A stretch of 64,000 nt of DNA from a virus. The stretch lies in the IMG/VR virus record IMGVR_UViG_3300020152_000019. One strand, written 5' to 3'. Every line of letters starts with the position of its first letter. Positions within the stretch are counted from its first letter, which is position 1. Below are positions 1 to 64,000 of the stretch, one piece after another. A program made the translations under genes and the position numbers. The notes beneath the pieces are model-generated. The model had not been told where the DNA came from and made no database searches. It worked only from the letters and a program-made list of their open reading frames with translations.

Positions 1-56
1 TGGTTAATAGTAATAACTTCATATTGACAATGGACGTGTATTCGACGGAGGGTTAA

Positions 57-617
57 GTGTTAAACATGGCGTTTTTACCGGCTAAAGAAAACCGAGAACT
101 GCAAGCCGAACTTAAACTCGAATACGTTAAGCTGGATTATGTATGTTTCGTGAACGAATTATTGTTCTATCTTAATAACAGAGATCCTCAACTTACCGTA
201 CAAATATGTAATAATCTGTTGTTCGTATTGAACAAGATTTTGCTCGATAATCTATTTAGACATATTGCATATAAGACACCTGAAAGACTAATGGTCTTAC
301 TAGCCAATAGAACGTTTAGCAAGGATATTTATATCAATCCGTTTTACACTTCACAGATCATCGAAGCAACCGGTCTATATATTGAAGATAAAATGGAAGT
401 AGAAAACCATATCAATAAAAAGCTTCAACAGTACATAGACAGCATCTATATGTCTAACTCTGATGCGTTAAACGTTTGCTTGATGAATATGTTTAATGTC
501 ATGTATCAGAACTTTCATCATATCGACTTTTCGCATTTTAAGTTTGAATTACTTGATTACAGACAGCCAATGCTTCTATATACGGAAAGACAGCATGAAG
601 TCCATCTACATACCTGA
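57..617 (+). CDS. hypothetical protein
   Basis: 186-aa ORF, GGAGG Shine-Dalgarno before the GTG start. Confidence 0.7.
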   Translation: MLNMAFLPAKENRELQAELKLEYVKLDYVCFVNELLFYLNNRDPQLTVQICNNLLFVLNKILLDNLFRHIAYKTPERLMVLLANRTFSKDIYINPFYTSQIIEATGLYIEDKMEVENHINKKLQQYIDSIYMSNSDALNVCLMNMFNVMYQNFHHIDFSHFKFELLDYRQPMLLYTERQHEVHLHT

Positions 618-1149
618 ACACCATATAAGAAATCTATTTCACTCTCTTACTTTGAACGATGATTCACGTACTGTTCTGAATAACTTAGTCTTGAAGTTTG
701 ATTACAGTTATTCTAAATTCATGTACATGATTTTTAGTGCTTATGCGAATATGTATGTGAGCGTACTCGATGAACATTCTCGTCTCACGCAACAAGAAGT
801 GAAACGTGCGATGAATAAACTGTCAGTTCTTAGAAGAGAAATTAATGTAAATAATGTTTATGTAGCCGATAAGTATGATATGCTGTATGGTATCACTTGC
901 ACTGGTACTATTGGCAATATGCGGTTTAAAGACTATCTTTACGAAGATATGTATAGTCGGTTGGAAAATCTTCTTGGTGTAGCATACGCTACGAATTACT
1001 TAGAAGATATCTTCGATAGCATCGAATGCATTACGACTTTGATTGAAAGTAATTTAATCTCTGTCAGCGAAGATCCGGAAGATGTTGACGGAAATATTAT
1101 TTTCTATCTCGACATTCAACAAGAGGGTTTGTTATTCATCATAATCTAG
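595..1149 (+). CDS. hypothetical protein
   Basis: ORF-track frame 496..1149; the ATG at 595 (MKSIYIPEHH) overlaps the end of the previous gene and is the more plausible start. Confidence 0.7.
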   Translation: MKSIYIPEHHIRNLFHSLTLNDDSRTVLNNLVLKFDYSYSKFMYMIFSAYANMYVSVLDEHSRLTQQEVKRAMNKLSVLRREINVNNVYVADKYDMLYGITCTGTIGNMRFKDYLYEDMYSRLENLLGVAYATNYLEDIFDSIECITTLIESNLISVSEDPEDVDGNIIFYLDIQQEGLLFIII

Positions 1150-1182
1150 CTATTCCTGCTTAAGGAAAAAAAGGAGTTTAGT

Positions 1183-1539
1183 ATGAAGGATGTTAAAGAA
1201 ATAAGTAACACACCAGAAGGTGTATTAGTAAGACTTAAAGAAAAGATACGTCTTAAATTAGGTTTGGACGTGTACAATCTTAAAGTTCTTATAGATAGAT
1301 TCGTCTCGAACGCCTCTCAGGGCGTAACCAGTAGCAAGACTCATTTTGCTAAGGTAAACATTTACAACGAACTATCGAAACCCAAGATGACGATTAAAGT
1401 CTTCTTTAAGTTTCTAAAGATTATTAACATCAAGTCTGTAAAAATCAGCATTACCGTAGTGACTCCTAAAGACAGAGAAGTGACTGTCACTGAAGAGATT
1501 AACCTCTTTAGTAAAGGAGGACTAGAAGATGAGGAATAA
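1183..1539 (+). CDS. hypothetical basic protein
   Basis: 118-aa ORF with AAGGAG RBS. Confidence 0.75.
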   Translation: MKDVKEISNTPEGVLVRLKEKIRLKLGLDVYNLKVLIDRFVSNASQGVTSSKTHFAKVNIYNELSKPKMTIKVFFKFLKIINIKSVKISITVVTPKDREVTVTEEINLFSKGGLEDEE

Positions 1540-2023
1540 CCTTTATACGGAATACGTCGATATCACTCCTGATCTTGATGCTATTCTCAAGAAGTGTTTT
1601 GTGAATCATCTTCTTGTATACAATCAAGCGTTAGCTTTTCTATATGAAAACGAAGAGCTAACCTTTAAGAACCTTAAGAAAATGATAGTAGCTTATATCG
1701 GTGAAAGGAAGTTATCTCCGATCATTGAAATTGCGTTGTATAACGAAATCTACTATCAATATAAAAAGTTTAAGCGGAACATTAAAATCCAGAAACTTAT
1801 TACAGACATTCAATACTTTACATTTCTTTGTAAGGGTTATACCACAAAGAGTTTAACGGTATCGGATGATCGAAAGACTATTCGTTTCGATGATTTTGCA
1901 GGTCATATAGAACTAAAGAAAGAACTTCCTCCTGTGACAGATGAAGAACTAATCTATATGAATCTGAGCTTTAGTAACATCGAAAACAAGTATATGATTT
2001 CTATTTATCGATCCAGTGGGTAA
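1529..2023 (+). CDS. TnpB-like N-terminal (REC/WED) protein lacking RuvC
   Basis: MRN-x26-VYNQALA has the same spacing as the IS200/IS605 TnpB N-terminus; YKKFKR and the terminal YMISI strand also match; the ORF stops before any RuvC-I motif. Confidence 0.55.
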   Translation: MRNNLYTEYVDITPDLDAILKKCFVNHLLVYNQALAFLYENEELTFKNLKKMIVAYIGERKLSPIIEIALYNEIYYQYKKFKRNIKIQKLITDIQYFTFLCKGYTTKSLTVSDDRKTIRFDDFAGHIELKKELPPVTDEELIYMNLSFSNIENKYMISIYRSSG

Positions 2024-2033
2024 CAGTAAAGAA

Positions 2034-2061
2034 AGCCTCCTAGGGAAAACCCTAGGAGGCT
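2034..2061. terminator. bidirectional intrinsic terminator
   Basis: perfect 12-bp hairpin AGCCTCCTAGGG-AAAA-CCCTAGGAGGCT between convergent genes. Confidence 0.85.
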
Positions 2062-2064
2062 ACT

Positions 2065-2295
2065 TTATTTTTTTACCACAGTGATAGGTTCTTTCAATGC
2101 AGCAGGACATATTAAACTCACTCTTTCGTAAATTGTGTTTAATTTCGCTACGAGATAAATCGTAAAGAATACATTAAGCACTAATATCATGATAGTGAAA
2201 AAACGAATAGGATTGAAGTGCTTACTGGTGATATTATATTCGTCTTTTCTAAACAACACTTTTAATACAAACGTCTCTAACAGTTTTAAATACAT
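2065..2295 (-). CDS. small single-pass membrane protein
   Basis: 76 aa, hydrophobic FFTIMILVLNVFFTIYLVA, GGAG RBS. Confidence 0.65.
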   Translation of the reverse strand: MYLKLLETFVLKVLFRKDEYNITSKHFNPIRFFTIMILVLNVFFTIYLVAKLNTIYERVSLICPAALKEPITVVKK

Positions 2296-2346
2296 AGTTA
2301 TCTCCCCTAGGCCATTTTTTGATTACTTATTGAAGGAACATTTATT

Positions 2347-3666
2347 ATGACTAAAGAAATTAAAGGGTTTATAACCCGTGATGATTTTATCAGCAGTAAT
2401 AATGCTACCGTATCTCCAATATATGAACTTTCTGACATAGGGTTTACCTATGCCAAGAGTAAGTTACAATACTATTCTTCGGTTGATCCGTTATATAGTA
2501 TGTACTTGTTTAAGCTTAAGGAATTGACTAGCTTAAGCCAAACTGAAGTAGATGACATTATTGCAGTAGTGAAGAAGTTTAGCGCATTTTTAACTTCTAC
2601 GCTAGTAACTAATAAGCAACAAGCGATTGTGTTGTTTTTAAACAACTACAACTCTGAGAACCCGACGAAGCCTGTGACGAACTTTAGTTACAACGCTATT
2701 GTTTCTCATAACAACATCAAGACTGTAGATTACATCACATTTAAGATTCATGATGTAGTATGCAATTTCTGGATGAGTGATTCGGTATTTAGAGCGTTCT
2801 ATCCCGAATACGATATTAATGTAGTGCTGCCTTTCCAGAACTTCACATCTATTGTTAACAATACCAGTGAATTCATTAACGCTATTGATCATTTCAACTT
2901 GATTGAATTCAATCGACGTGTAGAAGAAGATAAAAATAACCTTCCGTCTACATATACAAAGATTGTGAATATTCCGTATCGTGTTCCCAACACGACGGTG
3001 ACGAAGAATGTGTACTTTGCATTTAACATTTATGGATTGCAAGGTAACTACGATTACATTCTGAAGCTTGAGTTGTATAACAAGTTAGTGAATGGATTAG
3101 GATTGGATGGTACTTTCATTGAAAATATCTTCCCGACGATTCTGAATATCAATGAGTTCTTCATTACGCCGCGTTGGGATAGAATGGCGATTCCGTCGCA
3201 GATTGGACAGACAGGTATCAATAGCCAAATCTCGTTAAGTTTTGCTGAAACGTTTGATCTTAATAAATTCATTAAGGTCTACAACAACGTTAACTACTTA
3301 AGAGACAATACGTATGATGTGCCTTTTGACTATAACAATATTCTGTTACAAGTAACGAACGGCTATTATACTGAAGCTGAGATTAAAGACTTCGCTGCGT
3401 ATTACAGCGATATGATTACAATCACTTCGACCCATCCTGACTTTGCTCGGATGAAACAAAGAACACAAAAGTTCATTACGCTGTTAGAGAACATGTTGAA
3501 TGTTGCTAACTCTGCTAACTCTACTGAGTTGTTCAACAAGATCTTACAGAACAATGACTATCACTTTACAATTATTTCTAGAAGTGGGGTGAATTACCTG
3601 TCGTTCTTCTATGAAGAACATCAGATCTATGTCATTCCTCGATATGAATTCCTTCAAAATCTCTAA
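2347..3666 (+). CDS. putative virion structural protein (phiKZ-like)
   Basis: 439-aa ORF with RBS; resemblance to phiKZ-group structural proteins recalled, not searched. Confidence 0.55.
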   Translation: MTKEIKGFITRDDFISSNNATVSPIYELSDIGFTYAKSKLQYYSSVDPLYSMYLFKLKELTSLSQTEVDDIIAVVKKFSAFLTSTLVTNKQQAIVLFLNNYNSENPTKPVTNFSYNAIVSHNNIKTVDYITFKIHDVVCNFWMSDSVFRAFYPEYDINVVLPFQNFTSIVNNTSEFINAIDHFNLIEFNRRVEEDKNNLPSTYTKIVNIPYRVPNTTVTKNVYFAFNIYGLQGNYDYILKLELYNKLVNGLGLDGTFIENIFPTILNINEFFITPRWDRMAIPSQIGQTGINSQISLSFAETFDLNKFIKVYNNVNYLRDNTYDVPFDYNNILLQVTNGYYTEAEIKDFAAYYSDMITITSTHPDFARMKQRTQKFITLLENMLNVANSANSTELFNKILQNNDYHFTIISRSGVNYLSFFYEEHQIYVIPRYEFLQNL

Positions 3667-3677
3667 GGAGATAAGAC

Positions 3678-4325
3678 ATGCCTGACGTTACAATAAATAC
3701 ACCAAGTGTAGGCTTGGAAGCTTATTTCACATTCAAAGAGCCAGTGAACTATTACATCCGTAATAAGTTCAATCTTAACTCTCTTTCGATTAAGTTGAAA
3801 GTTATTAGTATCATCTCGATGAAAGATATGATACGTAACGATCTTCGTGATCCTTATACTGAACTTTATGAGCCTGCGGCGATTCCTGAAGTCGAGTATA
3901 AGAAAGACTTAATCGACAATATTCCTGTCGTTTCTTTTTCTTATTACGATAGAAACGGGGTAGAACGGTATATTCGTTCTCCGTTAAACTATATTGATAG
4001 CATGTCGAATGTATCGAATGTAGAATACATTAACAAGCTGTTAGTAGTAGATTTAAATAGATTACCGAAAGAATTAGATACCACTGTTTTCTTTTCTGAT
4101 CTTGCTGACTTTGTTGAATCTCGATTAGGTATTGTGCCTGAGATTAAAGAAGTAGCAGTAGGTCAAGTGGAGTTAGTTGACACTAATGAACACGAGACGA
4201 GAGAAACAGTACGAACCAATATGATTACAGTACATAAAACTTTACAAGTTCAACTTGAAGAAGCGAATTTACGTCATGATCAAATATTAGAACGCCTGCA
4301 AACATTGGGGATTTCTTTAGGCTAA
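3678..4325 (+). CDS. putative virion structural protein
   Basis: 215 aa, AAGGAG RBS, co-oriented with the previous gene. Confidence 0.5.
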   Translation: MPDVTINTPSVGLEAYFTFKEPVNYYIRNKFNLNSLSIKLKVISIISMKDMIRNDLRDPYTELYEPAAIPEVEYKKDLIDNIPVVSFSYYDRNGVERYIRSPLNYIDSMSNVSNVEYINKLLVVDLNRLPKELDTTVFFSDLADFVESRLGIVPEIKEVAVGQVELVDTNEHETRETVRTNMITVHKTLQVQLEEANLRHDQILERLQTLGISLG

Positions 4326-4373
4326 GGGAAACCGCCATGAAATCATGTGACTTTTTGAAAAGGAGCCGAAATC

Positions 4374-4781
4374 ATGGCTAGCTCATTTACACAGGAAGAT
4401 ATTAGACTATTAGAGAAGACAATTTCTATTCGAGAACGTGTCTTAGATAAGTTAATTGAGAATGGCAATATCTCTACTTCTGCTAAAGATGTCGAAGCTT
4501 TAACCGGTTTAGCAGACAGTATGGATAGAAGTATTTTCACTAAAGCGAAAATTAGTATTGATGAAGCGAATAGCAAAGTTAATGAAGAAACGAAAGAAGT
4601 TCTGCGTGATCTTCTATTGGATCTCCATAAGAACAATGCTGTTCCAACTGCTTCCGCAAATCAACCAGCGAAGGAAGCACCTTCTTTTGAACCTCGTGGG
4701 TTAGAAGTGAAGGAAGGTGAATTAATTCCGAAACATGATCAGACTGATGTGAATCAGTTCTTAGAATCTCGTCAAACGTAA
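4374..4781 (+). CDS. hypothetical protein
   Basis: 135 aa, AAGGAG RBS. Confidence 0.75.
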   Translation: MASSFTQEDIRLLEKTISIRERVLDKLIENGNISTSAKDVEALTGLADSMDRSIFTKAKISIDEANSKVNEETKEVLRDLLLDLHKNNAVPTASANQPAKEAPSFEPRGLEVKEGELIPKHDQTDVNQFLESRQT

Positions 4782-4783
4782 AC

Positions 4784-4816
4784 AAGACTACTGGAGGTTA
4801 TGCCTCCAGTAGTCTT
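4784..4816. terminator. bidirectional intrinsic terminator
   Basis: 14-bp hairpin AAGACTACTGGAGG/CCTCCAGTAGTCTT between convergent genes. Confidence 0.85.
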
Positions 4817-5052
4817 TAATATTTCACTTTACTATTTAATAACTGCGTTGAAGTATTAAACTCAGCAGGTTTATTAGTACTAGCGATATAGATGGCTTTT
4901 TCCGTAGTTAATTCATCAGCTTCTATTTCAGCTTGAAACTTTTTATAGAAACTATCCGAATCAACTTTATTCGGAAGGATTACTTTTTCATCAGTAATTT
5001 CCGTATTGATAATCACGTCTATGGGCTGTTTCGCTAAGAAATCGTTAAGCAT
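4816..5052 (-). CDS. hypothetical protein
   Basis: 78 aa, start overlaps the stop of the upstream minus-strand gene. Confidence 0.65.
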   Translation of the reverse strand: MLNDFLAKQPIDVIINTEITDEKVILPNKVDSDSFYKKFQAEIEADELTTEKAIYIASTNKPAEFNTSTQLLNSKVKY

Positions 5053-6274
5053 ATTGAGTTCCTAAAAACACTTCAGTCGTTGGATGCATATCATGCGTTC
5101 TATGCGAAGTATCGACATAATCAATCTTCTCTAGATGTTCCTTTTCTGCAGGAGTAACAGCAGGCATGACTTTTTCGAAATCAAAGTCGCTAAAAGAACC
5201 AGACTCATGGGTTCTAGTCGCTACATCAGCAGACGTGCATGAGTTCTTTTTAAACTCTTGTACTTTAGTAAACAGTCCTCTTTCCAATTCTGAAAGATTA
5301 TACGTATTGACAGAGTTAAGATCCACGTTTTGAATATTCTTCGCCATACTACCAAGCTTATCAGAAAGATTCGAATACTGAATATTCTTATCTCTTCTTT
5401 CCGTGTGAATCAATGGCAGTTTAATTAATTCACCGCGTGCAGAAAGAAGGTTTCTATATTCATTACTGTGTGAAGGATATTGAGTAAGTTGTTGATCAAT
5501 ATCGTAAATATACTCTCTTCTAGCAGAGTGACTTATTTCAGAGTTTCTTAAGTTCAGTAAGTTATTTTTAAAGTTTCCAGATCTAGCACTCATAGTGAAA
5601 TCATTTCTACTTACCGGGGTAAGAAGAGGGATAGGTGATTTCGCATTAAGGTAACTAGCGTAAGTTTGTGTAAAGTTATTAAAGGTATTGGCAGCATTCA
5701 TCACTATACCTTTAGGACTAATGATTTTCTCAATAGACGAAAGAGGACCAGAAGCTTTCATTTCGGATTGAGTAAAACCTTTACAATACCGATCTAACCA
5801 ACTAAGCAATAACGCCGTAAGCAGACCTGCAATGATGTTTTTGTTTAAGGCGTAACCCAACATAAACAATTTTAAGAAGTCAAGATTATTACAAAGAAAT
5901 TTACTACCGACATGCAGTAAATCTTTCATAAAGTCTTTTACACCACCTAAATCTAACTTCTTAAGAGAGTCAAAGATGTCTTTAACGATATCTGGCATTT
6001 CTAAGTTACTAATAGCGTCTATGGCCGCATTAAGTGCGTCCTTTAGGGTTTGCATTACCTCGGACGTAGCGTTCATTATAGCGTCTTGTAGATCGCTTAA
6101 AGAACTACTTACCTTTTCGATTAATTCATCTTTTTCTTTTGCTTCTGCAATCGCTGAATTAATAATTTCATCGACGCTATTATAAACCGAATTATCATTT
6201 AACTTACTAAAATCTACGGTAGGTAAGTTAGTTTCTTTATCTAAATACTTAAACCTTTGTGCTGCTATCGACAT
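5045..6274 (-). CDS. hypothetical protein
   Basis: 409-aa ORF, helical N-terminus. Confidence 0.8.
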   Translation of the reverse strand: MSIAAQRFKYLDKETNLPTVDFSKLNDNSVYNSVDEIINSAIAEAKEKDELIEKVSSSLSDLQDAIMNATSEVMQTLKDALNAAIDAISNLEMPDIVKDIFDSLKKLDLGGVKDFMKDLLHVGSKFLCNNLDFLKLFMLGYALNKNIIAGLLTALLLSWLDRYCKGFTQSEMKASGPLSSIEKIISPKGIVMNAANTFNNFTQTYASYLNAKSPIPLLTPVSRNDFTMSARSGNFKNNLLNLRNSEISHSARREYIYDIDQQLTQYPSHSNEYRNLLSARGELIKLPLIHTERRDKNIQYSNLSDKLGSMAKNIQNVDLNSVNTYNLSELERGLFTKVQEFKKNSCTSADVATRTHESGSFSDFDFEKVMPAVTPAEKEHLEKIDYVDTSHRTHDMHPTTEVFLGTQYA

Positions 6275-7058
6275 GACCTTTCTCCTCTTCAGAATCCTTA
6301 GACAGTGGTTCGTCCTTCAATACATCATTAAACTTATCTAGGTATAGAGAAGCCGTAACTAGATTGCTGTAGAATACAGCAGGTAAGAAATTTACGTTAG
6401 CCACAGTGGAGAACAGATATTCGGTGTAAGAGAACAAGTCTTTAAATCCAAGATCATTAATTCTTTTTAACTCCTTCTGATCAGGTGTTTCAAAGAACAA
6501 TGCAGGAAAATAAAGCAATACATCTGGTAGTTTTGTTTTTTCTAAAGAAGCAGAATGATGATTCATCCATTCTTTAAAGTTATAAATAAAGCAAGTAATG
6601 ATTCCATTAGTGCTGATGAAATAAGGACTTACTTCTTTCGGAGGAAAATTAATTACGTTTACTAATGTGTTCGTATCAAGCTTGACAAACAACATGTTCT
6701 GCAACGCTTTCATTTGCGATTCAGAAAACTTAAACGGATACACGTTTAAGATCACTTCTGGTATTTTCTTCTCATTGTAGAAATTATTTCTTTTCTCTAA
6801 ATTACTAAGCTTCGATTTGAGAGAAATGAGAATGTGTGTGACCACACTAAATGGAATAAGATCAACCGTTTTATTACTATTGATTCTATCGTAGTCTTCT
6901 TGATTCACGACAGAGAACTTATCGATTTGCCGAAAGTTATATTCTTCAGAATTCAGATAAGTAGTTAATTCGTCTTTCTTTAACAGTTGAAGTAGAATAG
7001 CTCCTCTGACATCTAACAGCGATTCAATATCAACGTAGATTTTGGAAGTTTCTTTCAT
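6249..7058 (-). CDS. conserved jumbo-phage hypothetical protein (possibly degenerate HAD-like fold)
   Basis: 269 aa, N-terminal IYVDIESLLDVR; directly downstream of the vRNAP subunit. Confidence 0.6.
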   Translation of the reverse strand: MKETSKIYVDIESLLDVRGAILLQLLKKDELTTYLNSEEYNFRQIDKFSVVNQEDYDRINSNKTVDLIPFSVVTHILISLKSKLSNLEKRNNFYNEKKIPEVILNVYPFKFSESQMKALQNMLFVKLDTNTLVNVINFPPKEVSPYFISTNGIITCFIYNFKEWMNHHSASLEKTKLPDVLLYFPALFFETPDQKELKRINDLGFKDLFSYTEYLFSTVANVNFLPAVFYSNLVTASLYLDKFNDVLKDEPLSKDSEEEKGHVDSSTKV

Positions 7059-7059
7059 A

Positions 7060-7725
7060 TTAAATACTATTCGAAATATGCATCGCAGTGAGATAGGTCT
7101 TTAATGTCTTAGTGGATTCCACTCCACTAGAGTATTCCGACAATGTTTTCAGATTTGCATTACCATATCGTAAGAACATTGCGTTATATGCATTAAAGCC
7201 ATTTCTATCACCACCGCGATAGCGAATGAGTTCAGAGATAGTGTTATCCAATCCCATACCGATAAGAACTTGTAATTCCGGATACGAGATCTTCGCGCCT
7301 TTACTTTCACCGGTAGGTTGGAACGTAAGTTCGTCAATAACTTTGTTGTGCTCAGGAATACTGGTTTTCTTTAGCAGCGTTTGTGATTGACGACGATAAG
7401 GTAGATCCACAACTAGATACTTGATCGGTGTTTTATAATCAGGAGCATCCGTGTTATTGGTAAATACTAAATGCTCGAAGAATTCAAGACCGTATTTCTC
7501 AGCGATCTTCAGATTGTTTTCCACCGTAATCGAGTTAGCTTGGTACATCGGTTTAAAGATAACGAGATACTTCTTACCGTCTCGGATATCTTTCATGTAA
7601 GTGTCGAAGTCTTTGTCGGACATATTGGCAAAGATCTTCTTATATTGTTCGATATTATACCCAGTAGGTTCGATATCTTTTAAGAAATCCAAGATGAATT
7701 TCTCGGCAGCTTTTCGGTTAGCCAT
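7060..7725 (-). CDS. virion RNA polymerase beta subunit, C-terminal fragment (phiKZ gp149-like)
   Basis: RRQSQTLLKK...QPTGESKGAKISYPELQVL parallels the RNAP beta C-terminal QP.GG...GGQR.GEME region; start at MANRK. Confidence 0.8.
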   Translation of the reverse strand: MANRKAAEKFILDFLKDIEPTGYNIEQYKKIFANMSDKDFDTYMKDIRDGKKYLVIFKPMYQANSITVENNLKIAEKYGLEFFEHLVFTNNTDAPDYKTPIKYLVVDLPYRRQSQTLLKKTSIPEHNKVIDELTFQPTGESKGAKISYPELQVLIGMGLDNTISELIRYRGGDRNGFNAYNAMFLRYGNANLKTLSEYSSGVESTKTLKTYLTAMHISNSI

Positions 7726-7855
7726 GGTAAATCCTTCACAAATATCAGTCAAAGTATCGAAAGAAATATAGAAAATAACAGTTGAGTTATCACGGCTATC
7801 CCTTGTGACTGAGGATCATTCTGTGAGTTTCCCTTATAAGTAAAGGAGTTTAGAG

Positions 7856-10750
7856 ATGCGTATTAATATAGTAAATCAAGGTGGTTACGGTAACGGTGGG
7901 TTTGATATTGCGGGTGCAACCTTAACGGGTCCGCTTATTCTTGCCGCTGATCCTACCACTGGTCTTGAAGCTGCGACTAAACAGTATGTTGATAATGCGG
8001 TTAATTCGTTAAACGCTGGTCACATTACGACTGGTATTTTACCTGTAGGAAGACTGCCTGCGTTTACTGGTGACTTAACTAGTACAGCCGGAAGTAATAG
8101 TTTAACTTTATCTAACTCTGGTGTTATTGCCGGTACTTATACTAAAGTTACAGTCGATGTTAAAGGTAGAATTACCAATGGTTTAGCTTTAACTGTAGCG
8201 GACATTCCTGATCTTAGTTGGAATAAAATTACTACTGGCAAGCCAACTACGTTAGCCGGGTTTGGTATTACAGATGGTGTTAAAAATACCACTGATTCTG
8301 TTACTGGTTATTTGACGGCACACGCTGCACCTACCAACGCAACTCATGCAGCTACTAAAGCGTATGTTGATAGTTTGTCGTCTGGTTCTGGTTCTTTATC
8401 AGTCGGTGATACGATTCGTCGTCCTAGCAGTGTAACTCCCACGGGTTTCTTACGTTGTAACGGCGGGCAATTTAGTAAAACGACTTACCCTGCTTTATAT
8501 AGCGTTTTAAGTTCGATGTATAGTTCTTATGCTAATATCGATTATACTAGTTACGCTGCTATGGGTAATGGTCAACCTTGGCGTCAACAGTTCGGTTTTA
8601 AAACTTCTGATGTAACTGATATAACTGGTTGGAGTATACACGGAACATTACCAACAGAAGCTATGGATGACGGTCAAGTCATTGTCACTAAAAACCGTGT
8701 TTATATATTAGGTAAAAATGCTAAAGCTACTGTACTTACCGCTCCTATCAACGCCGACGGTACGTTAGGTACATGGACCACAGGTACAAATTTACCAGTA
8801 ATTCTTTTTAAATCTCAAGTTGTCGTCACTAAGAATCGTGTGTATTTATTAGGCGGTAAGACTAGCGCTACAATGCTTACTAGTACTGTATATACCGCTC
8901 CTATCAACACAGACGGCACCTTAGGTACCTGGTCAGCTAGCCCTAATAGTTTACCTGGTAATTTAGCGCAGAGTCAAGCAGTAGTTACTAAGAATAGAGT
9001 CTATTTATTAGGTGGTGGTGTTAGTACTAGTAATCGTACCGCTAATATTTATTACGCGCCTATTAATAGTGATGGTACGTTAGGAGTCTGGAGTAGTGAG
9101 GGTAGTTTACCAACTTCTTTAATGGACTCTCACGCTGTTGTCACTAAAAACCGCGTATATCTGTTAGGTGGAAATAATGGTTCAATTATATCTACTATCT
9201 ATACTGCACCCATTTTCGATGATGGAGTAATAGGTTCTTGGAGTGTTGCTAGTAGCAGTTTACCAGGTCCTTTAGCAGATTCTCAAGTTATAGTCACTAA
9301 GAATAGAGTGTTTACGTTAGGCGGGCGTGATGGTTCTGATAGACATTCTAATGTCTACACCGCTCCTATCAATGCCGACGGTACGTTAGGTAGTTGGACT
9401 ACTGGTACACCTTTACATTCAACATTAGCTAATTCACAAGCTATTGTTACTAAAAATCGTGTTTATTTATTAAGCGGATTGGATGCTAGTGGTCTAGGAT
9501 CAACTACTAATATTTATACTGCATTGTTACCTGGTAACGAATCTTTTAACGATTACTCTAATTTCTATAACGGTACCATTAATAAGTTTGACGGCTCTGA
9601 CATTTCTGGAACTATATTGTTAAAAGACGGATATAGCGATAGTTTAGATTATACTCAATCTGGTAACGGTCAGCCGTGGCGTCAACAATATCAAATAAAC
9701 ACCCAACAAAGTGGTGATATAACCAATTGGGCTTTTAGCGATTATCCCTTACCTGCGACTATTACTGAATCTCATTCCATTGTTACTAAGAATAGAATTT
9801 ACTTATTAGGCGGATCTATCAACAGTGCTTATAGCAGTACTGGTTATACTGCAACTATTAACGCTGATGGTACATTAAATTCATGGAACAGTATCTCGTT
9901 ACCAGCTTCATTTAGCTATAGTCAAGCAATAGTGACTAAAAATAGAGTGTATTTATTAGGTGGAAATGTTAATGGTAGTTATTCTACTTCAGTTTACACA
10001 GCACCGATCAATAGTGACGGTACGTTAGGCGAATGGACTACCGGAACATCATTACCATTAACTATAGTATTTTCTCATGCTTTAGTAACTAAAAATAGAG
10101 CCTACTTACTAGGCGGTGAAATAAATGGCGCTAACTCGTCCGCAGTTTATACTGCTCCTATTGACGCAAACGGCATGTTAGGTAGTTGGACTAACACTAA
10201 TAATAATTTACCAGCATTTGTTAAAAGATCTCAACTTGTAGTTACGAAGAATAGAGTATACCTCATAGGTGGTTTAGTAAATGGTTCTAACTCATCTAAC
10301 GTTTATACCGCACCTATTAACTCTGACGGCACATTAGGTGTATGGGCTACGGCAAGTAATTTACCTGTCTCTTTATATGGTTGCCAATCTATAGTTACTC
10401 AAAATAAAGTATATTTGTTAGGTGGGTATGCTAATGGTTCCTATAGCTCTACCGTATATACAGCCCCGATTAATGCCGATGGAACTTTAGGTAATTGGAC
10501 TACTGGAACATCGTTACCAGGAAGTACAATGCTATCTCAAGCTGTAGTTGTAAAGAATAAAATATATTTAATAGGCGGAAATAATGGTTCGAATCTTGCT
10601 ACTATACATGTTGCGCCTATTTTAGGGGGTTTGAATGATTATTCTCCTTACTATAATGGCACTATAATTCCTGTTGAATCTGGTAATTTTAAATTACCGG
10701 ATACTACGTTAACTGATCCTGTTGGCATCTATACTTTTATCAAATACTAA
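7856..10750 (+). CDS. tail fibre/receptor-binding protein with collar domain and two six-bladed Kelch-like propellers
   Basis: AATKQYVD fibre repeats, GFLRCNG...YPALY collar motif, 12 (V/I)TKNRVYLLGG-type repeats, C-terminal FKLPD...FIKY. Confidence 0.85.
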   Translation: MRINIVNQGGYGNGGFDIAGATLTGPLILAADPTTGLEAATKQYVDNAVNSLNAGHITTGILPVGRLPAFTGDLTSTAGSNSLTLSNSGVIAGTYTKVTVDVKGRITNGLALTVADIPDLSWNKITTGKPTTLAGFGITDGVKNTTDSVTGYLTAHAAPTNATHAATKAYVDSLSSGSGSLSVGDTIRRPSSVTPTGFLRCNGGQFSKTTYPALYSVLSSMYSSYANIDYTSYAAMGNGQPWRQQFGFKTSDVTDITGWSIHGTLPTEAMDDGQVIVTKNRVYILGKNAKATVLTAPINADGTLGTWTTGTNLPVILFKSQVVVTKNRVYLLGGKTSATMLTSTVYTAPINTDGTLGTWSASPNSLPGNLAQSQAVVTKNRVYLLGGGVSTSNRTANIYYAPINSDGTLGVWSSEGSLPTSLMDSHAVVTKNRVYLLGGNNGSIISTIYTAPIFDDGVIGSWSVASSSLPGPLADSQVIVTKNRVFTLGGRDGSDRHSNVYTAPINADGTLGSWTTGTPLHSTLANSQAIVTKNRVYLLSGLDASGLGSTTNIYTALLPGNESFNDYSNFYNGTINKFDGSDISGTILLKDGYSDSLDYTQSGNGQPWRQQYQINTQQSGDITNWAFSDYPLPATITESHSIVTKNRIYLLGGSINSAYSSTGYTATINADGTLNSWNSISLPASFSYSQAIVTKNRVYLLGGNVNGSYSTSVYTAPINSDGTLGEWTTGTSLPLTIVFSHALVTKNRAYLLGGEINGANSSAVYTAPIDANGMLGSWTNTNNNLPAFVKRSQLVVTKNRVYLIGGLVNGSNSSNVYTAPINSDGTLGVWATASNLPVSLYGCQSIVTQNKVYLLGGYANGSYSSTVYTAPINADGTLGNWTTGTSLPGSTMLSQAVVVKNKIYLIGGNNGSNLATIHVAPILGGLNDYSPYYNGTIIPVESGNFKLPDTTLTDPVGIYTFIKY

Positions 10751-10756
10751 AATAGC

Positions 10757-10788
10757 AAGACACTACCAGGAACTCCTGGTAGTGTCTT
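10757..10788. terminator. bidirectional intrinsic terminator
   Basis: 14-bp hairpin AAGACACTACCAGG/CCTGGTAGTGTCTT. Confidence 0.85.
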
Positions 10789-10798
10789 ATCTCTATCA

Positions 10799-11110
10799 TT
10801 ATTTAAAAAACTTATCTTCGTTCTCTTTAAGAAAAGGAAGAATTACAATCCGGATATCGTCTAACCAACCATTCACATCCGTCGCGATATTAAGTGCTAA
10901 CCTAATTTGACTCGGAACAATATGTTCGCTATCCACTAGAATACCGTAAAACAACATCGTCAACATCGTGCGTTGAAGTTGGTTGTTTTTATCGTATGCG
11001 TCAATATAATGTTGACTCGATTTAATAGCATGAACACTGTTAGGATTAAACTGTAATCTTTCCATTTCTGAAATGATTATAGTACATAGGTTTATATTAA
11101 TATCGCTCAT
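10799..11110 (-). CDS. hypothetical protein
   Basis: 103 aa with GAGG RBS. Confidence 0.7.
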   Translation of the reverse strand: MSDININLCTIIISEMERLQFNPNSVHAIKSSQHYIDAYDKNNQLQRTMLTMLFYGILVDSEHIVPSQIRLALNIATDVNGWLDDIRIVILPFLKENEDKFFK

Positions 11111-11137
11111 AATTGCCTCTTAAGAATTTTTTAAAGA

Positions 11138-11560
11138 ATGAATCATACTTTAGTTATAACCACTATGGTCATATATATGTTATCCTTTTTTAAAAAATTA
11201 TTTACTAAGCAGCCTGTTGTTGTTAACGAAGAGGATGAGCTGTACTCTAAACTTCTAGAAATGGTGCATTATGAAAAACTGCATTCACTCATGTACTCTC
11301 CCGTTAATAAGCTGTATATACTTAATACGTATACTGCTGATTTTAACGATCTCATCAGTAATCTTTATAACAGTCATTTCCATCGACAGATTATTGCGAT
11401 TAATATTCATTCTTATTTTCAAAATAGCAAAGTCGATATCCAAAACGATCTTGAAAGAATCACTAAGTGTTTAAGAGATCATAAACCCAACGCGCAGCTA
11501 CAACATGATCTCCATGAAATAGTGAATGCTTTTGAGTACTTTAAGTCAATGGAGAAATAG
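11138..11560 (+). CDS. hypothetical protein
   Basis: 140-aa ORF; the start may be an internal Met. Confidence 0.7.
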   Translation: MNHTLVITTMVIYMLSFFKKLFTKQPVVVNEEDELYSKLLEMVHYEKLHSLMYSPVNKLYILNTYTADFNDLISNLYNSHFHRQIIAINIHSYFQNSKVDIQNDLERITKCLRDHKPNAQLQHDLHEIVNAFEYFKSMEK

Positions 11561-11562
11561 AA

Positions 11563-12378
11563 ATGTCCGAAAGTAATCTGAAACTACATTCGTTAGGTAT
11601 TGTAGTAGAGACGAAACCAGAAGGCACTGATTTTATTCTGGTCACGCCTATTGAAGAATTGAATATTCAAACTCCTGGCAACATTAAGGAGTATAAGAAA
11701 GAATATGAAGGTAGTAAGAAAGAGTTAGAATCGACTAACTTTAAAACAGAACACGAAGCTAAAAATTATCTCAGAGCGAAATGGCTTCCTTTTGGTCATA
11801 GCAATCGTAACAGTGCACCAGATGTGGTAGCAAACGAAACCGTTGTATTGTTTAAGTTTGCTGATGTGGATGAATATTACTGGACGACGATTTTCCGTGA
11901 ACCTGAGTTGCGTCGTCAAGAAACCGTTCAATATGCTTTCTCAAATCTTCCTAAAGGTATTGCTGCTTTTGATAAAGATACGAGTTATTGGATAGAAGTC
12001 TCTACCAAACATAAATACGTCCATCTTCATACCAGCAATAACGATAAAGAACACACGACCTACGATATCAAGATAGATACCAAGAAAGGTAACATTGAGA
12101 TTAAAGACGGTAAGAAGAATAACATCTTGTTTGATAGCGCAACAAATAGTTTAACTGTCAATACAGAAAATGCTCTTACTATTAATACTAAGAACATAGT
12201 GAATGTGAATACAAAAATAGCTAACATTGTAGCAAGTAGTGAGATGAATATCACTTCTCCAAATATCAATATGACTGGTAATGTTAATGTCTCCGGAAAC
12301 ATTAATGGTAAAGGTGACATCAAAGCTGCTGGTTCGATCATGGATGCTGGTGGTAATAGTAACCATCACTCGCATTAA
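11563..12378 (+). CDS. baseplate central spike protein
   Basis: OB-like N-terminus, repetitive beta-helix (NITSPNINMTGNVNVSGNI) and terminal HSH iron-binding apex motif as in P2 gpV-type spikes. Confidence 0.8.
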   Translation: MSESNLKLHSLGIVVETKPEGTDFILVTPIEELNIQTPGNIKEYKKEYEGSKKELESTNFKTEHEAKNYLRAKWLPFGHSNRNSAPDVVANETVVLFKFADVDEYYWTTIFREPELRRQETVQYAFSNLPKGIAAFDKDTSYWIEVSTKHKYVHLHTSNNDKEHTTYDIKIDTKKGNIEIKDGKKNNILFDSATNSLTVNTENALTINTKNIVNVNTKIANIVASSEMNITSPNINMTGNVNVSGNINGKGDIKAAGSIMDAGGNSNHHSH

Positions 12379-12429
12379 AAAATATTTCAATTCTCATCCT
12401 CTGATCCAATATAACTCACAGGGAACATC

Positions 12430-13854
12430 ATGCGATTAATGTTCAATAATACGCCTGCATTTACTGAAGTAGATCCGAACAAAATTCTGTACAATGTAGG
12501 AGCACTGATTGACCATTTGACAGGTAAATATGTTAAAGGTCAAAAAGGTGAAAATATCCTGAATGGCGGCTTGAGTGTGTTCACTGCTGTCATGGGTAAA
12601 CCGAATACTTATAAGACCAAGTTCGCACGGTATATGATGCTCTCGGCTGCTAGTAAAGTAGCTTATTCTGGTATCTTACCGTATATGAATACTTACGATA
12701 CAGAAGTTAACGTAGACGTAGATCACTGTCTGTCTTTAGCGCATAAGTTTGAACCGTTCCAAGGACACGATCTCATTAAAATGAAAGCGTGGAATATCAC
12801 TGATAAGACTCATCATCTTGGTAACGAATGGTTTAAGATGTTGAAAGACTTTCTGCGTGGTGAGAAGATCAAGAACCGTAAGGAATATACAATGGCTACT
12901 CCTTTTATTGATAAGGAGCTTAAAGTCATGTATACGATCTTCCCGTCTTTCAATGACCTAGATAGTGTATCGGAATTCCAAACTTCCGCTACCGAAGAAA
13001 TTCAGAACAAGAATGAAATCGGTGACTCTGGTGGTAATACGATTCACATGCGTGGTGGTCTTGATAAGACTCGTTTGTTGATGGAAATTCCTGGTATCTG
13101 TAATGCCGCTTCACATTACATGATCATGACTGCTCACATCGGTAAAGAAATTCCGATGGGTCAAGGTCCGATGGCAGCAATTCCGACGAAACAATTGCCG
13201 CACATGAAACCGGGTGAAGTGGTTAAAGGTGTTGCAGGTAAGTTCTTGTATCTGTCGAATCTGCTTTGGCAAACGACTCATGCTTCTCTGCTTAATAATC
13301 AAACGACTAAAGGTCCGGAATATCCTAAGACTCGTGAACAAGTCGATGAAGGTAGTGTAGACTTGAATCTTGTTACTGTCAAACTTGTGCGTAATAAGTT
13401 TGGTCCGAGTGGTTATAGCGTGGATCTAGTGATTTCGCAATCGGATGGTGTGTTACCTACACTGACTGAGTTCCATTATATCAAAGAGCATGGTCGCTTT
13501 GGTTTGGAAGGTAACGATCGTAACTACAGTCTTGCACTGTATCCTGGTGTTAATCTCCAACGTACTACCGTGCGTAGTCAGATTGACGCTGATCCGTTAC
13601 TGCGTCGCGCTATTAAGATCACCGCTGATCTGTTACAAATTAAGACGTACCATAAGAACATCACGTTAGAAATTCCTGATCTAAAACTGCTGTACGAAAA
13701 GCTTGACAAACAGTACGGTTGGAAGACGATTCTGGAAACGCGTGACTTCTGGACGTTTAACAATTATGAACACGCTGTACCGTTCCTTTCTACTTTAGAC
13801 ATTCTTGAAATGTATCACGACAAGTATGTCCCTTATTGGTATAAGAAAAAATGA
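12430..13854 (+). CDS. uvsX: RecA/UvsX-like recombinase ATPase
   Basis: Walker A GKPNTYKT, RecA-type strands (YMIMTAH, VKLVRNKFG). Confidence 0.8.
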   Translation: MRLMFNNTPAFTEVDPNKILYNVGALIDHLTGKYVKGQKGENILNGGLSVFTAVMGKPNTYKTKFARYMMLSAASKVAYSGILPYMNTYDTEVNVDVDHCLSLAHKFEPFQGHDLIKMKAWNITDKTHHLGNEWFKMLKDFLRGEKIKNRKEYTMATPFIDKELKVMYTIFPSFNDLDSVSEFQTSATEEIQNKNEIGDSGGNTIHMRGGLDKTRLLMEIPGICNAASHYMIMTAHIGKEIPMGQGPMAAIPTKQLPHMKPGEVVKGVAGKFLYLSNLLWQTTHASLLNNQTTKGPEYPKTREQVDEGSVDLNLVTVKLVRNKFGPSGYSVDLVISQSDGVLPTLTEFHYIKEHGRFGLEGNDRNYSLALYPGVNLQRTTVRSQIDADPLLRRAIKITADLLQIKTYHKNITLEIPDLKLLYEKLDKQYGWKTILETRDFWTFNNYEHAVPFLSTLDILEMYHDKYVPYWYKKK

Positions 13855-14306
13855 ACACTAATGTAATTCTTCAACCCGTATCGACTGATAACATATTAGC
13901 TTTGCTAGAGCAACAAAAGGATAACTTTCACGCTCTAGCAGAGTTTGTTAAGAGTAAAGATATTAAACCTTCGAGAATCTTCCTTCCGCAAACTCTAAAG
14001 GTATTGGATGCAGAGTTTAGCGTGAGGGAAGACCTCATTCTCGATTGCATCGATTATCTTGATGTAATAAAAATTTACAGCATCAGTGTATATGGTGATA
14101 GCGAAAGTTACCTTGAGGAAATAAAACGAACCATCGTTGAGAATAGAACTGCGAATTCAAACGCTACTATTCTTGCTCAAGATGCACTCGATGACTTTAT
14201 GTTTACTTCTAAGGAGGAAGCAACAACCTTTTTAAATAACAATAAATTATTGATAGCACTCTATCTATATTCTTTAGTTAATCTAATTTTTTATACAGAA
14301 GCTTAA
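13851..14306 (+). CDS. hypothetical protein
   Basis: 151 aa, overlaps the uvsX stop. Confidence 0.75.
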   Translation: MNTNVILQPVSTDNILALLEQQKDNFHALAEFVKSKDIKPSRIFLPQTLKVLDAEFSVREDLILDCIDYLDVIKIYSISVYGDSESYLEEIKRTIVENRTANSNATILAQDALDDFMFTSKEEATTFLNNNKLLIALYLYSLVNLIFYTEA

Positions 14307-14317
14307 GGGGAAATAAC

Positions 14318-15064
14318 ATGTCGCAACAAAAAGGTAAAATTAGTTTTAAGGATCTTAAGAAACAATTTAAGTCCAACGCTTATTACAACAGCCCCAATAA
14401 CGCTGGTAAAGAAGGCGAAGACCATATTAACATCAGTATTCAATCCGAAACTCGTCTTGGTAAGCTTCTAGACCCGGCTTATTTGAAGACGATCAATTAC
14501 CGTTATGTCGGTAAGTTTAACTCGGTCATGAGTCTGTGGTACTGGGTGCGCTCTCCGCAACTGGATGACAACTACCGTCGTCTGACCGGTCAAAAACTGA
14601 AAATGTACGCAGAAGCCAATGGCGTGTTTGGAAACTATATTCCGAACTTCAAAGCGATCATTGCTAAAGCCACTTGGGTGAAAGTAAAAGGTTACCCTAA
14701 CGTTCTGAAGGAAATTAAAGAACTTGATCCCAATATCAAGTTTTATTCTTATCATATCGTTAAGGCAAGCAATCTGCGCATCTGCACGAACTACGCTGCT
14801 ATGATCATTGAAATTGTGCAAGAGATCATTAAAGCAGTGAAGGAAAATCGTGAACCTAACTTTGAGATGTTCGTGGATAAACCGCATGTAGCTGGTCTGG
14901 ATTACCTCGAAGGCGTTCTGACTAAGATCCTTCCGAAAGAGAAGATCGAAGAAATGAAGGCACAAGGTGTTGAAACGGAAGAAGCTAACACTCTTGAAGA
15001 AGGTCAAGCTCCTACTGAAGATGATGCACGAGAAGAGAAAGCTCCTAGTGAAGCGACAAGCTAA
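14318..15064 (+). CDS. possible divergent NADAR/YbiA-like protein
   Basis: DHINISIQSETRLGKLL...GKFNSVMSLWYWV...RRLTG pattern; acidic tail. Confidence 0.4.
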   Translation: MSQQKGKISFKDLKKQFKSNAYYNSPNNAGKEGEDHINISIQSETRLGKLLDPAYLKTINYRYVGKFNSVMSLWYWVRSPQLDDNYRRLTGQKLKMYAEANGVFGNYIPNFKAIIAKATWVKVKGYPNVLKEIKELDPNIKFYSYHIVKASNLRICTNYAAMIIEIVQEIIKAVKENREPNFEMFVDKPHVAGLDYLEGVLTKILPKEKIEEMKAQGVETEEANTLEEGQAPTEDDAREEKAPSEATS

Positions 15065-15076
15065 CCTTTAGCTTAA

Positions 15077-15116
15077 AGATCATGACCTACAGGTGAAAGC
15101 CTGTAGGTCATGATTT
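15077..15116 (+). terminator. intrinsic terminator
   Basis: long hairpin ATCATGACCTACAGG/CCTGTAGGTCATGAT. Confidence 0.8.
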
Positions 15117-15141
15117 GATCACATAGCTAGAAAGGTCTATC

Positions 15142-15987
15142 ATGAATGCCCTGTTATACGCAATAAACGAAATCAATCACCAGATCCCGGCAGAGATTAT
15201 TCACGCAGGAATGACTATTGATGAACAACCCACTACGGTGAATTTAACTTCTCTTGATGATAAAATTCTTCGTAAAGTGTTAAAGAAAAGAGTGCTGGTA
15301 GACGCAAATATCGTCGGTGGTATCGAAGCTATCATCCCGTTAAATAACATTCAACCTAGCTTCTTTGAACACTTCTATACGGTATATCAGATTGCTCCAG
15401 AGTTAACCAATAACAAAGAAATCATTTCTGCGTTAAGTATTGCGTTTATGCCCGCAAATGGTTACTTCGGTCAAGTAGGTGGCGCACCAGGTTCTGCTGG
15501 TTTATCGAATAACTCTTCTTTAAGTGGCTTTAATACCTTTAATCCACTCATGAGTGTTGCAGATAGAATTGGTAATTCTGCTTCTACTACGGGTGTGTTA
15601 AGTAACGCGCATATTGAAATCGTAGGGTATAACACCTTATTAATTTATGCTCATTACCGCACTCTGGCAAACTTTGGTGTAAGAGTGGTGTTGGAAAATG
15701 ATAGTAACTTAAATAACTTACAACCGAGAAGTTATAAAAACTTTAGTATGCTTTGTGTGTTAGGTGTGAAGGCATACTTATATAACAAATTGATCATTGC
15801 TATTAACAGTGGTTATTTAGCTGGTGGTCAAGATCTGGGAATGTTCAAGAGTATTCTTGAAAACTATTCTACTGCAGAAGAAGACTACAATAACTTCTTA
15901 AAGAATGTGTGGGCTTCTACAGCGTTTATGAATGACACAACGAGATATAATCGTTATCTCGGCTCCATGATTGCTCCTGATCTTTAA
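15142..15987 (+). CDS. putative virion structural protein
   Basis: 281 aa; phiKZ-group structural protein resemblance (recalled). Confidence 0.5.
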   Translation: MNALLYAINEINHQIPAEIIHAGMTIDEQPTTVNLTSLDDKILRKVLKKRVLVDANIVGGIEAIIPLNNIQPSFFEHFYTVYQIAPELTNNKEIISALSIAFMPANGYFGQVGGAPGSAGLSNNSSLSGFNTFNPLMSVADRIGNSASTTGVLSNAHIEIVGYNTLLIYAHYRTLANFGVRVVLENDSNLNNLQPRSYKNFSMLCVLGVKAYLYNKLIIAINSGYLAGGQDLGMFKSILENYSTAEEDYNNFLKNVWASTAFMNDTTRYNRYLGSMIAPDL

Positions 15988-16097
15988 GCTAATATACACT
16001 CCTTGGATGAATTTCCAAGGAGTGTAACTATTATAAAAACTAATCATAAAAGAAATAGTACGGTGAAGTTATTAGTAATATCTTAAAGGATATAGTC

Positions 16098-16583
16098 ATG
16101 AACTTGGAACAGAAGAAAATTACAAGAGAAATCAATAAAGCTTTGAATGACGGTTTTAAGATCGATACTGATTCGGATCAACAATATCTGGATGGTCAGG
16201 ATTATAACTGGAACGATCTGAATAATTTTAAAGAAGAATTAGGAAGTAGTGTTGTGAAATTTGCACAACAAGTTAGTGAAATCACGGTTCGTCCGGAGAT
16301 TATTAACAATCTTGGCGATAAACGCGAACACTTTAATAAAGTCGTGACAGTCTTCTTTAACGACATCAATAGCTTTAGCAATAAAGTTAAAGAATTGCGT
16401 TTGCAACATGAACAGTTCTCGGGTCCGGTGAAAGATATTAACGAATTCAATCTGTATAACCGACTCGCTATTAGCTATCAAGCGCTATATACGGAACTGA
16501 CTACGTTAATCACTCCTACACTTAGTGATATCATGTTGACTGTTACCGAAATCCTCGGATCGGTAATCGAACAACCTACTTAA
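16098..16583 (+). CDS. hypothetical protein
   Basis: 161 aa, AAGGA RBS. Confidence 0.75.
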   Translation: MNLEQKKITREINKALNDGFKIDTDSDQQYLDGQDYNWNDLNNFKEELGSSVVKFAQQVSEITVRPEIINNLGDKREHFNKVVTVFFNDINSFSNKVKELRLQHEQFSGPVKDINEFNLYNRLAISYQALYTELTTLITPTLSDIMLTVTEILGSVIEQPT

Positions 16584-16608
16584 TAAAAAAAGTATTAGGG
16601 AGTAAGTA

Positions 16609-18171
16609 ATGAGTATTAATGAACCTAATGAAGAAAAAGTAACTGAGCACACACTACCGGTAGGGGAGGTGTCTAATGAAAACAATAAAAACGAACAAGT
16701 CGATGCGCAGGAAGTTACAGCGTATCCAGACCCAGCGAATGCTAAACCAGAACAAACCGTTCGATCCAGCAACGCTATTCAGACTGATGAATATTCCAAT
16801 AACACCTTCAAGCTTGGAAATTATTCTATATCTCTGCCTTCTCTTGGTCTTTTTGATTTTAATGCTAAGCTCAGGCGCTTTAACAATTCCAATCTAGAAG
16901 ATAAGATGGAAAGCCTTGAAGACTGGAAAGAATTGACCGAACAATCGATCAATTATTACACTGTCGGTGGTTTGTATCAAGATCGCTTTATCGATGAGAA
17001 GTCCCAGTTTAAACAAGGTATCGAGACGAAAGATGGGGATTTAAATACCATCTCGACGTTGAAGTTTAAGAAGACGGAAGGTGAACTTAAAGGCGAGATC
17101 GCTCTCCTTAAAGTTTCCAAGATGCTGGGTCTAGGAGATGTGATCAACGTTCCGCTACCGCACTCCGGTATTTGGGTAACGATTAAACCTCCTACTGAAA
17201 AAGATCTGATTGATTTTTATAACAGCATTTTCCGTGAAAAGATTATGTTGGGCAGAGCGACCTTTGGTCTTACTCTGACAAATTTCTCAGTACACATCAA
17301 TAACCGTTTGTTTGATTTTATTATCAAGCATATCCATAGCGTTAACTTCGGTGATATTCCTAAGGAAGAGTTAAAGAATTATGTACTCATCCATGACTTC
17401 CCGATTTTAGCATGGGGGTTTGCATGTACGATGTATCCGAATGGTTTCGAATACCAACGTGCTTGTGTAGACGACATTGAAGCGTGTTCTTACATTGCTA
17501 AAGCCACCCTGAATTTGACCAAACTTCTGTGGGTAGATAATTTCTCTCTGACTGACGCACAGAAAATCATTCTGGAAGAATTCAGACCGAATAAGCTTTC
17601 TATTGAAAACTATCGTAAATTCATTAGTGAACATACTCGGGTCACTAGTTCTACGTTCACCACGAAGAATGGTATTAAGTTCAAGCTTAAGATTCCGACC
17701 TTTAATGAGTATACCACGGATGGTCTTGCATGGATTAGTAGTATTAATTCTGCCATTGAAAATCTGATTCTTGCGGAATCTGATCAAGATCAAGCAGATG
17801 ACGCTAAGACGGAAATGCTCAATCAGTATGTAAAGACTTCGATTCTGCGTCAGTTTAATCACTTCGTCGATTACATTGAAGTAGAAGACAATGTCATTAC
17901 TGATCGCGCAACGATTAATCAAGTGCTCGAAGTGTTCTCGTCAGAAGACGATATTCGTGGAGAGATTACTGAAAATATCTTAAAGTTCAAAGCGAAGACC
18001 ACCATTGGTTTGATTGGTATTCCTGAATATAAATGCCCGAATTGTGGTAAGTCCCAGAACCCGACGCCGACGAACGATCACTTCGTTAACGTTATTCCTC
18101 TGGACGCGATGAACCTTTTTTTTACGCTAATAACTTTAAGAATTTCGAAGATCCTAGAGAGGGAAGTGTAA
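16609..18171 (+). CDS. putative tail/baseplate assembly chaperone (G-like product)
   Basis: 520 aa, C-terminal CPNCG, ends just after a T8 slippery run. Confidence 0.55.
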   Translation: MSINEPNEEKVTEHTLPVGEVSNENNKNEQVDAQEVTAYPDPANAKPEQTVRSSNAIQTDEYSNNTFKLGNYSISLPSLGLFDFNAKLRRFNNSNLEDKMESLEDWKELTEQSINYYTVGGLYQDRFIDEKSQFKQGIETKDGDLNTISTLKFKKTEGELKGEIALLKVSKMLGLGDVINVPLPHSGIWVTIKPPTEKDLIDFYNSIFREKIMLGRATFGLTLTNFSVHINNRLFDFIIKHIHSVNFGDIPKEELKNYVLIHDFPILAWGFACTMYPNGFEYQRACVDDIEACSYIAKATLNLTKLLWVDNFSLTDAQKIILEEFRPNKLSIENYRKFISEHTRVTSSTFTTKNGIKFKLKIPTFNEYTTDGLAWISSINSAIENLILAESDQDQADDAKTEMLNQYVKTSILRQFNHFVDYIEVEDNVITDRATINQVLEVFSSEDDIRGEITENILKFKAKTTIGLIGIPEYKCPNCGKSQNPTPTNDHFVNVIPLDAMNLFFTLITLRISKILEREV

Positions 18172-18623
18172 TAGTTGGAGATAAAGAAGTACCGAAACAT
18201 ATCTCTAACTTTCATTTTGGTTATTATATAAACTTTGACGAGTTTATAGAAGAGACCATTCGACATCTTAAAGGTAATAAAGATTATTTCTATAACAAGC
18301 AATTGTTTATAGAAATTTATGAAACCAAGTATCGGATCTGTGATCATCTCAACACAGTCAATCCTCTGTCTTCAGTGCAGTTTAATGAACCAGAAGACTA
18401 CTTTAGTAAAACTCTGTATGACGGATACTTAAATATTTTCATCTATAGAGAACTAGGAAAAAAACTTAATATGTCTTTTGATGATTTTATTAATAGACCT
18501 CGATACGAGATTGAGGCTATGATAAAGGTTGTCGAAGATGTAGATAAGAAAAAGATAAAAATGAATGAGGATATCGCTAAGGACTTAGAAAAAAATGTTC
18601 CTAAACCTCCTCCTACTGAATGA
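18123..18623 (+). CDS. -1 frameshift extension (GT-like); alternatively a TTG-started ORF 18303..18623
   Basis: frame open from 18090 to 18623 with no ATG before about 18470; entered by a -1 slip at T TTT TTT 18117-18123. Confidence 0.55.
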   Translation, partial: YANNFKNFEDPREGSVIVGDKEVPKHISNFHFGYYINFDEFIEETIRHLKGNKDYFYNKQLFIEIYETKYRICDHLNTVNPLSSVQFNEPEDYFSKTLYDGYLNIFIYRELGKKLNMSFDDFINRPRYEIEAMIKVVEDVDKKKIKMNEDIAKDLEKNVPKPPPTE

Positions 18624-18688
18624 TAATAAAGAGACAACCACAGTCTAGTGCTGTGGTTGTTTTCTATCTTTGTAAAGGAAAAAAACAC

Positions 18689-20752
18689 ATGGTACTAAAT
18701 AAACACCATGGCAATATACCTTTCGATGCTATCTATATCGGAAGAGGAAGTAAATGGGGTAATCCGTATGAAATGGGTAAAGACGGTAACCGCGATGAAG
18801 TATGTGATAAATATGATCGGTATTTAGAAGAACAAATAAAAACTGGTAAATTCACATTAGAAGAACTAGCCTCGTTACATAATAAAGATTTAGTATGTTA
18901 TTGTCATCCTAAGAGATGTCATGGACATTCATTAGAAAAAGCCGCGAAATGGGCTTGGAATAAATTAAATAAAGATAAAGAAACATTCTTTTTTCACACA
19001 AAAGTGAATGACGTGAATAAAGAATTGGAGCCTAAAATGTCTAAAGAAATCGTCAAAAAGGAAGTGCGGTTTGCATGGCATCTTCCTAGAAACGACTACA
19101 GGCCAGATCTACATTATGTTCGAGAAGATATTACCTACAAAGATGGTACTCAAGAACCTAATTGTTATTTCGCTGAAGATTTTGAACGTCCGGTGTACGT
19201 AACTAAAGAAAACTTTAGAAATCACTACGATAAAAAAGAGTTTGAATATCGAGATAAACTCAATCGTCAAATGACTACTCAATCGGATATGGAACGAGTA
19301 GTGCGTGGCATGCTTGGTCACAAAGAGAATGAAAGAGTCAAAGGAGAAGTAAAGAACTCTCCTTACGTGTACGCTTATGATGTTACCTCTACCTCTCTTA
19401 TCAAATATACCACGTTAAAGAAGAATGATTTTATTCAATCTCCCTATAGTGTAGCGGCATTCGATATTGAAACAAATCCCGATACCCAAGAAATTCTTTT
19501 GTCGACGGTCGCGTTTAAGAATAAAGTGCATACTTCTATTCTTAGAAAGTTTGTCAAGAATATCGCAGACGTAGAAGGTAGAATCAGAAAAGCAATTGCG
19601 CATTATCTGCCGGACTACGTAGGATTAGAATATAGCTTTGGTGTGTATGATTCTGAAGTCGATCTGTTAAAGGATAACTTTAGAGTCATTAATAAATGGA
19701 AGCCTGCGTTCTTAGCTATTTGGAACATGGATTTCGATATTCCCAAGATCTTAGAACGACTGAAGCATTATAACGTGAATCCGACCGATGTGTTATGCGA
19801 TCAAGCGATCCCAAGACCTTATCGGATGTGTCGTTATAAACAAGGTCAGAAGAAGAAGGTTACTGCGTCAGGGGTGGTAAAACCTATTAACCCCAGTCTG
19901 CAATGGCATACTTTAATTGTGACGGCTCCTTACTATGTAATTGATGCGATGTGTGTATATCGCCAGTTACGTATGGCAGGACAAGAAGAAACGAGTTATG
20001 CTCTTGATGCGATTCTAAAGAAAGAAGGCATTGGTGGTAAGTTAAAGTTTGAACCAGCCAATGGTTATTCTGGAATCAAATGGCACTTATTCTTACAAGA
20101 GAATTACCCGATTGAATATATCGTATATAATATCTACGACTGCTTAGGAATGCTAGAGTTAGATAAGAAGATTAAAGATCTTTCTTCTACTCTGCCTTCG
20201 TTTGCGGGTATTACTGATTTCCAGAAGTTTAGTAGTCAAGTACGGAAGATCTCTGACGCTGTGTTTCTGTTTGGTTTGGAAAAGAACCGTATCATTGGTA
20301 CAGTTCCCAAGATTGAAAAAACAGAAGAAGAACTGGTTGATGTACCTGACGAAGTATTAGACAATAATGGTGACGATGAAGAAGAAGACACTGAAGATAA
20401 ACCTAATAAATATAAGACATTAGATCTTAAAGGGTGGATTCAATTACTTCCTCAGAATCTATTATTACATGAAGGTCTACAGTGTTTAGAAGAATATCCC
20501 AACGCTGTGACTAATCTTAGAGGTTTAACTTGCGATCTGGATGCTACTTCTTCTTATCCGTCTTGCACTCTCGTTGGTAATGTATCGAAAGAGACGTGTG
20601 TAAACGAATTGATTCGTATCGATGGAATTGATGAAGAAACATTTAGAGAACAAAACCTAAGTATTTGTTTAGGCAATGCTAACATATTGGAATATTTCAG
20701 CGTGATGTTTGGGATGCCGAGTATGTCAGAAATAGATGCGTATTTAGATTAG
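18689..20752 (+). CDS. DUF4326 domain fused to the split family-B DNA polymerase exonuclease subunit
   Basis: IYIGRGSKWGNPY...LVCYCHPKRCHG; ExoI FDIET, ExoII WNMDFD, ExoIII YNIYD; PolB motif A DLDATSSYPS; internal GGAG-ATG at 19037. Confidence 0.8.
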   Translation: MVLNKHHGNIPFDAIYIGRGSKWGNPYEMGKDGNRDEVCDKYDRYLEEQIKTGKFTLEELASLHNKDLVCYCHPKRCHGHSLEKAAKWAWNKLNKDKETFFFHTKVNDVNKELEPKMSKEIVKKEVRFAWHLPRNDYRPDLHYVREDITYKDGTQEPNCYFAEDFERPVYVTKENFRNHYDKKEFEYRDKLNRQMTTQSDMERVVRGMLGHKENERVKGEVKNSPYVYAYDVTSTSLIKYTTLKKNDFIQSPYSVAAFDIETNPDTQEILLSTVAFKNKVHTSILRKFVKNIADVEGRIRKAIAHYLPDYVGLEYSFGVYDSEVDLLKDNFRVINKWKPAFLAIWNMDFDIPKILERLKHYNVNPTDVLCDQAIPRPYRMCRYKQGQKKKVTASGVVKPINPSLQWHTLIVTAPYYVIDAMCVYRQLRMAGQEETSYALDAILKKEGIGGKLKFEPANGYSGIKWHLFLQENYPIEYIVYNIYDCLGMLELDKKIKDLSSTLPSFAGITDFQKFSSQVRKISDAVFLFGLEKNRIIGTVPKIEKTEEELVDVPDEVLDNNGDDEEEDTEDKPNKYKTLDLKGWIQLLPQNLLLHEGLQCLEEYPNAVTNLRGLTCDLDATSSYPSCTLVGNVSKETCVNELIRIDGIDEETFREQNLSICLGNANILEYFSVMFGMPSMSEIDAYLD

Positions 20753-20907
20753 GGAAATAATATGGAAGAAAAGGGTTGTGGTGACTATCACGTTTGTCGG
20801 AAAGCGTGATTTCTTCTTTGTTTGTCTCCTTAGTTGTGTTTTTATGACCACCAGTGTTAAGTCACTGGTGGTCATTTTTTGACATTACTAACAATTTTAG
20901 GCTTCTT

Positions 20908-22236
20908 ATGAAATCGCTAGCACTGGAACTAATTGATTACCAGAATAAAGATAAGTTTCCAGAGAAACTTACCAATATCATTGAAGACATTTATAAAGAA
21001 ATAGACGATCAAAAGTATACGAAAAACATTGAGTTAATTGGTAAATCTGAAAACGCAAGACGTATAGAAAAGTTAATTCGTGAACGTTTTAATTTGAATG
21101 TTGTTTTTGATAAAGAGTTTTCTGAGTTTTACATGGCAGCGATTTTGCCATTCATGTCAGATTACTTATCCGCTAGTTCTACATTGAATAATATCTCCAC
21201 GAAAATCTTTAGCGATCTCTTTTCTGGTATTAATATTTACAAGCACTATCATGAACTAGAAACAGAAAGAGAAAAGTATTTTAAACGTATCCATAACCGT
21301 AAAGGATTTGTGGATAAAAAGAACGCGCGTGTCGGTGGTTATCTATCCGATGTCAAGAACTACTTGCTGGTGAACTTCTTTATGATGAAAGCAGAAGACA
21401 TCACACCAGCAGAAGCAGCGGCGATCATTACCCATGAGATCGGTCATGCGTTTGTAGGATTAGAGACGCATCATCGTTTAACGACGACCAATTCGACGAT
21501 CATGGATATCATGGATAATATCAATAAGAATAAACATGATAAAGCTATTTATATCTTTAAAAAGAATTTTGACGTTGAAGACTTAGAAAAAACTTCATTG
21601 GATAACAGTAAAGAAATTACGGATTTCTACGGGAAGCTTGCGAATAAGTATTTAGGTGAATTGAATTCTCAACTCATCAACAATAAGTACGATGAAACGA
21701 ACTTTGAGAATCTCGCAGATAGTTTTGCTGTACGTTTCAATATGGGTAAAGATTTGTTTAGCGGTTTATATAAATTACATACTCAATATGGACATATCAC
21801 ACAAAGAAGTAGTTTCATGTACTGGACTGCGTTAATCATTGAAGCGATCACCTTAGCTATTCTTCTTATTCTCTGTGGACCTATGGCACTCGGTGTGGCT
21901 GTCGTTATTCTAATTGCGTTAACGAATCTTCCCAGCGGACATATGACCTATGATAACGCAATGGATCGTTATAACAGAATAAGAAACGGTATTATCAATA
22001 ACCTCAAGAATGAAAAGTTACCTGCTAATATCGCGAAAGACTTGGTAGATCAATTTGTCGTCATTGACACTGTCATGAAAAACAGTACACATTTTGATTC
22101 GATCCTTGATACGCTCTTTGGTGCATTAGATTTCGGTAACAGTTCAGATAACTATTACATCAAATTACAGCAAACTATAGAGAATTCTCTGAACAATATT
22201 CTCTTTGTTAAATCTTCTCAGTTAAGAACACTTTAA
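20908..22236 (+). CDS. putative head protein with zincin HEXXH motif and hydrophobic segment
   Basis: THEIGH, ENLADSFA, N-terminal ALE processing motif, hydrophobic ALIIEAITLAILLILCG. Confidence 0.7.
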   Translation: MKSLALELIDYQNKDKFPEKLTNIIEDIYKEIDDQKYTKNIELIGKSENARRIEKLIRERFNLNVVFDKEFSEFYMAAILPFMSDYLSASSTLNNISTKIFSDLFSGINIYKHYHELETEREKYFKRIHNRKGFVDKKNARVGGYLSDVKNYLLVNFFMMKAEDITPAEAAAIITHEIGHAFVGLETHHRLTTTNSTIMDIMDNINKNKHDKAIYIFKKNFDVEDLEKTSLDNSKEITDFYGKLANKYLGELNSQLINNKYDETNFENLADSFAVRFNMGKDLFSGLYKLHTQYGHITQRSSFMYWTALIIEAITLAILLILCGPMALGVAVVILIALTNLPSGHMTYDNAMDRYNRIRNGIINNLKNEKLPANIAKDLVDQFVVIDTVMKNSTHFDSILDTLFGALDFGNSSDNYYIKLQQTIENSLNNILFVKSSQLRTL

Positions 22237-22246
22237 GGAGTTTTTC

Positions 22247-22708
22247 ATGTATGCATTTTCTTCAGATCTGTCCGGTAGACTCAATCTCCTGCAACAGAGG
22301 AAGTTAGGTAAGGGAGAAATCTTCTTACTGGCTAAAGCAATCGCCGATTCTATTCCGTTAGCACCGGCTGAAACTGATAACATCGCTCTGTTTACGATTA
22401 ATCATCGTAGCTTCATGAACAATGTGATTTACTCGATGGCTGAGTTTACTTACATTGACGACGAAAACGTGAAGACGATTTACCGTCTGGTGGATGAATT
22501 GAGTCTGTGGCGTTATAGCGTTGCTCACAATCCGCCGAGCATTTTGTTTAGAGGCGACACGAACACGGTGATTGATGATATCTCTTGCTTGCCGCGTTAT
22601 ATTGACGTATCGAATATGTGTGCCGTAGCTGATATCGTAGATAAAGCTAACTGGGTTTATAACATGTTTAGAGACGTTGCTAAAGAAGTTAAAGCTGCTA
22701 AACAATAA
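22247..22708 (+). CDS. hypothetical protein
   Basis: 153 aa, AAGGAG RBS. Confidence 0.75.
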   Translation: MYAFSSDLSGRLNLLQQRKLGKGEIFLLAKAIADSIPLAPAETDNIALFTINHRSFMNNVIYSMAEFTYIDDENVKTIYRLVDELSLWRYSVAHNPPSILFRGDTNTVIDDISCLPRYIDVSNMCAVADIVDKANWVYNMFRDVAKEVKAAKQ

Positions 22709-22730
22709 CTTCTTAAGGTAGGAGTTCACA

Positions 22731-23693
22731 ATGTCTCTCAACCAAATTCTAAATGACATACAAGATAACGTCAACAATATCCCGATAGCCACTGAAGGTA
22801 TAGTGTTAACGAATCAAAAAGAATCTAAGTTCAAAGTTGCTCCGACTAATCTAGATCAAAAAGTTCTAGAGAAGTTTAACACTTTGTACAACGTTATTAC
22901 GACTAGAAAAAACATCTATCCTTTAACTAAAGTAGATCGTAAAATTGCTCAAGAAGTATTTACGATGTTGCCTGAAGTTAATCCGGTAGAACAAGCGAAG
23001 ATCACGAGTTATCCTTCCACGATCAATAAAGACATCTTAGATGGTGTGTTAAATAAGATTGTGGAAACGATGCCGACAGAGATCATTACTCTGTTCACAG
23101 AACTCGCAGACCAAATCACTAGCAATACCGAAAACATCGAGAAGGTTGTCGAAGGCGTCACGTTATACGCTGACGTGTACGATAGAGAATCTAAACGACT
23201 CTCTGTGAATAAACCTCTCATTATCTATGATAAAGATAGTAAAGATTTGTTCCAGAGCGATCTAATCAATTGCATGTATTTTAAAGATACTGAATTGGAT
23301 TATGAAAAGTATGCTGGAAAGTTAAATAAGATGTTTGAGGAGTTGTATTACGATCCGACGCTTCAAACGTTCTATGAGCATTTCATTCCTAAGACTGAAG
23401 GACAACCTTCCGTAACGATTAATTCGACAAGCTTAGCAAGTTTATGCGAAACACTGATTAACTTAAAGAACAGTGTTACAGCGGATAAATCGTTTTTGAA
23501 TCATTATTCTGAAACGCTTGTTAAGAATTTAACTAATGATTCTAAGACTATTACGGACGATAGTGTTTACTTAGTTAATAACTTTAATTCGATTGTTTCT
23601 TGTCTGAATACGTATAAGGTGTTGTTTGATATCTTCGATCAACAAGATCACTTTTTCGAAAAACTCAAGAGACTTCTTGAGTTCCTTGATTAA
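22731..23693 (+). CDS. putative processed head protein
   Basis: 320 aa, IPIATE-G maturation motif near the N-terminus. Confidence 0.6.
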   Translation: MSLNQILNDIQDNVNNIPIATEGIVLTNQKESKFKVAPTNLDQKVLEKFNTLYNVITTRKNIYPLTKVDRKIAQEVFTMLPEVNPVEQAKITSYPSTINKDILDGVLNKIVETMPTEIITLFTELADQITSNTENIEKVVEGVTLYADVYDRESKRLSVNKPLIIYDKDSKDLFQSDLINCMYFKDTELDYEKYAGKLNKMFEELYYDPTLQTFYEHFIPKTEGQPSVTINSTSLASLCETLINLKNSVTADKSFLNHYSETLVKNLTNDSKTITDDSVYLVNNFNSIVSCLNTYKVLFDIFDQQDHFFEKLKRLLEFLD

Positions 23694-23795
23694 TACTTCC
23701 GAGAACAGAAGGAGCAATCCTTCTGTTCTCTTATTTAGCTTGCTTTCTTAAGATCATCCTGTGAGTTTCAGCCTATAGTCAAAAAGGAGTTTAAC

Positions 23796-26678
23796 ATGAG
23801 ATTTAAGATTCTTAAACAGGGCGGATATAATAGCGGCGGTATATCTGAAACCGGTGGTAACATGTCCGGTCCGTTAGTGCTTGCTGCTAATCCTACCGAA
23901 AATTTACATGCCGCTTCGAAGTCCTATGTGGACACCGCGTTAGGTAATTTAAACGCAGCAAGTCTTACTAGTGGTCTTATTCCGGCTGAAAGATTACCGG
24001 CAATGACCGGCGACATTACCAATGTTGCTGGTAGTAATTCGTTTTCTTTATCTGATACTGGTATATCTCCTGGCACTTATGCTAAGGTTACTGTCAATGC
24101 AAAAGGTCGTATCACTAATGGTTACCCATTAGCCGAATCTGATATCCCTAATTTAGATTGGAGTAAGATCGTCACTGGTAAACCTACAACTGTCGCTGGT
24201 TATGGCATCACTGACGCTGTGCCTTCTACCGGTGGTACGTTAACTGGAGATTTAGTTGTTAATACCTCTCCCAGTAATCCATTACATATCGTCACTAAAG
24301 CTTATGTAGATTCTCTCGCGCAAAATAATACTAGTGGTATGAATGTGAATGTCGGTGATGTGGTGAGAAAAATCACTAACGTTACTCCTGCTGGTTTCTT
24401 GCGATGCAATGGTGGACAAGTCAGTAGAACTACTTATAGCGCTTTATTTAATGTTATAAAAGATCCATATACAGTTAAAGCTACAGTAGATTATACTAGC
24501 TATAGTGCAATGGGAGCTGGTACTCCTTGGAAACAACAATACGATATTAATTCTTTACAAAGCGGAGATATTACTGGCTGGACCACGAGTGGTTCGTTAG
24601 ATAGTAAAAATACTATTAACTCGTTAATAATTGTAACGAAAAATAAAGTCCATGCAATTGGCGGTAATGCTATGCCGGGTGGTTCGCTTCAAAATGTTGT
24701 TAATACAGCTACGATAAGGGACGACGGCACATTAACCGGATGGAGTGCTTCTACACCTTTCCCGTATACTATAAGTTATGGTCAAGCTGTAGTTACTAAA
24801 AATAGAGTCTATGTGTTTGGTGGTTTTATTAATGGATCTTACACTGCGACTGTATATACGGCTCTTATCAACGCTGACGGCACGTTAGGTGCTTGGACTA
24901 CCAGTGAAAATAGTTTACCAACACCTGTAGGTTTTTCTCAGATTGTCGTCACTAAAAATAGAGTATATAGTTTAGGCGGAGCTAATTCTAGCGGAAGTAT
25001 TACTGCTGTTTATACTGCTCCTATCAATTCTGATGGCACGTTAGGTGTATGGACTACTAGCTCTAATTCTTTACCTGTAGCGATAAGAAACTCTCAAGTT
25101 GTTGTTACTAAAAATAGAGCATACTTATTAGGCGGTGATGTAAATGGCACTAATTCTTCTGTCGTTTACACTGCGGTTATTAATAGTGACGGTACGTTAG
25201 GTGCTTGGTCTAACGCGAATAATAATTTACCAGGAGGTATCGCGTATTCACAAGCTATTGTCACTAAAAATAAAGTTTATATGTTGGGCGGACACAATGG
25301 TAGTCCCGTTTCTACGGTATACACTGCTCCTGTTAACGCTGATGGTACATTAGGAACATGGTCTACTAGTACCTCGTTACCTGCTGTTCTATCCAATTCC
25401 CAAGCTATTGTCACTAAAGGTCGGGTATACTTATTAGGTGGAAGTACTTCCGGAGAATCTAGTCCTACTATTTACACTGCTACTATAGCAGGAGGAACAG
25501 CAGATTATTCTATTTTCCATGATGGCACCATCAATAAGTTTGACGGCTCTGACATTTCTGGATCTACTATTTTATATGATACGTATGACGATTTTTCATT
25601 AAATACGCAACCTGGTTCTGGGCAACCTTGGAAAAATCAATATGAAATAAATTCATCTCACACTGGAGATACTTTATCTGCTTGGACTACGACTACTTCT
25701 TTACCAACAACGATAACTGAATCTAACGCTGTAGTAACTAAAAACAGAGTCTACTTATTAGGCGGACATGTAAGCAATAATCAATCTTCGGCTATTTATA
25801 CTGCTCCTATCAATGCCGATGGTACCTTAGGTACTTGGACTACAGCAGGTAATTTACCTATTAGTATATCTTCAACTCAAGCAATAGTCGCTAAAAACAG
25901 AGTTTACATTATAGGTCCTTCTACAATTTATTCTGCACCGATTAACACTGACGGTACTTTAGGTGTTTGGTCGTTAATTGGTAACGCACCAAGTAACGCT
26001 TACGATTCTCAAGTAGTAGTTATTAAAAATAGACTTTATATATTTAGCGGTCTTAATACCATTTCTTGTATCATTAATGATGATGGAACATTAAGTAATT
26101 GGACTACTGCTGCTACTTTTACTGATTCCATGTATTATGGACAAGCTATAGTTATAAAAAATAGAGTATATATTCTTGGAAGTGTGGATAGTTCTCTTTC
26201 TCTTCCAAGTAATAAAATTTATTACGCTCCTATTAATGCTGATGGTACTCTGGGCAATTGGACTTTATATAGTACGATGCCAACGAGATTATGCGAATTC
26301 CAGTTTTTTGTTAGTAAAAACACGTTATTTATCATTGGTGGATGTAGTCAATTTACTTATGGTTCTGCGAGAACTGATGTTTATTACTGCGCGATACAAA
26401 GCGATGGTAGTTTAGGAGCTTGGCTACCTGGTAATAGTTTACCAGTAGCAATGTTCGATCACCAATTGATCGCTACAAAAAATAGATTATATCTGTTAGG
26501 TGGCGCTGATACTGTTACGAATATTTCTACTGTTTACACTGCTACTATATCTGGAGGGTTAAATGATTATTCTCCTTACTATGATGGCACGATAACTGCT
26601 ATTGAACCTAATAACTTTAAATTGCCTGATTATAGCAATAAAGAACTTCCTGGTTCTTATAGTTACATCAAGTATTAA
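23796..26678 (+). CDS. second tail fibre paralog with collar domain and two Kelch-like propellers
   Basis: same architecture as 7856..10750; 12 blades; ends FKLPD...YIKY. Confidence 0.85.
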   Translation: MRFKILKQGGYNSGGISETGGNMSGPLVLAANPTENLHAASKSYVDTALGNLNAASLTSGLIPAERLPAMTGDITNVAGSNSFSLSDTGISPGTYAKVTVNAKGRITNGYPLAESDIPNLDWSKIVTGKPTTVAGYGITDAVPSTGGTLTGDLVVNTSPSNPLHIVTKAYVDSLAQNNTSGMNVNVGDVVRKITNVTPAGFLRCNGGQVSRTTYSALFNVIKDPYTVKATVDYTSYSAMGAGTPWKQQYDINSLQSGDITGWTTSGSLDSKNTINSLIIVTKNKVHAIGGNAMPGGSLQNVVNTATIRDDGTLTGWSASTPFPYTISYGQAVVTKNRVYVFGGFINGSYTATVYTALINADGTLGAWTTSENSLPTPVGFSQIVVTKNRVYSLGGANSSGSITAVYTAPINSDGTLGVWTTSSNSLPVAIRNSQVVVTKNRAYLLGGDVNGTNSSVVYTAVINSDGTLGAWSNANNNLPGGIAYSQAIVTKNKVYMLGGHNGSPVSTVYTAPVNADGTLGTWSTSTSLPAVLSNSQAIVTKGRVYLLGGSTSGESSPTIYTATIAGGTADYSIFHDGTINKFDGSDISGSTILYDTYDDFSLNTQPGSGQPWKNQYEINSSHTGDTLSAWTTTTSLPTTITESNAVVTKNRVYLLGGHVSNNQSSAIYTAPINADGTLGTWTTAGNLPISISSTQAIVAKNRVYIIGPSTIYSAPINTDGTLGVWSLIGNAPSNAYDSQVVVIKNRLYIFSGLNTISCIINDDGTLSNWTTAATFTDSMYYGQAIVIKNRVYILGSVDSSLSLPSNKIYYAPINADGTLGNWTLYSTMPTRLCEFQFFVSKNTLFIIGGCSQFTYGSARTDVYYCAIQSDGSLGAWLPGNSLPVAMFDHQLIATKNRLYLLGGADTVTNISTVYTATISGGLNDYSPYYDGTITAIEPNNFKLPDYSNKELPGSYSYIKY

Positions 26679-26683
26679 TTAAA

Positions 26684-26722
26684 AGATATCCCTACCAGAG
26701 TAATCTCTGGTAGGGATATTCT
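26684..26722. terminator. bidirectional intrinsic terminator
   Basis: hairpin ATATCCCTACCAGAG-TAAT-CTCTGGTAGGGATAT between convergent genes. Confidence 0.85.
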
Positions 26723-26725
26723 ATC

Positions 26726-29602
26726 TTAAGTTAACATGAATGATACCGATACGTCTTCTTTCAGGTTGTACCCATCAGCCTCGGTAATAAGAAGCTTATT
26801 CAAACTCACTCTAGCATTTGCATCCAGAATGTTTATATATTCTTCATTAAGTTCAGTAAACTCGTCAATACTAACACTGTTGACAAACTCTTTTAATTTA
26901 TTAAATAAGACGTTTAACAGTTCAGTCTTACTTAACGAAGTCGTGTTGTACAAATAAGTATCAATTTCATCTACAATCGTATAAACAATACTGTCACGAG
27001 TTTCAATGTCATTGTAAACACGTTCATTCACAAATACATTCACTCTAAACTTTTGCATCGAATTAATATATGTCGTCTTAGTCGGTGTCTTGACTTTGAT
27101 CTGACTGATATTCTTCGGAACCACTACAAAAGCTTCCGTATTCTCTAACAATTGGTTTTGAACGACATTCGCATTCTCGACGATCTGTTCCGTCAAATAC
27201 GTTTTGACATATGCTCTATAATCTTTAATGATCGTCTTATTGCTGATCGTTGCTTTATAATCGATAAATAATAGATTAATATAACGATTTAATTCAAGTT
27301 CATTCACTGGAATGGGTTTACCATGTTCATCTAACTTAATGTCACCTTTACGATGTACGTAAACGATTTCATTTTGACCATTGTAAACAATATCGTTAAC
27401 CTGGTGCACGATTTCATTCTGTGCATTATAGACTGTATTTTTATATCTTAAAGGAACGTCTTCTTGATGTATTTCATATTCATAAATACCAGTGCTGGTA
27501 TGCACCTGAGTAAACAGTCGTTCTAGATAATCGCCAAACTTGACTTTGATTTCTTCTAACGTAACTACTGCTCGACCAACAGCTAAATAGCTGTTATAGA
27601 TATAGTTATCCAAATCAGAAGCAATGTAATTGCCAGGCACGATATTACTAATATAGATGATCTCTAAATTACTATTGAGATCAAGACTAATGTTAGCAAC
27701 ATTGTCATTGACATCTTTAAAGTTACTGACACTGATCCGATTGTTCGCATCAATGTAGTAATTACTGTTCAATTCAAACCGATAAACAGGATTATCATTA
27801 ATCGTTGTAAACAGTCTACCTTCAAGATAGAAAGCACTATCGTCGTTATCACGATACACGATGTAAGGCTTCACATTCGTTTCATTAATCGTGTTCACAT
27901 ATTTCTTTAAGTTCGCAAGAATATCAATGACGAACCCATTCGGAGTCTTAACGATATTCGTGTTGCTGGTATTAATACCTACTTTTGCAGTAGGATTGAA
28001 TTCTTTAAAGTTAATTTGTTTAATGACAGGTTTACTGATGTCATAGGCACGTAAATTAGTTTCATCATCAGTAGTATCGAGTACATAATGATAGAATACC
28101 GACAGATACTTATTATTGTTAACAGCAGTTGTTAAATCAATGTCTGATAAACTGATAAGCTGCGTATGCTCTGTTTTATCCAGAATCCGCAGTCCGTCTT
28201 CCGTCATCTTGAAGATAGTATTTTCAGGAATGATCGTAACGTGATCATTGATAGCAATTACGCCATTTGTATTTAAACGCAAGTGACTCACTGTCGTTTT
28301 GTATTCCATGATATCTAAGTTGAACTTAGTAATCGGATAACGAGTCGTCGCGTTAGGAATACCGCATTCTAATAAGAACATGCGTTTAGTGACAACGTCA
28401 ATATCTTTAATCAACTTAAAGTTATTTTGACCACTGGAGAAAGCAATCTGCTTGCTTGTAATCGGTAGTTTACGATCGCCGATACTGTTTTCAATAACGT
28501 TATTCTTCAATTCAATAAAAGGCATTTTACCTTTACCAGCAATCACTTCATCTTTAATATAGATAACTTTAGAGATAAGTTGCAATGGCTCGGTATATTG
28601 ATCTAATTCTTCTTCTTGGAACACTGGGTTGTATTCCACACTGAAGTCGCTGATCTTGTAATCATTGAAGTTAACATTGATTTCACCGTTTGTGGTATAA
28701 ATCAAGAACTTGACTTTTGTACCAATCTTTCCACTGTTAACGTAAACAGGAGGAATGTAGTATTCTAAGCTATTGCTTTCTTGTAAAACCTTAATGATAC
28801 AAGTAGGCTTATAAATATCATACACTTGATCGGTATGAGTAACTAACATTTCATTCCACTTACTGTCTTTAAAGTAGAATGCTCTAAAATAATAAAACTG
28901 TCGATTGGGATTATATGTGATATTGTTTTTAAACAGTTTAGATTTCTCTACAGGAATCTCTACTGTCTCAATATCAATTTCTGGTAACTTCAATTCAAAG
29001 TTCAAATACGTTTCGTTTTGATTGAGCTTATAGATGTTGAAGTTAATGTAGTTAGTTTGGATCGGAAACAAGTTATTGAAATCTTGATTCTCGAACTTTA
29101 CGTCAATAACACCATTTTCGGTTAAACGAATAATGATCGCGCTAGTTAGAGTAAAGATGTACTTATCAACAGAAAGTTTGAAATGCCTAGGTAACTTAAG
29201 AACATATTCTTTCTGAATAGGATCGTAAGTGGCTTTACTAGTAAAGTCATTAAACAGAATATTAAACAATACGTTTGCATGTGCTGGTTCAGAGAAACGA
29301 CCCAGATAGTCTTCATCCGACATATGAAGATACAAGTCTTCTTCTTGGTTAGCTAAGCGAGGATACAGCTTTCTCGTTAACAGTGTATACTCTTGCACAG
29401 CAAAAGCGGTGTTTAAGCAATTGGTTTCTAATAGATAAGTAAACGGATTCGAAGGATCGGTAATTTCTACCTTACCAGCTAACATATCTTGTAATCTGTT
29501 TAAAGATACATTTAAAATACCGTTAGGATGATATTTGTATAGAGCTAGCTTATCTAACTCATCCTGTATGTTAAGATTTACACTAGGGGTGATATTGGGC
29601 AC
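26726..29602 (-). CDS. large virion structural protein (baseplate wedge-like)
   Basis: 958 aa; lies at the start of the phiKZ-like structural block; function inferred. Confidence 0.55.
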   Translation of the reverse strand: MPNITPSVNLNIQDELDKLALYKYHPNGILNVSLNRLQDMLAGKVEITDPSNPFTYLLETNCLNTAFAVQEYTLLTRKLYPRLANQEEDLYLHMSDEDYLGRFSEPAHANVLFNILFNDFTSKATYDPIQKEYVLKLPRHFKLSVDKYIFTLTSAIIIRLTENGVIDVKFENQDFNNLFPIQTNYINFNIYKLNQNETYLNFELKLPEIDIETVEIPVEKSKLFKNNITYNPNRQFYYFRAFYFKDSKWNEMLVTHTDQVYDIYKPTCIIKVLQESNSLEYYIPPVYVNSGKIGTKVKFLIYTTNGEINVNFNDYKISDFSVEYNPVFQEEELDQYTEPLQLISKVIYIKDEVIAGKGKMPFIELKNNVIENSIGDRKLPITSKQIAFSSGQNNFKLIKDIDVVTKRMFLLECGIPNATTRYPITKFNLDIMEYKTTVSHLRLNTNGVIAINDHVTIIPENTIFKMTEDGLRILDKTEHTQLISLSDIDLTTAVNNNKYLSVFYHYVLDTTDDETNLRAYDISKPVIKQINFKEFNPTAKVGINTSNTNIVKTPNGFVIDILANLKKYVNTINETNVKPYIVYRDNDDSAFYLEGRLFTTINDNPVYRFELNSNYYIDANNRISVSNFKDVNDNVANISLDLNSNLEIIYISNIVPGNYIASDLDNYIYNSYLAVGRAVVTLEEIKVKFGDYLERLFTQVHTSTGIYEYEIHQEDVPLRYKNTVYNAQNEIVHQVNDIVYNGQNEIVYVHRKGDIKLDEHGKPIPVNELELNRYINLLFIDYKATISNKTIIKDYRAYVKTYLTEQIVENANVVQNQLLENTEAFVVVPKNISQIKVKTPTKTTYINSMQKFRVNVFVNERVYNDIETRDSIVYTIVDEIDTYLYNTTSLSKTELLNVLFNKLKEFVNSVSIDEFTELNEEYINILDANARVSLNKLLITEADGYNLKEDVSVSFMLT

Positions 29603-29613
29603 AGTCTTTCTCC

Positions 29614-30828
29614 TTAACCTGAATATTCTTCACTTCTGTCTACACCATAGTTTTCGATTTTATCTTTAAAATCTTTATCGTTGGCGTTGGTAAACAAACG
29701 GCCATCAACCCACCATTCTAATTCATTCGTGACAAGATTGATATATGGGTAAGCACGATGATTTACGTTAAAGAAGTTATTACTAAAGACACTTGTATCC
29801 ATACTCATGGATAAGTAATGAGGAAGCTTCACATACGGACAACCTGGTATTTTATAACTAACCATTCCGTTGTCTCTAGCTTTAAGCTCATCACTCGCAT
29901 CACCCATATCGTAATCCAATACTTTCTTCATTCCGGGATTGAAGATAGCAAGTGTCTTATTGAATTCGAGTTTAAGGATGTCTTCAAAAGCAGTAAAGCC
30001 TAAGCTTCTGAAACGAATATTGATTTCGCTATTCTTTGTGTTATAAGGTGTATCGATATTAAAATCGAAGAGATTGCCGGTGGGGACGTTGATGGGGAAA
30101 CTAGCACCAGTAGCCGCTATATAAGTGACATAGCGTTTTTGTTGGTCTAGAATCACGCGATAGATACGAGTATTATAATCAATCTCGTTCTCAGTGATCA
30201 TGTCGATATAAGGATTGAGAATGCCTTCAAACACTAAGCTTTCGTATTTAATCCAAATATAGAATAAGTAGATAAGAGGATTACCTTTGGTGTTTCTAAA
30301 AGTAGCATCTAAATCAAAACTTTCGAAATGGTTTGTAGTACCATCAACAAAGCTATGTTCTTCTCCGTATAATCCCGCTTCGCTAGTGTAGGTAGGAACA
30401 GCTAAGTCAGGCCAACCAGAGATTGAGACAAGGTTATTTGTTAGAATCGAAAAGAAAGGATTTTGACTATCCACAAACGGACACTTTAAACCATTGTTCA
30501 ACGCTAAACGAGGGTCAAGTGCTAAACGAGTAAAACGCTGATAACTTAATTCGTTATTAGTAAGAAGGTTATAGAACCCACGGTAGTTGGTAATATTGAA
30601 GTTATGTAGGTTTAATTGAGGACGGGTAAAGAACGTAAAACCGTACATATCTTTAGACCGAGGAACCACATTTCCTGTCTGTCTAAAGTTAATACCGAAC
30701 ATGTTATTACCGAGTGCTTTCGCTACACTACCGATGGGTAAATTTTCAAGCATCTGGTCGATGGACGAGTCAAATACGATCTCCCCGCCACCTGACGCTT
30801 GATTACTATTTAAATCGTCAATAGCCAT
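29614..30828 (-). CDS. virion structural protein (tube/baseplate-like)
   Basis: 404 aa, FFTRPQLNL...ISGWPD motifs. Confidence 0.55.
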   Translation of the reverse strand: MAIDDLNSNQASGGGEIVFDSSIDQMLENLPIGSVAKALGNNMFGINFRQTGNVVPRSKDMYGFTFFTRPQLNLHNFNITNYRGFYNLLTNNELSYQRFTRLALDPRLALNNGLKCPFVDSQNPFFSILTNNLVSISGWPDLAVPTYTSEAGLYGEEHSFVDGTTNHFESFDLDATFRNTKGNPLIYLFYIWIKYESLVFEGILNPYIDMITENEIDYNTRIYRVILDQQKRYVTYIAATGASFPINVPTGNLFDFNIDTPYNTKNSEINIRFRSLGFTAFEDILKLEFNKTLAIFNPGMKKVLDYDMGDASDELKARDNGMVSYKIPGCPYVKLPHYLSMSMDTSVFSNNFFNVNHRAYPYINLVTNELEWWVDGRLFTNANDKDFKDKIENYGVDRSEEYSG

Positions 30829-30883
30829 AATAAATACCCTAAAAATATTGTGATTTTCAACTGATTTGCAAAGGAATAAAATT

Positions 30884-32047
30884 ATGGCAACCGCTAACGG
30901 GGAACCTGGAGTTCTGGAAGTTATTCGTAATGTAATCGTGACCTATAAAGGTACTGTCGGCGATCCAGTTTCTCTTGCTGACATTTCCAAAATTGCACGT
31001 ATTGAACCCATTACGTTGATCTCTTCCAATCTCGCTGGAAATAAAGAACTCTATAACATCCTGCACGGTGTTTTAAATATTTACGCTGCTTACTATTTAC
31101 AAGCAGTGCATATTCTGTCGGCCCAGTTAGCTGACGTTCGTATTTTAAAGATTTTAGATAAGACTAATCCTGATCGTGACTTAAAGACGCTGTTAGCTTC
31201 TGGTTATACTGCGTATGAAAGTTTTGGTTCTAGTTCCAAGAACATTAAGACGCTGTCGCTGGAAGGTTGCCAATTCAAGCTGCCGATGTTAAAGTCGGAT
31301 AAGACGGAACTGGCTATGGAAGATATTTTCAACGAAGACGATACTAACAGCTTAACTTCTTCGATGCGTAAACTGGATACGTTTGAAAAGCTCGGTTCTG
31401 CGGTTGGTAAAGTGATCGAACTGAAGTTTAACGTCAAAGCTAAAGAAGATTCGAAGGGTAAGCCTGATGAAGTAACCATCCCGGTTGTGGTGAAACTGGA
31501 TAACATGGTTATTCCTTCTGAAGTGATTGACCGTATCATTACTTCTAATAAGGATGAGATTACTTTAGGTAGTCGTTTCAAAGACGCTATTTCTGGTCGT
31601 ATCAGCTTCATTAAAGACTTCCTGCTCTGCTCTGATTTGATCAAAGCACAGAAGAAGACGATGATTAAAGATCCGACTGGCTATTACAATCAACTGTTAA
31701 AGCGTATTAATAACTCTCGTTTGTATTCTGCTCTGTCTGGGAATATCTCGTTGGCTGGTATTTCCAGTATCGTGGTGATCTCTGAGCAAGATGAACAAGA
31801 AGTGCAAAAGTTGATCGGTGGTAAGCTGACGAACCAAAAGACCCGTGATATCGTTTTCGACAATACCTCTGCGATGATGATCGTAGTGGTTGATAGCGAA
31901 TGGGAACGTGTATCGATCTATGTTAAGGATATCGATGGGTTCTCTCAGAATTCCTTCGACAGCTTTAAGCCGATGGCTGATAAAGGTAACAACAATATCA
32001 CTGACATCCTGAAAGCTTTCTCCCTTAACAATGCACCGTCGTTCTAA
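30884..32047 (+). CDS. virion head protein
   Basis: SLADISKIARIEPITLI motif; AME-D processing motif. Confidence 0.6.
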   Translation: MATANGEPGVLEVIRNVIVTYKGTVGDPVSLADISKIARIEPITLISSNLAGNKELYNILHGVLNIYAAYYLQAVHILSAQLADVRILKILDKTNPDRDLKTLLASGYTAYESFGSSSKNIKTLSLEGCQFKLPMLKSDKTELAMEDIFNEDDTNSLTSSMRKLDTFEKLGSAVGKVIELKFNVKAKEDSKGKPDEVTIPVVVKLDNMVIPSEVIDRIITSNKDEITLGSRFKDAISGRISFIKDFLLCSDLIKAQKKTMIKDPTGYYNQLLKRINNSRLYSALSGNISLAGISSIVVISEQDEQEVQKLIGGKLTNQKTRDIVFDNTSAMMIVVVDSEWERVSIYVKDIDGFSQNSFDSFKPMADKGNNNITDILKAFSLNNAPSF

Positions 32048-32059
32048 TGAGGTTTTAAC

Positions 32060-32983
32060 ATGTCTATGAACATTGCTGGTTTTATTAAAAAGCTGTTGCC
32101 TTCTTTCGATAAGAGTGATCTGGAAAGTGATCTTGAGATTTCGTTAGAAAGCATTGCTACTATTCAAGAGACTTACACTAATTTAGAACAAATCACGAAA
32201 GTTGCTAAGTTAGAAGCTAAGGTTAATAAAGATCTGATTAAAGAGTTTTATAAAGAACTCGATACTATCAAGCACGTTAGACTTTCTCCTGCTAAGAATA
32301 TCGCTTTAGATACGCTCACGCTGTTTAAAAACGTGAAGATCAATGGTGATTATCTGCATAAGGAAATCTCTGACGCAGTCAATGACGTGGTTGTCAGCGG
32401 TGCGTTAACGGCTTATAAAGCTAATCTGCTGCGTGCAGTAGCGCACTACTACTTCATGACTCGTTTTGCTTTAGATCTGGCTAACTTCTTCTATATTGCT
32501 GAATCCGAAGAAGCGGGTATGGAACTCGGTAAAGACTATAAGCTTAACAACAAGCAGAAAGAATTCATCGTTAAGAATCTGTGGATTTATGCACGTATGC
32601 TGTCTGTGTACGGTATGGATCACGATGACTTCAAATCTAAGTTGGAAGCTATTGATGAAATTACTCTTCCGAAAGATCAAGTGGATGAAGTAGTTGACAT
32701 TTATAATTCGGATAAGGTGGATGTGTTTAACAATCTGCCTGCTGGTTTCATCGGCTCGCCGATCTATTCTATCCGCTTAGTGTTCGCACAATGGGAAGCT
32801 GATCGGTATAAGAATCTGAAAGATAAAAAGAAACTGCTGGAACTCCGTTATCTGCATCTGAAGTTGATGAAAGAACAAAATCAATCGGATATCAATGTAG
32901 AGAAAGAAATCGAGTATCTGCAAAAACGCATCACTGATATCGATTACAAACTAGCTAAAATTGAGGATAGTGTCGATGAATAA
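32060..32983 (+). CDS. virion head protein
   Basis: 307 aa, ISLE motif, coiled-coil C-terminus. Confidence 0.6.
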   Translation: MSMNIAGFIKKLLPSFDKSDLESDLEISLESIATIQETYTNLEQITKVAKLEAKVNKDLIKEFYKELDTIKHVRLSPAKNIALDTLTLFKNVKINGDYLHKEISDAVNDVVVSGALTAYKANLLRAVAHYYFMTRFALDLANFFYIAESEEAGMELGKDYKLNNKQKEFIVKNLWIYARMLSVYGMDHDDFKSKLEAIDEITLPKDQVDEVVDIYNSDKVDVFNNLPAGFIGSPIYSIRLVFAQWEADRYKNLKDKKKLLELRYLHLKLMKEQNQSDINVEKEIEYLQKRITDIDYKLAKIEDSVDE

Positions 32984-33557
32984 CGTTCATATATTAACTA
33001 CATCTGGTTTCATTCTTCCGAATAATCCGCACTATACCGTGCTGACGAAAGAGAAGATGGCTGATGTATCTATTTTCAATAGAACCGCTTTAGTCTCCAC
33101 TGACAGCAATGTCGCACAAATGGTCGATACCAATCAGATCTATCATTCTGATATTGCTAACGAAGCGTATAAAAAATTTGAAGCTTCTGGTAAGTTTGAA
33201 GACTTCATGGCAATGATCGATATTGCTACTGATGTGCTGTCGAAGGTGAACTACGATACCTTCTTTGAACTGCAAGCCAATAACCGTCATATCTCTGCCT
33301 TTAGTATTAAATTGTGTAATGAATTGTTGAACGGAAATTTTGTTCGCAATTATCATGAATACGCTACGATTCCTTTTAACATCCGTTTTACTGCTGACAA
33401 CGGTTTAACGTCTAGTCAAGCAGCGGATAGAGTAAAGGCTATGCGTTACAGTAAGACTTATTACTTAAATACTTGGCAAAATCTGCTTAGTATGTTAGCC
33501 AATGATCGTTCTGCTTTCTCTACCTTCTTCAAGTACGTGTTTGTAGATAGCTACTAG
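32976..33557 (+). CDS. hypothetical protein in the head gene block
   Basis: ATG overlaps the previous stop. Confidence 0.7.
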   Translation: MNNVHILTTSGFILPNNPHYTVLTKEKMADVSIFNRTALVSTDSNVAQMVDTNQIYHSDIANEAYKKFEASGKFEDFMAMIDIATDVLSKVNYDTFFELQANNRHISAFSIKLCNELLNGNFVRNYHEYATIPFNIRFTADNGLTSSQAADRVKAMRYSKTYYLNTWQNLLSMLANDRSAFSTFFKYVFVDSY

Positions 33558-33566
33558 GAGTGTAAC

Positions 33567-34949
33567 ATGATTAAGCTGTTTGCACTCGAAGAAGAACAAA
33601 AAGATCATCTTGAAAATAATGAACTGTTAATCGATAAGGTTCTGAACTACGCTAAGCAAGAAAAGTCTCCGATGTCGTTAACGGCAGATATTCTCACGCA
33701 ACGTAAAGAACTTAAAAAAGAAATCAATGATAAGTTAAACGAACCACCGGAAGATGATTCTTCTGAAGGTGATGATAATGACTCTGATGAAAACTCGGAC
33801 GATAATCAAGATAACGAAAACACGGACGATAACGGTTCCAAAGATGACGACGGTAAGAAAGACGATGCTAGCGATAGTGACGCCGCTGATGACAAAGACT
33901 CTTTAAAGTCTCTAGTCGGAAGTGGTCTCAGTGATTCTTCTAAAGGCGAAAGCAAGAAAGAAGAAGAAACCGCAACGGAATCTTTCAAAACGAAGTTGAC
34001 GCTGTCGAATATCTTTGCTCCGATTCGTGATCACTACACGTATTATTCTACAGCGTTAGAGACGTTTAATTTAAGTGCTAAGAAATTAGCCTTAGAAGAA
34101 CAACCGATCGTGTACGTTAAAGAAGCGGTGGAAAAATCTCTCAACAATCTCGTTACTTTAGCAAACAGCTATATCGACAACAATACAACGTTTGCCGAGA
34201 AAATTGCTGGCTCTGTTAAAGAGTTAAACGAGAAACTGACTATCTTTAGGCAGTTTGTTGAAAATGAAAAATTCCATTTTACCAATAAACTTATTAACGA
34301 TAAAGATATTCTGAGCAATGTCTCTTGTCCTGGTAAATCTGACATCACCGAGACGGCACGGATCTTATTGAATTACGTAGAAGATTCTACTAAAGCTAAC
34401 GCTCTTGTTATTAATAACGAGTTTAATAAATTAAGTAGTGGTTATACGACCTCCAACTTCCAACAAGAAGAAGGTGATCTCGTCTACAAAACCGCATTAC
34501 CTGGTTTTAACATTATTCGTTTGCATCTTGAACCGTATGTTAATTACCTTAAAACCGATATTCAAGAATATCAGTATTATAAACTCAAGGTGTTAAAGAC
34601 CGAAGATCTTTACAATCTTGAAGCTATTACGATCAGTGAAGATAGAGAGATCAATCGTCTGCTTGACACGGTAGATAAACTCCTTGTCAATATCTCTTTA
34701 ACCACCGACAATTTAAAAGATATTAACACTCACTTTACTAAGTTTATTGATGACATTAAAGTCATCATCTTCGACATAGAAAAAGATAAATATAAAGATT
34801 TAGCCTCTATAGATATTGATAGTAAAGTCCAAGACTTTATTAAGTTTAAACTGGTTATTGAAAGCAGTTATATAAACATTAACACAATGATTGAATACAT
34901 GACGAGTGTAATGTCGGTATTAAATATTTGTGTTGAATTAAAAGACTAG
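33567..34949 (+). CDS. head/inner-body protein with acidic propeptide
   Basis: ALE, ATE and ALE motifs; D/E/N-rich tract before ATE. Confidence 0.7.
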   Translation: MIKLFALEEEQKDHLENNELLIDKVLNYAKQEKSPMSLTADILTQRKELKKEINDKLNEPPEDDSSEGDDNDSDENSDDNQDNENTDDNGSKDDDGKKDDASDSDAADDKDSLKSLVGSGLSDSSKGESKKEEETATESFKTKLTLSNIFAPIRDHYTYYSTALETFNLSAKKLALEEQPIVYVKEAVEKSLNNLVTLANSYIDNNTTFAEKIAGSVKELNEKLTIFRQFVENEKFHFTNKLINDKDILSNVSCPGKSDITETARILLNYVEDSTKANALVINNEFNKLSSGYTTSNFQQEEGDLVYKTALPGFNIIRLHLEPYVNYLKTDIQEYQYYKLKVLKTEDLYNLEAITISEDREINRLLDTVDKLLVNISLTTDNLKDINTHFTKFIDDIKVIIFDIEKDKYKDLASIDIDSKVQDFIKFKLVIESSYININTMIEYMTSVMSVLNICVELKD

Positions 34950-35035
34950 AATTCTAGGCTACTAATTAATACTATGGTCAAAAATGCTTGACTATACGTA
35001 TAGTGTTAACAAACTTTTTTACGAAGGAAAATAAA

Positions 35036-36244
35036 ATGAGTAAGCTTTTTGCTCTGGAAAATCTGGAAGAAAACGTCGACGGCGTGGAACTCGAAGCAGC
35101 ACCGGAAGTTGGTGAAGTTGCTGACGTTCAAGTGGAAGTCGAAGCCGAAACCGGTGACGCTGATACCGCTGTTGCTGCTATCGATGAAGGCATGGGCGCT
35201 GCTGATCAACTGGAACAAGTTGAAGAAGTCGTCGCTGACGCCGCTGAAGGCGAAGGCCTTGATCCGGTTGCTGCTGAAGCTATCAAGATCGCTGTTGAAG
35301 CTATCTGTGCTCGCGTTGGCGCCAACCCGAAAGCAATGTACTCGCTGTACGCTACCGAGAACTTCCAATCCGCTTCGTCCCGTAAGGCTAACACCAAGAT
35401 CGCTCTCGAAGGCGTTGGTGAATTCCTGAAAGACATGTGGAAGAAGATTAAGGCAGCTCTGCAACGCCTGTGGGAAAAGGTTCGTGCATTCTGGGACAAG
35501 CATGTGTCGTCCCTGGGCCGTATCAAGAAGGCGCTGGAGTCGATGAAGGCCAAGGTTAGCTCTTCCAGTGGCAAGCTGAAGGACAAGGCTTTCATTGAAG
35601 ACGCTCCGAGTGGTCTGTCTGACGCAGTCGGCGGTGGCGATATCAGTGCTAAGTCGTTCGATTCCTTCGTTGCTGCTCACAAAGCTCTGCTGAAGAGTGC
35701 TGACGACGTTACCGCTGCAACCGCAGACTTTAACGCTGCTGCTGCCGCTGGTGTTGCTTCTGACGAAGCCGCTATCACTGCTGCTATCGGTAAAGTCAAG
35801 GGCAAGGCTCCTGGCAAGTCCGGTACGCTGGTTGGTGGCGTCACCATCGAGTACAAGTTCTCGGAAGAAGGCGAAGGCGTTGTCAATCTGGAAGTCGAAC
35901 GTGAAAACGTTGACAAGAAGGATAAGGGCGGTGTTTCGCTGGCTGAAAAGAACGACGTTAAGTCGGCTCTGGACGGCGTGCTGGCGCTGATCAACGACAA
36001 CATCAAGGCTAAGGAAAAGCAGAACAAACTGCAAGAGTCCTTCAACAAGTTCTCGCTCGCAATCGAGAAGGCCATCAATGGTGCTGACGCTGCTAAGCAA
36101 AAAGGTCTGCGCGATGCAATGAAAGTTGCATACAAGATCAACGCTAAAGCTCCGACGATTCAGAACGAAGTTCTGGGCCTGAACATCAAGCTGGCTAAGG
36201 CTGTGCTCGGCTACGCTTCTCTGTGCGTTAAGAACTACAAGTAA
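35036..36244 (+). CDS. abundant head/inner-body paralog A
   Basis: MSKLFALE start, ATE and ALE-G motifs, GC-richer biased codons. Confidence 0.8.
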   Translation: MSKLFALENLEENVDGVELEAAPEVGEVADVQVEVEAETGDADTAVAAIDEGMGAADQLEQVEEVVADAAEGEGLDPVAAEAIKIAVEAICARVGANPKAMYSLYATENFQSASSRKANTKIALEGVGEFLKDMWKKIKAALQRLWEKVRAFWDKHVSSLGRIKKALESMKAKVSSSSGKLKDKAFIEDAPSGLSDAVGGGDISAKSFDSFVAAHKALLKSADDVTAATADFNAAAAAGVASDEAAITAAIGKVKGKAPGKSGTLVGGVTIEYKFSEEGEGVVNLEVERENVDKKDKGGVSLAEKNDVKSALDGVLALINDNIKAKEKQNKLQESFNKFSLAIEKAINGADAAKQKGLRDAMKVAYKINAKAPTIQNEVLGLNIKLAKAVLGYASLCVKNYK

Positions 36245-36264
36245 TCTTTACTTGTTACTGTAAG

Positions 36265-36298
36265 AAGACTGCTAGAGGGTAACACCTCTAGCAGTCTT
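36265..36298 (+). terminator. intrinsic terminator
   Basis: AAGACTGCTAGAGG/CCTCTAGCAGTCTT plus T tract. Confidence 0.85.
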
Positions 36299-36367
36299 TT
36301 ATTCCCTTATGGAAAAATAGTGTGAAGTAATAACCTAGTTTATTTTAACCTGTTTAAGGAATATAAA

Positions 36368-37612
36368 ATGAGTAAGCTTTTCGCTATGGAAAATGACGAT
36401 ACCGGTCTCGTTGACGCACAATTGGAAGTAATGCCTGAAGAAGGCGAAGCTGCTGACGTGCAAGTTGACGTTCAAGAAGAAGCTGGTGGAGTCGCTGAAC
36501 AAGAAGCAGCCATCGACGAAGGTATGGGTGCTGCTGATCAACTGGAACAAGTTGAAGAAGTGGTTGCTGACGCTGCTGAAGGTGAAGGTCTGGAGCCGGT
36601 TGCTGCTGAAGCTATCAAGATTGCTGTTGAAGCTATCTGTGCTCGTGTCGGTGCTAATCCGAAAGCTGTCTATAGCCTTTATGCAACGGAAAACTTCCAG
36701 TCTGCATCTTCGCGTAAAGCTAACACCAAGATCGCTTTGGAAGGCGTTGGTGAGTTCCTGAAGGATATGTGGAGAAAGATTAAAGCCGCTCTGCAAAGTC
36801 TGTGGGCTAAAGTGAAAGCTTTCTGGGCGAAGCATGTGTCGTCGCTCGGTCGTATCAAGAAGGCGCTGGAGTCGATGAAGTCGAAGGTTGGTTCTTCGTC
36901 TGGTAAGCTGAAAGACAAAGCCTATATCGAAGAAGCTCCGAGTGGTCTGAAAGATGCATTTGGCTTTAGTAAAGACGTGAGTGTTGATTCGATTAAGGCT
37001 GTTATTGCCTCTCATCGTAATTTCACTAAAGGTGCCGATGATATCGCTAAGCATATTCAAGCGATGAATAACGTAGCTGATCATCTTCCTGACACTAGCA
37101 ATAAAGATTTTAGTAACATTCTGAGTGCTATTCTCAAGGATACTAATAAGACTGTTTCTTTAGGTAGTAAAGACGCTCCTCTGGTGGGTGGCGGCTATAT
37201 TACTTATAAGCTTGAAAGCGATAAAGCTGAAGGCGAATTCACCGTTGAAGTCGAACGTGAAAACGTTGAACGTGAATCGAAGATCGGTGTTAGTCTGTCG
37301 GATAAGGCTGGCGTACAAAGTGTTCTGCAAGATACGATCACTATCATTAACGACACGATTCGTCGTAAAGAAAAGATCGAAAAAGATAACGAAGCAACCA
37401 ATAAGCTGTTCGTTGCTATGGAAAAGCGTATCAATGAAATTGCTACTAATGGTACTCCGGAAGCAGTGAAGGCCATGCGCAAGATCATGAAGATTGCATA
37501 TAAGGCTAACGCTAAGTCGCCGATGATTCAGACTGAAGAAATTGGTCTGAATGTGAAGCTCGGTAAGGCTGTGCTCGGCTATGCTGCTCTGTGCATGAAG
37601 AACTACAAGTAA
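36368..37612 (+). CDS. head/inner-body paralog B
   Basis: N-terminal half nearly identical to paralog A; same C-terminal KAVLGY..LC.KNYK. Confidence 0.8.
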   Translation: MSKLFAMENDDTGLVDAQLEVMPEEGEAADVQVDVQEEAGGVAEQEAAIDEGMGAADQLEQVEEVVADAAEGEGLEPVAAEAIKIAVEAICARVGANPKAVYSLYATENFQSASSRKANTKIALEGVGEFLKDMWRKIKAALQSLWAKVKAFWAKHVSSLGRIKKALESMKSKVGSSSGKLKDKAYIEEAPSGLKDAFGFSKDVSVDSIKAVIASHRNFTKGADDIAKHIQAMNNVADHLPDTSNKDFSNILSAILKDTNKTVSLGSKDAPLVGGGYITYKLESDKAEGEFTVEVERENVERESKIGVSLSDKAGVQSVLQDTITIINDTIRRKEKIEKDNEATNKLFVAMEKRINEIATNGTPEAVKAMRKIMKIAYKANAKSPMIQTEEIGLNVKLGKAVLGYAALCMKNYK

Positions 37613-37620
37613 TCACTAAG

Positions 37621-37657
37621 AAGACTACCAGAGGGTAAAACCTCTGGTAGTTCTTTT
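37621..37657 (+). terminator. intrinsic terminator
   Basis: CTACCAGAGG/CCTCTGGTAG plus T tract. Confidence 0.8.
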
Positions 37658-37702
37658 ATCCATTTGTATTTTTTGATATACCTACAGATTAAGGAGTATT
37701 AA

Positions 37703-38377
37703 ATGTGTGACGACTTGTTTGACAGAATGTTCAAACACGCTCAGACTGTATCTCTAGAAGAGTTTACAGACGAAGACGTTGAACAAGAACAAATATATGT
37801 ACCCGAACTATCAGAAGACGATATCGCTATAGAAGGCATTGTTACTGCTATTGCTGGAGATATCGGTAGATTTTATACCGACGCTTATAAAGAACTTAAA
37901 GGTTGGTTCTTAGGTATAGAATCGAAAAGAAAATACATCAATGAGATGTGTGAAGATACGATTGAATGGTTAAAGGATGAAGATAGAAATAATCCTAAAG
38001 TTAGTCTCGATCTTGGTAAATTTAAAACGTGGATGAAAACATCTGAAACGTTTTATTGGAGATATTACTATGTTCTTTCTGATTCCGTTTATAACGATAT
38101 CATGAAAGAAATCAAGAAGAATGAAATCACCTCGATAGAAGTGCTGATGGATCTGAATATGTCTGAGAGAATGAAAGTCACCAGAATGTTAGATTCCGTC
38201 GATAATATTAAAGACCTTATTGTTATCGTTGAAAAATATAGATCCAGAGTTAATAACATTTTCGAAGGCTTATTAAAGAGGAAGAGAAAGATTCAAAGTT
38301 TCCCTTTCCAGATCATGCTGTTAGGTTATGCTGATCTTAATAAGACTGTTAAGAAGATTGTCAATCTCGCTACTTAA
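37703..38377 (+). CDS. putative processed head protein
   Basis: SLE and AIE-G motifs after an acidic N-terminus. Confidence 0.6.
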   Translation: MCDDLFDRMFKHAQTVSLEEFTDEDVEQEQIYVPELSEDDIAIEGIVTAIAGDIGRFYTDAYKELKGWFLGIESKRKYINEMCEDTIEWLKDEDRNNPKVSLDLGKFKTWMKTSETFYWRYYYVLSDSVYNDIMKEIKKNEITSIEVLMDLNMSERMKVTRMLDSVDNIKDLIVIVEKYRSRVNNIFEGLLKRKRKIQSFPFQIMLLGYADLNKTVKKIVNLAT

Positions 38378-38380
38378 TGA

Positions 38381-38418
38381 AGATAGATAGGAGGGTAACA
38401 CCTCCTATCTATTTTTTT
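38381..38418 (+). terminator. intrinsic terminator
   Basis: ATAGATAGGAGG/CCTCCTATCTAT plus T tract. Confidence 0.85.
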
Positions 38419-38437
38419 GTGTTTGAATTTTTTATGA

Positions 38438-38448
38438 TTACATATATA
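38438..38448 (+). promoter_or_regulatory. TTACATATATA phage promoter-like motif
   Basis: repeated motif with upstream TTGAA, placed before a small gene. Confidence 0.65.
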
Positions 38449-38521
38449 CTACTTGACTAAAGCTGCTTAGTTTTTGTTCCTATACTAAGTAATTATCGAT
38501 TAAAGGAAAAGGAGAATATTC

Positions 38522-38851
38522 ATGAACGAATTTTTGAGTGTTGAAAAAATCAAAGCTACTCTGGATGAAATGAAAGCGGGTTTCAAGAAAGCTGAAGGAA
38601 CGGTTGAAACAGTTCCGGTGGAAAAATTCTTGGAACAGTTTGGACAGTTGGGTGCTCTTTGCGAAGCCTTTGATATTAAACTTCACGACAGCTTAGGTGA
38701 AGTGACTATCTTTGAATCTTTGATTTCCGGGCTTCGTCTGCATGGTATCAAGGTGTTCGAAATGCATTTCCCGGATGGCGACCAATACGAAGTTGTCATG
38801 AGGTATCGTGAAAACGATACCCATGTTCGTACCTTCGCATATAAGATCTAA
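38522..38851 (+). CDS. hypothetical protein
   Basis: 109 aa, GGAG RBS, own promoter motif and terminator. Confidence 0.8.
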   Translation: MNEFLSVEKIKATLDEMKAGFKKAEGTVETVPVEKFLEQFGQLGALCEAFDIKLHDSLGEVTIFESLISGLRLHGIKVFEMHFPDGDQYEVVMRYRENDTHVRTFAYKI

Positions 38852-38944
38852 ACAAAGAAGAAGAGAGTTAAACTCTCTTCTTTTTTTTTTTCTTTAACAA
38901 TACTCTAGCAATTTTTTGAATCTTTACTTATCAGGATAATATCC

Positions 38945-40384
38945 ATGAAACTTTACGAAACTGAAAAAGAGAAAGTAGAAATTGGTGCTATCGTCAATAG
39001 TACAAATACTCCTTCTCTTCCTAGCGAAGAATATAATCTAGACAAAGATATCGTTACCTTAGAAAAGCATGTCGATGCTTTTAATAGCTTAAACACTGTA
39101 TATGATCAAGTAGCTACTGAACAGTTTAGTTTCATCGATAAAGGTAACTATATTCTTTATAACGAATACATTAAGAGTTTAACCAGTAATCTCGGTTTAA
39201 AACATGTGCCTGTGATTTCTCAGGAAGCGATTGACACTTTACCGACTGTTGCGATTAACCATCACATCTCTTTAGAAGGCTTTATTAAAGATATGTGGGA
39301 AAAGGTTAAGGGATTGTTTAATAAGATTGCTACTGCTATTAAAGAGTTCTTTGCAAAATACTTTACTCGTGTCGGACGTCTGAAAAACAAACTGAAGAAT
39401 CTTTCGGAAGTTCTGAAAGAAACTGATAAGGATATTGCGACAGTTAGTTTAGATACAGTACCGACTGGGATTGCAACTAAATATCCTGTTAACGGAACGA
39501 TTAACTTAGCTACGATTCAAGAGACGTTTAAGAATATCGCCATCATGGGGACTATTCTGAAAAACATTAACAATGAATCTATTGCTTTAGCGAAGAAAGA
39601 TATCCTGGATAAAGACTTTGTTGGTAAAGTAAAGAGTTTGAAAGATCTCGCTCGTAACAGTAAAGAGAAGATCGATCAAAACAACGCCGCGAAAGGCTGG
39701 AATCCTCTGTCTAAAAAGAACAGAGAATTGCGTAAAGACAATAAGAATCTTTCTGAAGTGGCAAAAGACGCCGAGAAAGAAGCGAAAAACGAAAAAGCCA
39801 AAGTCGATGAAGTCACAAGTGATCCGGCTAATGCTAATATTGAGTTTGATGATACGGAATTTAATGCAGCTAAGAAAGAGTTTGAAAACTTGATTGCTGC
39901 GATTAATTTAGATCTCGGTAAATTAAAGAATAAGCCGCTTGTGGGTGGTAAGACTATTACAAGTGTGCGTGTGGATAAAGATTCCGGTTTAGAATTAGAA
40001 ACCGAAGAAAATAAAGAATCTCCGGATGGGATTCATTTAAGTAGTAAGTCTGATCTTATTAAGTTAATCGATGACACTATTAAATTGATCACCGAAGTAG
40101 AATCTCTTTCTAAAGCCTACGGTCAAATTAACGATACTATCATGAAGAGTATGGATACCGTTGATAAGATCATTAAAGATATTGATGCGGTGAAGTTAGA
40201 AGAGCTGGGTAAGTATAAGACGATTCTGACTAACAAGGTGAAAGAACGCTTAAGTTTACTGAAGACTTTCTTCACCAATTATAACAAGATTTGTAAAAGT
40301 CTGTTCACTATGGTGGTTGACGCAGCAGAAGGTAACTGTGAATATACCGTGTTATGTTTAAAATACTTCGGGGATAGTAAATAA
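38945..40384 (+). CDS. head/inner-body paralog
   Basis: SLE-GFIKDMWEKVK motif shared with paralogs A and B. Confidence 0.75.
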   Translation: MKLYETEKEKVEIGAIVNSTNTPSLPSEEYNLDKDIVTLEKHVDAFNSLNTVYDQVATEQFSFIDKGNYILYNEYIKSLTSNLGLKHVPVISQEAIDTLPTVAINHHISLEGFIKDMWEKVKGLFNKIATAIKEFFAKYFTRVGRLKNKLKNLSEVLKETDKDIATVSLDTVPTGIATKYPVNGTINLATIQETFKNIAIMGTILKNINNESIALAKKDILDKDFVGKVKSLKDLARNSKEKIDQNNAAKGWNPLSKKNRELRKDNKNLSEVAKDAEKEAKNEKAKVDEVTSDPANANIEFDDTEFNAAKKEFENLIAAINLDLGKLKNKPLVGGKTITSVRVDKDSGLELETEENKESPDGIHLSSKSDLIKLIDDTIKLITEVESLSKAYGQINDTIMKSMDTVDKIIKDIDAVKLEELGKYKTILTNKVKERLSLLKTFFTNYNKICKSLFTMVVDAAEGNCEYTVLCLKYFGDSK

Positions 40385-42111
40385 TGAAACTATTTAGCGC
40401 TGAAGACTTCTCTGAAGTCAACGAAAATACTCAACAAAGAGAAAATGACATTGTAGACATTACTGCTGACATTGAAGAATACGCAAGTGATTTGGAAATA
40501 GCCACAGAACGTCTTACAATCGCTTCTAACGAATTAAATCTCGTTGGTGGTATCTCGGCTTCCCTTAACTCGAAAAAACTCGCTAGCGTGGATTATTTCA
40601 CGTCTATGGAAAACTATAGACCGGTGATTGAAGCTATTGCTGATAATCTCGGTGTCAAGAATAAAGTCCCTTCACTGGAAGACTTTAAGAATCCTTATGG
40701 TACTGAAGCCTCGCATCAAATTGCGATGGAAGGTTTCTTTGATTATATTAAGAAGATCTGGGAAAAGATCAAGGATATTTTCGTGGCTTTCTTTAAGAAG
40801 ATTAGTGTCTTCTTTAAACGTTTATTCAATGCTGAGTTAGATCTTGAAACCTACGAAGAATATCTCGAAGGTATGGTAGCTAAGATCAAAGCGAAGAAGA
40901 TGACTATCTCGGATAACAAAGTTCTTCTAGATAGTAAGTTACCTTCTTTACTCGCTAACGAAGGTATGGAATCGGTGAATTCGGATTTCATTCTGTCGGT
41001 TGGTGAAACGAAGATCAGACATTTGGTTGGTGTGACCAATACCGTTTTCCAAGATAACCTCACAAAGGTTTCTAAGGACGATCTGAAAGAATTGCATTCT
41101 AAACTTAAAGATGTAGTTAACGAAGGATTAGATCCTAATAAGACTGTCGATGAGATTGCTCTTGATTTAGATAACCTAAAAGCGCTTAGCATCAGTAGCC
41201 TGAATCAATTGTTTAGTCATCAAATCAGAGATATTCGTGAATTACCTGATACGGTTTATGACGCTATTTTCTATCATTTTGATAAGACCGAGATTGACGA
41301 TCTGTTAGTCAGCAGTCTGGTCGATAATACTCGCCACGGCGATACTCTGCCGAAGAACTTTAATGCTTATTATATTCTGTCTGATTCTGGAAAATTGTTT
41401 ATTTCCTCTAGCACAGAGTCGAATGGCTATACACAAAATAAGTTGTATCCTATTTCTAATGCGAATAATCTCGTTAAGTTCTATGAGTTCTATAAGAAGT
41501 TTAGCAAAGAACTTAACATGAAGAGAATTGATTCTACCATTGGTGACTTCCAAGATACCGTGGAAGATATCATCCAGTTGATGAGAACTAAGTTCGTAGA
41601 TCTTCTTGAGAGACTTCAGAAGAGTAAGAACTATTCTAAGCTGGTAGATAAAGTCACGACAAAAGAAATGGCTTTAGATACGTTAATTGGTTTCTTTGTT
41701 GAAGCGGACAAGCGTTTCCCCAATGATCCTAAAGTCAATCGTGCTTTATTTAACATGGCTAGTTTGTTAAAGATTGATGGTAGTGCTTTAGAGAATCTGG
41801 TAAGAGATAGAGATGTCGAAGCAAGTAGACAATTAATCTTAGATTCTATTACCGATGAAGATGAATTTATCGCAGAAACTAAAAAGCAAACCGGTGCGGT
41901 CAATAGCGCTACTGGTAACTCTTTCTCTAGAGAGGAGATGGAAGCTATTCTGAAGGAATACGAGGATCTGCAAAAGTTTTTGTTGAACTATCTGAATAGC
42001 TTACAAGTGATGCTTAAAGAAGTATCGATCAATCTGGCTGGTACTTACACGCAGCTTCGTTTTGAATTGGCTAAGTATATTTATAACTCGGCGAAGCTTT
42101 ACGTAGCTTGA
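40384..42111 (+). CDS. head/inner-body paralog
   Basis: AME-GFFDYIKKIWEKIK motif; several S/A-x-E sites. Confidence 0.75.
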   Translation: MKLFSAEDFSEVNENTQQRENDIVDITADIEEYASDLEIATERLTIASNELNLVGGISASLNSKKLASVDYFTSMENYRPVIEAIADNLGVKNKVPSLEDFKNPYGTEASHQIAMEGFFDYIKKIWEKIKDIFVAFFKKISVFFKRLFNAELDLETYEEYLEGMVAKIKAKKMTISDNKVLLDSKLPSLLANEGMESVNSDFILSVGETKIRHLVGVTNTVFQDNLTKVSKDDLKELHSKLKDVVNEGLDPNKTVDEIALDLDNLKALSISSLNQLFSHQIRDIRELPDTVYDAIFYHFDKTEIDDLLVSSLVDNTRHGDTLPKNFNAYYILSDSGKLFISSSTESNGYTQNKLYPISNANNLVKFYEFYKKFSKELNMKRIDSTIGDFQDTVEDIIQLMRTKFVDLLERLQKSKNYSKLVDKVTTKEMALDTLIGFFVEADKRFPNDPKVNRALFNMASLLKIDGSALENLVRDRDVEASRQLILDSITDEDEFIAETKKQTGAVNSATGNSFSREEMEAILKEYEDLQKFLLNYLNSLQVMLKEVSINLAGTYTQLRFELAKYIYNSAKLYVA

Positions 42112-42164
42112 AATAATTAAAGATTTATAAATACCAGTGAGCAGATAAATGACAGGATATTCTT

Positions 42165-42752
42165 ATGTCCAACGCTATCATTGCAGAGAAGTTTGTCAAA
42201 CAAGCTTTGTCTGTGCATGGAAATGCTTATGACTATTCTTTAGTGCTAAGTAGAAATAGATTAAATGAATCTATTCCTATCTATTTGAGTATTGACGCCC
42301 TTGTCTTTATTACTTGTCCTCGTCACGGAGAGTTTCTGATATCTCCAAGAGAGCATTTAAAAGGCAAGGGTTGTCCTCTTTGTCATCTAGATAAAAACTT
42401 AGATACTATTAAACACGTATTAACTAGAAACAATATTAGCTTTGAACCTGATTTTGTTATTCCAGTAGTAAGTTGGAAGTATAAGTATGACCTCTACTTG
42501 CCAGATTACAATACTGCGATTCAATTTCATGGACTAGATCATACTAAAGCTTTTGTCGAATACGAAGGCGAAAACTTTAGACTAATTAAACAAGACGACA
42601 TATTAAAAGATAGTTTAGCAAGAGAGTTTGGAATCAAGGTAATCTATATTACCTACAAACATCTCCGAGATTTCTCCTACGAGAAATTATCTAACTACAT
42701 CTTAAATATCTTACGTATGCACAGGTTTGGTGAAACAGATGGAACGCGATAA
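42165..42752 (+). CDS. putative homing-type endonuclease (Zn ribbon plus PD-(D/E)xK/Vsr-like)
   Basis: CPRHGEF...GKGCPLC and YDLYLPDYNTAIQFHG. Confidence 0.65.
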   Translation: MSNAIIAEKFVKQALSVHGNAYDYSLVLSRNRLNESIPIYLSIDALVFITCPRHGEFLISPREHLKGKGCPLCHLDKNLDTIKHVLTRNNISFEPDFVIPVVSWKYKYDLYLPDYNTAIQFHGLDHTKAFVEYEGENFRLIKQDDILKDSLAREFGIKVIYITYKHLRDFSYEKLSNYILNILRMHRFGETDGTR

Positions 42753-42813
42753 CTCATGAGAGAAGCAAACGCTTCTCTCATGAGATCGTTTGACCGTTAT
42801 TAGGGAGTAAACC

Positions 42814-44538
42814 ATGCCAGTTGTTTCTCTTACATTAGAAGACACAAATAGAACTATATTAGCTAACACTTATTTCAAGATCATTCAAGACATTGTCGAT
42901 ACCGTTAAGATTCCTTACGGTGCTTTAGTTGTTCTACATAAAGATTCTGAAGTAACGTTAACTGATAACAAAACCAATGCTACTTTAAATACCAAAGATA
43001 ATTTACCTTCTACTGTCTCTAGTCGAAGAGTACAAGCTTCTATCAATGAAGACTTTAATGAAGATGAATTAACTACTACTGCTGTTCATCAACCTGCAGC
43101 GTATCCTATCTTCTTAGATCCAGATGTAGATGTTTCTATCTACCCGATCTACGTTAAATCCGACATTACAATTAACTTTACTTATGTTTCTCCCTCTAAG
43201 ATTGAAGCGAATCGTATCCGCGATGATATCCGTTTACGGTTATCACAAACCAGAAATATCGACATCCATGAAATTGAATATTCGATTCTGATTCCTGAGA
43301 TTGTAGAAGAATTCATTGCCGATGTTTATGATCTAAAGAATAGATTAGTTCCGCAATCGCTAGAAGATTACTTTAGAGAGCATTCGACGAAAAGAATCTT
43401 TCCGATGACGGATATGTCAAACAAAGAAAACACGAAGCTTGCGGTACAAGAGAAACAAGTGCGCATTGTCGGTGTATATGATTTTAGCAGTATGCCGGAG
43501 AAGGTAGAACATGATAACGAAAACAGTAACTTTAAAGTGAGTTTCAGTTATCGCTTATCGATGGAAATTCCAAGAGCCATCGCTATGCGCTATCCGGTGA
43601 TGATTTGTAATCGTCCGTTACCGGCAAAATACATTCAATTCATCGAAGATAATAAGCGTAACTCGAAAGAAGAATGTAACAAAAATCTGAACTACACAGG
43701 TTCTCTTCGTTCGTTATCTCATTTTGAAGCGCATCGTCAATTAGAGAATAGAATAGATATTAAGCTACCGATGAATATCCCAGCTTTCGATGAATTCAAT
43801 CTTCGTCAAGGACATAAGGGTTACGGTATCTTAGTGTCGTTCCTTACCCAAGTGAATGAAGATGATAAGAGATCTCTGTTTAATTTAAGAGATCTAGATG
43901 AATACTATATCCCAGAACCCTTGTTAGAGTTCCTTAAAAATGGTGAGAGGAATTTTGTAACTAAACCTTATATGTCTTTCTTGTACTTTGGTTTACATCA
44001 AGGGACTAATCATTACGATAACAGTATTTTAGAAATAGATAGTGATCTAAACGTTAAATCTAAGGTAAATCTTTCACTGATGAAACCAGTACGAGTTACT
44101 ATCAGTATGAGTATTGATCTTAGTTATTTAGATAAGAATTGTATTAACAGGTTATTTGACAATCCTGAAATACTGTTTATTTTCTTAAACGAATATATTA
44201 ACGCTTACAATAATTTCAAAACAGAACAATCTAATTCTTTCATCACTGATAATACTTTCTATAGAGATTTCATTTTGATGCTATATAGATATTTAGGATT
44301 AGATAAATTTGATATTATTAAGAAGATGTTTCAAATTTTAAGTAGAGATAATTACTTATACTCTAACATACTTAACTTACTTAAAGGTGGTTATTTTGAT
44401 ATCTACAGAAGTTTAGTGCAGAAGGATATCTTACAAGGTGAAGTATATGACGGTGAACATAGAAGATCAGAAGTGGATTCTTTAGTAATGAAGACCGCGA
44501 TGATTAACTATGTGGTTGCCGGTAGAAGAGATTCTTAA
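42814..44538 (+). CDS. putative virion structural protein
   Basis: 574 aa, GGGAG RBS, phiKZ-like block. Confidence 0.5.
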   Translation: MPVVSLTLEDTNRTILANTYFKIIQDIVDTVKIPYGALVVLHKDSEVTLTDNKTNATLNTKDNLPSTVSSRRVQASINEDFNEDELTTTAVHQPAAYPIFLDPDVDVSIYPIYVKSDITINFTYVSPSKIEANRIRDDIRLRLSQTRNIDIHEIEYSILIPEIVEEFIADVYDLKNRLVPQSLEDYFREHSTKRIFPMTDMSNKENTKLAVQEKQVRIVGVYDFSSMPEKVEHDNENSNFKVSFSYRLSMEIPRAIAMRYPVMICNRPLPAKYIQFIEDNKRNSKEECNKNLNYTGSLRSLSHFEAHRQLENRIDIKLPMNIPAFDEFNLRQGHKGYGILVSFLTQVNEDDKRSLFNLRDLDEYYIPEPLLEFLKNGERNFVTKPYMSFLYFGLHQGTNHYDNSILEIDSDLNVKSKVNLSLMKPVRVTISMSIDLSYLDKNCINRLFDNPEILFIFLNEYINAYNNFKTEQSNSFITDNTFYRDFILMLYRYLGLDKFDIIKKMFQILSRDNYLYSNILNLLKGGYFDIYRSLVQKDILQGEVYDGEHRRSEVDSLVMKTAMINYVVAGRRDS

Positions 44539-44561
44539 TAATAAAAAATTACTATAGATTG

Positions 44562-44575
44562 TATATAGTGAACAG
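44562..44575 (+). promoter_or_regulatory. TATATAGTGAACAG motif upstream of the tRNA cluster
   Basis: identical 14-mer at 60477-60490 upstream of the second RNA cluster. Confidence 0.5.
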
Positions 44576-44584
44576 TAGTAATAT

Positions 44585-44620
44585 TCCCTGATAGCTCAGT
44601 CGGTAGAGCGACGGACTGTT
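44585..44620 (+). pseudogene. 5' half of tRNA-Asn, truncated after the GTT anticodon
   Basis: TCCCTGATAGCTCAGTCGGTAGAGCGACGGACTGTT followed by a T tract. Confidence 0.8.
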
Positions 44621-44633
44621 GTATTTTTTTTTT

Positions 44634-44709
44634 TCCGCAGTGACCAGAGTGGTAATGGCCTCGACTGTTAATCGAGTATTCACACGTTCGATCCGTGTCT
44701 GCGGAGCCA
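44634..44709 (+). tRNA. trnN: tRNA-Asn(GTT)
   Basis: TCCGCAG/CTGCGGA acceptor stem, CTCGA-CTGTTAA-TCGAG anticodon arm, TTCGATC T-loop, encoded CCA. Confidence 0.9.
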
Positions 44710-44749
44710 CGTATTCTTTAACTATGAATATTGCTTGAAAAATCCATAG

Positions 44750-44759
44750 TTACATATAT
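44750..44759 (+). promoter_or_regulatory. TTACATATAT promoter-like motif
   Basis: motif copy with upstream TTGAA. Confidence 0.6.
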
Positions 44760-44791
44760 TACATCTGTTATTAACAATAAGCGGGTGTAAT

Positions 44792-45205
44792 ATGAATGAA
44801 AAGAAAACAAATCAGTTAGGCATGAATTATAGTACTGCCTATAATCGTTTAATACGAGATATTATCTGGTCTTTGATAGTAGATTCAGGTAGGTATAGAT
44901 GTTGTCGTTGTAATGAATTTATGACGAGAGAAGACTATACTATCGAACATATTGAACCATGGCAAGACACAGAAGATCCTGTTAAGTTATTCTTTAGTTT
45001 AGAGAATATTGGTTTTAGTCATCATAAGTGTAATATGGAACATAAAAGAAGACATGGTTTTGCTTCTCAAGCTGTTCACGGGACATCGACTATGTATGAA
45101 AGAGGTTGTCGCTGCGATCCGTGCAAACAAGCTAGTTCCGAATATAGAAAAAGTAAATATACAATTGAAAAACGAAGAAAGAAATATTTAAAGAACGGTT
45201 ATTAA
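44792..45205 (+). CDS. HNH endonuclease
   Basis: CxxC...EHIEP...N.GFSHHKCN plus C-terminal HG...GCRCDPC. Confidence 0.85.
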   Translation: MNEKKTNQLGMNYSTAYNRLIRDIIWSLIVDSGRYRCCRCNEFMTREDYTIEHIEPWQDTEDPVKLFFSLENIGFSHHKCNMEHKRRHGFASQAVHGTSTMYERGCRCDPCKQASSEYRKSKYTIEKRRKKYLKNGY

Positions 45206-45242
45206 TTCTCGACTTTAGTCGGGGAGCCATAATTGAAGTGCA

Positions 45243-45332
45243 GGAGGTTTGGCCGAGCGGTCGATGGCACCGGTCTACTAAACCGGCATACGTGTAAACG
45301 TATCTAGGGTTCGAATCCCTAAGCCTCCGCCA
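45243..45332 (+). tRNA. trnS: tRNA-Ser(ACT)
   Basis: GGAGGTT/AGCCTCC acceptor stem, CCGGT-CTACTAA-ACCGG anticodon arm, long variable arm, G73, CCA. Confidence 0.9.
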
Positions 45333-45343
45333 TTAATAAAATT

Positions 45344-45378
45344 AAGAGAGCTAGAGGGTAATACCTCTAGCTCTTCTT
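45344..45378 (+). terminator. intrinsic terminator
   Basis: GAGCTAGAGG/CCTCTAGCTC hairpin. Confidence 0.8.
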
Positions 45379-45400
45379 GTCACATTTGGTATTTGTTAGA

Positions 45401-45411
45401 TTACATATATA
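45401..45411 (+). promoter_or_regulatory. TTACATATATA promoter-like motif
   Basis: motif copy. Confidence 0.65.
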
Positions 45412-45440
45412 TTATCTGTCACTCTAACCAAGGAATATAA

Positions 45441-46124
45441 ATGACCTTCACTCAAGCTGAATACGATCAGGCTTTAGCAGAAATAGGACCGATTCAAGAA
45501 GCTCGTTATCAGCGAGCATTCGCTGAAGCTGTAATGGCTAACTTGGAGCAAGCTATAAAACTACACGCTGGATATCCTTACTGCTCTGTATCATTAACTA
45601 CTCCGCAGCTACAGGAGTTTGAAATTATAATTAAAGAACGTCTTAATAAATGTTTAGACTTAAGTATTTACAACACTCAATATAAAGACTTCTTATCTAA
45701 GCTTGCAGTAAGTTTGGAAGTACCTGAACCAGGTAAGCTTGTTATTGTTCCAAACGAATATTTTAAATTACTGTACGAAGGCAAAGCTCCTGTAAAGTTT
45801 TATCAACCCACTCGTAAAAATCTTGAAGATTGGTGGAATCATCATAAGAAAACCAAAACTCAAATTCAGATTCGTAAGCACTGGATGGGGGCTACCGTTT
45901 TCGAATCAATGGAAACTTGCAAACTTATTCCTCCGACTTTAGAAGCTGTTAAACAATATTTCCGGGATACTGAAAAAGGTATACCTTATACTGAAGAGGA
46001 TTTATCAACTGTAAAAGTAACTTACTACAGTGACGCAGATCCGCGTATAAACTGGAAAGAAGTTTATATAGTTCAAATAGCTGGTCGTGTTGTTGCGTGG
46101 ACTAATGGTCCCGTGACTAAATAG
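45441..46124 (+). CDS. hypothetical protein
   Basis: 227 aa, AAGGA RBS. Confidence 0.75.
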   Translation: MTFTQAEYDQALAEIGPIQEARYQRAFAEAVMANLEQAIKLHAGYPYCSVSLTTPQLQEFEIIIKERLNKCLDLSIYNTQYKDFLSKLAVSLEVPEPGKLVIVPNEYFKLLYEGKAPVKFYQPTRKNLEDWWNHHKKTKTQIQIRKHWMGATVFESMETCKLIPPTLEAVKQYFRDTEKGIPYTEEDLSTVKVTYYSDADPRINWKEVYIVQIAGRVVAWTNGPVTK

Positions 46125-46139
46125 TTAAGAAAGATTACT

Positions 46140-46442
46140 ATGACTAATGAATATATAGATCCAGGTATAGCTTATGGTTATCCTGAATGTTGTCGTACAG
46201 CTTTCGATACTCTTAGTCATATAGGAGATCACGAACATTTCGAGAAGTTTAGAACAAGTGGATTCTTAGGTACAGGTTTTGTTCCCTGCGCAGAATGCCT
46301 GAAAAAAGATCCCCATGATTTAGTAAAAGAAATCAATTCAAAACGAAATCCTAAACTACCTCTGTTTGAATTGCATGGTGATGTTTCTCTCATGGATAGA
46401 GTTAAAGTAGTTAATGGAGGATTCGTCTTAACTAAGATTTGA
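46140..46442 (+). CDS. hypothetical Cys-rich protein
   Basis: GYPECC and CAEC motifs. Confidence 0.7.
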   Translation: MTNEYIDPGIAYGYPECCRTAFDTLSHIGDHEHFEKFRTSGFLGTGFVPCAECLKKDPHDLVKEINSKRNPKLPLFELHGDVSLMDRVKVVNGGFVLTKI

Positions 46443-46453
46443 ATTTTCTACGA

Positions 46454-46464
46454 TTACATATATA
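46454..46464 (+). promoter_or_regulatory. TTACATATATA promoter-like motif
   Basis: motif copy with TTGAA upstream and GTGA downstream. Confidence 0.7.
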
Positions 46465-46495
46465 ATAAGTGATCATTTCTGATAAGGAGTTTAAT

Positions 46496-46774
46496 ATGAA
46501 CACACAACATCCTGTTGGTAATTACTGCGAGTTTGGTCGTTCGACGATCATGTATCGACAACCGCCGAATTACGACGACTACGGTTACAACGAAAAAGGA
46601 GAGAAGTGGGAACACCATTTCTGTGTGATGGATGATTTCGGTAACGCTATTCCTGTCGATCCATTCTTCTACAGTGAAGAAGGTTACAAACCGTATCACG
46701 CACCGGATCATGATCCTTCTACTCCGGTTGGTCAGCCTTACAAATATATTCAGTACACTCCGATGATTCACTGA
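46496..46774 (+). CDS. hypothetical protein
   Basis: AAGGAG RBS before the ATG at 46496. Confidence 0.75.
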   Translation: MNTQHPVGNYCEFGRSTIMYRQPPNYDDYGYNEKGEKWEHHFCVMDDFGNAIPVDPFFYSEEGYKPYHAPDHDPSTPVGQPYKYIQYTPMIH

Positions 46775-46825
46775 ATCTAAAGAGTTTTAGTCGTTATACA
46801 TTTTTCCACTAAAGGAAATTTAAAG

Positions 46826-47107
46826 ATGAATACTACTGTCACCCAAACCGCAGTTTGCCCAGGTCCGTTCTTCGTAGCTAACGTCACTGCTAATGTGATC
46901 ATGAAGGACATCGTTAAGGATAATGTTTTCTACGATCCGAAAGCTGCTGCTCTTCATGTGAATGAACTGAACATGGTTAGCATGGGAAATCCCACCTACA
47001 CTGTGGTTGACGAACACGGCACTCTGATCGATCACGACGGAAACTACACTCAAAATAAATTGCCGATTTATTTCGACGGCATTACTAAAGAAAATTGTCT
47101 ATATTAA
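46826..47107 (+). CDS. hypothetical protein
   Basis: 93 aa, AAGGA RBS. Confidence 0.75.
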   Translation: MNTTVTQTAVCPGPFFVANVTANVIMKDIVKDNVFYDPKAAALHVNELNMVSMGNPTYTVVDEHGTLIDHDGNYTQNKLPIYFDGITKENCLY

Positions 47108-47120
47108 AAAGGAGTTTAAC

Positions 47121-47399
47121 ATGAATACCCAAGTTTCTAATTTGCCGTGGATTAACAAAATTGCTGCACAGATCCATCAACCGGTAGTTAATCACAACAC
47201 CTTCACTATGTATGACAAAGCAATGGAAATTGTTGATGTTGTGCTTGGTGAAGATCTCGGTGAAGTATTTAAGATCAGCGTCGTTAATCAAGTTTGTAAA
47301 GTGAAATTTCCCCTGTATGTGTCGTTGCTTCCGTTGCAGTTCCGTGAAGATATCACCGTGGATATGGGCGAAGATTTCACCGTTATCACTATCCATTAA
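47121..47399 (+). CDS. small protein, probable member of the ~70-aa paralog family
   Basis: C-terminal region parallels 50088..50300 (ends VITIH). Confidence 0.6.
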   Translation: MNTQVSNLPWINKIAAQIHQPVVNHNTFTMYDKAMEIVDVVLGEDLGEVFKISVVNQVCKVKFPLYVSLLPLQFREDITVDMGEDFTVITIH

Positions 47400-47411
47400 T
47401 CGGAGCACAAA

Positions 47412-47633
47412 ATGCTCGACAATCTTCTACGGCTTCTTGGTTATCTGAAAAGCTTGAAGTTGGGCGATTTGGAAAACAGCATTGAAGTCATGGCTGAAGA
47501 AAAGAAACTTCATGTTAGTATCGGAACACGGCTTAATGACGATCAGTTGCTTAAAGCATCTAAGTTCATTGAAGTCGATCAGCTTGAAGTTCTTGTTCAG
47601 CCGAAAAGAACTTACTTCAGTTTAGTAGCATAA
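47412..47633 (+). CDS. ~70-aa paralog family protein
   Basis: LKSLKLGDLENSI motif. Confidence 0.7.
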   Translation: MLDNLLRLLGYLKSLKLGDLENSIEVMAEEKKLHVSIGTRLNDDQLLKASKFIEVDQLEVLVQPKRTYFSLVA

Positions 47634-47686
47634 ATAACAGAAGAGGACACATAGTCCTCTTCTTTCTTTTTATAAAGGAATAGAAA

Positions 47687-48013
47687 ATGTTTGATGCATT
47701 CACTGCTAAAACGATGTTGCAAAATGTTAATAGTAGTAACGTCGATCAAATGGCTGATCTCTATAAATCTCTGAATAATAATTCTGCTGGCGGTCCTACT
47801 GAAGAAGCTCGTGCTTTCTTTGAGCAGAATAAAGGCAAAGCTTGTAAGATCAGGTATACCGATCACGAAGGTATTGTTCTTCGCTTGAATGAAGCGACTG
47901 CTGGTTTCTATCCTGGTTCTGTGTTCCCTATTCACGTTGAAATCACCAACGGAGAAAACAAGGGAACGATTTTTGAATACGGTCTCGAACAAGTAGAGAT
48001 TGTTGGTAATTAA
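47687..48013 (+). CDS. hypothetical protein
   Basis: 108 aa, AAGGA RBS, flanked by terminators. Confidence 0.75.
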   Translation: MFDAFTAKTMLQNVNSSNVDQMADLYKSLNNNSAGGPTEEARAFFEQNKGKACKIRYTDHEGIVLRLNEATAGFYPGSVFPIHVEITNGENKGTIFEYGLEQVEIVGN

Positions 48014-48069
48014 TAAATAGAAGAGAGCCATGTAGCTCTCTTCATTTTTTCCTGGGCTAGGAGACAAGA

Positions 48070-48279
48070 ATGTATAAACAAGCTATCGAATTTTTGAATA
48101 GTCTTTCCTTAGGAGATTTTAGAGGAGAGATTGAAATACAAATAGAAATGAGTATAATCACTATTCGAATAGATGAAGTATTAAATAGAAAACATATTGA
48201 AGATGTAGCAGAAAAACTCAAGCGTGTTGTGGAGGTCACTGTTAACGATACTAACACAGTGATAGTTATTAGGCCGTAA
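48070..48279 (+). CDS. ~70-aa paralog family protein
   Basis: LNSLSLGDFRGEI motif. Confidence 0.75.
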   Translation: MYKQAIEFLNSLSLGDFRGEIEIQIEMSIITIRIDEVLNRKHIEDVAEKLKRVVEVTVNDTNTVIVIRP

Positions 48280-48292
48280 TTAAGGAGATAAA

Positions 48293-48508
48293 ATGATTCA
48301 AGTGGTTGGCGAAATCCTTACTAGTCTTTCGATGGAAGATTATAGAGGAGAAATCAATGTGATTCTAGAAGGAAACAGAATCAATATTGGATTCGATTGT
48401 ATTTTGACGCCCGACCAAATCCGAAGTATAGATATTGATAAGAAAGATACCTTGATGATTGGTATCGATGAACAAAAGAAAAAAAGCTATATTTCAGTAG
48501 ATCTTTAA
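48293..48508 (+). CDS. ~70-aa paralog family protein
   Basis: LTSLSMEDYRGEI motif. Confidence 0.75.
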   Translation: MIQVVGEILTSLSMEDYRGEINVILEGNRINIGFDCILTPDQIRSIDIDKKDTLMIGIDEQKKKSYISVDL

Positions 48509-48571
48509 GAGTGAGTTAAGAAGAGAGCACATAGCTCTCTTCTTTTTTTCTTTTTTCTGAAATAATTAAAG

Positions 48572-48582
48572 CTACATATATA
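48572..48582 (+). promoter_or_regulatory. CTACATATATA promoter-like motif
   Basis: one-mismatch motif copy followed by GTGA. Confidence 0.6.
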
Positions 48583-48611
48583 ATACGTGATACCAACTAT
48601 AGGAGAATTAA

Positions 48612-49313
48612 ATGCCTTTCACTTTGAGTTTGTTTAGGGAGTTTATAAAGTTTTTCATCCGAGTTGAAGGTGGTGGTAAAGAAGATAAAATAGATACTCT
48701 CACTTTCAATGTCATAGGTAATGTTAAAGTAAAGACGCCTGAAAAAGAATTTGAATTTCCTCTTGCAGTTACTATAGACGACGCATTCAATAAAACAGCT
48801 TCTTTGTTTAAAAGTAAAGACGGAGCTATTAGAATAGTATTCTATATTGATTTTCTTTCTAAGCTGTTAAACCATCCGTTTCGTAATGCTTTATTAGCCA
48901 CTTGTGCTCATGAAGTAGGACATTACTTAGCTGGACATTTTGATAACGATACATCCAGTGCATATCTGAACGTCAAGCCAGAAATACAGCAATTCTTCTT
49001 TAATCGTTATTCAGAAACTAAAGACGTTAAAGATGAAAACAACTACATGCGATGTGTTGCTACTTGCTTATTAAAAGGCGGAGTTATCGTAAGAGAACTG
49101 GAAGCCGATATACAAGCATTGAATTTTATTGATTTAGCAGATGTAGTCCATATGCACAGTTTAGATTTTGATAATAAAAAGAATCCATTTACTGTGTTAG
49201 AAAAGGTAAATAGAATTAAGCAACTGAATGCTTACGCACAGAAATACGAAATCGATACAGAAGGTTATGAATTACTGGTTGAATTTTATCAAAATAAATC
49301 AAAGGAGAACTAA
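48612..49313 (+). CDS. zincin-type metallopeptidase (M48/ImmA-like)
   Basis: CAHEVGHYLAGH and RELEADIQA. Confidence 0.7.
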   Translation: MPFTLSLFREFIKFFIRVEGGGKEDKIDTLTFNVIGNVKVKTPEKEFEFPLAVTIDDAFNKTASLFKSKDGAIRIVFYIDFLSKLLNHPFRNALLATCAHEVGHYLAGHFDNDTSSAYLNVKPEIQQFFFNRYSETKDVKDENNYMRCVATCLLKGGVIVRELEADIQALNFIDLADVVHMHSLDFDNKKNPFTVLEKVNRIKQLNAYAQKYEIDTEGYELLVEFYQNKSKEN

Positions 49314-50012
49314 ATGGAACTTGACGGAAAAGAGTTATATCGTTTCATTAAACATTTCGAAAATTTAGGAAGAGTGATAGAAATTACTTCCTTTGTTGAT
49401 TTTATCGGCTCGGGTGTAGTACAAACACCTAATAATAAATATGTGTTTAATATTTATAAAGTCGAAGATGAAAACATTACAAGATCTATAGCATATTCAG
49501 CTATAAACGAAGAAGGGGAGTTTGGTCTTGCTGTTCATAAAGACTTATACGATAAACTAACTTCTACTATACCTTCTGCTATTTCTATCCGAACGCTATG
49601 TCTTCGAGAAATCATTCGGATGGTGTTCTCGCATTTGCCAAATAATCTTCCTACTGAATTGGATGGAAACTATCCTTGGTTACTTGATAGAAGACCAGAA
49701 GATCAAATTTTCTATTATAAGCGTAGCATGATTGATCCTTTTAATCGAGAAGATACTCATTTGTTTTATAGATGTATAGTTGCGAATTTATTAAAAGGTG
49801 CGGTGAACATTAGAGAATATCTAATCGATAGAGAAGCTTCTACGTTTGTTGATGTGAAAGATCTCGCTGAAATACTAACTGAAGAAGTGAGACACACTGA
49901 TAACATATTTTTCCAATTAGAAAGAAACAATAGAGCGAAAAAACTTTTATCCGATGTTAAGGATGAAAGAATAAATATGCTGGAATATGATGTTGAAATC
50001 GATCTTATCTAA
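49314..50012 (+). CDS. degenerate paralog of the adjacent metallopeptidase
   Basis: YRCIVANLLKGAVNIREYLIDREA matches MRCVATCLLKGGVIVRELEADIQA; HEXXH replaced by REIIR. Confidence 0.6.
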   Translation: MELDGKELYRFIKHFENLGRVIEITSFVDFIGSGVVQTPNNKYVFNIYKVEDENITRSIAYSAINEEGEFGLAVHKDLYDKLTSTIPSAISIRTLCLREIIRMVFSHLPNNLPTELDGNYPWLLDRRPEDQIFYYKRSMIDPFNREDTHLFYRCIVANLLKGAVNIREYLIDREASTFVDVKDLAEILTEEVRHTDNIFFQLERNNRAKKLLSDVKDERINMLEYDVEIDLI

Positions 50013-50030
50013 AATTTGAATTAAATAGAG

Positions 50031-50041
50031 TTACATATATA
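50031..50041 (+). promoter_or_regulatory. TTACATATATA promoter-like motif
   Basis: motif copy. Confidence 0.7.
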
Positions 50042-50087
50042 ATGTGTGTAGTTCTCAATTGTCTTATTTAATAACTAAGGAGTTTAC

Positions 50088-50300
50088 ATGTTTAATCAAG
50101 TCATGGCTTTGCTCGCTGCTCTTCAACTGCAAGATTTCAAAGGTGAAATCTACACCAGTCTTGCAACTACCAAAGCCAGCGTCACTATTTTGCCGAAACT
50201 GCCTGATGAAAAGATTACCCTGATTCCGGCAGAGATTCGCGCTAAGGCTACTCTGATCACAGACGACGAAGATCAGACAATCATCACAATTCACCAGTAA
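50088..50300 (+). CDS. ~70-aa paralog family protein
   Basis: LAALQLQDFKGEI motif. Confidence 0.75.
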   Translation: MFNQVMALLAALQLQDFKGEIYTSLATTKASVTILPKLPDEKITLIPAEIRAKATLITDDEDQTIITIHQ

Positions 50301-50376
50301 TAACAATAAGAAGAAGGGACTTCGGTCTCTTCTTTTTTCTTTTGAATTTTTTGATTATATACTAAGGAAGTCCATT

Positions 50377-51744
50377 ATGGGTATCGTAAAACTTCAACCT
50401 GACGCACCAGCTCCAGGACAAACTACTTCACCGATTACTATCGAAGCTCCTGCTAAATCTATCTTTACTGCTTTAGTACCGGAATCTAAGATTAACTCTC
50501 TCTTGAAATATGTAGAAGGTTATCCTTGGACTGTGGATTTCTATGGTCAAATTCTCAACACCAATAACACGGTAGAGTACTTTGATCCTTCTACACCGAA
50601 TCTTACACAACCTTATTACAAGGTTAATAAACTTATACTTCAAGTATCTTCTCCGTTATCCAGTTCCTATGATCAATCCAATGGCATCACGACTATCACT
50701 GGGTCAGCAATTACACCTTATAAAATTACCCCTAATGTGGGTGACGTGTTTATCGCACAAGTAGACTCCGGCGAAGACGCTATCTTTATTATTAACACCG
50801 TTACTCGTAAAACCCATCGTAAAGACACGTTGTATGAGATTTCTTATTCCCTGTACTCTTATACTTCATCTAATCCTAATTTCATTACTACACTTTTATC
50901 CAGAGTTAATGACGAATATTTTTTTAACAGTGATACAGATTTTTTTAACAGAGATATCCTCATTAAGCCATCTGTTAAGGAAGCTATTGATCGTTTAAGA
51001 GGATTCTTGTACGAGTCTCAAGACTTTTACTTTAATACCTTTGCTCAAAAACAAACTGGTTCTATTTTAATCCCTGGTATCCAGTATAATGTATATGATC
51101 CGCTTTTATTGAGTTTCATCTCGAAGATAGTCGATTACAGTGTATTAGTAAATACTTCGTTCTATAGATATACTTATTTCTCTGCTCAGATTGACCAACC
51201 ATCTCTCTTTGATGCTTTGCTTAATCGTTCTGCTAGCTATCTTGCTACGATTAATAAAACTTATAACTTTGTGTCAGCATCAGCTATTCCCAATAAAGCG
51301 AGGTTTGGTAGCGCTTATCATGCCGGTGTAGATTACATTCTTCACCCGACTAATCCAGATCGTAGAACTGAAATTGGTAGTGTACGTTCTGTGGATTCTC
51401 ATGAATTCATTAATACAGTTAAGACTACGAAGAATTATTCAGGCGCTGCACCTATCATCATTAAGACTACCAATAACAACCAAGTCTTTGATAAACCATT
51501 ACTTCATCAGTTGTTTGAAGAAGATTACTATATCGTTAGTAAGAACTTCTATGAGTATCAAACTGATAACTCCGCATATGAAGATATTAGTTATATGGAG
51601 TTAATGATTCATAAGTTCTTAAATAAACAAGCTATTGCAAAAGAAGACTTAGCTATAGCGGTAGAAAAGTATATGAATTGGTCTTTACTGCATCAATTAT
51701 ATTTGTTACCTGTAATGTGGTTGATTGTGAAAGCAAGCACTTAA
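50377..51744 (+). CDS. putative virion structural protein
   Basis: 455 aa; YVEGYPWTVDFY...PNVGDVF pattern seen in phiKZ-like structural proteins (recalled). Confidence 0.55.
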   Translation: MGIVKLQPDAPAPGQTTSPITIEAPAKSIFTALVPESKINSLLKYVEGYPWTVDFYGQILNTNNTVEYFDPSTPNLTQPYYKVNKLILQVSSPLSSSYDQSNGITTITGSAITPYKITPNVGDVFIAQVDSGEDAIFIINTVTRKTHRKDTLYEISYSLYSYTSSNPNFITTLLSRVNDEYFFNSDTDFFNRDILIKPSVKEAIDRLRGFLYESQDFYFNTFAQKQTGSILIPGIQYNVYDPLLLSFISKIVDYSVLVNTSFYRYTYFSAQIDQPSLFDALLNRSASYLATINKTYNFVSASAIPNKARFGSAYHAGVDYILHPTNPDRRTEIGSVRSVDSHEFINTVKTTKNYSGAAPIIIKTTNNNQVFDKPLLHQLFEEDYYIVSKNFYEYQTDNSAYEDISYMELMIHKFLNKQAIAKEDLAIAVEKYMNWSLLHQLYLLPVMWLIVKAST

Positions 51745-51794
51745 AAGAAGAGAAGGGATCGCTCCCTTCTCTTCTTATCTTGAATTTTTTATGA

Positions 51795-51805
51795 TTACAT
51801 ATATA
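51795..51805 (+). promoter_or_regulatory. TTACATATATA promoter-like motif
   Basis: motif copy with TTGAA and GTGA. Confidence 0.7.
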
Positions 51806-51837
51806 GTATGTGATCTTACCGGATAAGGAGTTTTACT

Positions 51838-52086
51838 ATGTCGGATAAACCTACACCATACCTATTAGGTAAGAATAAAGCTTTTTTAGATAAATGTCAA
51901 GAAAGAGCTAAAAGAGCTTCTCAAGAATTAGATAAACTTGAGAAAGGTGTAGTGAAAGACTATATAATTGTAAGACTTTACATACTAGATAAAATATTTA
52001 CTAACAAAGATTTTAGCAGTAGAACTCTTCACACAGTTGAAGCGCAGTTAGAAGAAATAGAAGCTATTCTTAATATTAATAACTAA
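51838..52086 (+). CDS. hypothetical protein
   Basis: 82 aa, AAGGAG RBS. Confidence 0.7.
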   Translation: MSDKPTPYLLGKNKAFLDKCQERAKRASQELDKLEKGVVKDYIIVRLYILDKIFTNKDFSSRTLHTVEAQLEEIEAILNINN

Positions 52087-52096
52087 GGAGTTAATA

Positions 52097-52507
52097 ATGA
52101 ATATCAATACTGATTCAATCTTTAAAGAAGCTCTGCAAGAATTTCTTCCGGATTTCAAGAAGAAAGCGAAAGACTTCTTCCGTACTTTCTTTGAGCGGAG
52201 ATTGGGAGCTTACTTTCTTGATCCGCACGAAGTGCAGAAGATGAAGCAAGATCCGGGAATGGCTCGTTTCCGTGGTATTAATCCGAACGATCAAGATCTA
52301 GGGTTGGCTTACAATATGATCGATGGTTTCATTACGGAAAACATTCTGGAAGAAAACTTCAAGCAATATATGGAAGATTACATGAAGACCAACTTCCAGA
52401 AACATCTCGACGAAGCGATGGATAAAGCTATGAAACACAAAGCAAGTTCCATGGCTTTTCATGCTATTCGTAACCGTGCCATGGAAAACTCATACGCAAA
52501 ACGGTAA
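52097..52507 (+). CDS. hypothetical protein
   Basis: 136 aa, AAGGAG RBS. Confidence 0.8.
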   Translation: MNINTDSIFKEALQEFLPDFKKKAKDFFRTFFERRLGAYFLDPHEVQKMKQDPGMARFRGINPNDQDLGLAYNMIDGFITENILEENFKQYMEDYMKTNFQKHLDEAMDKAMKHKASSMAFHAIRNRAMENSYAKR

Positions 52508-52544
52508 ATAATAAGAAGAGAACCTTAACGGTTCTCTTCTTTTT

Positions 52545-52838
52545 TTATCTAACATTGACCGCTCTTAGTCCTTGTGATGTTCTTTGTTGATTATTAAGTA
52601 ACATCTCAATCATGCGCTCTTGACGACTTTGAGATTCTACTAGAGCTTGTGTTCTTTCTTCCGTTCGACTCAATTGAATCCGCATCTCTTTAATTTCTTT
52701 CTGCGTCTCACTGTGCTGTTTCACCGTTTCTTCCAGCGTTTGAATCTTTAATGTACCTTGACCATACGCTACGGAGATAGAAAAGAACACTGTAATTAAG
52801 AACCAATATTTCCTCAACCATTCTGCTGTATTTTTCAT
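52545..52838 (-). CDS. single-TM coiled-coil membrane protein
   Basis: GGAGG RBS before MKNTAEW; TM segment YWFLITVFFSISVAYG. Confidence 0.65.
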   Translation of the reverse strand: MKNTAEWLRKYWFLITVFFSISVAYGQGTLKIQTLEETVKQHSETQKEIKEMRIQLSRTEERTQALVESQSRQERMIEMLLNNQQRTSQGLRAVNVR

Positions 52839-53016
52839 TATTACCTCCATCCTAAATTAACCGATAAATTACATATCAGTATTACAAACATACAAAAGAA
52901 CATTGTAATTATGAACCTATGTTCCCTTAGCCATCCTATAAAATTCTTCACCACAGCCTCCCTTAAAATAAATATATCAATGAATTATGTATTGACTGTG
53001 CTTGAAATTTCTTTGA

Positions 53017-53027
53017 TTACATATATA
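53017..53027 (+). promoter_or_regulatory. TTACATATATA promoter-like motif
   Basis: motif copy with TTGAA and GTGA. Confidence 0.7.
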
Positions 53028-53066
53028 TTAGGTGACTCTACTCTGTTAATTATTTAAGGGGGTAAC

Positions 53067-53495
53067 ATGAATACGACTTACAATATCGATCATAAGGATT
53101 TCGAAGTAGCGAAACCGAAAGATCTTCTTGAAATCTTTAAGAAGAATAAGAACATCACGATTAAACGTCGACAAGACGAAGAAATCAGTATTACTTATAC
53201 CAGTGGTTTGCCTTACGGTATTCGTTTTGCTGAAGTGATTGTACTCCAACATAGGAAGAGTAATCCTCCTCCGGTTCATACTCCTGATGATGATTGGACT
53301 GTCACCATCATTTATCAGAAAGTGCTGTCGCCTTTGGATTTCAAGAAGGCTATTGCAAACCTGCGTTTGTACTACAACAACATGGTTCAGGGTAAGAAAA
53401 CTAATATCAAAGATCTTACCCCTGAAGAGATTGAAGAGATTGTCTGGACTCTGAATGCTCCGATAGGAGAAGACAGGGTCTATGCTCCTAATTAA
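53067..53495 (+). CDS. hypothetical protein
   Basis: 142 aa with RBS. Confidence 0.8.
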   Translation: MNTTYNIDHKDFEVAKPKDLLEIFKKNKNITIKRRQDEEISITYTSGLPYGIRFAEVIVLQHRKSNPPPVHTPDDDWTVTIIYQKVLSPLDFKKAIANLRLYYNNMVQGKKTNIKDLTPEEIEEIVWTLNAPIGEDRVYAPN

Positions 53496-53591
53496 TTGTG
53501 TTCCCTTTTGCTACCAGAGACTAACCTCTCTGGTAGTTTTTTTTTCACGTAAATATAAAATTTAGTGATTATAACATTAAGGATTTCTATC

Positions 53592-54137
53592 ATGTCCTTC
53601 GCAAGTCAACATGCTAGTAAGATATGGAATAAACTGTATGTAGTATTAATCCCGGATCAAGTTACTTTAGAAAAAGGATATATTCAGAAATTTGGTACTC
53701 ATGTCACTGGCAACAAACAAGTAGATGAGATGCTAAGTAAGAATCAGACACGGGTAATGATTCCGGTGATTAAGATTCTTGAATACTTCGAAGATGGTAT
53801 TGAAGTACAAATACCTTCACGAGAAGATATGATCCAAATGCATAAAGATATGGAAGCTTATCTCGCAGAATGGAGAGACCATATCAAATTCGATATTAAT
53901 TTAAGTGTGAATCAAAATAAAGAGTTATTGCTTGCTTTAGAAAAGCTTTCTAAGCATATTTACGAGAAAGCTCGACCAAGGGAACTTATTGACAACCTGT
54001 TCTTGAGTAAGCGCATTGGTATTGTGAATCCTCTGCAACAAGTTGCGGAACAAAAGAAAGAAGTCGTCAAACCGGATTATGAAGGAATCGGTAGACTGGT
54101 GCGGAGTAAAACACCGAAACCTCAAGGTAGATTCTAA
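53592..54137 (+). CDS. hypothetical protein
   Basis: ATG at 53592 after AAGGA. Confidence 0.75.
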   Translation: MSFASQHASKIWNKLYVVLIPDQVTLEKGYIQKFGTHVTGNKQVDEMLSKNQTRVMIPVIKILEYFEDGIEVQIPSREDMIQMHKDMEAYLAEWRDHIKFDINLSVNQNKELLLALEKLSKHIYEKARPRELIDNLFLSKRIGIVNPLQQVAEQKKEVVKPDYEGIGRLVRSKTPKPQGRF

Positions 54138-54172
54138 GAGAGTATTTAAGAAAAAACACTAAGGGAGTTATT

Positions 54173-54415
54173 ATGATAGAGAGCAGTATTAACAATGTTA
54201 TTATTGACGGTAAGTCGTATATCGGTATTAATGATTTCAAAGTAGAAGATCTCGAAGAGCTTTTGCGTTTAGCTACTAGAGACGTTGAGTACTATAAAAA
54301 GTTTCCTAAAAAGTCTAGTGCTTATCTTGGCCTTCTGATAGAAAGAAGAGAAAAGGTATTGATTCATCTAGGAAATAAATGTCAAGAAAAACATAAGAAT
54401 AGATTCACAGCGTAA
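54173..54415 (+). CDS. hypothetical protein
   Basis: 80 aa, GGGAG RBS. Confidence 0.7.
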   Translation: MIESSINNVIIDGKSYIGINDFKVEDLEELLRLATRDVEYYKKFPKKSSAYLGLLIERREKVLIHLGNKCQEKHKNRFTA

Positions 54416-54431
54416 TTATTAAGGAACTATT

Positions 54432-54764
54432 GTGGCTACTAGACATTTTGTTAAGAACGAAGTAGTACGTTGGATTGACGGTGATACTGTTGTATTAAAC
54501 GTCGATCTTGGCTTTAAAATCTGGTCCGCACAAACGTTTAGACTAGCCAGAATTAATACACCAGAAAAAGGTAAACCTGGTTACGCTGAAGCAGTCAATC
54601 GAGTAAATCAATTAGCTCCTGTAGGTTCTATCGTTGCTATTGATTGCGTAGGGCTTGATAAGTATGGTCGATGGGTGGCAGAAGTATTTGTACCTAATGC
54701 ACTTGGTATGAATATTTCTGTAAATCAGACTCTTATTAGTGAAAACTTAGCGGTTGTTTATTAA
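54432..54764 (+). CDS. thermonuclease (staphylococcal-nuclease-like)
   Basis: IDGDTV, RLARINTPE, DKYGRWVA. Confidence 0.85.
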   Translation: MATRHFVKNEVVRWIDGDTVVLNVDLGFKIWSAQTFRLARINTPEKGKPGYAEAVNRVNQLAPVGSIVAIDCVGLDKYGRWVAEVFVPNALGMNISVNQTLISENLAVVY

Positions 54765-54800
54765 CTTTTGTTCACGTTAAGAATAATATAGAAGGTTAAA

Positions 54801-55445
54801 ATGAATAAAAAGAAAGTTCTTTTAGCTTGGTCGGGTGGATTAGATTCGACATATTTAATTCAATACTATCTACAAGCAGGTTATTCTGTTGATGTTGTAA
54901 ATTGTAGTTTTCAGAATTCTTCTCAAACTCAAATGAAACGAGAAGATAAAGCCATTAAAAAAATGTTGAAGGGTTACTTTAAAGATAAAGATGTGAAGCT
55001 GTTAGGGAAGTCTACTATAACCTTTACAGGATATTCTTTTAGTAAACTGTTTTTAGGTCAAGTTCCAACTTGGGTTTATAACCTAATCAATTATTTAAAC
55101 TCCGAGCACACTGAAGTGGCGGTCGGATATGTAATGAACGATGATGCTATTTCATTCTTAGATGATATTCGTAAACTCTGGAATAGTTATGCTGGTTTAG
55201 TAAAAGAAACACTACCACCCTTGGTGTTTCCTCTTATTAAATATACGAAAACGTTTATCTATGGAGATTTACATCCAGAGTTAAAAAAACATATCACTTG
55301 GTGTGAAAGCTTTGGACCGGCAGATCTTTGTGGTACTTGTCATTCTTGTAGACGCATGATTGATCTAGGAATACAAACACCACCTATGATTCAGATAGAA
55401 GAGCCTATGAAACCACAATCTATTAAGAAAACAAGAAAGAAGTAA
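54801..55445 (+). CDS. queC: QueC-family PP-loop ATPase
   Basis: LAWSGGLDST PP-loop; TWC...CGTCHSC zinc site. Confidence 0.75.
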   Translation: MNKKKVLLAWSGGLDSTYLIQYYLQAGYSVDVVNCSFQNSSQTQMKREDKAIKKMLKGYFKDKDVKLLGKSTITFTGYSFSKLFLGQVPTWVYNLINYLNSEHTEVAVGYVMNDDAISFLDDIRKLWNSYAGLVKETLPPLVFPLIKYTKTFIYGDLHPELKKHITWCESFGPADLCGTCHSCRRMIDLGIQTPPMIQIEEPMKPQSIKKTRKK

Positions 55446-55531
55446 ATAACAGACAAGAGAGGATAAACCTCTCTTGTCTTTTTTTATTGTTGGCAATATC
55501 TTCTGATCGTATTTTACTAAGGGAGAATATA

Positions 55532-55804
55532 ATGGCTAAATATATTGTTGTTAAGCACGCTGGGGACAGTGCATGGGAATATTATTTTGTTTCTGACCCT
55601 AAAGAGTTCGATTGCCATATCAGCGTTTCCGCATTCTATACTCCTACCGGTAATGAGATTTGCAATCTTTATTATACCGAAGAACAACATGATCTTGCGC
55701 TACAACACTGCGCGAAGATGAATGAAGTTAATCCTTCTGGACATTATCGTGTATGCCGTGTCTCGGAAGACAGTTTAAAAGAAGTATTAGAACAGAAGGA
55801 ATAA
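55532..55804 (+). CDS. hypothetical protein
   Basis: GGGAG RBS before MAKYIVV. Confidence 0.75.
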   Translation: MAKYIVVKHAGDSAWEYYFVSDPKEFDCHISVSAFYTPTGNEICNLYYTEEQHDLALQHCAKMNEVNPSGHYRVCRVSEDSLKEVLEQKE

Positions 55805-55806
55805 CC

Positions 55807-56139
55807 ATGTTAGATTACGTAACCCAAATAGTAGTTTACTTAGTAATGGTCAGTGTCGCGGCTGAACGCTTGACAGATATTTTTAAGCGTGTATTTGTAG
55901 AAACATTCAAAATACCTACCTTTAATGGAGCGTTATATCAAGCTTTTGCTTGTATATTCGGAGCCCTTATAGCTCGTATAAGTCCGCCAGATATTCCTGT
56001 TATCCATTTAAATGAATATGTTCTAGTCATTATTATCGGATTAGCTGTTTCCGGTGGTAGTGGTGCTTGGAACAGTATCTTAGATATTCTTAAGCAATTA
56101 TCTGCTAGTAAGAAAATAGAAAACAATATTAAAGGATAA
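55807..56139 (+). CDS. holin-like multi-TM membrane protein
   Basis: three hydrophobic segments, GLAVSGGS...ILDIL, basic C-terminus. Confidence 0.5.
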   Translation: MLDYVTQIVVYLVMVSVAAERLTDIFKRVFVETFKIPTFNGALYQAFACIFGALIARISPPDIPVIHLNEYVLVIIIGLAVSGGSGAWNSILDILKQLSASKKIENNIKG

Positions 56140-56142
56140 ATC

Positions 56143-56463
56143 ATGACTTTATATCATGATTCTCTTTTTAATCCAAGACAACCGACAGCTATTTTTAGTA
56201 ACGCTAGCTTATCTCCTACCAATAGTTCTGCATCAACGGTTGGTAACATTAAGATGAAGTTAGCAATTATAGATTGCTTAACCAACGGTACAAATACATA
56301 TACAATATCTAGTTCAGTTAATACAAATGTGCTTAAACAAGAACTAAAGAAATTACAGAAAATACTTCAGAAGCATCCAAAACGTACTGATATTAAATTA
56401 AGAATATTAGAAATTCAAAAACAAATTAAAGAGGAACATAAAAATGCAAAACAACGAGTGTAA
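56143..56463 (+). CDS. hypothetical protein
   Basis: 106 aa, AAGGA RBS. Confidence 0.6.
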   Translation: MTLYHDSLFNPRQPTAIFSNASLSPTNSSASTVGNIKMKLAIIDCLTNGTNTYTISSSVNTNVLKQELKKLQKILQKHPKRTDIKLRILEIQKQIKEEHKNAKQRV

Positions 56464-56635
56464 GACATGTAAGAAATGTAATAGTAAAGGTGACGGTATC
56501 GGTGATACTCTTTTAGGTTGCATGATTGCCGTCATTCTTCTTTTCGTTTTATTTAATGGTGAACCGAATATTGCGGAAAGCTTAAGAGTAGTTGCACAAC
56601 GCTGGGCTGAAACATTTGGATATTGTAATCGTTAG
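56444..56635 (+). CDS. small membrane protein with CxxCxxC
   Basis: CKTCKKC plus a hydrophobic stretch; GAGGA RBS. Confidence 0.65.
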   Translation: MQNNECKTCKKCNSKGDGIGDTLLGCMIAVILLFVLFNGEPNIAESLRVVAQRWAETFGYCNR

Positions 56636-56672
56636 TAGAAGAAGTTAATACTAAACTATACTGGAGTCTAAC

Positions 56673-56906
56673 ATGTCTATTGATTATAAAAAACTAGAAA
56701 CAATGGAAGAATGTGAAAGAGATGCTTACTTAAAAACTCTTCCTAAAGAAAATCTATTAAAGATTCTAGAACATTATACTGAAAAGCTGTTGACTTGCAC
56801 ACAACGGATGACTGAGGTGGCTTATGAAAGATTGGATCAACAACTTCCTACTCATTTGCCGTCTAAAGTTGAAACTAACAATTTACTTAATAGACTAATG
56901 TCTTAA
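56673..56906 (+). CDS. hypothetical protein
   Basis: 77 aa, GGAG RBS. Confidence 0.7.
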   Translation: MSIDYKKLETMEECERDAYLKTLPKENLLKILEHYTEKLLTCTQRMTEVAYERLDQQLPTHLPSKVETNNLLNRLMS

Positions 56907-56943
56907 GAGGTTTTACAATTAAATATAAATAGGAGAAGGGGTT

Positions 56944-58485
56944 ATGTTTAAAAATGTGAAAATTAAAACACGATTAATATTTGTATTGATGTTTCTATCT
57001 TTACAATTAATCGTAGGTGCGGTAATTGGACTTGCTGGAATTTATGCCGGTAACGAAGAGATGAAGTCTTTGTATGAAGATCGTCTTGTAGCGCTTGCTG
57101 ATTTAGACCAGTTGATTCGTCTTCTTAACATGAATCAACTTGATCTTGCAAAATCAGTGACTGATACTAATCCTGATGAAATAAAATCTATTCTTGCTTC
57201 AATTGAATCACGACGAGACATTTTCGAGAAAACGTGGAATGCTTACATGGCTACCACTTTAACTGCAGACGAAAAGCTCTTCGCAGACCAGTTGACTATC
57301 GAACGTCAAGTTTTCGTCAATGAAGGATTAAATCCTACCATTGAAGCAGTTCGTAAAGGTGACACTGCTGCTGCGATCGAACTCATCCACGGTAAAATGG
57401 AAAAGACCTTCGTACCGGTGCGTGAGTCTATCAATAAACTAATTAAATTGCAAACCGATGTCGCTCTTGAAAGTTATAACGCATCGCAAAGACAATACGT
57501 TTTAATTCGTAATTTTTGTATTTTCGGTGTAGCCGTTGGTTTGTTAATGGCTTTTGGTTCTTGTGTATGGTTAATTAAATCCATTACCACGCCGATAAAT
57601 AAAGCTATTGATATTGCTAAAGGCGTTGCGAATGGTGATCTCACACAACAAATCACTGTTGACTCCACCAATGAAATGGGTGAGTTAATGAAAGCTCTAT
57701 CTGATATGAATAACGGTTTGCAACAAATCGTACTTCAAGTCAGAGGAGGCACCCAGCTTATCAATACCGCGTCTAATGAAATTGCCAGTGGTAACGCAGA
57801 TCTTTCTTCTCGCACTGAACAACAAGCAGCTTCATTAGAAGAGACAGCATCGTCGCTTGAAGAACTTACTTCTACCGTTCATCAAAACGCAGATAACGCT
57901 AAACAAGCGAGTTCTATGTCATTAACAGCCGCAACAGTTGTTAGTGAAGGTGGACAAGCAGTTGAGCGGTTAATTAATACAATGTCTGATATTAGAACGA
58001 GTTCTAACAAGATTACTGAAATCATTGGTGTGATTGATGGTATCGCTTTTCAAACCAATATCTTAGCTTTAAACGCAGCAGTTGAAGCTGCTCGCGCCGG
58101 AGAACAAGGTAGAGGTTTTGCGGTAGTTGCAACAGAAGTCAGAAGTTTAGCGCAACGTTCAGCCGCAGCAGCAAAAGAAATTAAAGAACTCATTAATCGT
58201 TCTGTAATGAATGTGGCTACCGGAAGTGATCAAGTTGAACATGTAGGTACAAAGATTAAAGACGCAGTAGCAAGCATTCAACGAGTCAATGATATCATGA
58301 CTGAAATTGCAGCAGCTAGTGCAGAGCAATCGACTGGCATTGATCAAATCAATACTGCTGTTTCACAAATGGATCAGGTAACTCAACAAAACGCAGCTTT
58401 AGTTGAACAAGCAGCAGCAGCGGCGGAAAGTATGAAAGAACAAGCTAATCAGTTAGCTCAAATCGTAAGTACTTTCAAAGTTTGA
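56944..58485 (+). CDS. methyl-accepting chemotaxis protein (full length)
   Basis: TM1, four-helix sensor, TM2, HAMP, signalling hairpin IAFQTNILALNAAVEAARAGEQGRGFAVVATEVRSLA, methylation helices. Confidence 0.97.
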   Translation: MFKNVKIKTRLIFVLMFLSLQLIVGAVIGLAGIYAGNEEMKSLYEDRLVALADLDQLIRLLNMNQLDLAKSVTDTNPDEIKSILASIESRRDIFEKTWNAYMATTLTADEKLFADQLTIERQVFVNEGLNPTIEAVRKGDTAAAIELIHGKMEKTFVPVRESINKLIKLQTDVALESYNASQRQYVLIRNFCIFGVAVGLLMAFGSCVWLIKSITTPINKAIDIAKGVANGDLTQQITVDSTNEMGELMKALSDMNNGLQQIVLQVRGGTQLINTASNEIASGNADLSSRTEQQAASLEETASSLEELTSTVHQNADNAKQASSMSLTAATVVSEGGQAVERLINTMSDIRTSSNKITEIIGVIDGIAFQTNILALNAAVEAARAGEQGRGFAVVATEVRSLAQRSAAAAKEIKELINRSVMNVATGSDQVEHVGTKIKDAVASIQRVNDIMTEIAAASAEQSTGIDQINTAVSQMDQVTQQNAALVEQAAAAAESMKEQANQLAQIVSTFKV

Positions 58486-58500
58486 TAAATCTATATTCTA

Positions 58501-58531
58501 AGAAGAGGTGTCTGATGATACCTCTTTTTTT
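58501..58531 (+). terminator. intrinsic terminator
   Basis: AAGAGGTGTC/GATACCTCTT plus T tract. Confidence 0.75.
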
Positions 58532-58586
58532 ATTATTTATTTTTTACAAACTGACATAACCCTATGAGAAAGAAAAAGGATATATC

Positions 58587-58967
58587 ATGTCTACTACTGA
58601 TGTCGAAGTTATTAATGAAAAAGTGATTTTATATAAAGGTGTGAGGTTTGTAGCAGATCCTGATATCGCTAATAGAATTAGTATCTTTCTGGTAAGAGAT
58701 AACCATTCCACTATTAAAGTGTACGGTACTACCCCAGAAGCTATTTTGACTGAAGTAAATCGAATTCTTAAAATCTTCTCCGATGCAGATAGTGGCGTTA
58801 TCTTTTTAATGCATGATCGAAAAGAAATTAAGAGATATAGCTTTACTATAGATGAAGAACAAGCTAAGAAACAAAATAGCTGTTATAGAGATAAGTATCT
58901 TGGTGATATACTTAAATTAGAAGACGTTAAAGTTCTTCTGCCGAAAAATATTGATCCTAAAAATTAA
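58587..58967 (+). CDS. hypothetical protein
   Basis: 126 aa with RBS. Confidence 0.75.
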   Translation: MSTTDVEVINEKVILYKGVRFVADPDIANRISIFLVRDNHSTIKVYGTTPEAILTEVNRILKIFSDADSGVIFLMHDRKEIKRYSFTIDEEQAKKQNSCYRDKYLGDILKLEDVKVLLPKNIDPKN

Positions 58968-59022
58968 AAACACAATAAGACGACTCAGATGGTTTTTCCA
59001 TCTGAGTTCGGATCTTTTTCAA

Positions 59023-59033
59023 TTACACATATA
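59023..59033 (+). promoter_or_regulatory. TTACACATATA promoter-like motif
   Basis: one-mismatch motif copy. Confidence 0.55.
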
Positions 59034-59063
59034 ATAACTGATCTTTCCGGTTAAGGAGTTTAA

Positions 59064-59570
59064 ATGTTTGGTTTTACAGGTGCAGGACCTTTCGTTATCA
59101 TTCTAAATAAGAAAGATAACATTAAGTTTATTTCTATCCCTTTCTTGTTTACATATAGTAACACAGAGAAAGATGTTAGCGATTATATAGGAGATGAAAG
59201 TTCTATCATTATTCATCTTGGTTTTTTAAGTGGCTTACTGCGATTCAAAAAGAAGAGCTACAACTATGATATTCCTGAAACGTTGTTCGGGAGAGTAGAA
59301 CACGAACTGGTTGAAACAGGTAAGACTACAGTTGTTACTACCAATCTTGGTGAATTCGTCGTAGTAGAAGGTCAAGCGATATTTAAAAGGTCTAGAAGGA
59401 AAAAGGTTCTTGAAAGAACTTCTGTCTATATCTTTAAGAAAGCTCCGATCAATATAAGGAAAAACTTAAATTACGTTCAAGCTTTAAGTCCTGAACATGC
59501 GGTAGTACGAATTCAAGAAGTGGTGAATATCGTAAATCAATTACAGAAAGATTTCGATTTAAAGGAATAG
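59064..59570 (+). CDS. hypothetical protein
   Basis: 168 aa, AAGGAG RBS. Confidence 0.75.
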   Translation: MFGFTGAGPFVIILNKKDNIKFISIPFLFTYSNTEKDVSDYIGDESSIIIHLGFLSGLLRFKKKSYNYDIPETLFGRVEHELVETGKTTVVTTNLGEFVVVEGQAIFKRSRRKKVLERTSVYIFKKAPINIRKNLNYVQALSPEHAVVRIQEVVNIVNQLQKDFDLKE

Positions 59571-59592
59571 TTTATATTTAAAGGAGAGCAAC

Positions 59593-59967
59593 ATGAGATC
59601 AATGAAACTTCTTAAAGAAGCAGCTCATCTTCTTGAAACACCTGGTGATTTTACTGACGGAGAAAAGAGTAGCACTATCGCAGAGATAGGATCGTTCTTA
59701 TCTGAGCAACAAAAGAAAGCTGAAAGTAATACAGAAGACGGTATTCGGGTAAGCACCGACGGCGAGAACTGGGAGTATACTGACAACGTTCAAATTGTAA
59801 GTCACCTCACTCGTGCTGGACAAAAAGAAGTTCGAGAGTTTACTATGAAGACCAGAGACGGTGAATTAGACATCGATTTCAAAACAACGATTAACAGTGA
59901 GTCCTTAAATAACAAAGTCTCCTTTGATATCGAATCTTTAAACAACTTCACGATCAAGCATTTCTAA
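59593..59967 (+). CDS. hypothetical protein
   Basis: 124 aa, AAGGAG RBS. Confidence 0.75.
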   Translation: MRSMKLLKEAAHLLETPGDFTDGEKSSTIAEIGSFLSEQQKKAESNTEDGIRVSTDGENWEYTDNVQIVSHLTRAGQKEVREFTMKTRDGELDIDFKTTINSESLNNKVSFDIESLNNFTIKHF

Positions 59968-59979
59968 TAGGAGAAACAC

Positions 59980-60132
59980 ATGGCACACAATGCAGGTAAA
60001 GGTAGTGGTCGTCGTCCGAATCAAGTTCCTGATGAAGTAGTTGCTAACAACTGGGAACAAATCTTCGGTAAGAAGAAGCCGAAGCACGAGCAACCGCAAG
60101 AACAACAATCGTCCGACGTTAAGAAAGACTAA
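59980..60132 (+). CDS. small phage protein (GKGS.RRP...NW..IFGK type)
   Basis: 50-aa ORF below the ORF-track cutoff, AGGAG RBS. Confidence 0.75.
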   Translation: MAHNAGKGSGRRPNQVPDEVVANNWEQIFGKKKPKHEQPQEQQSSDVKKD

Positions 60133-60134
60133 AA

Positions 60135-60458
60135 ATGATTTATACGTTCGCTAATCGCACTGTAGGGCTTGTTGGGCAATTTGAGACGCCAATAGAACTT
60201 ATGCAATTGGCGATCTTTTATCTGGGCGGTAGATGTTTTGTTGTCTATAATAAAATAATCATTCCTGATGTGATTGTTATCGGGAAGCACACATCCAGTA
60301 AAGCCATCGAAGCTATCGAAAAACATTTCATGAATGGACAAATGTCAAGCATTCCTGTTTATGAAGCTAAGATTAACGACCACATGCCAGACGATAAAAT
60401 GTTTAGTGATATCCTCGATCGTGTAAAAGAAGAACTTCCTTGGTGTATTGGTTATTGA
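60135..60458 (+). CDS. possible stand-alone BRCT-like domain
   Basis: VGLVGQF...YLGG...DVIVIG...KAIEA...IPVY pattern. Confidence 0.45.
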   Translation: MIYTFANRTVGLVGQFETPIELMQLAIFYLGGRCFVVYNKIIIPDVIVIGKHTSSKAIEAIEKHFMNGQMSSIPVYEAKINDHMPDDKMFSDILDRVKEELPWCIGY

Positions 60459-60519
60459 AAAAATACTAGAAATCCATATATAGTGAACAGAACGCAACCT
60501 GCATTTGAAGTAAACACAA

Positions 60520-60530
60520 TTGCATATATA
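60520..60530 (+). promoter_or_regulatory. TTGCATATATA promoter-like motif
   Basis: one-mismatch copy with TTGAA and GTGA, heads the RNA island. Confidence 0.6.
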
Positions 60531-60572
60531 TTAAGTGATATAAGCATATGTGTAATTCCTATAGGAGATTAA

Positions 60573-60743
60573 ATGTCGACTGAAGAATTGAATGCTGAAA
60601 ATGCAAAGATTGCAGCAGACGCTAAGGAAGCACACAAAATCCTTTCTGAGCTTTGCTACAATCATGACGAGAATGCAACGCTTACTGATTTAGCAAATCG
60701 TGTGCGTAACATTGTAGTCGCTTCAACAGGTTGCGATCACTAG
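60573..60743 (+). CDS. hypothetical 56-aa protein
   Basis: AGGAG RBS; MSTEELNAEN...GCDH. Confidence 0.65.
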   Translation: MSTEELNAENAKIAADAKEAHKILSELCYNHDENATLTDLANRVRNIVVASTGCDH

Positions 60744-60752
60744 CAAGAATTT

Positions 60753-61343
60753 GCCCGAGTGGTGAAATTGGTAGACACAGCGGACTTATTGAAAAATTGA
60801 GCACCTACGAAAAATGCGGAAGTAAAACTTCAAACTAACCTTCCCGATCAAAAGGGAAAACTTGTAAGAAGGAATTTCGCAACCGAAAGGCGTATAAACA
60901 TTCTTCGGAATGGGTGAATCTCTTCAAATTCGGCGAACACTAAAAAAGCGATGAAGTCAGAGACTTCGCATAGTCGCATTAGCTCGGTGATACCGTCGAG
61001 CTAATTGATGTCAACGCCGAGCCAAGCCTGATAAGATCCTTTAAAGTATGGGTAAACTTCAGGAAGGTGTAGAGACTGTAAGGAGAGGATCTAAGTAGAG
61101 AGGGAGCAGGAATAGGTACCTGTTCACGGCAAGCAATTGCGTGTAATCAAATCGCCTTATCAAAACCCGATCTATACGATCAAGACACAGTCCAGACCAC
61201 GAACAGCGTATTCCATAAGTAGCTTCGGTCTTAACCTAAGCGAAATAGATGGTTGATCTCTGGCGTCGAAAGACGAAGTGGTAAGAAAATCCGCCGCTTA
61301 CCCGAGAGGGGGCGTACCGGTTCGATTCCGGTTTCGGGCACCA
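60753..61343 (+). tRNA. trnL: tRNA-Leu(TAA) split by a group I intron (exons 60753-60787 and 61286-61343)
   Basis: GCCCGAG/TTCGGGC acceptor stem; the splice rebuilds GCGGA-CTTAAAA-TCCGC; long variable arm; CCA. Confidence 0.92.
60788..61285 (+). mobile_element. group I intron (IC3-like, trnL(UAA) type), no ORF
   Basis: P/Q/R/S elements (CAAATTCGGCG, CGCCGAGCCAA, GAAGGTGTAGAGACTG, AAGACACAGTCC), P3 CTCTTC/GGAGAG, P9.0 ACCAC/GTGGT, terminal G after the U34 exon. Confidence 0.9.
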
Positions 61344-61345
61344 GA

Positions 61346-61990
61346 AAAGGTTCGGTAGTGAACCTCCCCTCTAAGCTTCGGCTTAGAGACAAGCCTCCTT
61401 TGGCAACTACCAAAAAGGCTAGGCAGGTAGCCTCCTCTCTGAATTTAGGTTTAGAGCCAAGTCCACTTGGACACCTGCCAGATTCACGTCGTGAGACGTT
61501 TATACTTAGACACCACCGTTGAAAGACGGTAAAGATCCAAAGCTTGCGTGCAGGGGCGGCCTGCTTCAAGAGCCATTTGAAATGCCGTAAAACCACCTGT
61601 AACTGGACTAAGTCCTAAGAGGGTGTAACTAATCCGGTAAGGCAACGGTAGTACTTGAATTAAGAATTAAAACGTGGATCGGTGAATCTTCTCAAAGTCG
61701 GTATGACTAAAAAAGCGATGAGGCTAGAGGTCTCTTAAGTTGCATTAGCTCGGTGTTATCGTCGAGCTAATTGATGTCAAAATCGAGCCAAGCTTAATGA
61801 TTCTATTAGATAACTTTCCTACCGGTGTGTTATTTGATAGTTTCTATTATGAAGGTGTAAGACTAATGGGAAGTACTGTTACTACTAAACTGACAGGAAG
61901 GGGAAGTTGGTAACAGTAAAAGGTCTAACCCATGAGCATAAATGAATCCTCCTGAGAAAAGTGTTCTGTTTATGTTTGTGGTTCTATTCT
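61346..61990 (+). ncRNA. free-standing group-I-derived structured RNA with a multi-hairpin 5' domain
   Basis: 61681-61930 is paralogous to the intron core with compensatory P3/P4 changes; 5' region rich in UUCG/GNRA hairpins; no exons found. Confidence 0.65.
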
Positions 61991-62006
61991 AAGAGAATAA
62001 GGAAAT

Positions 62007-62045
62007 ACCCTCAGGGAGCAATCCCTGAGGTTTCTAAATTTTTCC
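62007..62045 (+). terminator. intrinsic terminator-like hairpin
   Basis: CCTCAGGGA-GCAA-TCCCTGAGG followed by a T-rich tract. Confidence 0.65.
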
Positions 62046-62182
62046 TTGAGTGCGGTTGAACTGTATTTACGATTGTTCTTAGCTTTGCATTCGTGAGAGT
62101 GTAAGGATATTGTAAATGCGGTTGTTATTACCTCCGCATTCGAGAAGAATCAAGAGAGTAACATCTCTTGTATTATTGTCGT

Positions 62183-62515
62183 ATGGAGAGGGTAAAACTT
62201 CTCTGAGACTTTCAAGGTGAAAGGCTTCTGGACGCGGGTTCGATTCCCGCCTCGTCCAATAAGTACATTCTAACGAGTGTGGTTATTGGGCGAGTACTGG
62301 TTTCGACAGGGGTTAAGTAGGTGAGAAGGAACGACACGTCCATGAGCGCGGACGTTAATCTGGGTTCAATAAAGTAAATGCTGCTAATGATAGCCATTTC
62401 CGCGCTGCTGCCTAAAAACAGCTAACGGATGAGGTCACTAATCTAGTTCGCTAGGTTAGGTCGTCTACTCTCCCGATAATGACGGAGTCCTTATACCCCA
62501 AACAGGTAGACGACA
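62183..62515 (+). ncRNA. ssrA: circularly permuted two-piece tmRNA (acceptor piece ends 62258; coding piece starts 62288)
   Basis: T-arm GCGGG-TTCGATT-CCCGC plus CTCGTCC-A precedes GGGCGAG-TACTGGTTTCGAC; G3-U70 pair; tag ORF 62380-62415 (AANDSHFRAAA*); outer ends approximate. Confidence 0.9.
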
Positions 62516-62521
62516 CACGAC

Positions 62522-62598
62522 GTGCCCATAGCTCAGTAGGATAGAGCAACAGCCTTCTAAGCTGTGGGTCGGGGGTTCGAATCCCTCTGGGCGCGCCA
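62522..62598 (+). tRNA. trnR: tRNA-Arg(TCT)
   Basis: GTGCCCA/TGGGCGC acceptor stem, ACAGC-CTTCTAA-GCTGT anticodon arm, CCA. Confidence 0.95.
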
Positions 62599-62606
62599 TT
62601 GTTTCT

Positions 62607-62662
62607 GTAGTAAACTGAACTCAATCGAGTCAGAATTTTATAACTGTTATCTCGTTAAGGAG
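62607..62662 (+). repeat. leader repeat copy 1
   Basis: GTAGTAAACTGAACTCAATCGAGTCAG...AACTG...CTCGTTAAGG. Confidence 0.8.
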
Positions 62663-62668
62663 ATTAAT

Positions 62669-62872
62669 ATGAATGCTACCGCTCAACAAGCTGCGGAACA
62701 ATGTATTAGGAAGCATCATTTAGTATTAGATGAAAAACATAAACAGCTATTAATCGGACTTTTCGAGCAAGTCGAAGTTACGAAAAAAGGTATTTATTTA
62801 CACGAGCTTGGGAATAAGATAAGTAATTTTATCAAAACCCAAAAACGTAAACAACGCATGAAATTGAATTAA
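62669..62872 (+). CDS. hypothetical protein
   Basis: AAGGAG RBS before MNATAQQ. Confidence 0.7.
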   Translation: MNATAQQAAEQCIRKHHLVLDEKHKQLLIGLFEQVEVTKKGIYLHELGNKISNFIKTQKRKQRMKLN

Positions 62873-62874
62873 GA

Positions 62875-62930
62875 GTAGTAAACTGAACTCAATAGAGTCA
62901 GTCTTTTTTAAACTGTGTTCTCGTTAAGGG
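62875..62930 (+). repeat. leader repeat copy 2
   Basis: GTAGTAAACTGAACTCAATAGAGTCAG...AACTG...CTCGTTAAGG. Confidence 0.8.
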
Positions 62931-62939
62931 GAAATTAAA

Positions 62940-63305
62940 GTGTCAAATCTTCATATTGTAAAAACTGAATCTACTAAGCTTCAGTCTCGTATTTATAATG
63001 TAATCAAAGTTCTAGCTGGTTTAAATAAAACCACAATTATCAGGAAAGAAATTGTTGATTACTCTCGCTTCACTATCGAACATCCTCAGGCTTATGTTCC
63101 TGATTTTGACTTCGAGTGGTGCGACTCTAAAAAGCATTATCGAGTGTATATCCATCAAGCATTTACTAACGAAGCTAAACGCCGTCGTGGTTACTGCATT
63201 GCTGTGATTAACGGACCACTCGCTGCTACCGAATTCGTGCAGATGTATAAGTTCTTACATAAGCACCGCGCCAATAACAAAGATTCTATGCAAGAAGCAG
63301 CGTAA
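62940..63305 (+). CDS. hypothetical protein
   Basis: 121 aa, GTG start after AAGGGG. Confidence 0.75.
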   Translation: MSNLHIVKTESTKLQSRIYNVIKVLAGLNKTTIIRKEIVDYSRFTIEHPQAYVPDFDFEWCDSKKHYRVYIHQAFTNEAKRRRGYCIAVINGPLAATEFVQMYKFLHKHRANNKDSMQEAA

Positions 63306-63307
63306 AG

Positions 63308-63810
63308 AATACCCTCTGCAATACACAGAGTATGGATGACAAACTCATATTACCGGGGTAAGCGCAAGCAGCCGTCGGATAATGGTGATAAGGTCTACCC
63401 AATGTAGGAGCCGTGATAGTTAGACATTGATCTATACAGATTCGTGTCTACCAAGCGTCTAGGACATCGCCTTCGCACGACAAAGCGAACAAGCCTTGTT
63501 AAACGGTCTAGATAGATTCTTTACTGACTCAACCAGTTTATGAATGACGCTTTTGCTGCTGTTGAACTTATCGTGCTGAAACTGATCATTTCAGCGGTGG
63601 AGAAAACCTTTTATTCGGTAGACCTTGTTCGAGGAGTATAAGGTGGACATAGAAGCTAGATAAGAGCCGGGACCGCACTGACTGGCGGAGTGTCAAGTCG
63701 TCTGATACCAATTTGATTACGGGGTAGCTATATCCCTGACGGCTTAATAGAAGTGGAAGGAAACTTTTGCCTGAAGGCAGTTGGGAGTGGTATCCTAATT
63801 GTCTTTGGAG
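63308..63810 (+). ncRNA. unidentified large structured RNA
   Basis: GC-richer gene-free region with nested long-range helices (63370/63744, 63390/63626, 63453/63552); ends approximate. Confidence 0.6.
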
Positions 63811-63832
63811 AAAAGTTTTTAATAATAAAGAA

Positions 63833-63871
63833 ACTAGAGAAAGGAGTAACATCCTTTCTCTAGGGTATTCT
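63833..63871 (+). terminator. intrinsic terminator
   Basis: CTAGAGAAAGGA/TCCTTTCTCTAG then a T tract. Confidence 0.75.
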
Positions 63872-63930
63872 TTTTTTGCTGTACCTGAGTCACGGCGGGT
63901 CTCCGTGGCATTTTTAATAGGAGTTTCTAA

Positions 63931-64000
63931 ATGAAACTGAAATTCACGAAAGACGCACAAGCAGTTATCGATGAAATTGCTAAACTTCCTACTCAAACTT
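63931..64000 (+). CDS. partial CDS running off the window
   Basis: AGGAG RBS, MKLKFTKDAQ... Confidence 0.6.
   Translation, partial: MKLKFTKDAQAVIDEIAKLPTQT

Follow-up and report, generated by a model that had tools for sequence, protein, structure and literature searches.

A stand-alone TnpB-type REC/WED lobe protein conserved at a single locus of AgentSmith-like jumbo phages

A stretch of 64,000 nucleotides from the virus record IMGVR_UViG_3300020152_000019 (hereafter, the window) carries a gene for a 164-aa protein, in which an initial annotation made by eye recognized the N-terminal half of IS200/IS605 TnpB without RuvC. This raises the question of whether the gene is a remnant of a mobile element or whether the recognition lobe of TnpB has become a protein of its own in this phage, and, if so, what the protein could do. 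The gene was an intact ORF with its own Shine-Dalgarno sequence (Table 1), and the motifs quoted in the initial annotation are present in its product.

Table 1. Features of the window and of the REC/WED protein (nucleotide positions count from the first letter of the window; residues are marked as such).
Feature	Position	Strand	Remarks
Stand-alone TnpB-type REC+WED lobe protein gene	1529-2023	+	164 aa, intact ORF
Layout of the REC/WED protein	WED strand 1; REC helices, residues ~14-82; WED strands, residues ~94-161		No RuvC, no zinc finger
Shine-Dalgarno AAGGAGG	1514-1520	+	8 nt 5' of the REC/WED ATG, within the 3' end of the upstream gene
Upstream partner gene	1183-1539	+	118 aa, weakly XRE/HTH_3-like
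Conserved upstream operon gene	595-1149	+	184 aa, no assigned function
Conserved upstream operon gene	57-617	+	About 186 aa, no assigned function
Bidirectional intrinsic terminator	2034-2061	both	12-bp stem, 10 nt 3' of the REC/WED stop
Conserved convergent gene	2065-2295	-	76 aa, hydrophobic, probably a membrane protein
phiKZ-type virion structural protein gene (phrog_3293)	2347-3666	+	Locus marker in relatives
Virion RNA polymerase subunit gene	7060-7752		35% identical to KTN4_185
CATATATAVT motif	38441, 46457, 48575, 50034, 51798, 60475	+	(T)GAA about 17 nt upstream
tRNA-Leu(UAA), anticodon split by group I intron-like insert	60748-61343		Rfam RF00028, E 2.7e-7, below gathering score
Permuted two-piece tmRNA, tRNA-Arg(TCT), tRNA-Asn(GTT), tRNA-Ser with unusual ACT anticodon	62154-62598; 44634-44709; 45243-45332

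The start of the REC/WED gene overlaps the 118-aa upstream gene by 11 nt. This start/stop overlap was present in most loci, but was replaced by a gap of 14-22 nt in two lineages (L106 and L104). The translational coupling claimed initially is deduced from the overlap and is putative. The strong terminator reported directly after the gene is real, but it is bidirectional and also serves the convergent 76-aa gene, which had not been mentioned and lies 41 nt from the REC/WED stop; it scores on both strands because this gene shares it. Nearly all homologous loci possess a hairpin at this position, the sequence of which changes freely, and nearly all related loci possess a convergent hydrophobic gene (70-98 aa, without a PHROG match), the product of which may be a small membrane protein. 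On the 5' side, the gap of 33 nt between the 184-aa gene and the 118-aa gene is in frame and open. A public gene call (L017:9067-10011) fuses both of these genes through the TAG at 1147-1149. This call is probably an artefact, because its DNA is identical to that of the window, relatives keep two genes and TAG ends other genes normally.

The AlphaFold2 model of the 164-aa protein, built from 31 homologues, was of high confidence (pLDDT 92.8, pTM 0.85) and consisted of one strand, three helices and a beta-sheet region in this order. When the model was compared with the PDB using Foldseek, the top match was ISDra2 TnpB (8h1j, E 3.5e-6), followed by ISFba1 TnpB, Fanzor2 and Cas12f. VIA, a search independent of Foldseek, aligned residues 1-164 of the model with residues 2-176 of ISDra2 TnpB (Z 14.5, rmsd 3.1, 155 aligned residues). 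All of its ranks 1-25 were TnpB, Fanzor or Cas12, and unrelated entries lay far below. An Atlas structure match gave TM 0.75 to IS605 proteins, IS605 fragments of similar length among them. Identity to TnpB in the structural matches was 13-15%. The structural comparison with TnpB that the initial annotation had proposed as a check was therefore positive. In ISDra2 TnpB, WED comprises residues 1-12 and 117-176, REC comprises residues 13-116, and RuvC starts at residue 185 and includes D191 (PMC10097598). Because the match to residues 2-176 fits these published limits, the protein as modeled spans exactly the REC+WED lobe of TnpB and nothing else. The initial statement that it stops exactly where RuvC-I would begin is accordingly correct as to the absence of RuvC but not as to the end point, which coincides with the end of WED (176), about 9 residues before RuvC (185) and 15 before D191.

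Sequence searches of Pfam, NCBIfam, PHROGs and the PDB with the 164-aa protein were blank or at chance level, and its sole PHROGs match was phrog_35308 (function not assigned; E 9e-4). When a profile of 88 homologues was aligned with TnpB N-terminal halves using hhalign, the two were colinear over 143 columns (E 6e-4, probability 28%). The score was 30.2; RuvC halves scored 16.6, the reversed alignment 11, and none of 25 block-shuffled controls more than 19.7. Note that the significance comes from the deep alignment only, as the closer homologue alignment (A1) gave a non-significant E of 0.14 against TnpB. Because the profile score exceeded those of all controls, common descent of the REC/WED family and TnpB, beyond a shared fold, is likely. 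According to language-model features, the nearest named clusters were Pfam Aq_aa04 (PF27142), MJ0013 (PF27234) and SSO2105_N (PF27229) (155-226 aa); their score of 0.95-0.96 is a feature score without alignment, none of them surfaced in Pfam scans, and the likeness is a lead. We assume that these three families resemble TnpB N-terminal halves.

The first search for relatives yielded 31 homologues including the query (38-81% identity), and a profile search without restriction, across 1.84 billion representatives, yielded 81, all of at most 222 aa. About 100 homologues were obtained overall, down to 17-20% identity; near-full-length members were 149-222 aa long, the others were fragments, and none had the length of TnpB. 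No longer fused forms turned up when they were sought, although this evidence is weak. No homologue was detected by tblastn against cultured phages using three family members, and no relative by a search of prokaryote genomes. A match in KTN4, covering 43 aa of a 59-aa frame (E 4e-4), was attributed to chance. A divergent subfamily (P0097, P0098, P0103, P0105-P0108 and P0110; e.g., L018:1680-2303) possesses an N-terminal extension of 30-60 aa, in which a short conserved strand is followed by a Lys/Pro-rich linker. BFVD gave structural matches (probability 0.93) to uncharacterised jumbo-phage proteins of Yoloswag (A0A1S6L3E0, 325 aa) and JA11 (A0A386K639, 362 aa). The REC/WED family profile had no match in the genomes of Yoloswag and JA11, and the family is therefore separate from these two proteins.

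No RuvC-I motif was found 3' of the stop codon in 20 loci, and the Pfam scan detected no TNB zinc finger (PF07282) in the 164-aa protein. Further, neither PF01385 (OrfB_IS605) nor PF07282 exceeded the cut-off in the carriers G005 (complete, 225 kb), G001 and G002 (both near-complete, one of them 94% complete); thus, no split second half of TnpB was found there. In the closest pairs of REC/WED genes, dN/dS was 0.02-0.12, similar to that of the neighboring virion gene, and synonymous sites saturate. We conclude that the REC/WED gene is genuine and subject to strong purifying selection and that the truncation to REC+WED is old and selected.

Wherever the flanks were readable, even at about 20% identity, the gene order was two unannotated genes, the 118-aa gene, the REC/WED gene, the hairpin, the convergent gene, phrog_3293 and DUF7194, so that the conservation and synteny in related jumbo phages suggested for examination were found. 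All homologues examined were single-copy genes at this one locus. Pairwise identities of the gene tracked those of neighboring genes (rho 0.87 and 0.84; the pairs are not independent), and maximum-likelihood trees were too poorly resolved for a congruence test. The gene is inherited vertically at one jumbo-phage locus. Together, the fold, the profile alignment, the fixed synteny, the purifying selection and the stable absence of RuvC substantiate the initial proposal of a domesticated REC/WED module.

The closest cultured phage to the window is Bacillus phage AgentSmith. A chimallin family match exceeded the cut-off in AgentSmith and in carrier G002; there was no match in G005 or G001, which does not show absence. 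We assign the hosts of the REC/WED gene to an AgentSmith-like, chimallin-encoding jumbo-phage clade, in at least part of which chimallin was seen. The genes 3' of the locus, encoding the virion protein and the virion RNA polymerase subunit, are of the phiKZ type. In contrast, the operon bearing the REC/WED gene was absent at the equivalent locus in KTN4 and Goslar and is therefore clade-specific. Thus, the initial description of a gene embedded among core phage genes applies to its 3' side and not to its own operon. Two other features were observed in this region. By eye, the 964-aa protein encoded at 7856-10750 of the window contains numerous kelch-like repeats together with a segment resembling a phage tail collar, and it probably serves as a tail fibre or receptor-binding protein. 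L003:5944-6915 and L005:6971-7897 are occupied by an inserted gene (about 310-320 aa), which lies at differing positions beside the virion gene; it shows repeated similarity to 42165-42752 of the window and behaves as a mobile (homing-endonuclease-like) element.

When loci were fetched via the upstream gene, 7 of 8 possessed the REC/WED gene. It is missing at the locus in L098, in which the upstream gene is 65% identical to that of the window and is not tandemly duplicated. In AgentSmith it is missing genome-wide, and the upstream HTH-like domain is tandemly duplicated (gene 208, L027:13248-13922). Absence at the locus in two lineages indicates that the gene is dispensable, although it is widespread in the clade and probably ancestral. 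Further, a related contig carries two intact IS605-type TnpBs (L025:1177-2409, 410 aa, and L026:84-1301, 405 aa; about 75% identical), showing that IS605 elements reach this clade. No transposase-like ORF of at least 100 aa was found beside these TnpBs.

Two 133-aa genes outside the window open the operon; they follow a CATATATAVT motif (L017:7654), which lies about 2.35 kb 5' of the REC/WED start and is kept at the operon start in several relatives and AgentSmith. In the window, the motif occurs 6 times, always in intergenic regions, compared with 1.5 occurrences expected by shuffling. Jumbo phages with their own RNA polymerases possess AT-rich early-promoter motifs of about 10 nt that are read by the virion enzyme (PMC7598289), and by analogy CATATATAVT is probably the virion-RNAP early promoter of this clade. 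There was no coding-strand terminator between the motif and the end of the REC/WED gene, and we infer that this gene, the last of the operon, is expressed early. The model of the 118-aa protein comprised four helices and a beta-hairpin. Its resemblance to XRE/HTH_3 (VIA Z at most 5.1; feature score 0.88) is a lead, and Foldseek found no fold match. The 118-aa gene precedes every homologue whose flank was read. It survives without the REC/WED gene in AgentSmith and L098, and an obligate complex of the two products is therefore unlikely.

The best-kept residues of the family are N26, H27, Y31 and N32 in helix 1, N72, E73, Y75, Y76, K79 and K80 in helix 3, and K89. Conservation clusters on REC helix 3 and on one face of the WED sheet, where conserved residues alternate along WED strands 2 and 6 (Y96, 91%; T98; Y143, 84%; N145, 97%; S147; S149). 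K79, K80 and K89 are Lys/Arg in 85-90% of members. The MRN-x26-VYN spacing cited initially is indeed equal to that of ISDra2 TnpB, and its YN is conserved (Y31, 73%; N32, 83%). In contrast, R2 (14%) and N3 (22%) are not conserved, and the resemblance in MRN is thus a coincidence; N4 of ISDra2 TnpB is named in PMC10097598. In ISDra2 TnpB, Q121 and N156 grip the target strand where the DNA unwinds (PMC10097598), and in the profile alignment their positions are carried by WED strands 2 and 6. The positions mapped to the TAM-reading K76, F77, Q80, T123 and N124, with a register uncertain by 2-3 residues, are variable (20-30%; E67, 20%; I68, 24%; Y71, 23%; K102, 25%) and also vary among TnpBs. Note that the mapping of residues to TnpB is an alignment reading rather than a contact map, taken from a weak profile alignment (probability 28%, register +/- 2-3 residues). 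The median net charge is +14 for TnpB lobes and +4 for the REC/WED family (query +2; some members negative). Further, the conserved arginine before YN and the P-x-F-K-x-K motif of TnpB are mostly lost in the family. Both changes fit the loss of a large RNA, and the conservation pattern as a whole fits a lobe that has dispensed with the large RNA while preserving a surface for duplex or junction DNA.

Is an RNA partner encoded nearby? No Rfam match was found near the REC/WED gene, and the layout of terminator and convergent gene is repeated in relatives. Because the convergent gene adjoins the stop, there is no room for a 3' omega RNA, and the saturation of synonymous sites counted against an omega RNA that extends over the 3' end of the gene. 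With the convergent gene so near and the locus fixed, the initial statement that transposase, IS ends and room for an omega RNA are lacking was correct. The RNA island of the window (tRNA-Leu with the group I intron-like insert, permuted tmRNA and tRNA-Arg) had been put forward as a source of a partner RNA. This was not borne out, as the island had no BLAST match in the complete carrier G005. A 510-nt RNA had no BLAST match in carriers G001 and G002 and no homologue in two pattern scans. Thus, neither RNA visibly travels with the REC/WED gene. Further, BLAST and nhmmer revealed no trans guide-RNA candidate shared among carriers.

Other observations were made on these RNAs. The relative G001 possesses the same tRNA-Leu without the insert. 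A second segment, at 61600-61900 of the window, resembles by eye the group I intron core that lies just upstream of it. The best Rfam match of the permuted tmRNA was a betaproteobacterial family, a possible hint at the host. In the island of G001 (L042, L048), GC-richer stretches at about 29100-28100 and 27600-27100 (contig coordinates) flank the tmRNA; they contain doubtful ORFs only, have no match to the RNAs of the window and are possibly other structured RNAs.

Both the fold of the family and its standing as a selected gene are well supported, and the function that we propose for it is putative. We tentatively favor, at slightly less than an even chance, a guide-free, non-cutting DNA-binding factor of early infection. 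An IS200/IS605 TnpB would have been captured once in the ancestor of the clade and would have lost its nuclease lobe, and hence the omega RNA overlapping that part of the gene. The remaining lobe would work without a guide RNA as a small, non-cutting DNA binder. Duplex DNA may be seated on REC helix 3 (N72, E73, Y75, Y76, K79 and K80, with K89), and an unpaired strand or a single-/double-stranded junction may be gripped by the WED face (Y96, T98, Y143, N145, S147 and S149). Binding would be directed by structure, with no fixed TAM-like sequence. Made early as the product of the last gene of a virion-RNAP-type operon, the protein could tune phage transcription or DNA handling, possibly jointly with the upstream HTH-like protein, and would be useful but not essential to the phage. 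Against a DNA-binding role, the lower net charge suits protein binding and the aromatic/polar OB face suits RNA equally; as to early expression, the promoter lies 2.35 kb 5' of the gene and is recognized by its motif. The initial suggestion of a DNA/RNA-binding regulator is plausible.

The equal fit of the OB face raises an alternative that we consider unlikely yet deserving of weight, namely a protein that binds RNA but has no guide function. Its WED OB fold would bind structured phage or host RNA (candidate targets being an mRNA leader, a tRNA or tmRNA, or a small RNA) and act post-transcriptionally. WED of TnpB binds omega RNA, including stem 4 and the pseudoknot (PMC10097598), the Tyr/Asn/Ser face is suited to single-stranded DNA and RNA alike, the mapped TAM-reading positions are variable, and the phage possesses several structured RNAs. 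However, most omega-RNA contacts are supplied by the RuvC lobe, which is missing here, and one of the best-conserved parts of the family is the REC helix that rests on DNA in TnpB. The failure of the RNA island to match in the complete carrier and of the 510-nt RNA to match in two others also argues against this role.

The low net charge would equally suit a protein-protein adaptor that has lost nucleic-acid binding and serves as a scaffold for the upstream protein, RNA polymerase or another phage or host protein. N26, H27, E73 and Y76 are specific to the family, without counterparts in TnpB, and the overlap of its start with the end of the upstream gene at most loci points in the same direction. 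We nevertheless judge an adaptor to be rather improbable: the Lys/Arg character of K79, K80 and K89 is kept, conservation lies on the surfaces that face nucleic acid in TnpB, and the upstream gene survives alone in two lineages.

The initial annotation had also offered a decoy against host TnpB or Cas12 systems. In a broader form, the lobe would poison host TnpB, Cas12f or TldR complexes (through occupied TAM/PAM sites, sequestered guide RNA or dead heterodimers) or keep IS605 elements of the phage itself in check, and the upstream HTH-like gene would be Aca-like. In acr-aca operons, a small early gene lies beside an HTH gene. The predicted early expression and the neighboring gene recall this arrangement, although the upstream protein is weakly XRE-like as a neighboring HTH regulator (Z at most 5.1); the two intact TnpBs of one relative and the dispensability of the gene in some lineages are also compatible with a decoy. 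On the other side, the gene evolves slowly and vertically at a fixed locus, unlike an arms-race gene, three complete or near-complete carriers lack TnpB, and 13-15% identity to TnpB makes for poor mimicry. Further, the shell of the chimallin nucleus shields phage DNA from DNA-targeting Cas systems, and carrier G002 and AgentSmith encode chimallin. The decoy found little support and seems to us a long shot.

More doubtful still is a split or minimal RNA-guided effector, in which an RNA encoded in trans or a second protein would replace the nuclease lobe and DNA opening would depend on a guide. In its favor, the REC+WED lobe is retained in full, with the face that grips the junction, and stand-alone omega RNAs acting in trans exist (PMC10691335). 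Of the 234-kb contig, the window represents 64 kb, and BLAST would miss a diverged RNA. However, the complete and near-complete carriers yielded no C-terminal half of TnpB, no shared candidate RNA was found by BLAST or nhmmer, the basic charge is lost, and in TnpB and TldR it is the RuvC lobe that holds the scaffold and the first guide:target pair (PMC10097598, PMC13622181). If such a reading were true, the 164-aa lobe would represent a natural RNA-guided DNA binder of very small size within the TnpB/Cas12 lineage. Finally, a decaying TnpB fragment or a chance similarity of fold, suggested by the commonness of truncated TnpB genes (e.g., the IS605 fragments of similar length) and by the blank Pfam and PDB sequence searches, is refuted by the homologue search (about 100 intact homologues at one locus), the structural search (TnpB, Fanzor or Cas12 at every rank from 1 to 25), the synteny and the dN/dS values, and has almost no probability left.

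How does the putative DNA-binding lobe compare with known systems? As in ISDra2 TnpB (8H1J/8EXA/8BF8) and ISFba1 TnpB (8IAZ), REC is inserted between WED strands 1 and 2. The full-length structural match to residues 2-176, the colinear profile, the YN of helix 1 and the lysine of the REC-WED linker are further points of likeness. Unlike TnpB, the protein has no RuvC (D-E-D triad), zinc finger, omega RNA, IS ends or TnpA, and it is immobile. The family is much less basic, has lost the helix 1 arginine and the P-x-F motif, has diverged to the low identity given above and has conserved residues of its own (N26-H27, E73, Y75-Y76, Y96, Y143 and N145). RNA-guided DNA cleavage would not be anticipated of a protein lacking RuvC. 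The mobility of IS200/IS605 elements, with TnpA, IS ends and variable insertion sites, has no equivalent in a single-copy gene that keeps the same locus across about 20% identity.

TldRs (TnpB-like nuclease-dead repressors), dCas12f, Cas12m and Cas12k are likewise TnpB-derived, non-cutting and domesticated, and sometimes phage-encoded. The REC/WED protein, TnpB-derived, immobile and without the nuclease lobe, shares this much with TldR-type proteins and probably works, as they do, by binding nucleic acid. In contrast, TldRs are bilobed, with a degenerate RuvC and a guide RNA, whereas the REC/WED protein has neither a second lobe nor a cis RNA. The TnpBs described as inactivated or shortened at the C-terminus (PMC10691335; PMC13622181) retain RuvC-I/II along with a guide RNA. 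Cas12f-like systems differ also in the adjacent CRISPR array/tracrRNA, which the REC/WED gene lacks, judging from the overlap, the 41-nt gap and the short neighboring gaps. Thus, without the RuvC lobe, omega RNA and mobility, the protein is not TnpB, TldR or Cas12f as defined, though TnpB-derived.

A literature search of incomplete coverage found no description of a stand-alone REC/WED family. A conserved gene without annotation, in a chimallin-encoding clade that is poorly sampled, can now be given a fold, and AgentSmith provides a cultured natural null for this clade. How REC+WED acts without RuvC and omega RNA, whether through DNA binding, DNA opening or RNA binding, becomes a testable question, and should a guide RNA be found, the lobe would be a very compact programmable DNA-binding scaffold. 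The published TnpB exaptations that we found (TldR, sigma-associated dCas12f, Cas12k and Cas12m) retain the RuvC lobe, which serves as an RNA scaffold. The REC/WED family indicates a more radical route of domestication, in which the recognition lobe by itself can form a protein that folds independently and has been selected over a long time.

Follow-up and report, generated by a model that had tools for sequence, protein, structure and literature searches.

The locus examined here raises the question of whether one gene of a giant phage yields a single protein or two. It lies in a stretch of 64,000 nucleotides of viral DNA (IMG/VR record IMGVR_UViG_3300020152_000019; hereafter the window) from an uncultured phiKZ-like giant phage. 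An earlier note, made from the letters of the window, had proposed that a 520-aa protein is lengthened by programmed −1 frameshifting on U_UUU_UUU, and the proposal is supported by the conservation of the site, the open frame and the missing start codons described below. In our assessment, the gene very probably yields proteins of 520 and 671 residues by a −1 slip on the U run. The features discussed are collected in Table 1.

Table 1. Features at the 3′ end of the gp77-family gene in the window.
Feature	Position	Strand	Remarks
0-frame gene (520-aa short form)	16609..18171	+	phiKZ gp77 family (phrog_4585); resembles gp26-type baseplate-hub assembly protein
Slippery heptamer T_TTT_TTT	18117..18123	+	Phase X_XXY_YYZ; in T8 run; encodes FF (F504-F505)
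−1 extension	18123..18623	+	166 codons + TGA; without usable start codon; predicted helical domain, long C-terminal helix
Dual-coding overlap	18124..18171	+	0 frame: C-terminal helix tail TLITLRISKILEREV, then stop; −1 frame: start of the extension
Intrinsic terminator-like hairpin + T tail	18631..18673	+	14-pair stem 18631-18663, then T-rich tail; directly 3′ of the extension stop

The letters and translations of the window bear out the details on which the proposal had been built. The T8 run at 18116–18123 is read CTT TTT TTT in the 0 frame, within the codons GAC GCG ATG AAC CTT TTT TTT ACG CTA, and the 520-aa gene ends 15 sense codons and a TAA beyond the second TTT, its protein closing with ...DAMNLFFTLITLRISKILEREV. 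The −1 frame is stop-free from 18090 to 18623 as claimed, reading ...FFYANNFKNFEDPREGSVIVGDKEVPKHISNFHFG..., and the long ATG-free stretch after the slip site (~115 codons in the claim) is likewise present, with the first ATG at codon 116 (18471). The weak TTG start shown at 18303 by the open reading frame track is the first TTG of the −1 frame past the run (60 codons downstream of the site), and a conserved H..FG motif of the extension lies upstream of both this TTG and the ATG. A slip on T_TTT_TTT would join 505 residues to 166 with the junction ...NLFF/YANNFK, giving a product of 671 aa (~670 aa anticipated).

Given the amino-acid sequence and the local codon usage, the probability of the heptamer in the window is 0.13 and that of the open −1 overlap is 0.17; on sequence comparison, the pairing of the two in the window is beyond chance, because both are kept in nearly all relatives. 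Relatives were reached by protein-level searches only, as megablast of the region against phage records gave no match. With the window protein as the tblastn query, 232 phage records were matched; those among the matches listed were all jumbo phages, for the most part phiKZ-like, with the Bacillus phage AgentSmith nearest at 54% identity. The comparison set comprised 38 non-redundant loci, namely the window, AgentSmith, 20 IMG/VR contigs (26–66% identity), and 16 cultured phages: phiKZ, PhiPA3, DT01, PS119XW, Pseudomonas phage D6, Goslar, RSL2, RAY, Kwan, SPFM17, pVa-21, BONAISHI, Yong MS32, 2050HW, KpLz-2_45, and Aeromonas phage D6. SPN3US-like phages are included in this set.

The earlier note had proposed that relatives be checked for conservation of the FF/TTT-TTT site and of the overlapping open frame, and both were found. 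An in-phase T_TTT_TTN (X_XXY_YYZ) stands at the conserved FF motif in 33/38 loci. The codon before FF in these 33 is CTT, GTT, ATT, GCT, TCT, AGT, ACT, TAT, or GGT, such that eight amino acids are represented while the third base is always T, in genomes ranging from 25 to 59% G+C. From the site onward, the −1 frame runs without a stop past the end of the hub gene in all 38 loci. The extension measures 150–178 aa in 37/37 complete loci (that of the L008 contig is truncated by the contig end after 48 aa), and the 0-frame tail varies between 9 and 37 codons.

Against a per-locus null that keeps the amino-acid sequence and codon usage, the 33 canonical heptamers compare with 6.5 expected (z = 12); among the remaining xFF tripeptides of these loci, about 13% are canonical. 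Because the FF motif forces most of the T run, only the base that ends the codon before FF and the use of TTT as the Phe codon are left as free evidence. Under synonymous resampling, open −1 overlaps were observed in 38 loci versus 15.5 expected; the +1 control frame behaved as expected (15 open, 10.8 expected). As a rough correction for kinship, the loci were grouped into 20 clusters whose extensions share at least 35% identity, and the member most favourable to the null was taken from each. At this level, the heptamer was present in 18/20 clusters versus 3.9 expected, with none of 500,000 simulations reaching 18, and the product of the open-frame probabilities was 10^-8.6. The site, its phase, and the open frame are thus conserved across about 20 divergent lineages.

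The extension is conserved as protein upstream of any start, and start codons are lacking there in most loci. Alignment shows the window extension to be homologous to the −1 frames of all relatives. In 30/37 loci, no ATG, GTG, or TTG falls after the site and before H..FG, the extension's first conserved motif, so that homologs with a start of their own and without the slippery site, named in advance as a refuting case, are not the rule. Counted from the site, the position of the first in-frame ATG, GTG, or TTG ranges between codons 12 and 151, the latter in L014 (151 of 154); the H..FG motif itself sits inside the overlap in 2050HW and KpLz. When 1.84 billion representatives were searched with a profile of the extension, 1643 clusters matched; the best 150 were all 93–186 aa long, with called starts scattered over profile positions 1 to 62. 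Judged from these sequences, such scatter is the pattern that gene callers give when the true start is absent.

Five loci depart from the canonical site, and the perfect heptamer is accordingly not universal, given the deviations of the PhiPA3-type loci and pVa-21. PhiPA3, PS119XW, Pseudomonas phage D6, and the L026 locus, which form one clade with phiKZ, carry N_TTT_TTY where N is G or A (G_TTT_TTT in PhiPA3), together with a TTG or ATG 18–25 codons past the site. Loci of this type may have a weaker shift, or separate initiation in part; the position of the TTG in the clade is only suggestive, since most of those TTG codons encode a clade-conserved Leu. The pVa-21 site reads CTT TTT ACG. In the deposit of Xanthomonas phage RTH11, the run is T7 compared to T8 in its relatives, and the annotated hub CDS continues in the third frame; the T7 is either a homopolymer error or a polymorphism.

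We consider it highly likely that recoding occurs at this gene, and the same fused protein could arise by a second route. In transcriptional slippage, the phage or host RNA polymerase would add one U on the T6–T8 run. The length of the runs (7–8 T in 28/38 loci) would suit such slippage, as would the one-T difference in the RTH11 run. We also sought a ribosomal stimulator and found none: the 80 nt after the site in the window fold no better than shuffles (z +0.95), and a conserved downstream stimulatory RNA structure was not found in the window and relatives, with a hairpin after the site present in L003 and L004 and absent in phiKZ and L020 (downstream folding z of −2.4 in L004 and −0.08 in phiKZ). 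This also counts toward transcriptional slippage. Against it, five loci carry six T's only (T_TTT_TTC), which would be short for polymerase slippage, and what is conserved appears to be the X_XXY_YYZ pattern, including the third-base T of the preceding codon, and not the run length. Tandem slippage by the ribosome is the most economical reading because the in-phase heptamer is conserved rather than a minimum run length, and we regard slippage by a polymerase as improbable.

Still less probable, in our view, is that the downstream frame is a separate gene with a non-canonical start, or one reached by re-initiation past the hub stop, with the T run being nothing but codons for FF. Such a gene is what PHROGs and every GenBank record examined list, and T4 encodes gp26 and gp51 in separate genes; the PhiPA3/Pseudomonas D6 clade, with its imperfect heptamer, has the nearby TTG or ATG noted above. 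The window also has an in-frame ATA at 18171 with an SD-like GAGAGGGAAG ahead of it. We rejected this ATA as a start, since even its nearest relatives do not keep it (L005, L006, and AgentSmith carry Leu codons there). The SD-like string consists simply of 0-frame E-R-E codons. A separate gene would leave unexplained both the universal opening of the −1 frame from the T run to the hub stop and the T-ending codon before FF, and it sits poorly with the loci lacking any start before the conserved motif and with annotated starts that are not conserved.

A homopolymer sequencing or assembly error that splits one true ORF of about 670 aa is scarcely credible: although an 8-T run is error-prone and RTH11 shows errors or polymorphisms at this very site, the two-frame arrangement recurs in 38 independent assemblies (presumably from different sequencing platforms, phiKZ itself by Sanger methods), the same T8 and frame relations are found in the independent metagenome contigs L004, L005, L006, L008, and L009, the 0-frame tail is conserved, and no fused natural form was found in the best 150 of the 1643 extension clusters (HMM search) or in a word-based search of longer proteins, the latter being weak evidence.

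The short form appears to be real as well, since the 0-frame tail after the site is modelled as a confident helix and the phrog_4585 match runs nearly to the end of the profile (E 1.5e-94; protein residues 83–518, profile positions 86–544 of 551). In the AF2 model of the 520-aa protein (pTM 0.78), the slip site lies inside the last helix, residues 500–519. The phiKZ ortholog of this protein is PHIKZ077. The extension ORF, in turn, matches three PHROG families of unknown function, including phrog_12109 and phrog_7580, which are annotated as small separate proteins, and its AF2 model (pLDDT 75.7) consists of helices, the one at the C-terminus being long. Fold searches with the two models gave no function that could be read from either predicted fold: Foldseek against the PDB returned no match for the extension and none with E up to 0.001 for the 520-aa protein, and a wide fold search with the extension gave only generic helices with Z below 5.

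What the gene does is suggested by a faint resemblance to phage T4. The Pfam family PF12322 (T4_baseplate, covering gp26/gp51) matches the window protein with 17.9 bits (E 0.0027), below the gathering cut-off of 24.5, and matches 4/21 relatives at E up to 0.01, with a best value of 1.2e-5. The C-terminal part of the window protein can be aligned with T4 gp26, and the two have in common a zinc-ribbon-like CPxCG motif and an FF near the end, reading ...KCPNCGKSQ...NLFFTLI... in the window protein and ...CPECG...EFFELL in T4 gp26, which ends in ...KCPECGKTHAHVIRGLKEFFELL; the window protein is the longer, by an additional N-terminal part of some 300 aa. In hhalign, the hub-family alignment scored Prob 2.7 against the gp26 family, with CPxCG and FF aligned to the same motifs, and Prob 34 against the gp51 family. 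A similarity to T4 gp26/gp51 is therefore plausible on these sequences, if weak, and we infer that the 520-aa gene is a tail-baseplate (hub) assembly gene distantly related to T4 gp26.

T4 also offers a natural control, as gp26 has neither a slippery site (its FF is TTC TTT, after GAG) nor an extension, and gene 25 follows gene 26. The likeness lies in a short (gp26) and a long (gp51) member of one family, the two being paralogs (E 2e-6) with an extra domain, PF28602, in gp51 homologs; in T4 they are separate genes, whereas one gene with a frameshift is proposed here. At the level of sequence, no similarity between the extension and the gp51 tail could be detected (hhalign Prob 0.6 against T4 gp51 and 0.2 against the gp51 family), and the extension has no Pfam match at E up to 0.1. 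The suggestion that the protein and its partner recall gp26/gp51 thus holds, weakly, for the gp26 part and finds no support from sequence for the gp51 tail.

In lambda-like and P2-like phages, the programmed frameshift of a tail assembly gene is textbook knowledge, and the shift in lambda G/GT is of low efficiency and unstimulated; phiKZ-like jumbo phages are not known to have one annotated. The lambda gpG/gpGT frameshift was reportedly described by Levin, Hendrix and Casjens in 1993, and conservation of a −1 frameshift in the tail assembly chaperones of long-tailed phages is said to have been described by Xu, Hendrix and Duda in 2004, a paper listed in PMC9024508. The system proposed for the window resembles lambda G/GT in that a tail-morphogenesis gene would yield short and long forms with a common N-terminal body, by a −1 slip on a heptamer close to its 3′ end and apparently without need of an RNA stimulator, and in that the signal is conserved despite sequence divergence. 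The resemblance is one of logic, not of homology, as there is no sequence or Pfam relation, and no tail-assembly-chaperone family was found in Pfam and PHROGs scans of both parts. The proteins also differ in size (about 140 and 280 aa in lambda, 520 and 671 aa here), the heptamers in composition (G_GGA_AAG compared to U_UUU_UUN), and the genes in position: the window gene is not upstream of a tape-measure gene and is followed by the terminator-like hairpin and a match to a DUF4326-PolB exonuclease subunit, most likely starting from the ATG at 18689. Of the lambda parallel drawn at the outset, the two-form logic therefore survives, and a sequence relation and a tape-measure neighbour do not.

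Taken in this light, the gene likely uses a programmed −1 ribosomal frameshift to make a short and a long gp26-like hub assembly protein. Most ribosomes would read past F504-F505 and finish the C-terminal helix 15 codons on, releasing the 520-aa short form. A minority would slip one base back, with two tRNA-Phe on the UUU UUU of U_UUU_UUU, resume in the −1 frame at TAC (Tyr), and add a 166-aa helical domain, such that the 671-aa long form would carry the extension in place of the last 15 residues; the terminator at 18631 would end the transcript. By analogy with T4 gp26/gp51 and lambda G/GT, the shift would be ribosomal rather than transcriptional and would have a low efficiency, the latter because no stimulatory RNA structure was found; the absence of downstream structure fits a low-efficiency, unstimulated shift. 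By the same analogy, both forms, made in a set ratio, may cooperate as non-structural chaperones while the baseplate hub or the tail is assembled, a chaperone function to which the weak PF12322 similarity also points.

Existing annotation treats the two parts as separate genes. Orthologous pairs with the same frame relation include PHIKZ077/PHIKZ076.4, Goslar_00081/00082, PhiPA3 gp074/073, and AgentSmith gp11/gp12, and phiKZ, Goslar, and AgentSmith have the same in-phase heptamer as the window. The records for these pairs give two genes, the second of which begins at a truncated or arbitrary start, and a joined CDS at this locus occurs in none of the 17 annotated GenBank records examined. We found no published report of the shift in phiKZ-like or jumbo phages in a literature represented mostly by titles and abstracts; where the Churi and P1 papers mention frameshifts, they do so for mutants or in cited references. 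In the text and supplements examined of a preprint on the cryo-EM of the Goslar virion (10.64898/2026.04.21.720040), neither product (gp81, gp82) appears, which, as far as those parts of the source go, fits a non-structural assembly factor; the 'gp77' of that preprint, in the same parts, is a different protein, a capsid decorator (10.64898/2026.04.21.720040).

More tentatively, and at somewhat less than even likelihood, we suggest that an unreported programmed −1 frameshift in the gp77 family, which makes a fixed-ratio hub-chaperone pair, is common to every phiKZ-like (Chimalliviridae-type) jumbo phage and to their relatives, AgentSmith among them. This pair would be the non-homologous counterpart of G/GT in giants with contractile tails, and T4 genes 26 and 51 would be a derived state in which the frameshift has been lost. 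Work on the phage nucleus and on phage therapy now relies on phages of the phiKZ type as major models. If the signal is real, each such genome would hold one mis-annotated gene, with an arbitrary start for the second ORF (as in phiKZ 076.4 and AgentSmith gp12), and proteome lists, knockout screens, and structural models would lack a protein of 650–720 aa. The frameshift would also give a testable handle on how the baseplate hub is assembled in very large tails, and would bear on whether a fixed ratio of short to long chaperone is a general rule of tail assembly.

In the Xanthomonas phage RTH11, the T run at the slip site of the hub gene contains seven T's, compared to eight in its close relatives (loci L021 and L022), and owing to this shorter run the deposited hub CDS departs from the conserved frame and continues in a third frame. 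The missing T probably reflects either a homopolymer error or a polymorphism within this run.

For the ORF that follows the hub gene, the annotated start is arbitrary and differs among all three records (phiKZ, AgentSmith, and RAY). The annotated product is truncated in phiKZ and AgentSmith (77–80 aa), and the RAY gp266 start lies 135 nt within the hub gene. At the end of the extension, the first ATG of the long ORF is upstream of the terminator hairpin (window 18631-18663). The DUF4326-PolB gene more likely starts at the ATG at 18689, which is preceded by AAGGA.

Locations of features in the window and in homologous loci (L-numbers)
Feature	Location	Remark
Long ORF	window 18620..20752	first ATG overlaps the TGA of the extension
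phiKZ PHIKZ076.4	L029:2781-3023	downstream ORF as annotated
AgentSmith gp12	L001:4635-4868	downstream ORF as annotated
RAY gp266	L033:2412-2960	downstream ORF as annotated
RTH11 hub-gene T run region	L027:1640-1870; OQ790161 about 26790-27016	
G/A-variant slip sites	L030:2499-2505, L038:2196-2202, L042:2319-2325, L026:3017-3023	

Homologs of T4 gp51 carry both PF12322 and a second family, PF28602, and those of gp26 carry PF12322 only; in T4 the long form (gp51) is therefore a paralog of the short one (gp26) with two domains.

In a clade comprising PhiPA3, PS119XW, Pseudomonas phage D6, and one IMG/VR contig, G or A replaces the T before TTT TTY, and a TTG or ATG occurs 18–25 codons downstream of the variant site. 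This arrangement may represent a partial shift toward separate initiation.

Follow-up and report, generated by a model that had tools for sequence, protein, structure and literature searches.

Features of the locus

The window (the whole 64-kb stretch of DNA analysed here) belongs to a 234,290-bp contig of a phiKZ-like jumbo phage, whose genome exceeds the 200 kb that mark this group. Pfam and PHROGs searches of the window gave four PF12699 phiKZ_IP proteins, tail tube and head-tail joining proteins, and matches to phrog_3248, phrog_3196 and phrog_4585; a 958-aa virion protein is common to 290 phiKZ-like phage records. Within this phage DNA lies a gene for a methyl-accepting chemotaxis protein (MCP), which encodes an intact transmembrane chemoreceptor (Table 1).

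Table 1. Positions of the MCP gene, its domains and its expression signals in the window.
Feature	Position	Strand	Description and basis
MCP gene	56944..58485	+	513 aa + stop; intact ORF; Pfam TarH/4HB_MCP_1, HAMP, MCPsignal
TM1	56968..57048	+	about aa 9-35; Kyte-Doolittle 19-aa windows >1.6
Periplasmic four-helix-bundle sensor	57049..57507	+	about aa 36-188; Pfam TarH + 4HB_MCP_1, AF2, Foldseek
TM2	57508..57579	+	about aa 189-212; hydropathy
HAMP	57568..57708	+	aa 209-255; Pfam PF00672, E 2.1e-10; all 14 strongly conserved columns kept
36-heptad signalling domain	57730..58482	+	aa 263-513; gapless Tsr alignment, offset +4; invariant columns
Hairpin tip, CheA/CheW and trimer-contact region	58027..58134	+	aa 362-397; equivalent to Tsr 366-401
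RBS AGGAGAAGGGG	56931..56941	+	AGGAG at 56931-56935; ends 2 nt before ATG
Intrinsic terminator just past the MCP stop	58500..58536	+	13-pair hairpin, then T-run (58500-58529)
Upstream intrinsic terminator, opening the terminator-bounded unit of the MCP	55451..55479	+	12-pair hairpin + T7
Five small ORFs	55532..56906	+	90/110/106/63/77 aa; between upstream terminator and MCP; ORF calls

The protein matched phrog_8572 across its full length (E 2.5e-132), and in Pfam it matched TarH/4HB_MCP_1 at aa 1-185 and MCPsignal (PF00015) at aa 325-480 with 176.6 bits (cut-off 34.6). Two hydrophobic segments (about aa 9-35 and 188-212) surround the periplasmic sensor and are followed by HAMP, which is the class I transmembrane topology, and the alignment of aa 213-513 with residues 224-517 of Tsr contains zero indels, which places the receptor in the 36H class, the length class of E. 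coli Tsr and Tar. The AF2 model of the sensor (aa 30-195) consists of four helices with a pLDDT of 93.3. Its Foldseek matches were the ligand-binding domain (LBD) of Vc1313 (TM 0.88) and also Tar, Tsr, MCP2201 and PcaY; searched alone against PDB sequences, the sensor gave no match. The glycine hinge is formed by G336/G337/G435. The Glu/Gln pairs EQ 292-293, EE 299-300, EE 306-307 and EQ 488-489 align with the methylation sites of Tsr, Q297, E304, Q311 and E493 in the established numbering; the equivalent residues of the phage protein are Q293, E300, E307 and Q489. The full-length receptor with two TM helices, a four-helix sensor, HAMP and an intact tip and methylation helices that had been described in the initial annotation is therefore found again by ORF, Pfam, hydropathy, model and Tsr alignment.

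The same annotation had noted that an NWETF-type tether is missing at the C-terminus. In fact, the protein ends in FKV immediately after the signalling domain, and both the linker and the pentapeptide are absent, whereas 101 of the 119 nearest homologues carry an xWxxF end after a linker of about 50 aa (xWExF type). Considering how common this end is among the homologues, the loss of the tail in the phage MCP is derived. The receptor thus falls outside the tether-bearing (high-abundance type) class; chromosomal homologues without the tail exist too (P0023 and P0033).

As for expression signals, TAGGAGA-type sites precede other phage genes too, and in the region 11 terminator-like sites were counted, as compared to 4.1 ± 2.2 in shuffles; the RBS and the terminator, previously judged phage-style, agree with this description. 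The phage motif TTGAAt...TACATATAT, seen at eight other sites, is absent directly upstream of the MCP, and a sigma-70-like promoter scan, which gave 29 matches with respect to 26.4 in shuffles, left no promoter recognisable there. The five small upstream ORFs are possibly co-transcribed with the MCP. Neither these nor the three small downstream ORFs matched Pfam or PHROGs, and a 126-aa downstream ORF had no match in phages by tblastn; the upstream ORFs of 110 and 106 aa have homologues in related phage contigs. Among the 77 ORFs of the 64-kb window, no Che or flagellar Pfam family was found, as had been noted for the che genes.

Donor clade and residence in the phage genome

The best 119 homologues of the phage MCP are 53-60% identical to it, and the closest are MCPs of Noviherbaspirillum, Herbaspirillum sp. 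HC18 and Massilia (59-60% identity, e.g. P0005, P0003 and P0007). The three homologue contexts that were inspected are all chromosomal, and two of them (L014 and L016) have a GC content of 62%. In the phylogeny the phage MCP nests inside the Oxalobacteraceae clade with an SH-aLRT of 98, and a second tree gave UFBoot/SH-aLRT values of 98/97, with a terminal branch 3-5 times longer than those of its sisters. The betaproteobacterial origin proposed earlier from the style of the sequence can therefore be narrowed to this family: the donor was a soil betaproteobacterium of the Oxalobacteraceae, from the Noviherbaspirillum/Massilia group. The second, more careful tree pairs the phage MCP with P0074 at 90/90 support. 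This sisterhood is doubtful, considering that the rare residues shared with the phage MCP are not in excess (7 in P0074, as compared to 9 and 8 in chromosomal homologues), and it may be due to long-branch attraction. P0104 and P0106 have rare residues in common with the phage MCP too, but the surroundings of both are those of ordinary chromosomal genes.

The origin of the MCP gives a clue to the host (Oxalobacteraceae) of an uncultured jumbo phage. The tmRNA of the phage belongs to beta_tmRNA (99 bits), a family that was also found in Massilia eurypsychrophila (129 bits) and Noviherbaspirillum aerium (74 bits, below the 84-bit cut-off). These Massilia and Noviherbaspirillum regions were considered as related prophages and discarded, having no sequence in common with the window.

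The gene is fully recoded to the AT-rich codon usage of the phage. Its GC content is 39% and its GC3 is 0.275, close to the 0.345 ± 0.07 of 35 phage ORFs, as the initial annotation had remarked for its A/T-ending codons, whereas every close bacterial homologue inspected has a GC of 62% and a GC3 of 0.80. The RSCU of the MCP correlates with that of the phage genes (r 0.84) and not with that of a homologue (r -0.31). An identical MCP protein with the same neighbours is present on two contigs, and related phage contigs contain homologues of the genes to its left and to its right. An assembly chimera, or bacterial contamination joined to the phage contig, might be suspected, considering that the sequence is a metagenomic MEGAHIT contig and that this record ends 3.2 kb away from the gene; against the base composition, codon usage, flanking genes and second contig just described, this explanation is so improbable that it can practically be set aside.

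The presence of the MCP in related phages, which had been proposed as a check, was not found. Two related phage contigs (L114 and L115/L116) share the conserved flanking genes and have no MCP between them, and the genome of phage AgentSmith contains no MCPsignal protein. For this reason, the MCP is a lineage-specific gain and not an ancestral core gene, and phages of this kind can do without it. With a bacterial donor clade and no copy at the same site in relatives, it corresponds to a host-derived auxiliary gene (moron). The earlier claim of long residence as opposed to contamination can thus be kept in part: synonymous sites are fully turned over, the codons are phage-like and two contigs carry the gene, but it is not an old core gene.

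In megablast, positions 55000-60500 matched none of 50,697 phage records. With tblastn, the MCP matched phage records at no more than 52% identity; most of these matches are bacterial contigs or fragments filed as phage, and the genuine phage ones (A4 and the Pseudomonas Y-series) do not exceed 34%. The IMG/VR matches to the MCP and to P0074 were rejected, since they are partial, at most 64% identical, in several cases at contig ends, and look like provirus flanks. The ORFs flanking L100 had no match in PHROGs, in phage records or among the loci compared here.

Synonymous sites of the MCP are saturated and dN is 0.36. Among the columns that are at least 95% conserved in the homologues, 159 of 169 (94%) are kept in the phage MCP, and seven of the ten changes are conservative. 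Such retention in the face of synonymous saturation indicates that the gene is maintained under purifying selection. It also bears on the idea of a tolerated passenger, gained by illegitimate recombination and of no benefit to the phage or negligibly expressed. The absence of the MCP from the nearest relatives, its single occurrence among the 5.8 billion proteins of a database and the lack of a clear promoter speak for a passenger. In the absence of selection, however, a 1.5-kb reading frame would not have remained intact through a complete rewriting of its synonymous sites (GC3 from 0.80 to 0.27), nor would it keep nearly all strongly conserved columns with mostly conservative changes; the gene is also preceded by a good RBS and followed by a terminator of its own. 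We consider such a passenger improbable.

Possible roles of the receptor in infected cells

If the phage keeps a working receptor and, within the window, no kinase or adaptor, the receptor would have to plug into the array of the host. During infection it would be inserted into the inner membrane as homodimers and would enter the polar CheA/CheW receptor arrays, as expected from a tip identical to that of Tsr. There it would provide one more ligand input, in the manner of the low-abundance receptors Trg and Tap, and would be methylated by CheR and CheB tethered to neighbouring host receptors, and the encoded Q-E-E-Q state may pre-set it to a kinase-active, ligand-responsive condition. A tether-less receptor that joins the host arrays is the most likely role, and we give it about an even chance. 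In that case the phage, through its choice of ligand, would bias how the infected cell swims. The sensor keeps ten of the eleven strongly conserved family columns, and its ligand class is therefore probably still that of the bacterial orthologues. That a virulent jumbo phage steers its infected cell in this way, up or down the gradient of such a ligand, with a captured tether-less chemoreceptor, is a more tentative proposal, possible rather than probable. Both the joining of arrays and the steering rest on the identity of the tip to Tsr and on the evidence of purifying selection.

The distribution of changes along the protein is informative about the main alternative, in which the receptor would be a means of interference: an excess of tether-less receptor would flood or dilute the arrays and, being unable to adapt, would lock CheA output and the bias of flagellar rotation. 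The infected cell might be arrested or dispersed, energy might be saved, or superinfection by flagellum-dependent phages might be blocked, and ligand sensing would be irrelevant. Interference with the motility organelles of the host is a known means by which phages exclude superinfection; a literature search for MCP-based interference by phages found no paper. The loss of a CheR/CheB tether that most homologues possess is in favour of this interpretation, as is the excess divergence of the phage MCP, which sits in HAMP (51% vs. 65%) and in the methylation helices (62% vs. 79%) and not in the tip. Moreover, two non-conservative changes, L430Q and T437K, adjoin the glycine hinge and could mean altered instead of normal signalling. 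On the other hand, the phage sensor is 42% conserved with respect to its bacterial orthologues, which reach 47% among themselves, and it keeps ten of the eleven strongly conserved family columns; this counts against pure interference, which would not need a conserved sensor. All four methylation pairs are also retained, and tails are missing from the chromosomal homologues mentioned above as well. On balance we regard interference as unlikely, though it is the main rival of the array-joining role.

A third possibility is a scaffold with no part in chemotaxis, such as a polar membrane anchor or a sensor feeding a non-flagellar pathway. The best-conserved parts of the protein are precisely the tip, the hinge and the methylation sites that serve CheA, CheW, CheR and CheB (58 of the 59 strongly conserved columns are kept at aa 346-420). 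Nothing directly favours such a use, and no partner gene could be recognised with Pfam and PHROGs among the five neighbouring orphan ORFs. We regard this scaffold as very improbable.

If steering by a receptor that joins the host arrays is correct, the virocell could swim, for example, to places where hosts are dense or well fed, and the locus would offer a clear example, open to experiment, of a virus that rewires how bacteria navigate. That viruses manipulate the behaviour of their hosts is well established for animals; to our knowledge, hardly anything of the kind has been explored in bacteria apart from the blocking of pili or flagella. The example is a readable one, with the donor clade identified, the codons rewritten, the tether cleanly removed and relatives without the gene at the same site, and it may show, as a natural experiment, which parts of a receptor are required inside a foreign array and which can be spared.

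Comparison with known receptors and other phages

The E. coli receptors Tsr and Tar (PDB 6S1K, 8C5V, 3ZX6 and 1QU7) align without gaps with the phage MCP from HAMP to the C-terminus (E 9e-98), and all 34 residues compared in the Tsr tip are identical. They share with it the methylation-site pairs, the glycine hinge and the 4HB sensor fold. The sensors have no detectable sequence similarity, the phage MCP is without the NWETF tail, and its encoded sites are Q-E-E-Q as compared to Q-E-Q-E in Tsr. E. coli Trg and Tap are, like the phage MCP, full receptors that lack the NWETF pentapeptide, and they adapt only with the help of tether-bearing neighbours in mixed arrays. However, their genes are chromosomal and their sensors are different; the likeness is a proposed functional analogy. 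The sensor fold is best matched by the LBD of Vibrio cholerae Vc1313 (PDB 8BSA/8BSB, with D-Arg or D-Lys), with TM 0.88-0.92 and an rmsd of 1.5 Å over 158 residues; since sequence identity is only 10%, this similarity supports the fold and not the ligand.

The chromosomal 4HB-HAMP-36H MCPs of Oxalobacteraceae have the architecture of the phage MCP over the whole length, and no ligand has been reported for them, as far as we found. In most of them an Ala/Pro-rich linker (about 50 aa) leads to xWExF, and their GC3 is high (0.80), whereas the phage copy has lost linker and pentapeptide, has a GC3 of 0.275 and sits on the longer branch described above.

Among phages, MCP, CheR and CheY genes are listed for Nitrosospira and Nitrosomonas phage genomes, including a jumbo phage (bioRxiv 10.64898/2026.05.02.722434). 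The hosts of these phages are betaproteobacteria, the genes are known from an annotation table, and many other cellular genes accompany them. Phage MCPs have already been annotated, as in coliphage A4, and the present one adds a member of an unstudied kind; our literature searches brought up no work on the function of an MCP encoded by a phage. In Escherichia phage A4 (Asteriusvirus, 355 kb), a virulent jumbo phage, the MCPsignal protein A4_379 is annotated as a methyl-accepting chemotaxis protein, and its gene has the GC content of the phage itself (32-35%) and is surrounded by phage hypothetical genes. It differs from the present receptor in its length (470 aa), in having no TarH/4HB or HAMP Pfam match and in being only 34% identical over the signalling domain. 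Since both the phage family and the host are different, the A4 MCP is an independent capture. If the proposed steering is true, such independent captures by unrelated jumbo phages, in the phiKZ-like and in the coliphage A4 lineage, would point to a recurrent strategy of behavioural manipulation.

Receptor architecture, tether and expression signals

The 513-residue protein carries TarH and 4HB_MCP_1 (residues 1-185), HAMP (209-255) and MCPsignal (325-480) Pfam domains, the last of which scored 176.6 bits as compared to a cut-off of 34.6. Matches to the enteric NCBIfam equivalogs Tcp, Tsr, Tar and Tap were all below threshold, which places the protein outside these orthologue groups. Hydropathy analysis gave two membrane segments (approximately residues 9-35 and 188-212), and the sensor (residues 30-195) was modelled by AlphaFold from 30 homologues as a four-helix bundle with a mean pLDDT of 93.3. 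Its best solved structural match was the ligand-binding domain of Vc1313 (TM 0.88-0.92); the further matches (Tar, Tsr, MCP2201 and PcaY) are likewise chemoreceptor ligand-binding domains. Since the identity of the sensor to all these structures is only about 10%, inferring a ligand is not justified. Residues 213-513 aligned with E. coli Tsr 224-517 without gaps from HAMP to the last residue (E 9e-98), and the protein is therefore a 36-heptad receptor. By the known Tsr numbering (offset +4), methyl-accepting residues are found at Q293, E300, E307 and Q489, and G336/G337/G435 form the glycine hinge; all fall in invariant or near-invariant alignment columns. The hairpin tip (34 residues, 362-397) is identical to that of Tsr (366-401). 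The protein fits the MCP family in every testable feature. The receptor is intact, and its array-contact tip, hinge and methylation pairs are canonical; the initial annotation was confirmed in all its descriptive statements.

The C-terminus (...FKV) lies directly at the end of the signalling domain. Aligned homologues from bacteria extend past this point by an Ala/Pro-rich linker, about 50 residues long, with xWEEF at its end, and xWxxF is the C-terminal end in 101 of the 119 nearest homologues. The phage MCP is outside the tether-bearing subclass, and the absence of an NWETF-type tether, already noted initially, was confirmed.

E. coli Trg and Tap are methylated only by CheR and CheB docked on neighbouring tethered receptors, and a phage MCP devoid of xWxxF may behave like them. 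Judging from what is known of arrays in E. coli, the tip would enable the receptor to enter mixed trimers of dimers together with host 36-heptad receptors and to couple to host CheA and CheW, and receptors like the Oxalobacteraceae homologues would be the tethered neighbours for assisted methylation. The encoded Q-E-E-Q would mimic the half-methylated state, making the receptor active and ligand-sensitive before any modification. We give such an assisted, Trg/Tap-like receptor in host arrays about an even chance of being correct; that the receptor serves some other use appears very unlikely.

The ribosome-binding site and the terminator of the gene (Table), also recognised in the initial annotation, were both found. 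This terminator and a second one upstream enclose a 3-kb co-oriented unit made of five small orphan ORFs and the MCP. Among the 77 ORFs of the 64-kb window, none matched a Pfam family of Che, flagellar or pilus proteins, consistent with the earlier remark that no che genes accompany the receptor. Eight intergenic sites, which precede small genes and the tRNA region, share a sharply conserved motif that resembles a promoter (TTGAAt, then nine variable bases and gaTTACATA, which runs into TATAAT). The motif has the look of a sigma-70 promoter whose spacer is fixed at 16 nt, and probably marks one temporal class of phage transcripts. It is absent upstream of the MCP and at the start of its unit, and generic sigma-70 matches were no commoner than in shuffled sequence. 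Upstream of the MCP, at a distance of 1.5 kb, is a QueC-like gene; its homologues, 58-67% identical, are found on other metagenomic, phage-like contigs, a hint that phages of this group may modify their DNA with 7-deazaguanine.

Table. Positions of the features discussed in the text
Feature	Position	Strand	Details
MCP gene	56944-58485	+	one open frame, 513 codons
Ribosome-binding site AGGAG	56931-56935	+	sequence upstream of MCP
Intrinsic terminator after MCP stop	58500-58529	+	13-pair hairpin and T-run
Upstream intrinsic terminator	55451-55479	+	opens MCP-containing unit
Promoter-like motif, eight sites	38439, 44751, 45402, 46455, 48573, 50032, 51796, 53018	+	motif comparison
Promoter-like motif, weaker variants	59024, 60521		motif comparison
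QueC-like gene	54801-55445		phrog_1550; Pfam QueC E 1.7e-5
MCP-flanking genes	56143-56463; 58587-58967		upstream; downstream
PF12699 genes	34988-36244; 36368-37612		GC 52%; 45%
Tail-fibre-like paralogues	7856-10750; 23796-26678		about 960 aa
RNA across record end	61346-61990
Phage tmRNA	62154-62463		Rfam beta_tmRNA 99 bits; also tmRNA_permuted
Massilia eurypsychrophila beta_tmRNA	G004:C28:1814-2182		GC-rich chromosomal DNA unrelated to phage
Noviherbaspirillum aerium beta_tmRNA	G003:C1:32777-33058		GC-rich chromosomal DNA unrelated to phage
Related contigs, inspected parts	L114:1-11060; L115:1-6898
MCP P0074	L100:450-2069		Logan SRR31798024 contig, 2727 bp, GC 46%

Residence, selection and origin of the gene

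The GC3 of the phage MCP is 0.275, as compared to 0.345 ± 0.07 in 35 phage ORFs and 0.80-0.81 in its two nearest bacterial homologues, and its RSCU correlates with that of 14 large phage genes (r = 0.84 vs. -0.31 with the bacterial homologue). On either side of the MCP, the adjoining genes have homologues in related phage contigs, and a second contig bears an identical MCP protein with the same neighbours. These results exclude a chimera with GC-rich bacterial DNA, and agree with the initial view that the gene shares the A/T-ending codons of its neighbours and is not host contamination; that it is an artefact is hardly credible.

With respect to the closest homologues, dN was 0.36, and the Nei-Gojobori dS was undefined because synonymous sites are saturated. 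At identical amino acids, the same codon is used in only 26% of cases, as compared to 54-63% for bacterial homologues at similar protein distance. Of 169 columns with at least 95% conservation in 118 bacterial homologues, the phage MCP retains 159, and 7 of the 10 substitutions are conservative ones (L>I, G>A, L>M, A>V, V>L, V>I and D>E). In a further one, A434>V, the new residue is again aliphatic; L430Q and T437K, which both adjoin the glycine hinge, are the two that are clearly non-conservative. An ORF under neutral drift for such a time would neither stay open nor be so conserved; the protein is therefore under purifying selection. The gene is phage-resident and kept by selection, and a mere passenger is improbable.

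Identity between the phage and bacterial proteins, as compared to that among bacteria, is 84 vs. 89% in the tip and 42 vs. 47% in the sensor, both near the bacterial background. HAMP (51 vs. 65%) and the first and second methylation helices (62 vs. 79% and 58 vs. 69%) lag. This uneven divergence, together with the hinge changes, fits the view that, once the tether was lost, constraint on the region for adaptation and bias setting was relaxed or redirected. The same features favour the main rival to a Trg/Tap-like role, namely an abundant, non-adapting receptor that would jam the array and fix the rotation bias; the conserved sensor speaks against it, and we consider it possible but rather unlikely.

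The phage MCP is a singleton among 5.8 billion protein clusters. The next 119 matches are full-length MCPs, 53-60% identical; those that bear names belong to Noviherbaspirillum, Herbaspirillum, Massilia, Glaciimonas and unnamed Oxalobacteraceae or Burkholderiaceae, and the two closest lie in ordinary chromosomal surroundings (GC 62%). A scan of species genomes gave almost only Burkholderiales. In a 70-row tree the protein falls within a 35-row Oxalobacteraceae clade (SH-aLRT 98), and in a careful 39-row tree it stays in the same group (98/97). Therefore, the betaproteobacterial origin guessed initially was right and can be narrowed to Oxalobacteraceae. The phage tmRNA is an independent marker that agrees with this origin: among five genomes, beta_tmRNA scored 129 bits in Massilia eurypsychrophila, 74 bits (below the 84-bit cut-off) in Noviherbaspirillum aerium, and at most 30 bits in Janthinobacterium, Herbaspirillum and Comamonas. 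The marker is a pointer to the host or, failing that, to the donors of the genes.

The phage and its relatives

Among the phage proteins encoded in the window are four internal head proteins of phiKZ type (PF12699) and a tail tube protein, together with head-tail joining domains. A DNA polymerase of family B and a recombinase resembling UvsX are also encoded, and the large virion proteins of the window belong to PHROG families typical of phiKZ-like phages. Two PF12699 genes are GC-richer than the phage average of about 36%. One virion protein of 958 aa has matches in 290 phage records, almost all of them from jumbo phages that infect Pseudomonas, Erwinia, Ralstonia and similar hosts; the top match (57% identity) is in 'Bacillus phage vB_BspM_AgentSmith' (MW749006.1), the closest cultured relative. 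That its host is labelled as Gram-positive is unexpected, since it is a phiKZ-like phage and the related phage studied here has betaproteobacterial markers. Two paralogous proteins match tail-fibre PHROGs, and Kelch-repeat and phage tail collar Pfam domains occur in two ORFs, probably the same two, which makes the paralogues candidate receptor-binding proteins. In the database, the MCP is an entry from an ENA metagenome assembly, where its contig measures 234,290 bp. This record ends at window position 61687, with no repeat at that point, yet the window continues to 64000; it presumably spans the record ends after circularisation, and features across 61687, such as an RNA, depend on this join.

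Among the contigs with QueC-like homologues, two were inspected. L114 (43 kb, GC 47.5%) and L115/L116 (GC 44%) are collinear with window 53-60.5 kb and run on into an RNA island that resembles that of the window; in L114/L115 the SNase gene and the QueC-like gene have exchanged places, and the window lineage is much more AT-rich (GC 36% vs. 44-47.5%). Both contain homologues of the two MCP-flanking genes, with no MCP between them, and no MCPsignal domain was found in the complete AgentSmith genome or in two IMG/VR relatives. This distribution is most simply explained by a single gain, in the lineage of the window once it had split from these relatives, and in a region of small-gene shuffling. 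The long residence proposed initially holds in that codon turnover is complete, but the MCP is an accessory gain and not an old core gene.

A metagenomic contig, L100, encodes an MCP (P0074) that is 54% identical to the phage MCP and groups with it at 90/90 in the 39-row tree. This AT-shifted member of the same clade (GC 47%, GC3 0.49) stops directly after the signalling domain, without a tail, and has 513 residues if read from an MFKN start. Rare residues shared with the phage MCP do not set it apart. Small paralogous ORFs, five in all, lie around it, and four of these have ...KYL as their C-terminus; the flanks gave no matches, and L100 is possibly another phage or mobile element with a related tail-less MCP.

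Comparison with known phage receptors

In PHROGs, the phage MCP matches over its full length phrog_8572, a family of unknown function (E 2.5e-132). Jumbo coliphage A4 has a GenBank-annotated MCP, which we verified as a 470-aa MCPsignal protein at phage GC; it is unique to A4 among phage records, and the A4 protein is matched by three V. mediterranei phage records. MCP, CheR and CheY are listed in phages of ammonia oxidisers (bioRxiv 10.64898/2026.05.02.722434). Our literature searches found no functional study of a phage-encoded MCP; such receptors are already known from annotation, and the kind is functionally unstudied. The present case is an independent capture in a phage family different from that of A4, with an identifiable donor clade and a clean tether loss. 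If the receptor does steer infected cells, its significance would rise sharply.

Follow-up and report, generated by a model that had tools for sequence, protein, structure and literature searches.

The window, a stretch of 64,000 nucleotides within a 234,290 bp (~234-kb) jumbo-phage contig of an uncultured phage, carries an island of RNA genes that is probably best read as a modular phage tRNA and non-coding RNA set, a patchwork of separate parts rather than a demonstrated integrated unit for translation rescue and evasion of host defences. The phage identity of the contig follows from the presence of phiKZ internal-head-protein domains and tail fibres. All seven elements reported in the initial annotation, namely a tRNA-Leu, an intron-like RNA, a two-piece tmRNA, tRNA-Arg(UCU), two small ORFs and a large ncRNA, are present close to where it placed them and are co-oriented on the + strand (Table 1). 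An RNA island is kept in nine related contigs at the same locus, which carries RNA genes in every relative recovered, though its content differs from contig to contig. Annotation of phage tRNA islands usually stops at a list of tRNAs; this one would be the main RNA-gene island of the phage, a hot spot collecting independently acquired RNA genes as well as mobile RNA elements.

Table 1. Features of the RNA-gene island, with positions in the window
Feature	Position	Strand	Details
Promoter-like motif TTGAAA-N18-TATAGT	60455..60492	+	Overlaps motif TATATAGTGAACAGAA; promoter function putative
ORF56, small orphan ORF	60573..60743	+	Good ribosome-binding site
tRNA-Leu(UAA) 5' exon	60753..60787	+	Last base U34
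Group I intron	60788..61285	+	IC3, 'Leu.3Ug' type; 498 nt, no ORF
tRNA-Leu(UAA) 3' exon	61286..61343	+	CCA encoded
Exon-less group I intron-derived RNA	61344..62035	+	Core 61681-61926; conserved closing hairpin 62009-62030
Two-piece (permuted) tmRNA	62154..62514	+	Acceptor 3' strand 62251-62257; coding piece from 62288
tmRNA tag frame	62380-62415	+	Tag AANDSHFRAAA, then stop
Conserved 3' hairpin of tmRNA	62461-62514	+	
tRNA-Arg(UCU)	62522..62598	+	ARAGORN; Rfam tRNA 67.7 bits
Leader copy 1	62607..62668	+	Hairpin CUGAACUC...GAGUCAG, U-rich run, Shine-Dalgarno-containing hairpin; repeat families D2, D3
ORF67, small protein (67 aa)	62669..62872	+	
Leader copy 2	62875..62939	+	
ORF121 (121 aa), conserved phage protein family	62940..63305	+	
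Conserved structured RNA, ~520 nt	63306..63832	+	Alignments A1, A5, A7
Intrinsic terminator	63834..63876	+	12-bp stem, then U run; -20.5 kcal/mol, z = -4.7

The tRNA-Leu gene is split by a group I intron, reported by ARAGORN in intron mode as tRNA-Leu(taa) i(36,498) and inserted between U34 and A35. Joining the exons in silico yields a canonical 93-nt tRNA-Leu(taa), and the same exon junction is found in four intronless alleles of relatives and four bacterial split alleles. The intron shares its splice context, CUU/a...g/AAAA, with the bacterial and plastid tRNA-Leu(UAA) intron, the 'Leu.3Ug' type of subgroup IC3 in the survey of Williams, which covered bacterial and archaeal genomes only (Williams 2020, bioRxiv 10.1101/2020.01.27.920355). 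It likewise shares the P1 helix, formed, with a U-G wobble at -1, between the exon CUU and the GAG within UUGAGC, which lies 12 nt downstream, and the terminal G, the 3' end reading ...GGUAAG as it is arranged in the bacterial homologues. Its core aligns with those of bacterial tRNA-Leu introns, the core blocks CAACGCCGAGCCAAGC and AAGGTGTAGAGACT being kept in identical form, and P3, P4, P6, and P7 covary across the intron family, with P3 reading CUCUUC/GGAGAG, CCCCUC/GGGGGG, or CUUCUC/GGGAAG. The 5' exon aligns with the split tRNA-Leu(UAA) genes of Rhodoferax, Burkholderiaceae, and Paraburkholderia, to which the exons are nearly identical, and exons and splice site together match the split tRNA-Leu genes of Burkholderiales. 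The phage intron nonetheless differs from its bacterial counterparts, being 498 nt long where the bacterial examples measure about 220-290 nt, having expanded P2, P5, P6, P8, and P9 elements, residing in a jumbo-phage genome, and matching the Rfam model Intron_gpI (60814-61211, 37.9 bits, E 2.9e-7) below the gathering score of 50. A further difference, the extension of P5, is common to the intron and to the exon-less copy in the same genome.

The nearest relatives of the intron body are introns of the phage contigs L014 and L013, where this IC3-type family likewise lies beside tRNA-Leu(UAA) or tRNA-Arg(UCU), both of which have the loop sequence CUU; the tRNA-Arg(UCU) gene of one IMG/VR contig also carries an IC3-type intron. 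A review from 2014 placed every phage group I intron then known in protein-coding genes and none in tRNA genes (PMC3984707). The distribution seen here suggests that bacterial IC3-type tRNA introns, predicted to be self-splicing, circulate among the tRNA-Leu(UAA) and tRNA-Arg(UCU) genes of jumbo phages, and that the intron of the window probably belongs to an expanded lineage of this type. The initial annotation had called the tRNA-Leu "intron-gated". The intron is missing in all four relatives that cover the gene (L010, L011, L012, and L155), indicating that gating by the intron is not a conserved design. The intron is probably a recent, lineage-specific arrival at the classical CUU/AAAA site. 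The codon usage underlying the same annotation is confirmed in the 42 ORFs of the window, TTA being the top leucine codon (37%) and AGA the top arginine codon (38%). Once the intron has spliced itself out, tRNA-Leu(UAA) would, together with tRNA-Arg(UCU), probably provide decoding capacity for these two codons.

Directly after the encoded CCA of the tRNA-Leu begins a second group I-derived RNA of ~690 nt, which has no exons and matches the intron core without interruption over 118 nt at 80.5% identity (61678-61793 against 60910-61027). An orthologue is present in each of L010 (2625-3860) and L012 (957-2290), and L155 contains the beginning of another. In every case the RNA lies directly 3' of tRNA-Leu(UAA), which is intronless in all three of these contigs, and the proteins encoded near the locus there are just 57-74% identical to those of the window. 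Its alignment contains conserved blocks and a covarying closing hairpin, with a fold energy z-score of -6.7, the covariation count, from three sequences only, being not above that of shuffles. As a true group I intron the RNA was considered and rejected, since it has no joinable exons, non-canonical junctions, and no covariance-model match. A search for split tRNAs around this RNA and around its L010, L012, and L013 orthologues was negative. Compared with true introns, it lacks one nucleotide in J6/7 and the bulge in P7, J8/7 is changed, the segment following P7 differs, and the AGACCACRAACAG segment is missing, while pairing of P3, P4, P6, and P7 is still possible. Searches of the window's copy against Rfam gave no match at E<=10, Intron_gpI included, and Intron_gpI found no match in L010 and L012 at E<=1. 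Conservation in contigs with intronless tRNA-Leu suggests that a conserved RNA without exons can arise from such a tRNA intron and persist in relatives that have no intron. We tentatively propose, as a minority reading, that this RNA is domesticated and descends from a group I intron of a tRNA gene, kept under selection in a clade of jumbo phages even in the absence of an intron, and that the ~520-nt RNA at the 3' end of the island represents another new class of large phage RNA. If so, a ribozyme scaffold may have been reused, for instance in processing tRNA or tmRNA precursors or in acting on RNAs with a CUU anticodon loop.

The tmRNA is recognised by two covariance models, RF04321 with 94.9 bits (gathering 47) and RF01850 with 99 bits (gathering 84), and by ARAGORN, which reports a tmRNA* with the same tag at 62169-62506. 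The acceptor piece lies 5' of the coding piece, and the acceptor stem GGGCGAG/CUCGUCC contains the G3-U70 pair. The type is that of the beta-proteobacterial two-piece tmRNAs: the tmRNA of Propionivibrio (268 bits with RF01850) has the same permuted layout and an identical T arm. The permutation is thus inherited from a bacterial lineage and is not a phage adaptation. Among 18,146 phage genomes, 53 permuted tmRNAs have been counted (PMC9004378). Phage two-piece tmRNAs such as that of the methylophage Melnitz, and RF01850 in general, share the permuted order, G3-U70, and an ANDxxFxxAA-type tag with the tmRNA of the window, which differs from them in having no encoded CCA (...CUCGUCC-A-AUAAG), a tag ending in AAA, and an additional 3' hairpin common only to the phage relative L006; no riboswitch was detected upstream. 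The 3' hairpin covaries between the two phages, with GUCGUCUAC/GUAGACGAC in the window and GUCAACCGG/CCGGUUGAC in L006. Since the L006 homologue, unlike that of the window, encodes CCA, the function of the latter may be impaired, though the CCA-adding enzyme of the host could be a source of the missing end. Together with host SmpB, the tmRNA would probably release stalled ribosomes during infection; a Pfam search at E<=0.1 found no SmpB among the ORFs of the island and those immediately 5' of it, eight in all.

These features bear on a reading in which only the tRNAs matter and the rest of the island consists of selfish or decaying RNAs: a neutral parasitic intron, a dead intron copy, and a captured host tmRNA in decay. 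The altered catalytic junctions of the exon-less RNA and its failure to match Rfam would fit such a history, as would the tmRNA without encoded CCA, the orphan ORF56, and the HNH genes with broken tRNA halves found at this locus in relatives. We consider it unlikely, since the exon-less RNA is held in place in three contigs despite the divergence of its neighbouring proteins and retains its conserved blocks, closing hairpin, and low fold energy, and the tmRNA still has G3-U70, an unbroken tag frame, and the covarying 3' hairpin. A patchwork of separate parts, some of them probably functional, remains the preferred interpretation.

The make-up of the locus varies considerably between relatives. 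In L010, the intronless tRNA-Leu and the exon-less RNA are followed by a tRNA-Thr fragment, an HNH gene, tRNA-Thr, and the 3' RNA, with no tmRNA; L006 has the tmRNA, a tRNA fragment, an HNH gene, tRNA-Thr, a 122-aa gene, and the 3' RNA. In L004 a tmRNA tail comes first, followed by tRNA-Thr, the 122-aa gene, and the 3' RNA; L009 has tRNA-Arg(UCU), a leader, and the 122-aa gene without the 3' RNA; and in a 43-kb relative the corresponding site is a gap of 3 kb devoid of genes. In L004, L006, and L010, tRNA-Thr thus stands in place of tRNA-Arg, accompanied in some cases by an HNH nuclease gene. The setting of the HNH genes in L006 and L010 recalls homing-endonuclease activity in phage tRNA regions, as with SegB of T4 and T6 (PMC13096335): each lies between the broken 5' half of a tRNA and an intact tRNA that replaces it, which marks the island as a hot spot of recombination. 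The island of the window itself has no endonuclease gene, and its intron has no ORF.

The initial annotation had joined all elements into a possible integrated translation-rescue module, whose interrupted or permuted RNAs may resist the RNA-cleaving defences of the host until processed. On this reading, taken further, the RNAs would be immune to host anticodon nucleases until then and would act with the small proteins. Several observations agree with this: the elements are co-oriented behind one conserved promoter-like motif, RNA genes are found at the locus in every relative, the tRNAs fit the top codons of the phage, and a role of phage tRNAs against tRNA-cleaving defences is known (PMC13096335). 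The motif agrees with the sigma-70 consensus at 10 of 12 positions and is kept 5' of tRNA-Leu in L010, L011, L012, and L155. A 16-mer of it recurs with one mismatch at 44562-44577, however, just 5' of a second tRNA cluster (tRNA-Asn, at 44.6 kb), 16 kb from the island, indicating that the translation RNAs of this phage are not gathered in one unit. RNA genes probably collect downstream of a promoter type that would also be used at the other cluster. A conserved content is not borne out either, the intron being present in none of the four relatives, tmRNA missing in L010, and tRNA-Arg replaced in three contigs; yet the core order of tRNA-Leu, exon-less RNA, tRNA, and 3' RNA is kept across relatives, so that a functional coupling invisible to sequence comparison could exist. 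The parts, moreover, have separate ancestries, the permutation of the tmRNA being ancestral to its bacterial lineage, and once spliced or processed an RNA would be cleavable like any other. The island is divided by two strong hairpins, at 62009-62030 and 63834-63863, each with a U-rich tail, and the small ORFs belong to no known translation-related family. The comparative data therefore give no support to a single integrated rescue module, which we regard as quite improbable; co-orientation, the shared locus, the promoter-like motif, and the match of tRNAs to codons are what stands of the proposal.

The ~520-nt RNA that closes the island lies directly before the strong terminator and is kept in four other contigs (L004, L005, L006, and L010). 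Compensatory changes occur at 45 of its 143 predicted pairs, compared with 9.7 +/- 3.6 in column shuffles, and its energy z-score is -9.7. Searches against Rfam gave no credible match at E<=10, and the GOLLD and ROOL covariance models found no match at E<=10 in 59500-64000, placing this strongly covarying second large RNA outside the described families. GOLLD and ROOL are found near phage tRNA islands (10.1101/2024.12.08.627333), and both large RNAs of the window are likewise large (0.5-0.7 kb), highly structured, protein-free, and adjacent to phage tRNA genes. This is a likeness of setting only and not family membership; one of the two RNAs, moreover, plainly descends from a group I intron.

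Such neighbourhoods might suggest that the exon-less RNA, and possibly the 3' RNA too, processes or scaffolds the transcripts of the island, by cutting the precursor between tRNA-Leu and tmRNA, for example, or by holding tRNAs as proposed for GOLLD and ROOL cages. Apart from this precedent, the constant position of the exon-less RNA directly 3' of tRNA-Leu(UAA), its preserved P3, P4, P6, and P7, and the recurrence of the intron family beside tRNA-Leu(UAA) and tRNA-Arg(UCU) in L013 and L014, where the loop CUU pairs with the guide GAG, would be in keeping with such a role. The guide position in the window's exon-less RNA reads AGA, however, and allows the U-G wobble only after a one-base shift, and the covariation, from three sequences only, does not exceed that of shuffles; we consider this role very improbable, and retain the modular set as the more plausible account. 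The two RNAs are of a length that permits direct ribozyme and structure assays, and they extend the small set of large phage RNAs represented by GOLLD and ROOL.

The protein-coding part of the island is likewise heterogeneous, its ORFs matching no Pfam or PHROG family of known function. ORF56 has no homologue but itself among 5.8 billion proteins and no credible family in Pfam or PHROG, and it is missing in all four relatives spanning tRNA-Leu, in which the tRNA comes directly after the promoter-like motif. A 57-nt leader is duplicated, one copy preceding each of the two downstream small ORFs with 82-89% identity between copies. The hairpin motif of this leader occurs in the window at these two sites only, with 0 expected by chance, and its fold is only weakly better than that of shuffled sequence (z = -1.1). 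In L009 the hairpin of copy 2 likewise precedes the 122-aa gene, and all relatives share the segment UUCUCGUNAAGGAGA of this copy. ORF67 is 29% identical to a 70-aa ORF of L005, located there 3' of the 122-aa gene, and has a single weak PHROG match (E 0.009). ORF121 has seven close homologues and 85 cluster representatives; its AlphaFold model (pLDDT 90) comprises a helix, a five-strand sheet, and two helices, with no significant match in a structure search, and its homologues often adjoin tRNA genes in relatives.

The RNA genes at about 60455-63876 are best read as a jumbo-phage tRNA/ncRNA island of modular make-up, in which captured RNA genes of bacterial type would be combined with a mobile lineage of IC3 introns and two large conserved RNAs. 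All seven elements listed in the initial annotation are real, and TTA and AGA, described there as common, are the most frequent Leu and Arg codons of the window, which has a G+C content of 34-43%. The proposal that these elements form a single integrated module for translation rescue or evasion of host defences, however, finds no support in the comparative data, island content varying between relatives. Among the products encoded in the window are internal head proteins of the phiKZ type, Kelch-repeat tail fibres and a head-tail joining protein, and the protein collection places the proteins of the window on one contig of 234,290 bp; on these grounds the window belongs to an uncultured jumbo phage whose head proteins are of the phiKZ type. 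A more distant relative with a homologue of the island 121-aa protein encodes chimallin. Outside the island, a 513-aa ORF resembles, judging from its translation alone, a methyl-accepting chemotaxis protein, having a pair of hydrophobic segments at the N-terminus and a long coiled-coil C-terminus rich in alanine and glutamine, an unusual cargo for a phage.

Features of the island and of related sites in the window
Feature	Position	Strand	Remark
16-nt motif, first site	44562-44577		upstream of tRNA cluster
tRNA-Ser, anticodon ACU	45243-45332		ARAGORN and Rfam; unusual A34
513-aa ORF	56944-58485
16-nt motif, second site	60477-60492		upstream of island
ORF56	60573-60743	+
tRNA-Leu(taa) with 498-nt intron	60753-61343	+	ARAGORN intron mode
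Rfam Intron_gpI match	60814-61211	+	37.9 bits, E 2.9e-7
Exon-less intron-derived RNA	61344-62035	+	no + strand ORF >38 aa
Strong hairpin, U-rich tail	62009-62030
tmRNA, acceptor 3' strand and bases after it	62251-62262	+	...CUCGUCC-A-AUAAG
tmRNA tag	62380-62415	+	AANDSHFRAAA
Hairpin after tmRNA	62461-62514		conserved
67-aa ORF	62669-62872	+
121-aa protein gene	62940-63305	+
3' RNA	63306-63832	+
Strong hairpin, U-rich tail	63834-63863
Second hairpin past island terminator	63889-63909		directly before ribosome-binding site of next gene

Relatives were recovered via flanking proteins, and all of them carry RNA genes at the island locus. Source runs of the contigs are SRR22387779, SRR29397367, SRR11351224, SRR5008235 and SRR28988109. 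The core order is conserved and the promoter type shared, but content differs, and neither the intron nor ORF56 occurs in any of the four relatives covering that point. About 1 kb of the window, from 60493 to about 61530, appears from the sequence comparison to be a replacement.

Content of the island locus in related contigs
Contig	Present	Absent
L010	intronless tRNA-Leu, exon-less intron-derived RNA, tRNA-Thr fragment, HNH, tRNA-Thr, 3' RNA	tmRNA, 122-aa gene
L006	tmRNA, tRNA fragment, HNH, tRNA-Thr, 122-aa gene, 3' RNA
L004	tmRNA tail, tRNA-Thr, 122-aa gene, 3' RNA
L005	tRNA, 122-aa gene, 70-aa ORF, 3' RNA
L009	tRNA-Arg(UCU), leader, 122-aa gene	3' RNA
43-kb contig	3-kb gene-free gap, same place

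The promoter-like motif 5' of the island is conserved and recurs, with one mismatch, before the tRNA-Asn/tRNA-Ser cluster at 44.6 kb. Each of the two tRNA clusters has its 16-nt form, TATATAGTGAACAGWA, upstream, with TTACTA or ATACTA ahead of the motif; conserved in four related contigs, this motif is a candidate promoter class for the RNA genes of this phage. In two of the relatives (L006:300-1015 and L010:3860-4508), a tRNA 5' half ending in the anticodon loop is followed by an HNH_3 endonuclease gene and then by a complete tRNA, an arrangement that looks like homing-type replacement of a tRNA gene. The complete tRNA is itself odd, an 86-nt molecule with the anticodon UGU (Thr) whose long variable arm is that of a class II (Leu/Ser) tRNA.

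The split tRNA-Leu is missed by the default mode of ARAGORN. Joining 60787 to 61286 yields a canonical 93-nt tRNA-Leu(UAA) with an encoded CCA, and the splice junction, CUU/a...g/AAAA, corresponds exactly to what Williams (10.1101/2020.01.27.920355) defined as the classical 'Leu.3Ug' setting. The Intron_gpI match does not reach the gathering score of 50. Two blocks of the intron core, scanned in bacterial genomes, gave more than 120 matches, many in Burkholderiales; several are tRNA-Leu(UAA) genes interrupted at the identical site, namely one gene from Rhodoferax, two from Burkholderiaceae and one from Paraburkholderia, with exons near-identical to those of the window, anticodon stem included. 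In the alignment with bacterial and phage copies, P3 reads CUCUUC/GGAGAG in the window intron, CCCCUC/GGGGGG in bacteria and CUUCUC/GGGAAG in other phage copies, with covariation also at P4, P6 and P7. Closest to the intron body are two IMG/VR phage elements. One, of about 613 nt on the 250-kb contig L014, belongs to the same intron family and splits a tRNA at L014:6630-7322. By the U-1/terminal-G rule this tRNA reads Arg(UCU); ARAGORN, which sets other borders, calls it Ser(gct). The P5 region of this intron contains a tRNA-like insert at 6921-6987 (Rfam tRNA, 34.3 bits). The other, on contig L013, is free-standing and precedes tRNA-Arg(UCU) and tRNA-Leu(UAA). A 21-mer from P5/P6 of the window intron had 0 matches in IMG/VR. 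According to a 2014 review, no phage tRNA gene then known contained an intron (PMC3984707), and no later description of one was found in the literature searched.

The exon-less RNA that follows shares with the intron core one continuous match of 118 nt (80.5% identity), spanning P3 to P6. It has no Rfam match, and the possibility that it is a second intron in a tRNA was rejected, as the intron mode of ARAGORN finds no split tRNA around it. Orthologues of 1.2-1.3 kb lie directly 3' of tRNA-Leu in L010 and in a second relative, L012, with the start of another in L155, the tRNA-Leu being intronless in all three; judged by these orthologues, the RNA is more than a local duplicate. The orthologues have in common a conserved 5' block, the P3-P7 core and a closing hairpin with a covarying stem and a constant loop. 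Compared with true introns, this subfamily has J6/7 shorter by one base, an unbulged P7, and a different J8/7 and post-P7 segment. In its P5 extension, the window copy is nearer to the window intron than to its own orthologues, which points to exchange between the two elements within this genome. The alignment folds far better than its column shuffles (z = -6.7), with a compensatory-pair count, from three sequences only, not above that of the shuffles.

The permuted tmRNA is recognised by RF04321 (94.9 bits), RF01850 (99 bits) and ARAGORN (tmRNA*), and by sequence reading its acceptor stem is GGGCGAG/CUCGUCC with G3-U70 and discriminator A. Its gene encodes no 3' CCA, whereas the L006 homologue does; the hairpin after it covaries with that of L006. 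Two-piece tmRNAs are on record in phages (PMC9004378). The two-piece tmRNA of Propionivibrio (268 bits on RF01850) matches that of the phage in layout and T arm; Polynucleobacter and Limnohabitans gave weak matches only. Together, tRNA-Leu exons and tmRNA type offer only a hint of a beta-proteobacterial host, from Burkholderiales or Rhodocyclaceae. The tRNA-Arg(UCU) is canonical and was the sole match of the island to INPHARED by blastn.

Of the small proteins, that of 121 aa is a member of a family with 85 cluster representatives; its homologues often adjoin tRNA genes in relatives, and an RNA-related role of the family is possible. In more distant jumbo phages, homologues likewise stand beside tRNA-Met or tRNA-Arg(UCU) (L001:10001-10523, L027:6488-7357, L009:1667-2204). 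The structural model of the 121-aa protein is confident (pLDDT 90), and Foldseek gave no significant or informative match in the PDB or AlphaFold clusters. Protein-level queries of IMG/VR, made with this protein and with the 107-aa protein, returned no relative, and blastn found island RNAs absent from metagenome contigs L026-L034, which carry distant homologues of the 121-aa protein. A weak homologue of the 67-aa ORF occurs in L005 at a different position, ORF56 has none besides itself among 5.8 billion proteins, and for the small ORFs neither Pfam nor PHROGs gave a functionally characterised family. The two 57-nt leaders are duplicates, and their hairpin motif is conserved in L009. Strong riboswitch-like structures were rejected on folding z-scores of just -1.1 to -1.9. 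That the leaders reflect a promoter or ribosome-binding motif recurring in the phage was also rejected, the hairpin motif occurring at these two window sites only. With predicted folds this weak, the 'leader control' initially ascribed to the small proteins is unproven.

The 3' RNA is conserved in L004, L005, L006 and L010 and ends in a 12-bp terminator. RNAalifold predicts 143 pairs, 45 with compensatory changes, against 9.7 +/- 3.6 (maximum 22) in column shuffles, with an energy z-score of -9.7; scripted column shuffles of long alignments served as the control for structure significance. No Rfam family matches it, and RNase P, group II intron, GOLLD and ROOL were rejected on that basis; GOLLD and ROOL have been placed near phage tRNA islands (10.1101/2024.12.08.627333). 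Motif searches of IMG/VR and JGI metagenomes found no further copies, three motifs giving only chance matches in IMG/VR, with no surrounding similarity by blastn, and a longer one 0 matches in JGI metagenomes. The second hairpin beyond the island terminator recurs at 97% identity in L010 (5187-5223) and is present in L004.
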